NCBI GenBank assembly: GCA_964016885.1
Contig: OZ024740.1
Coordinates: forward strand, 204,414,001-204,478,000
Source: Eledone cirrhosa
Taxonomy: Eukaryota
Direction: 5' to 3'
Length of the DNA: 64,000 bases
Part shown: one piece after another, positions 1 through 64,000 of the stretch
How positions within the stretch are numbered: the first letter of the stretch is position 1
How the letters are laid out: each line of letters opens with the position of its first letter
The notes under the pieces: generated by a model
Seen by the model: the letters and a program-made list of their open reading frames with translations, nothing else
Told to the model about the DNA's origin: nothing
The model's database searches: none
Translations under genes and position numbers: made by a program

Positions 1-3000
1 ACCAGACGTGTCTGTGTTGTTAAGGTGTTCATTATATACCCAGACGTGGCTGTGTTATTAAGGAGTTCGTTATAGACACAGACGGGGCTGTGTTGTTAAG
101 GAGTTCATTAGAGACCCAGACGTGGCTGTGTTGTTAAGGAGTTTGTTATAGACCCAGACGTGGCTGTGTTATAGACCCAGACGTGGCTGTGTTATAGACC
201 CAGCCGTGGCTGTGTTATAGATCCAGACGTGGCTATGTTATTAAGAAGTTTCTTATAGACCCAGACGTGGCTGTGTTGTTAAGGAGTTTGTTATAGACTC
301 AGACGTGGCTGTGTTATTAAGGAGTTTGTTATAGCCCCATATCGGCTGTGTTGTTAAGGAGTTCGTTATAGACACAGACGTGGCTGTGTTATTAAGGAGT
401 TTATTATAGACCCAGACGTGGCTGTGTTATTAAGGGTTTCTTATAGACCCAGACGTGGCTCTGTTGTTAAGGAGATCGTTATAGACACAGACGGGGCTGT
501 GTTGTTAAGGAGTTTCTTATAGACCCAGACGTGGCTGTGTTCTTAAGGGGTTTCTTATAGACCCAGACGTGGCTGTGTTGGTAAGGATTTTGTTATAGAC
601 CCAGACGTGACTGTGTTATTAAGGAGTTTATTATAGACCCAGACGTGGCTGTGTTATTAAGGGTTTCTTATAGACACAGGCGTGGCTGTGTTATTAAGGA
701 GTTTATTATAGACCCAGACGTGGCTGTGTTATTAAGGAGTTTGTTATAGACCCAGACGTGGATATGTTATTAAGGGGTTTCTTATAGACCCAGACGTGGC
801 TGTGTTGGTAAGGAGTTTGTTATAGACACAGACGTGGCTGTGTTGTTAAGGAGTTCGTTATAGACGCAGACGGGGCTGTGATGTTAAGGAGTTTCCTATA
901 GACCCAGACGTGGCTGTGTTGTTAAGGAGTTCGTTATAGACACAGACGGGGCTGTGTTGTTAAGGATTTTCTTATAGACCCAGACGGGGCTGTGTTGTTA
1001 AGGAGTTTCTTATAGACCGAGACGGGGCTGTGTTGTTAAGGAGTTTCTTATACACCCAGCCGTGGCTGTATTGTTAAGGAGTTCGTTATAGACACAGACG
1101 TGGCTGTGTTGTTAAGGAGTTTCTTATAGACCCAGACGTGGGTGTGTTGTTAAGGAGTTCCTTATAGACACAGACGGGGCTGTGAAGTTAAAGGCGTTTG
1201 TTATAGACCCAGACGTGACTGTGTTATTAAGGAGTTTATTATAGACCCAGACGTGGCTGTGTTGTTAAGGAGTTTGTTATAGACCCAGACGTGGCTATGT
1301 TATTAAGAAGTTTCTTATAGACCCAGACGTGGCTGTGTTATTAAGGAGTTTGTTATAGCCCCAGATCAGCTGTGTTGTTAAGGAGTTCGTTATAGACACA
1401 GACGGTGCTGTGTTATTAAGGAGTTTATTATAGACCCAGACGTGGCTGTGTTATTAAGGGGTTTCTTATAGACCCAGAGGTGGCTTAGTTATTAAGGAGT
1501 TTATTATAGACCCAGACGTGGCGGTGTTGTAAAGGAGTTCGTTATAGACCCAGACGTGGCTGTGTTATTACGGAGTTTATTATAGACCCAGACGTTGCTG
1601 TGTTATTAAGGAGTTTGTTATAGACCCAGACGTTGCTGTGTTGTTAAGGAGTTTGTTATAGACCATGACGTGGCTGTGTTGTTAAGGAGTTCGCTATAGA
1701 CACAGACGGGGCAGTGTTATTAAGGAGTTCATTATAGACCCAGACGTGGCTGTGTTATAGACACAGACGTGGCTGTGTTATAGACCCAGACGTGGCTGTG
1801 TTATTAAGAAGTTTATTATACACCCAGACGTAACTGTGTTGTTAAGGAGTTCGTTATAGACCCAGACGTGGCTATGTTATTAAGGAGTTCGTTATAGACC
1901 CAGACGCGGCTGCGTTATTAAGGAGTTTATTATCGAACCAGACGTGGCTGTGTTGTTAAGAAGTTCGTTTTAGACACAGACGGGGCTGTGTTATTAAGGA
2001 GTTTATTATAGACCCAGACGTGGCTGTGTTGTTAAGGAGTTCGTTATAGACACAGAAGGGGGTGTGTTATTAAGGACTTTATTATAGACCCAGACGTGGC
2101 TGTGTTGTTATGGAGTTCGTTATAGACACAGATGGGGCTGTATTATTAAGGAGTTTATTATACACCCAGACGTGACTGTGTTGTTAAGGAGTTTATTATA
2201 GACCCAGACTATGGCTGTGTTATTAACGAGTTTATTATAGACCCAGACGTGGCTGTGTTGTTAAGGTGTTCATTATAGACCCAAAACTGGCTGTGTTATT
2301 AAGGAGTTCGTTATAGACACAGATGGGGCTGTGTTGTTAAGGAGTTCATTATAGACCCAGACGTGGCTGTGTTGTTAAGGAGTTTCTTATAGACCCAGAC
2401 GTGGCTGTGTTATAGACCCAGACGTGGCTATGTTATTAAGAAGTTTCTTATAGACCCAGACGTGGCTGTGTTGTTAAGGAGTTTGTTATAGACTCAGACG
2501 TGGCTGTGTTATTAAGGAGTTTGTTATAGCCCCAGATCGGCTGTGTTGTTAAGGAGTTCGTTATAGACCCAGACGTGGCTGTGTTATTAACGACTTTATT
2601 ATAGACCCAGACGTAGCTGTGTTGTTAAGGAGTTCGTTATAGACCCAGACGTGTCTGTGTTATTAAGGACTTTATTATAGACCCAGACGTAGCTGTGTTG
2701 TTAAGGAGTTCGTTATAGACCCAGACGTGGCTGTGTTATTAAGAAGTTTATTATACACCCAGACGTAACTGTGTTGTTAAGGAGTTCGTTATAGACCCAG
2801 ACGTGGCTATGTTATTAAGGAGTTCGTTATAGACCCAGACGCGGCTGCGTTATTAAGGAGTTTATTATCGAACCAGACGTGGCTGTGTTGTTAAGGAGTT
2901 CGTTATAGACACAGACGGGGCTGTGTTATTAAGGAGTTTATTATAGACCCAGACGTGGCTGTGTTGTTAAGGAGTTCGTTATAGACACAGATGGGGCTGT

Positions 3001-6000
3001 ATTATTAAGGAGTTTATTATACACCCAGACGTGACTGTGTTGTTAAGGAGTTTATTATAGACCCAGACTATGGCTGTGTTATTAAGGAGTTTATTATAGA
3101 CCCAGATGTGTCTGTGTTGTTAAGGTGTTCATTATAGACCCAAAACTGGCTGTGTTATTAAGGAGTTCGTTATAGACACAGATGGGGCTGTGTTGTTAAG
3201 GAGTTTATTATAGACCCAGACGTGGCTGTGTTATTAACGGGTTTCTTATAGACCCAGACGTGGCTGTGTTATTAAGGAGTTTATTATAGACCCAGACGTG
3301 GCGGTGTTGTTAAGGAGTTCGTTATAGACGCAGACGGGGCTGTGTTATTAAGGTGTTTATTATAGACCCAGACGTGGCTGTGTTATTAAGGGGTTTCTTA
3401 TAGACCCAGACGTGGCTGTGTTATTAAGGAGTTTATTATAGACCCAGACGTGGCGGTGTTGTTAAGGAGTTCGTTATAGACCCAGCGTGGCTGTGTTATT
3501 AAGGACTTTATTATAGACCCAGACGTAGCTGTGTTGTTAAGGAGTTCGTTATAGACCCAGACGTGGCTGTGTTATTAAGAAGTTTATTATACACCCAGAC
3601 GTAACTGTGTTGTTAACGAGTTCGTTATAGACCCAGACGTGGCTATGTTATTAAGGAGTTCGTTATAGACCCAGACGCGGCTGCGTTATTAAGGAGTTTA
3701 TTATCGAACCAGACGTGGCTGTGTTGTTAAGGAGTTCGTTATAGACACAGACGGGGCTGTGTTATTAAGGAGTTTATTATAGACCCAGACGTGGCTGTGT
3801 TGTTAAGGAGTTCGTTATAGACACAGACGGGGATGTGTTATTAAGGAGTTTATTATAGACCCAGACGTGGCTGTGTTGTTAAGGAGTTCGTTATAGACAG
3901 AGATGGGGCTGTATTATTAAGGAGTTTATTATACACCAAGACGTGACTGTGTTGTTAAGGAGTTTATTATAGACCCAGACTATGGCTGTGTTATTAACGA
4001 GTTTATTATAGACCCAGATGTGTCTGTGTTGTTAAGGTGTTCATTATAGACCCAAAACTGGCTGTGTTATTAAGGAGTTCGTTATAGACAGAGATGGGGC
4101 TGTGTTGTTAAGGAGTTCATTATAGACCCAGACGTGGCTGTGTTCTTAAGGAGTTTCTTATAGACCCAGACGTGGCTGTGTTATAGACCCAGACGTGGCT
4201 ATGTTATTAAGAAGTTTCTTATAGACCCAGACGTGGCTGTGTTGTTAAGGAGTTTGTTATAGACTCAGACGTGGCTGTGTTATTAAGGAGTTTGTTATAG
4301 CCCCAGATCGGCTGTGTTGTTAAGGAGTTCGTTATAGACACAGACGGGGCTGTGTTATTAAGTAGTTTATTATAGACCCAGACGTGGCTGTGTTATTAAG
4401 GGGTTTCTGATAGACCCAGACGTGGCTGTGTTATTAAGGAGTTTATTATAGACCCAGACGTGGCGGTGTTGTAAAGGAGTTCGTTATAGGCCCAGACGTG
4501 GCTGTGTTATTAAGGAGTTTATTATAGACCCAGACGTTGCTGTGTTATTAAGGAGTTTATTATAGACCCAGACGTGGCGGTGTTGTTAAGGAGTTCGTTA
4601 TAAACCCAGACGTGGCTGTGTTATTAAGGACTTTATTATAGACCCAGACGTAGCTGTGTTGTTAAGGAGTTCGTTATAGACCCAGACGTGGCTGTGTTAT
4701 TAAGAAGTTTATTATACACCCAGACGTAACTGTGTTGTTAAGGAGTTCGTTATAGACCCAGACGTGGCTATGTTATTAAGGAGTTCGTTATAGACCCAGA
4801 CGCGGCTGCGTTATTAAGGAGTTTATTATCGAACCAGACGTGGCTGTGTTGTTAAGGAGTTCGTTATAGACACAGACGGGGCTGTGTTATTAAGGAGTTT
4901 ATTATAGACCCAGACGTGGCTGTGTTGTTAAGGAGTTCGTTATAGACACAGATGGGGCTGTATTATTAAGGAGTTTATTATACACCCAGACGTGACTGTG
5001 TTGTTAAGGAGTTTATTATAGACCCAGACTATGGCTGTGTTATTAAGGAGTTTATTATAGACCCAGATGTGTCTGTGTTGTTAAGGTGTTCATTATAGAC
5101 CCAAAACTGGCTGTGTTATTAAGGAGTTCGTTATAGACACAGATGGGGCTGTGTTGTTAAGGAGTTTATTATAGACCCAGACGTGGCTGTGTTGTTAAGT
5201 AGTTTATTATAGACCCAGGCGTGGTTGTGTCGTTAAGTAGTTCGTTATAGACACAGACGGGGCTGTGTTGTTAAGGAGTTTGTTATAGACCCAGAAGTGG
5301 CTGTGTTGTTAAGGTGTTTGTTATAGACCCAGACGTGACTGTGTTATTAAGGAGTTCGTTAAAGACGTAAATGTTGTTGTGTTGTTAAGCAGTTTATTAT
5401 AGACCCAGACGTGGCTGTATTATTAAGGAGTTTATTATAGACCCAGACGTGGCTGTGTTGTTAAGGATTTCGTTATAGACCCAGATGTGGCTGTGTTATT
5501 AAGGAGTGTATTATAGACCCAGACGGGGCTGTGTTGTTAACGAGTTCGTTATAGACCAAGAAGGGCTGTGTTATTAAGGAGTTTGTTATCGACCCAGACG
5601 TGGCTGTGTTGTTAAGGAGTTCGTTATACTCCCAGACGTGGCTGTGTTATAAAGGAGTTCGTTATAAACACGGGGGGGGGGCTGTGTTGTTAAGAAGTTC
5701 GTTATAGACCCAGATGTGGCTGTGTTATTAAGGAGTTTATTATAGACCCAGACGTGACTGTGTTGTTAAGGAGTTCGTTATAGACCCAGACGTGGCTGTG
5801 TTATTAAGGAGTTCGTTATAGCCGCAGACGTAGTTGTGTTGTTAAGTAGTTTATGATAGACCCAGACATGGCTGTGATGTTAAGGAGTTCGTTATAGACA
5901 CAGACGGTTCTTTGTTGGTAAGGAGTTTGTTATCGACCCAGACGAGGCTGTGTTGTTAAGGAGTTTGTTATAGACCCAGACATGGCTGTGTTATTAAGGA

Positions 6001-9000
6001 GTTCGTTATAGACCGAAATGTGGTTGTGTTCTTAAGGAGTTTATTATAGACACGGACGTGGTTGTGTTGTTAAGGAGTTTATTATAGACCCGGACGGGGT
6101 TGTGTTGTTAAGGAATTTGTTATAGACCCAGATGTAGTTGCGTGGTTAAGGAGTTTATTATAGACCCAGACGTGGCTGTGTTGTTAATGAGTTCGTTATA
6201 GACCCAGACGTGGCTGTGTTATTAAGTAGTTTATTATAGACCCAGACGTGACTGTGTTGTTAAGGAGTTCGTTATAGACCAAGACGGGCTGTGTTATTAA
6301 GGAGTTTATTATCGACCCAGACGTGGCTGTGTTGTTAAGGAGTTTGTTATAGTCCCAGACGTCGCTGTGATATTAAGGAGTTCGTTATAGACACGAACGG
6401 GGCTGTGTTGTTAAGGAGTTCGTTATAGACCCAGATGTTGCTGTGTTATTAAGGAGTTTGTTATAGACCCAGACGTGGCTGTGTTATTAAGGAGTTCGTT
6501 ATAGACACAGACGTAGTTGTGTTATTAAGGAGTTTATTATAGACCCAGACGTGGCTGTGATATTAAGGAGTTCGTTATAGACACAGACGGGGCTTTGTTT
6601 TTAAGGAGTTTGTTATCGACCCAGACGTGGCTGTGTTGTTAAGGAGTTTGTTATAGACCCAGACGTGGCTGTGTTATAGACCCAGACGTGGCTGTGTTAT
6701 TAAGGAGTTTCTTATAGACCCAGATGTGGCTGTGTCGTTAAGGAGTTTGTTATAGACTCAGACGTGGCTGTGTTGTTAGGAGTTTGTTATAGACCCAGAC
6801 TTGGCTGTGTGATTAAGGCGTTTGTTATTGACCCAGATCGGCTGTGTTGTTAAGGAGTTCGTTATAGACACAGACGGGGCTGTGTTATTAAGGAGTTTAT
6901 TATAGACCCAGACGTGTCTGTGTTGTTAAGGTGTTTGTTATAGTCCCAGACGTGGCTGTGTTGTTACGGAGTTTGTTATAGATCCAGACGTGGCTGTGTT
7001 GTTATGGAGTTTGTTATAGACCCAGACGTGTCTGTGTTGTTAAGGTGTTTGTTATAGTCCCAGACGTGGCTGTTTTGTTACGGAGTTTGTTATAGACCCA
7101 GACGTGGCTGTGTTGTTAAGGAGTTTGTTATAGACCCAGACGTGGTTTTGTGGTTAACGAATTAGTTATAGACACAGACGTGGCTGTGTTGTTAAGGAGT
7201 TTATTATAGACACGGATGTGGTTGTGTTGTTAAGGAGTTTATTATAGACCCAGACGGGGCTGTGTTGTTAAGGAGTTTATTATAGACCCAGACGTGGCTG
7301 TGTTGTTAAAGAGTTTATTATAGGCCCAGACGTGGTTGTGTGGTTAAGGAGTTTATTATAGACCCAGACGTGGCTGTGTTATTAAGGAGTTTATTATAGA
7401 CCCAGACGTGGCTGTGTTATTAAGTAGTTTGTTATAGACCCAGACGTGGTTGTGTGGTTAAGGAGTTTATTATAGACCCAGACGTGACTGTGTTATTAAG
7501 GAGTTTGTTATAGACCCAGACGTGGCTGTGTTATTAAGTAGTTTGTTATAGACCCAGACGTGGTTGTGTGGTTAAGGAGTTTATTATAGACCCAGACGTG
7601 GCTGTGTTATTAAGGAGTTTATTATAGACCCAGACGTGGCTGTGTTATTAAGTAGTTTGTTATAGACCCAGACGTGGTTGTGTGGTTAAGGAGTTTATTA
7701 TAGACCCAGACGTGGCTGTGTTATTAAGGAGTTTATTATAGAACCAGACGTGGCAGTGTTGTTAAGGAGTTTGTTACCGACCCAGACGTGGCTGTGTTGT
7801 TAAGGAGTTTGTTATAGACCCAGACGTGGCTGTGTTATAGACCCAGGCGTGGCTGTGTTATTAAGGAGTTTCTTATAGACCCAGACGTGGCTGTGTTGTT
7901 AGGAGTTTGTTATAGACCCAGACTTGGCTATGTTATTACGGAGTTTGTTATTGACCCAGACGTAGCTGTGTTGTTAAGGAGTTCGTTATAGACACAGACG
8001 GGGCTGTGTTATTAAGGAGTTCGTTATAGACACAGACGGGGCTGTGTTGTTAAGGAGTTTGTTATAGACCCAGAAGTGGCTGTGTTGTTAAGGTGTTTGT
8101 TATAGACCCAGACGTGACTGTGTTATTAAGGAGTGCGTTAAAGACGCAAATGTTGTTGTGTTGTTAAGCAGTTTATTATAGACCCAGACGTGGCTGTGTT
8201 ATTAAGGAGTTTATTATAGACCCAGACGTGGCTGTGTTGTTAAGGATTTCGTTATAGACCCAGACGTGGCTGTGTTATTAAGGAGTGTATTATAAACCCA
8301 GACGTGGCTGTCTTGTTAACGAGTTCGTTATAGACCAAGACGGGCTGTGTTATTAAGGAGTTTATTATCGACCCAGACGTGGCTGTGTTGTTAAGGAGTT
8401 CGTTATACTCCCAGACGTGGCTGTGTTATTAAGGAGTTCGTTATAGACACGGGCGGAGCTGTGTTGTTAAGGAGTTCGTTATAGACCCATATGTGGCTGT
8501 GTTATTAAGGAGTTTATTATAGACCCAGACGTGACTGTGTTGTTAAGGAGTTCGTTATAGACCCAGACGTGGCTGTGTTATTAAGGAGTTCGTTATAGCC
8601 ACAGGCGTAGTTGTGTTGTTAAGGAGTTTATTATAGACCCAGACATGGCTGTGATGTTAAGGAGTTCGTTATAGACACAGACGGGTCTTTGTTGGTAAGG
8701 AGTTTGTTATCGACCCAGACGAGGCTGTGTTGTTAAGGAGTTTGTTATAGACCCAGACATGGCTGTGTTATTAAGGAGTTCGTTATAGACCGAAATGTGG
8801 TTGTGTTCTTAAGGAGTTTATTATAGACACGGACGTGGTTGTGTTGTTAAGGAGTTTATTATAGACCCGGACGGGGTTGTGTTGTTAAGGAATTCGTTAT
8901 AGACCCAGATGTAGTTGCGTGGTTAAGGAGTTTATTATAGACCCAGACGTGGCTGTGTTGTTAATGAGTTCGTTATAGACCCAGACGTGGCTGTGTTATT

Positions 9001-11665
9001 AAGGAGTTTATTATAGACCCAGACGTGACTGTGTTGTTAAGGAGTTCGTTATAGACCAAGACGGGCTGTGTTATTAAGGATTTTATTATCGACCCAGACG
9101 TGGCTGTGTTGTTAAGGAGTTTGTTATAGTCCCAGACATCGCTGTGATATTAAGGAGTTCGTTATAGACACGAACGGGGCTGTGTTGTTAAGGAGTTCGT
9201 TATAGACCCAGATGTGGCTGTGTTATTAAGGAGTTTGTTATAGACCCAGACGTGGCTGTGTTATTAAGGAGTTCGTTATAGACACAGACGTAGTTGTGTT
9301 ATTAAGGAGTTTATTATAGACCCAGACATGGCTGTGATGTTAAGGAGTTCGTTATAGACACAGACGGGTCTTTGTTGGTAAGGAGTTTGTTATCGACCCA
9401 GACGAGGCTGTGTTGTTAAGGAGTTTGTTATAGACCCAGACATGGCTGTGTTATTAAGGAGTTCGTTATAGACCGAAATGTGGTTGTGTTCTTAAGTAGT
9501 TTATTATAGACACGGACGTGGTTGTGTTGTTAAGGAGTTTATTATAGACCCGGACGGGGTTGTGTTGTTAAGGAATTCGTTATAGACCCAGATGTAGTTG
9601 CGTGGTTAAGGAGTTTATTATAGACCCAGACGTGGCTGTGTTGTTAATGAGTTCGTTATAGACCCAGACGTGGCTGTGTTATTAAGGAGTTTATTATAGA
9701 CCCAGACGTGACTGTGTTGTTAAGGTGTTTGTTATAGTCCCAGACGTGGCTGTGTTGTTAAGGAGTTTATTATAGACCCAGACATGGCTGTGTTATTAAG
9801 GAGTTCGTTATAGACCGAAATGTGGTTGTGTTGTTAAGGAGTTTATTATAGACACGGACGTGGGTGTGTTGTTAAGGAGTTTATTATAGACCCAGACGGG
9901 GTTGTGATGTTAAGGAATTCGTTATAGACCCAGATGTAGTTGTGTGGTTAAGGAGTTTATTATAGACCCAGACGTGGTTGTATGGTTAAGGAGTTTATTA
10001 TAGACCCAGACGTGGTTGTGTTGTTAAGGAGTTCGTTATAGACCCAGACGTAGTTGTGTTGTTAAGGTGTTTGTTATAGTCCCAGACGTGGCTGTGTTGT
10101 TAAGGAGTTTATTATAGACAGAGACGTGGCTGCGTTGTTAAGGAGTTTGTTATAGACCCAGACGTGGCTGTGTTATTAAGGAGTTTATTATAGACCCAGA
10201 CGTGGTTGTGTGGTTAAGGAGTTCGTTATAGACACTGGCGGGGCTGTGTTATTAAGGAGTTCGTTATAGACACAGACTGGGCTGTGTTGTTAAGGAGGTT
10301 GTTATAGACCCAGACGTGGCTGTGTTAATAAGGAGTTTATTATAGACCCAGGCGTGGTTGTGTGGTTAAAGAGTTCGTTATAGACACAGACGGGGCTGTG
10401 TTGTTAAGGGGTTTGTTATAGACCCAGACGTGACTGTGTTATTAAGGAGTTCGTTAAAGACGTAAATGTTGTTGTGTTGATAAGCAGTTTATTATAGACA
10501 CGGACGTGGCTGTGTTATTAAGGAGTTTATTATAGACTCAGACGTGGCTGTGTTGTTAAGGAGTTCGTTATAGACACATGCGGGGCTGTGTTGTTTCGGA
10601 GTTTGTTATAGACCCAGACGTGGCTGTGTTATTAAGTAGTCTATTATAGACACGGATGTGGTTGTGTTGTTAAGGAGTTTATTATAGACCCAGACGGGAC
10701 TGTGTTGTTAAGGTGTTTGTTATAGTCCCAGACGTGGCTGTGTTGTTACGGAGTTTGTTATAGACCCAGACGTGGCTGTGTTATTAAGTAGTTTATTATA
10801 GACACGGATGTGGTTGTGTTGTTAAGGAGTTTATTATAGACCCAGACGGGGCTGTGTTGTTAAGGAGTTTATTATAGGCCCAGACGTGGTTGTGTGGTTA
10901 AGGAGTTTATTATAGACCCAGACGTGGCTGTGTTATTAATGAGTTTATTATAGACCCAGACGTGGCTGTGTTATTAAGTAGTTTGTTATAGACCCAGACG
11001 TGGTTGTGTGGTTAAGGAGTTTATTATAGACCCACACGTGGCTGTGTTATTAAGGAGTTTGTTATAGAATCAGACGTGGCAGTGTTGTTAAGGAGTTTGT
11101 TACCGACCAAGACGTGGCTGTGTTGTTAAGGAGTTTGTTATAGACCCAGACGTGGCTGTGTTATTAAGGAGTTTCTCATAGACCCAGACGTGGCTGTGTT
11201 GTTAAGGAGTTTGTTATAGACTCAGACGTGGCTGTGTTGTTAGGAGTTTGTTATAGACCCAGACTTGGCTGTGTTATTAAGGAGTTTGTTATTGACCCAG
11301 ATCGGCTGTGTTGTTAAGGGGTTCGTTATAGACACAGACGGGGCTGTGTTATTAAGGAGTTTATTATAGACCCAGACGTGGCTGTGTTATTAAGGGCTTT
11401 CTTATCGACCCAGACGTGGCTGTGTTATTAGGGATTTTATTATAGACCCAGACGTGGGTGTGTTGTTAAGGAGTTCGTTATAGACCCAGACGTGGCTGTG
11501 TTGTTAAGGAGTTTGTTATAGACCCAGACGTGGCTGTGTTATTAAGTAGTATGTTATAGACCCAGACGTGGTTTTGTGGTTAACGAGTTAGTTATAGACA
11601 CAGACGTGGCTGTGCTGTTAAGGAGTTTATTATAGACACGGATGTGGTTGTGTTGTTAAGGAGTT
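1..11665. repeat. 38-bp satellite array, block 1 (continues beyond the left edge)
   Basis: Tandem monomer GACCCAGACGTGGCTGTGTT(G/A)TTAAGGAGTT(T/C)(G/A)TTATA, with occasional 23-bp truncated monomers GACCCAGACGTGGCTGTGTTATA (e.g. 151-220); the ORF track shows nothing here until the LTR junction. Confidence 0.98.
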
Positions 11666-12034
11666 TATAGCGGGAATACTGGGCTGCATGAATGTAACAA
11701 GGAATACATTGTTTGTGTAGATAATATTTAATTAACAATGGTAGATAGTATAGTTGACATGTCAAAGGAATGGTGATCGAATGAAGCAAAGTTAGTAGTT
11801 ACCGTTTTGATTGCCAGGCAAACGCGGCTGGCAGAGGACGCCTGGCTAAGGCCAGGCGCCTGTTGGCCAAATGAATGGCTGAGCCAAATGAGAGGCTCTT
11901 GACCTGGTGCCGAAAAGGCAATGAGAGCAAGAGAGCTTAAAGTTGTTAGTTTTATAGGGCTCTGACCGGAAGTTGCAGAAAGGGCTCTACTTCCCGTCTA
12001 GATCCTAATCAAAACAAGGGAGACAACCGCTACA
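11666..12034 (-). repeat. 3' LTR of element A (LTR-A)
   Basis: Minus strand begins TGTAGCGG and ends CCGCTATA; preceded on minus by a polypurine tract. Confidence 0.95.
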
Positions 12035-12047
12035 TAACCTCCCGCCA
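12035..12047 (-). promoter_or_regulatory. Polypurine tract of element A
   Basis: Minus-strand TGGCGGGAGGTTA abuts the TGTAG LTR start; homologous to GGCGGGGGATAA before the LTR at 27652. Confidence 0.8.
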
Positions 12048-12459
12048 GAATTTTAGTGTATAAAAATCGAAATGAAAATATGTAGCAAGTTGGCGAGAAT
12101 GTTGTAACAGGCATGAAAATTACGACAAAAGAATGTTTGGAAAAATCAATGATAGATATCAAGGTAGCCAACCGCTCTTGGCCAGAGAACGACTGGACAT
12201 CCATCTATCCATCACCCAAAGATACAATGTAATAAAGTAAAAGTAATAGAAGAGCTCAAAGTTCAAATGTACAAAATATAGTTCACAGGTGTGCAATCAC
12301 ATGACAGCAGGAAAGAAAGTGTGTTCCAGAGAATGAATGCAGGTGGTTTCTGTTCTGTGGTATATCGTGAAATTTCCAACCTCCGAATGGATTTTCTCAC
12401 AGGACGAGTGCTGCAAAAATAAATTCTCTGGCTTTGGTTGTTGGTGAAGCTGAGTTGAT

Positions 12460-12566
12460 GTATTGCTGTTGCTGTTGCTGCTGCTGCTGTTGCTGCTGTA
12501 TTGCTGTTGCTGTTATATTGCTGTTGCTGCTGCTGTTGCTGTTATATTGCTGTTGGTGTTGCTGCC
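12460..12566. repeat. (GCT/GTT)n trinucleotide tract in the element A 3' UTR
   Basis: Direct reading; absent from the homologous UTR at 27300-27350. Confidence 0.85.
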
Positions 12567-12953
12567 GAGTGAGCGTATTCGGTGTTTAAATTCACAGTAA
12601 ACAAAAAAATTTTCAGAAAAAATGAGTTGCGCAAAGTGCTAGAAATAGCAGCCGAAGTTGATGGTCGATGTTGAGAATGCGTTGACCTGGAAGGGTCCAG
12701 AGGCCAGCGACCAGAGAAATAAGCATTCTTACTAAATGCGCGGTTATCAACGGTAAATTTACATTGCAAACTTATAAACCGGCAAATAGAAGAATATAGC
12801 TTAAAATGTTCGTTGTAAAGGAAACGAAAAACATATATATACATCCAGTGAAATGGTCATGCGAGGTACATTGCAATACAATAAATCAAATAAATAAGAA
12901 CAACAAAAAAAATATATATATATATATATATATATAAGGCACCAATGGCCAGT

Positions 12954-13423
12954 TCATATAAAAATAGTTTGGCAGAACTTCTTGGGCCAGTGGACTCTCC
13001 GACCGAAACGGGTCGTAGTCTTGTATGTAGGTGATGGTGGCGAAGAAGGAGCAGGTGTATGCACAATGGTGAAAGATTTGGGTATTTGTGGCTCGGGTGA
13101 ATGAGCGTCATTGTATGCCCTTTTCAGTCTATCCACCGAAATTGTCTCTCTGGACCCCTTAACGTCTACAGTGAAATGTTTGTCAGTGCGTGTTAACACA
13201 CGGTAGGGTCCAGAGTATGGTTGTGTGAGGGGTGGTCTCACAGCATCGTTCCTTACGAACACATGGGTCCACGAGGCAATGTCCCTCGGGACCGCATGTT
13301 TTACAGTTTGCTTCCTCGTATCCATCGGCGGCAGGTCCTGTAAATAAGAACGCAGACGGGATACGTAGGAAAGCGGATCTTGGAAAGCAAGATCAACAGG
13401 GGCAAGCATTTGCCCAGGCCAAC
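12954..13423 (-). pseudogene. pol: Gypsy integrase C-terminal fragment (GPY/F region)
   Basis: Translation PGQM...THVFVRNDAVRPPLTQPYSGPYRVL...HFTVDVKG...ISVDRLKRA...TRFGRRV, typical of Ty3/Gypsy integrase ends; 5' part missing. Confidence 0.92.
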
Positions 13424-14670
13424 GCCTGGTGGATAACATCACCGGCTTTTCAATTCATGGCCAGGAAGCCAAGGCCCCAATAGTCAGCCCCGTGTTCTTT
13501 ATCGCTGCCGCTGGTGACGCTTACCATGCGTTACTGGGTTCTTTCCCGGAGCTCACGGATGGAAATTTTCGAGTCACTGACCCAACACACTCGACCGAAC
13601 ATTTTGTTTCCACCACCGGTGCCCCAGTGTTTTCGCGCTCACGCCGCTTACCGACGGAAAAATTAAAGGCAGCACGGTCCGAGTTCGACCATATGCTGCA
13701 GCTGGGCATTATTCGCCCATCTACGAGTCCTTGGGCTTCACCGTTACACATGGTGCCCAAGACTTCCGGCGACTGGAGACCCACGGGGGATTATAGGAGG
13801 TTAAATGCCATGACCGTCCCGGATAGGTATCCCATTCCCCATCCCCACGATTTTGCATCTTCACTGCAGGGGTGTAAGATTTTTTCTAAGTTAGATTTAG
13901 TGCGAGCCTACCACCAAATTCCGGTCAGGAAGGAGGATATTCCGAAAACTGCAATTACAACCCCTTTCGGATCATTCGAATTTTTGACCATGCCTTTCGG
14001 ACTCAGGAACGCCGCTAGCACTTTTCAGCGGTTCATAGACGAGGTCACGCGTGGTCTGGACTTCGTCTATGCTTACATAGACGATATTCTCGTCGCTAGT
14101 TCCTCTCCGGAAGAGCATATGCGCCACATGCTTCTCTTACTTCGGCGACTTCAGGATTACCGCGTTCGCGTGAATCCTGCAAAGTGTGTTTTCGGTTCCA
14201 CTTCCCTACATTTTTTAGGCCACCTCATCGACGCCGAAGGTATTAGGCCGCTCCCTGAGCGAGTTCAAGCCATACAGGAGTTACCTCCGCCTACTACACT
14301 TCACCAGTTGCGTCACTTCTTAGGCCTAATCAATTTCTATAGGCGTTTCATTCCTCATTGTGCTAATTGGCTATCTTCCCTTACTGACATTTTTAAAAAA
14401 TATCGTAAGAAGAATGAAGACATTTCCTTGACACAAGGACAGCTTCAGGACTTCCAGTCTGCCAAGACAGCCCTCACTAGTTCTTCTTTGCTAGCCCACC
14501 CGGTACCAGAGGCCAAGCTTTCGCTTTGTGTTGATGCATCTGATACCGCTGTGGGAGCAGTTTTGCAGCAGTCTTACGCTGAAAGCCAACAACCTTTGGC
14601 ATTTTTCTCGAGGAAGTTGAAACCAGCAGAAACACGTTATAGCACGTTTGGGCGGGAATTATTAGCCATC
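13420..14670 (+). pseudogene. pol: Gypsy (CsRn1-like) pol fragment: reverse transcriptase and N-terminal RNase H, inverted relative to element A
   Basis: Uninterrupted frame with [71 protein letters not shown] and [11 protein letters not shown]; no ATG start; runs into LTR sequence at 14670. Confidence 0.96.
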
Positions 14671-15081
14671 TGCCACGACAATCGAATCGCTGTTCTCTAG
14701 ACAGGAAGTAGGTGGAGTTGCTTCCCTTTGGGATTGACCAAACTCCCTAGTGGTCACTTCCGGTCAACAGAGATAAAAGGAGCGATTAACCGCGAAATCT
14801 CTCTCTCGCCTCCTGATTCCTGAAGTGGTAACATCTCCGACCATAGCTGGTGATTCTTGCTGGACGACCCTTTCGTTACCAAGCACCATGCAGCTCACCA
14901 GCCTGAGATGAGAGCGCCAAGACATTTCTACCAACTTCAGAATGGTATTATTGCCATCGGGTAACAACCCTTTACATTATACACCTTTGACTTCTATGAA
15001 GTAAAACTTTATCACACACACACACCAGTACTCTTTGTCTTTCATATTATGTTGCATGTGCACCGATATTTATTTCCTAAA
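14670..15081 (+). repeat. Orphan LTR-B (lacking first ~20 bp) inside element A
   Basis: Near-identical to 27672-28004 and similar to 26407-26815; followed by a PBS. Confidence 0.93.
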
Positions 15082-15082
15082 G

Positions 15083-15100
15083 TGGTGACCCCGACGTGAT
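15083..15100 (+). promoter_or_regulatory. tRNA-Trp primer-binding site of LTR-B
   Basis: TGGTGACCCCGACGTGAT is the complement of the last 18 nt of metazoan tRNA-Trp(CCA) as I recall the sequence. Confidence 0.9.
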
Positions 15101-15104
15101 GAAC

Positions 15105-15136
15105 GGCTGCGTGTTCGTATCACGTCAGGGTTACCA
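15105..15136 (-). promoter_or_regulatory. Extended (32-nt) tRNA-Trp PBS of element A; on plus it reads as the tRNA-Trp 3' end including CCA
   Basis: Plus strand GGCT GCGTG TTCGTAT CACGT CAGGGTT A CCA corresponds to variable loop, T arm, acceptor strand and CCA. Confidence 0.88.
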
Positions 15137-15137
15137 A

Positions 15138-15506
15138 TATAGCGGGAATACTGGGCTGCATGAATGTAACAAGGAATACATTGTTTGTGTAGATAATATT
15201 TAATTAACAATTGTAGATAGTATAGTTGACATGTCAAAGGAATGGTGATAGAATGAAGCAAAGTTAGTAGTTACCGTTTTCATTGCCAGGCAAACGCGGC
15301 TGGCAGAGGACGCCTGGCTAAGGCCAGGCGCCTGTTGGCCAAATGAATGGCTGAGCCAAATGAGAGGCTCTTGACCTGGTGCCGAAAAGGCAATGAGAGC
15401 AAGAGAGCTTAAAGTTGTTAGTTTTATAGGGCTCTGACCGGAAGTTGCAGAAAGGGCTCTACTTCCCGTCTAGATCCTAATCAAAACAAGGGAGACAACC
15501 GCTACA
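15138..15506 (-). repeat. 5' LTR of element A (LTR-A)
   Basis: Direct repeat of 11666-12034; followed on minus by T then the TGG PBS. Confidence 0.95.
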
Positions 15507-16326
15507 AGTTTATTATAGACCCAGACGGGGCTGTATTGTTAAGGAGTTTGTTATAGACCCAGACGTGGCTGTGTTGTTAAGGAGTTTATTATAGGCCCAG
15601 ACACGGTTGTGTGGTTAAGGAGTTTATTACAGACCCAGACGTGGCTGTGTTATTAAGGAGTTTATTATAGACCCAGACGTGGCTGTGTTATTAAGTAGTT
15701 TGTTATAGACCCAGACGTGGTTGTGTGGTTAAGGAGTTTATTATAGACCCAGACGTGGCTGTGTTATTAAGGAGTTTGTTATAGAACCAGACGTGGCAGT
15801 GTTGTTAAGGAGTTTGTTACCGACCCAGACGTGGCTGTGTTATTAAGGAGTTTGTTATAGACCCAGACGTGGCTGCGTTATAGACCCAGACGTGGCTGTG
15901 TTATTAAGGAGTTTCGTATAGACCCAGACGTGGCTGTGTTGTTAAGGTGTTTGTTATAGACTCAGACGTGGCTGTGTTGTTAGGAGTTTGTTATAGACCC
16001 AGACTTGGCTGTGTTATTAAGGAGTTTGTTATTGACCCAGATCGGGTGTGTTGTTAAGGAGTTCGTTATAGACACAGACGGGGCAGTGTTATTAAGGAGT
16101 TTCTTATAGACCCAGACGTGGCTGTGTTATTAAGGGCTTTCTTATAGACCCAGACGTGGCTGTGTTATTAAGGATTTTATTATAGACCCAGACGTGGCTG
16201 TGTTGTTAAGGAGTTCGTTATAGACCCAGACGTTCCTGTGTTATTAAGGAGTTTATTATAGAGCCAGACGTTTATGTGTTGTTAAGGTGTTTGTTATAGT
16301 CCCAGACGTGGCTGTTTTGTTACAGA

Positions 16327-16480
16327 TATAGCGAGAGTACGCTCTTGGCCTGGTGCCGAAAAGGCAATGAGAGAATGGGAACTTACAGTTGTTAGTTTTA
16401 TAGGGTTCTGACCGGAAGTTACAGAAAAGGTTCTACTTCCCGTCTAGATGTTAAACCAAACAAGGGAGACAACCGCTACA
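16327..16480 (-). mobile_element. Internally deleted solo LTR related to LTR-A, copy 1
   Basis: TATAGCGAGAGTAC start joined to GCTCTTGGCCTGGTGCC...AACCGCTACA; flanked by CAGA/CGGA (TSD with one change). Confidence 0.9.
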
Positions 16481-17569
16481 CGGAGTTTGTTATAGATCCA
16501 GACGTGGCTGTTTTGTTACGGAGTTTGTTATAGACCCAGACGTGGCTGTGTTATTAAGTAGTATGTTATAGACCCAGACGTGGTTTTGTGGTTAACGAGT
16601 TAGTTATAGACACAGACGTGGCTGTGTTGTTAAGGAGTTTATTATAGACATGGATGTGGTTGTGTTGTTAAGGAGTTTATTATAGACCCAGACGGGGCTG
16701 TGTTGTTAAGGAGTTTATTATAGACCCAGACGTGGCTGTGTTGTTAAGGAGTTTATTATAGGCCCAGACGCGTTTGTGTGGTTAAGGAGTTTATTATAGA
16801 CCCAGACGTGGCTGTGTTAATAAGTAGTCTGTTATAGACCCAGACGTGGTTGTGTGGTTAAGGAGTTTATTATAGACCCAGACGTGGCCGTGTTATTAAG
16901 GAGTTTGTTATAGAACCAGACGTGGCAGTGTTGTTAAGGAGTTTGTTACCGACCCAGACGTGGCTGTGTTGTTAAGGAGTTTGTTATAGACCCAGAAGTG
17001 GCTGTGTTATAGACCCAGACGTGACTGTGTTATTAAGGAGTTTCTTATAGACCCAGACGTGGCTGTGTTGTTAAGGAGTTTGTTATAGACTCAGACGTGG
17101 CTGTGTTGTTAGGAGTTTGTTATAGACCCAGACTTGGCTGTGTGATTAAGGAGTTTGTTATTGACCCAGATCGGCTGTGTTGTTAAGGAGTTCGTTATAG
17201 ACACAGACGGGGCTGTGTTATTAAGGATTTTATTATAGACCCAGACGTGGCTGTGTTGTTAAGGAGTTCGTTATAGACCCAGACGTGGCTGTGTTGTTAA
17301 GGTGTTTGTTATAGTCCCAGACGTGGCTGTGTTGTTACGGAGTTTGTTATAGATCCAGACGTGGCTGTTTTGTTACGGAGTTTGTTATAGACCCAGACGT
17401 GGCTGTGTTGTTAAGGAGTTTGTTATAGACCCAGACGTGGTTTTGTGGTTAACGAGTTAGTTATAGACCCAGACGTTCCTGTGTTATTAAGGAGTTTATT
17501 ATAGAGCCAGACGTTTATGTGTTGTTAAGGTGTTTGTTATAGTCCCAGACGTGGCTGTTTTGTTACAGA

Positions 17570-17723
17570 TATAGCGAGAGTACGCTCTTGGCCTGGTGCC
17601 GAAAAGGCAATGAGAGAATGGGAACTTACAGTTGTTAGTTTTATAGGGTTCTGACCGGAAGTTACAGAAAAGGTTCTACTTCCCGTCTAGATGTTAAACC
17701 AAACAAGGGAGACAACCGCTACA
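17570..17723 (-). mobile_element. Internally deleted solo LTR, copy 2
   Basis: Same sequence and same flanks as 16327-16480. Confidence 0.9.
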
Positions 17724-20286
17724 CGGAGTTTGTTATAGATCCAGACGTGGCTGTTTTGTTACGGAGTTTGTTATAGACCCAGACGTGGCTGTGTTATTAA
17801 GTAGTATGTTATAGACCCAGACGTGGTTTTGTGGTTAACGAGTTAGTTATAGACACAGACGTGGCTGTGTTGTTAAGGAGTTTATTATAGACATGGATGT
17901 GGTTGTGTTGTTAAGGAGTTTATTATAGACCCAGACGGGGCTGTGTTGTTAAGGAGTTTATTATAGACCCAGACGTGGCTGTGTTGTTAAGGAGTTTATT
18001 ATAGGCCCAGACGCGTTTGTGTGGTTAAGGAGTTTATTATAGACCCAGACGTGGCTGTGTTAATAAGTAGTCTGTTATAGACCCAGACGTGGTTGTGTGG
18101 TTAAGGAGTTTATTATAGACCCAGACGTGGCCGTGTTATTAAGGAGTTTGTTATAGAACCAGACGTGGCAGTGTTGTTAAGGAGTTTGTTACCGACCCAG
18201 ACGTGGCTGTGTTGTTAAGGAGTTTGTTATAGACCCAGAAGTGGCTGTGTTATAGACCCAGACGTGACTGTGTTATTAAGGAGTTTCTTATAGACCCAGA
18301 CGTGGCTGTGTTGTTAAGGAGTTTGTTATAGACTCAGACGTGGCTGTGTTGTTAGGAGTTTGTTATAGACCCAGACTTGGCTGTGTGATTAAGGAGTTTG
18401 TTATTGACCCAGATCGGCTGTGTTGTTAAGGAGTTCGTTATAGACACAGACGGGGCTGTGTTATTAAGGATTTTATTATAGACCCAGACGTGGCTGTGTT
18501 GTTAAGGAGTTCGTTATAGACCCAGACGTGGCTGTGTTGTTAAGGTGTTTGTTATAGTCCCAGACGTGGCTGTGTTGTTACGGAGTTTGTTATAGATCCA
18601 GACGTGGCTGTTTTGTTACGGAGTTTGTTATAGACCCAGACGTGGCTGTGTTGTTAAGGAGTTTGTTATAGACCCAGACGTGGTTTTGTGGTTAACGAGT
18701 TAGTTATAGACACAGACGTGGCTGTGTTGTTACGGAGTTCGTTATAGACCCAGATGTGGCTGTGTTATTAAGGAGTTTATTATAGACCCAGACGTGACTG
18801 TGTTGTTAAGGAGTTCGTTATAGACCCAGACGTGGCTGTGTTATTAAGGAGTTCGTTATAGCCGCAGACGTAGTTGTGTTGTTAAGGAGTTTATTATAGA
18901 CCCAGACATGGCTGTGATGTTAAGTAGTTCGTTATACACACAGACGGGTCTTTGTTGGTAAGGAGTTTGTTATCGACCCAGACGAGGCTGTGTTGTTAAG
19001 GAGTTTGTTATAGACCCAGACGTGGCTGTGTTATTAAGGAGTTCTAGACCGAAATGTGGTTGTGTTGTTAAGGAGTTTATTATAGACACGGACGTGGTTG
19101 TGTTGTTAAGGAGTTTATTATAGACCCAGACGGGGTTGTGTTGTTAAGGAATTCGTTATAGACCCAGATGTAGTTGCGTGGTTAAGGAGTTTATTATAGA
19201 CCCAGACGTGGCTGTGCTGTTAATGAGTTCGTTATAGACCCAGACGTGGCTGTGTTATTAAGGAGTTTATTATAGACCCAGACGTGACTGTGTTGTTAAG
19301 GAGTTCGTTATAGACCAAGACGGGCTGTGTTATTAAGGAGTTTATTATCGACCCACACGTGGCTGTGTTGTTAAGGAGTTCGTTATAGTCCCAGACGTCG
19401 CTGTGATATTAAGGAGTTCGTTATAGACACGGACGGGGCTGTGTTGTTAAGGAGTTCGTTATAGACCCAGATGTGGCTGTGTTATTAAGGAGTTTATTAT
19501 AGACCCAGACGTAGCTGTGTTGTTAAGGAGTTTGTTATAGACCCAGACGTGGCTGTGTTATTAAGGAGTTTATTATAGACCCAGACGTGGCTGTGATATT
19601 AAGGAGTTCGTTATAGACACAAACGGGGCTTTGTTGTTAAGGAGTTTGTTATAGACCCAGACGTGGCTGTGTTGTTAAGGAGTTTGTTATAGACCCAGAC
19701 GTGTCTGTGTTATTAAGTAGTTCGTTATAGACCGAAATGTGGTTGTGTTGTTAAGGAGTTTATTATAGACACGGACGGGGTTGTGATGTTAAGGAATTCG
19801 TTATAGACCCAGATGTAGTTGTGTGGTTAAGGAGTTTATTATAGACCCAGACGTGGTTGTATGGTTAAGGAGTTTCTTATAGACCCAGACGTGGTTGTGT
19901 TGTTAAGGTGTTTGTTATAGACTCAGACGTGGCTGTGTTGTTAGGAGTTTGTTATAGACCCAGACTTGGCTGTGTTATTAAGGAGTTTGTTATTGACCCA
20001 GATCGGGTGTGTTGTTAAGGAGTTCGTTATAGACACAGACGGGGCAGTGTTATTAAGGAGTTTCTTATAGACCCAGACGTGGCTGTGTTATTAAGGGCTT
20101 TCTTATAGACCCAGACGTGGCTGTGTTATTAAGGATTTTATTATAGACCCAGACGTGGCTGTGTTGTTAAGGAGTTCGTTATAGACCCACACGTTCCGTG
20201 TTATTAAGGAGTTTATTATAGAGCCAGACGTTTATGTGTTGTTAAGGTGTTTGTTATAGTCCCAGACGTGGCTGTTTTGTTACAGA

Positions 20287-20440
20287 TATAGCGAGAGTAC
20301 GCTCTTGGCCTGGTGCCGAAAAGGCAATGAGAGAATGAGAACTTACAGTTGTTAGTTTTATAGGGTTCTGACCGGAAGTTACAGAAAAGGTTCTACTTCC
20401 CGTCTAGATGTTAAACCAAACAAGGGAGACAACCGCTACA
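20287..20440 (-). mobile_element. Internally deleted solo LTR, copy 3
   Basis: Same sequence (one difference, GAATGAGA vs GAATGGGA) and same flanks. Confidence 0.9.
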
Positions 20441-23400
20441 CGGAGTTTGTTATAGATCCAGACGTGGCTGTTTTGTTACGGAGTTTGTTATAGACCCAGA
20501 CGTGGCTGTGTTATTAAGTAGTATGTTATAGACCCAGACGTGGTTTTGTGGTTAACGAGTTAGTTATAGACACAGACGTGGCTGTGTTGTTAAGGAGTTT
20601 ATTATAGACATGGATGTGGTTGTGTTGTTAAGGAGTTTATTATAGACCCAGACGGGGCTGTGTTGTTAAGGAGTTTATTATAGACCCAGACGTGGCTGTG
20701 TTGTTAAGGAGTTTATTATAGGCCCAGACGCGTTTGTGTGGTTAAGGAGTTTATTATAGACCCAGACGTGGCTGTGTTATTAAGGAGTTTATTATAGACC
20801 CAGACGTGGCTGTGTTATTAAGTAGTCTGTTATAGACCCAGACGTGGTTGTGTGGTTAAGGAGTTTATTATAGACCCAGACGTGGCCGTGTTATTAAGGA
20901 GTTTGTTATAGAACCAGACGTGGCAGTGTTGTTAAGGAGTTTGTTACCGACCCAGACGTGGCTGTGTTGTTAAGGAGTTTGTTATAGACCCAGAAGTGGC
21001 TGTGTTATAGACCCAGACGTGACTGTGTTATTAAGGAGTTTCTTATAGACCCAGACGTGGCTGTGTTGTTAAGGAGTTTGTTATAGACTCAGACGTGGCT
21101 GTGTTGTTAGGAGTTTGTTATAGACCCAGACTTGGCTGTGTGATTAAGGAGTTTGTTATTGACCCAGATCGGCTGTGTTGTTAAGGAGTTCGTTATAGAC
21201 ACAGACGGGGCTGTGTTATTAAGGATTTTATTATAGACCCAGACGTGGCTGTGTTGTTAAGGAGTTCGTTATAGACCCAGACGTGGCTGTGTTATTAAGG
21301 AGTTTATTATAGACCCAGACGTGTCTGTGTTGTTAAGGTGTTTGTTATAGTCCCAGACGTGGCTGTGTTGTTACGGAGTTTGTTATAGATCCAGACGTGG
21401 CTGTTTTGTTACGGAGTTTGTTATAGACCCAGACGTGGCTGTGTTGTTAAGGAGTTTGTTATAGACCCAGACGTGGTTTTGTGGTTAACGAGTTAGTTAT
21501 AGACACAGACGTGGCTGTGTTGTTACGGAGTTCGTTATAGACCCAGATGTGGCTGTGTTATTAAGGAGTTTATTATAGACCCAGACGTGACTGTGTTGTT
21601 AAGGAGTTCGTTATAGACCCAGACGTGGCTGTGTTATTAAGGAGTTCGTTATAGCCGCAGACGTAGTTGTGTTGTTAAGGAGTTTATTATAGACCCAGAC
21701 ATGGCTGTGATGTTAAGTAGTTCGTTATACACACAGACGGGTCTTTGTTGGTAAGGAGTTTGTTATCGACCCAGACGAGGCTGTGTTGTTAAGGAGTTTG
21801 TTATAGACCCAGACGTGGCTGTGTTATTAAGGAGTTCTAGACCGAAATGTGGTTGTGTTGTTAAGGAGTTTATTATAGACACGGACGTGGTTGTGTTGTT
21901 AAGGAGTTTATTATAGACCCAGACGGGGTTGTGTTGTTAAGGAATTCGTTATAGACCCAGATGTAGTTGCGTGGTTAAGGAGTTTATTATAGACCCAGAC
22001 GTGGCTGTGTTGTTAATGAGTTCGTTATAGACCCAGACGTGGCTGTGTTATTAAGGAGTTTATTATAGACCCAGACGTGACTGTGTTGTTAAGGAGTTGG
22101 TTATAGACAAAGACGGGCTGTGTTATTAAGGAGTTTATTATCGACCCACACGTGGCTGTGTTGTTAAGGAGTTCGTTATAGTCCCAGACGTCGCTGTGAT
22201 ATTAAGGAGTTCGTTATAGACACGGACGGGGCTGTGTTGTTAAGGAGTTCGTTATAGACCCAGATGTGGCTGTGTTATTAAGGAGTTTATTATAGACCCA
22301 GACGTAGCTGTGTTGTTAAGGAGTTTGTTATAGACCCAGACGTGGCTGTGTTATTAAGGAGTTCGTTATAGACACAGACGTAGTTGTGTTATTAAGGAGT
22401 TTATTATAGACCCAGACGTGGCTGTGATATTAAGGAGTTCGTTATAGACACAGACGGGGCTTTGTTGTTAAGGAGTTTGTTATACACCCAGACGTGGCTG
22501 TGTTGTTAAGGAGTTTGTTATAGACCCAGACGTGTCTGTGTTATTAAGTAGTTCGTTATAGACCGAAATGTGGTTGTGTTGTTAAGGAGTTTATTATAGA
22601 CACGGACGGGGTTGTGATGTTAAGGAATTCGTTATAGACCCAGATGTAGTTGTGTGGTTAAGGAGTTTATTATAGACCCAGACGTGGTTGTATGGTTAAG
22701 GAGTTTCTTATAGACCCAGACGTGGTTGTGTTGTTAAGGAGTTCGTTATAGACCCAGACGTAGTTGTGTTGTTAAGGTGTTTGTTGTAGTCCCAGACGTG
22801 GCTGTGTTGTTAAGGAGTTTATTATAGACAGAGACGTGGCTGTGTTGTTAAGGAGTTTGTTATAGACCCAGACGTGGCTGTGTTATTAAGGAGTTTATTA
22901 TAGACCCAGACGTGGTTGTGTGGTTAAGAAGTTCGTTATAGACACTGGCGGGGCTGTGTTATTAAGGAGTTCGTTATAGACACAGACTGGGCTGTGTTGT
23001 TAAGGAGGTTGTTATAGACCCAGACGTGGCTGTGTTAATAAGGAGTTTATTATAGACCCAGGCGTGGTTGTGTGGTTAAAGAGTTCGTTATAGACACAGA
23101 CGGGGCCGTGGTTTTAAGGAGTTTGTTATAGACCCAGAAGTGGCTGTGTTGTTAAGGTGTTTGTTATAGACCCAGACGTGACTGTGTTATTAAGGAGTTC
23201 GTTAAAGACGTAAATGTTGTTGTGTTGATAAGCAGTTTATTATAGACACGGATGTGGCTGTGTTATTAAGGAGTTTATCATAGACCCAGACGTGGCTGTG
23301 TTATTAAATAGTTCGTTATAGACCCAGACGTGGCTGTGTTATTAAGGAGTTTATTATAGACCAAGACGGGCTGTGTTATTAAGGAGTTTATTATCGACCC

Positions 23401-64000: not shown

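Follow-up and report, generated by a model that had tools for sequence, protein, structure and literature searches.

The head-to-head junction of two tRNA-Trp primer-binding sites (PBS) at positions 15083-15136 of the window, i.e., of the whole 64,000-nucleotide stretch of DNA analysed here, likely belongs to a young, integrase-inserted chimera of two LTR element families, one termed A and the other the CsRn1-type Gypsy family B, joined when B strong-stop DNA mis-primed on a repeat in the A leader. The feature is akin to two known kinds, the mis-directed plus-strand transfer and the extended primer site. Consisting of an LTR with a fresh primer copy that meets a wrong site over a short overlap, the join in the window fits such a transfer.

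The junction lies inside a single insertion on the minus strand (11666-15506), within a 38-bp satellite. In the sense of family A, this element reads LTR-A, PBS, extension and an inverted block (PBS-B, LTR-B and RNase H-RT), followed by the B integrase end, the 3' region and a second LTR-A. The 3' LTR of family A (11666-12034, minus strand, 369 bp) differs at three positions from the 5' LTR (15138-15506, minus strand). Two 4-bp copies of the target site, the left one at 11662-11665 inside the satellite and the right one at 15507-15510, flank the element, and its removal restores an empty satellite unit exactly. The segment at 12035-13425 (minus strand) holds the polypurine tract, the 3' untranslated region and the C-terminal part of the B integrase. 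The untranslated region is of A type near the LTR and from 12258 onward 94% like B, and a Pfam search found no domain in the integrase C-terminal piece. This segment overlaps by 9 nt (13417-13425) with an inverted reverse transcriptase-RNase H fragment of family B (13417-14669, plus strand), which is 98.6% like the B copy L108. LTR-B (14670-15081, plus strand) is joined to the RNase H end without overlap and lacks about its first 20 nt, a detail beyond the preliminary description. The B parts stand in permuted order, unlike in a nested insertion.

At the junction itself, the 18-nt PBS-B (15083-15100, plus strand) is a perfect complement of host tRNA-Trp positions 76-59 and would represent a fresh primer copy with the normal stop before position 58. 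Its last three bases, GAT (15098-15100), overlap with the A leader and form the junction. The adjoining four bases (15101-15104, minus strand; GAAC on the plus strand) are family-A leader bases that precede a PBS-like repeat. They are followed by an inherited extension of the A PBS (15105-15118, minus strand), which is complementary to tRNA-Trp 58-45 with a mismatch at 58 (15118), and by the family-A PBS (15119-15136, minus strand) with inherited changes facing tRNA positions 67 and 72.

Several other features were observed in and near the window. Positions 1-30000 consist of the 38-bp satellite array with several A and B insertions, and about 26 kb before the window starts, the same satellite holds L114, which is an independent second fusion of A and B. 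A further deleted B element at 26385-28005 comprises LTR-B and 14-15 nt of PBS, jumps over a 5-nt overlap to the integrase end and continues with the 3' region and a partial LTR-B. Three internally deleted LTR-A pieces (16341-16480, 17584-17723 and 20301-20440) seem to have been duplicated together with the satellite. A pair of tRNA-Ser(CGA)-like sequences (46653-46725 and 46888-46960) in opposite orientation lies inside repeated AT-rich flanks; this pair (46.7-47.0 kb) and position 41271 were set aside as unrelated to the junction.

The preliminary description had reported two head-to-head tRNA-Trp primer sites between LTRs of two families, with complementarity to mature, CCA-ended tRNA-Trp extending beyond the 18-nt PBS. 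Its letters for 15083-15136 and its count, which places 15118 at tRNA position 58, were confirmed, as were the opposed orientations of LTR-B and LTR-A. As reference we used the host tRNA-Trp gene L053, called by ARAGORN, which gave calls in 9 of the 30 pattern-search loci. Read in tRNA sense with its CCA end, the 32-nt segment 15105-15136 corresponds to positions 45-76 of L053 with three mismatches (A58T, G67A and C72T), and within positions 45-66 the only mismatch is at 58. The comparison with host tRNA-Trp that had been proposed as a check bore out the match at 45-57 and the identity of base 58, which is A in 61 of 63 anticodon-to-T-loop matches of the genome. It also brought up two T58 copies, the gene-like L152 and the fold-back retrocopy L153, both of which have A at position 57 vs G in the window and in family A. 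A host gene as the source of the T58 of family A was rejected on these grounds, L152 being gene-like with A57 and L153 being no gene. L152 is one of more than 40 tRNA-Trp gene copies in a tandem cluster at G000:C4:353.39-353.49 Mb.

Family A is about 2.1 kb long, has two LTRs, a PBS and a polypurine tract, and is present in many copies. No match to reverse transcriptase or integrase was found in the copies L105-L107 and L119, and the 3' region is 86-91% like that of family B; family A is a non-autonomous LTR element. The stretch 15098-15136 of the window is ordinary A leader: two leader patterns that accept any base at 58 have 450 and 498 matches in the genome. Among the first 100 matches listed of the 498, base 58 was T in 96, C in 4 and A in none; of the same 100, 73 have a PBS with both non-tRNA changes, 80 have T72, and 10 have a PBS that is perfect against the main tRNA-Trp. 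Re-copying of the extension in each cycle was rejected, since A58 was absent from the 100 listed matches and three of the four C58 copies have the inherited PBS. A DNA search with the window leader, which favours window-like copies, gave 43 matches; of 30 loci retrieved, 29 contained the motif, all with T58 and GAAC, and the thirtieth was seen in the search for LTR-B followed by PBS. Ordinary A copies carry GAT before GAAC as well as GAAC itself.

The boundary between U5 and PBS is repeated imperfectly, over a short length, in the A leader 46 nt downstream of the LTR end, and this repeat can also pair with a PBS strand via a 7-nt block and a 3-nt end. The ordinary leader forms a weak hairpin (z -1.4 and -2.0) and was rejected as a strong structure; in the fused form, the hairpin is strong (z -5.4). 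Two copies (L157:3909-3990 and L158:3986-4067) show a 46-nt tandem duplication of PBS and extension that equals the spacing of the direct repeat in the leader. At four further loci (L067, L089, L120 and L123), LTR-B is joined in sense to the A interior at the PBS; these are LTR swaps between the helper and the non-autonomous family.

Family B is about 6 kb long, with gag and pol frames and a tRNA-Trp PBS. The CHCC Gag motif (CX2HX9CX3C) was present in all three copies scanned (L108-L110), and Pfam assigned RVT_1 and RT_RNaseH. Judged by its PBS, Gag motif, duplications and Pfam domains, B is a CsRn1-type Gypsy element. LTR-B followed by its PBS gave 39 matches, and the 30 retrieved comprised 20 copies with ordinary B leader, five with the join described here and five that jump elsewhere. 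Eight of the 20 ordinary copies (L064-L066, L068, L076, L082, L084 and L085) have an insertion of 1-2 bases in the C run of the PBS. The related families C, D and E carry CHCC motifs too. An extended tRNA-Trp complement reaches position 45 in D and position 37 in E and is absent from B. In 26 of 30 C copies (L178-L207) the 45-52 block is kept, in register where the PBS has its full length; the C bases facing the T-loop have diverged, and 25 of the 30 lack two bases of the PBS. The complement of 45-53 is conserved in A, D and E and in 26 of 30 C copies. This conservation and the common end of the A, C and D complements at G45 suggest that the extended complement is a conserved, putatively functional primer site.

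The join itself recurs. A 19-place junction pattern gave 14 genome-wide matches vs none for the reversed control, and the junction is thus not due to chance. These 14 copies lie at ten loci, where the partner LTR is B at four, of C type at two and A at four; at an eleventh locus (L115), B is joined at the 7-nt block and not at the 3-nt end. The inner layouts of the fused elements differ. All eight complete fused elements covered by the count (L116, L155 and L156 lie outside it) have a 4-bp target duplication, each a different one, and one of them, L113, has B ends; the ordinary controls L105 and L108 showed no clear target duplication. In the window element and four others, identity between the outer LTRs is 99.2-100%. 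In a tree of 28 LTR-A arms, seven fused arms need five changes, at least four of them forced by well-supported branches; the tree is without L114 and arms that are short or rearranged, and recombining LTRs need not be tree-like.

The two arms of the join differ in their PBS. On the partner side, the PBS is of tRNA type at two diagnostic sites in 14 of 14 copies and perfect in 13, the junction pattern being open to either diagnostic state and blind to one minor PBS variant (6 of 100). On the A side, the non-tRNA T72 is present in eight of the 11 complete sites of fused copies. If the partner arms at the four A-to-A loci were drawn from ordinary A copies, all four would be of tRNA type with a chance of 0.0001-0.001. 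As the partner arms are of tRNA type and this chance is so low, a simple fold-back is excluded.

At L063, L077, L090 and L172, PBS ends have jumped to various other sites, with overlaps of 2-5 nt. Joins at L089, L167 and L171 have no exact overlap with respect to reference copies, and those at L171 and L175 are inverted and lie away from the A repeat. These scattered jumps point toward a general mis-transfer with the A repeat as its hotspot. A search for head-to-head PBS cores with spacers of 8-19 nt found 11 loci vs 12 in the control; nine of the 11 are of the present type and two lack matching LTR arms. A 60-nt palindrome resembling the tRNA 3' end was observed at L216:1488-1547, likewise without matching LTR arms.

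From the target duplications, the matched LTRs and the recurrence of the join, the fused element most likely formed during reverse transcription. A spare B plus-strand strong-stop DNA would end in the normal 18-nt copy of tRNA-Trp and mis-prime on the PBS-like repeat in the leader of an A template, which we presume was co-packaged. Reverse transcriptase would extend the captured strand backwards through the A extension, PBS and LTR, further template switches would lead to a cDNA with two A LTRs, and this two-LTR cDNA would be integrated with a 4-bp duplication. The supply of free strands would come from the tRNA-copying strong-stop strand, presumably a dead end in most cases, as in Ty1 and Ty3. 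According to the available part of PMC5371799, the initial plus strand of those elements includes a primer copy; after displacement it builds up as a dead-end product, and new element copies do not inherit the sequence of the primer. Free strands with a fresh PBS end would prime wherever a short overlap permits. A strong-stop strand that usually ends there would account for the non-tRNA PBS that most ordinary A and C copies keep. Escape from tRNA fragments, to which the preference of mouse endogenous retroviruses for mismatched PBSs is attributed (PMC7472051, available part), may, by analogy, be an alternative reason.

On the A plus strand, the repeat is the best site for pairing with the PBS (-9.6 kcal/mol), in a duplex that involves the 7-nt block only and leaves the 3' end unpaired. 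On the B plus strand, some sites pair more strongly (-10.6 to -11.2), and none of them was seen in a join. With these stronger sites unused and the 3' end free, pairing alone does not explain the hotspot, and pairing energy was rejected as its sole cause; nearness to the PBS or opening by the bound tRNA may contribute. The join of RNase H to LTR-B in the window is unexplained by the mechanism. A more tentative and rather doubtful idea is that the A leader acts as a trap, in which the PBS-like repeat would capture helper or own strong-stop DNA and the 32-nt complement would rescue strands that read through m1A58; the genome would thereby hold an in vivo record, made by retrotransposon reverse transcriptases, of tRNA-Trp methylation at 58 and probably 37.

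The preliminary description had instead read the junction as a fresh fossil of tRNA modification: two cDNAs, both newly extended past m1A58, one with a misread base and the other with a 2-nt skip at 58/57, were joined end to end in a single event. The letters fit this reading on their face, fresh read-through copies do exist in the genome, and the GTTC-ATC of family A could be an ancient fold-back copy that missed two bases. For this junction, however, it is refuted and has next to no probability, as the extension, T58 and GAAC occur in hundreds of ordinary A copies and the A-side PBS departs from the tRNA at two inherited positions. Both GAAC and the preceding GAT are ordinary A-leader bases and the B strand shows a normal 18-nt stop, so that no skip is left to explain; the proposed inspection of ordinary LTR-B copies found GAAC in none of the 20 with the ordinary B leader, which does not rescue the skip. 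Nor was the joining a single event, given that the identical join recurs at ten loci with B, C and A as partners, and none of the 11 head-to-head loci with 8-19 nt spacers proved to be a double read-through. Equally improbable is an error of assembly at a hairpin within repeats. The satellite context would allow it, and in the four of nine sequencing runs compared on 14600-15520, no read or contig among those listed crossed the junction, the depth at 15065-15095 being about 1-2 in the two raw-read runs. The ten loci, however, differ in their flanks, have target duplications that match and show variants of their own, and removal of the element restores the empty satellite unit exactly.

The remaining alternatives, both unlikely, concern the order of events and the time of formation. 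A stalled A plus strand that ends in the leader could prime on the strong-stop DNA of the partner, which would give the same junction and would explain why copying ran backward through LTR-B almost to its 5' end, both in the window and in L114. A fresh PBS of tRNA type would be expected on such an A strand, second-round strands excepted, yet most A sides have the inherited T72, so that this order has a low probability. A chromosomal origin after insertion, by nested opposite insertions with a microhomology deletion or by fold-back correction of the leader palindrome, has a probability that is a little lower still. The 3-nt overlap, the quasi-palindromic leader with its strong fused hairpin and the unstable satellite around the site are all compatible with such an origin. 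A fold-back would copy the element's own PBS, however, whereas the arms differ at inherited sites, and it cannot supply LTR-B or LTR-C. The permuted order of the B parts in the window does not match nested insertions, and the same base was used at ten loci. Mis-priming of strong-stop DNA on the A repeat thus remains the preferred reading.

The T58 of the window is an inherited trait of family A at the base facing m1A58. Its origin in a misread of m1A58 by a founder reverse transcriptase is somewhat favoured; drift at a site unable to pair is less probable but a serious candidate. In vitro, misincorporation of T at m1A is favoured when U follows (PMC4787781, available part). Because A and not U follows position 58 here, T58 is no special m1A signature.

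Read-through copies elsewhere carry a clearer signal. In 18 CCA-ended tRNA-Trp copies that reach position 42, sought with position 58 open, this base was A in 13, C in two, T in two and G in one; non-A58 was thus present in 5 of 18 vs 1 of 62 gene-like copies (Fisher p 0.002). With one mismatch allowed anywhere, 28 CCA-ended copies had 15 mismatches, five of them at 58 and no more than two at any other site. This enrichment at 58 (p 7e-5; 5e-4 without the E-family rows) is based on rows that are not all independent, four of the 28 being the leader of one family and others perhaps related. A B- or C-type LTR end stands after the copy in at least 17 of the 28. Two of the four longest copies have a mismatch at G37, and the copies tend to end at 35-41 and 28-29; tRNA-Trp positions 37 and 26 are presumably methylated. 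The CCA-ended copies past 58 (L124-L151 and L153), many beside LTR ends, are likely true fossils of tRNA methylation. Two copies, L164 of family A and L134 of family E, show a minor tRNA variant at position 47, mismatch tRNA-Trp at 58 and then return to the leader of their family; both probably derive from read-through strands that the extended site rescued. At L153:400-560, an LTR-PBS read-through into the anticodon stem is followed by a fold-back and forms a PBS palindrome with T58 on both arms; this head-to-head pair has a spacer longer than the 8-19 nt range searched.

A literature search, with older subscription papers mostly outside its scope, found neither recurrent inverted PBS-to-leader fusions nor genomic m1A58 fossils beside LTRs. 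Retroviral vectors show aberrant second-strand-transfer deletions. The present joins resemble these in that a PBS end is joined to an internal site via a short overlap, and differ in being inverted, inter-family and recurrent at one site. Elements of the CsRn1 clade of Ty3/Gypsy (PwRn1 and AgCR) have a tRNA-Trp PBS, CHCC Gag and 4-bp duplications (PMC2582038, available part), and B is like them in its tRNA-Trp PBS, CHCC Gag, RT-RNase H and the 4-bp duplications of B-ended elements; the extended PBS, the non-autonomous partner and PBS fusions find no mention in the available part of that account. In cqgypsy_1 of Culex, CCA-ended tRNA sequence likewise stands at a Gypsy PBS. There, however, two whole, different tRNAs and a 26-nt duplication are described, which the authors read as an inserted tRNA dimer (PMC3286476, available part).

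The retroviral plus strand normally stops after 18 nt at m1A58 (PMC8599865 and PMC11251516, available parts), and the partner arm here shows the same 18-nt stop (PMC8599865). The enrichment of mismatches at 58 in read-through copies parallels the misincorporation signature of m1A (PMC4787781). In retroviruses, according to the parts available, read-through blocks transfer (PMC8599865 and PMC11251516), whereas here an extended complement apparently allowed the transfer of some such strands (L164 and L134). A second block against the 5' T-arm strand and variable loop (45-53) recalls the bipartite PBS of Ty1 and Ty3 and the primer activation signal of HIV-1 (PMC5371799 and PMC11251516, available parts); the block here, a putative contact, differs in following directly after the PBS in exact register.

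The ending and transfer of the Gypsy plus strand are known mostly from yeast and retroviruses. The dead-end strong-stop DNA of Ty1 and Ty3 (PMC5371799, available part) has its likeness here in primer sequence that is mostly not inherited and in a tRNA-type PBS on strayed strands. The primer copy is 12 nt long in Ty elements vs 18 nt here, integrated head-to-head products are not described in that part of the source, and with 10-20% of A copies being of tRNA type, non-inheritance is not absolute in this genome. The genome supplies natural products of these steps, namely inherited non-tRNA PBSs in ordinary copies, tRNA-type PBSs on strayed strands, a capture site used repeatedly between families, and tRNA copies that run past a methylated base and contain errors there. 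With such products, both the Ty-type dead-end model and the idea of extended primer pairing become testable in an animal.
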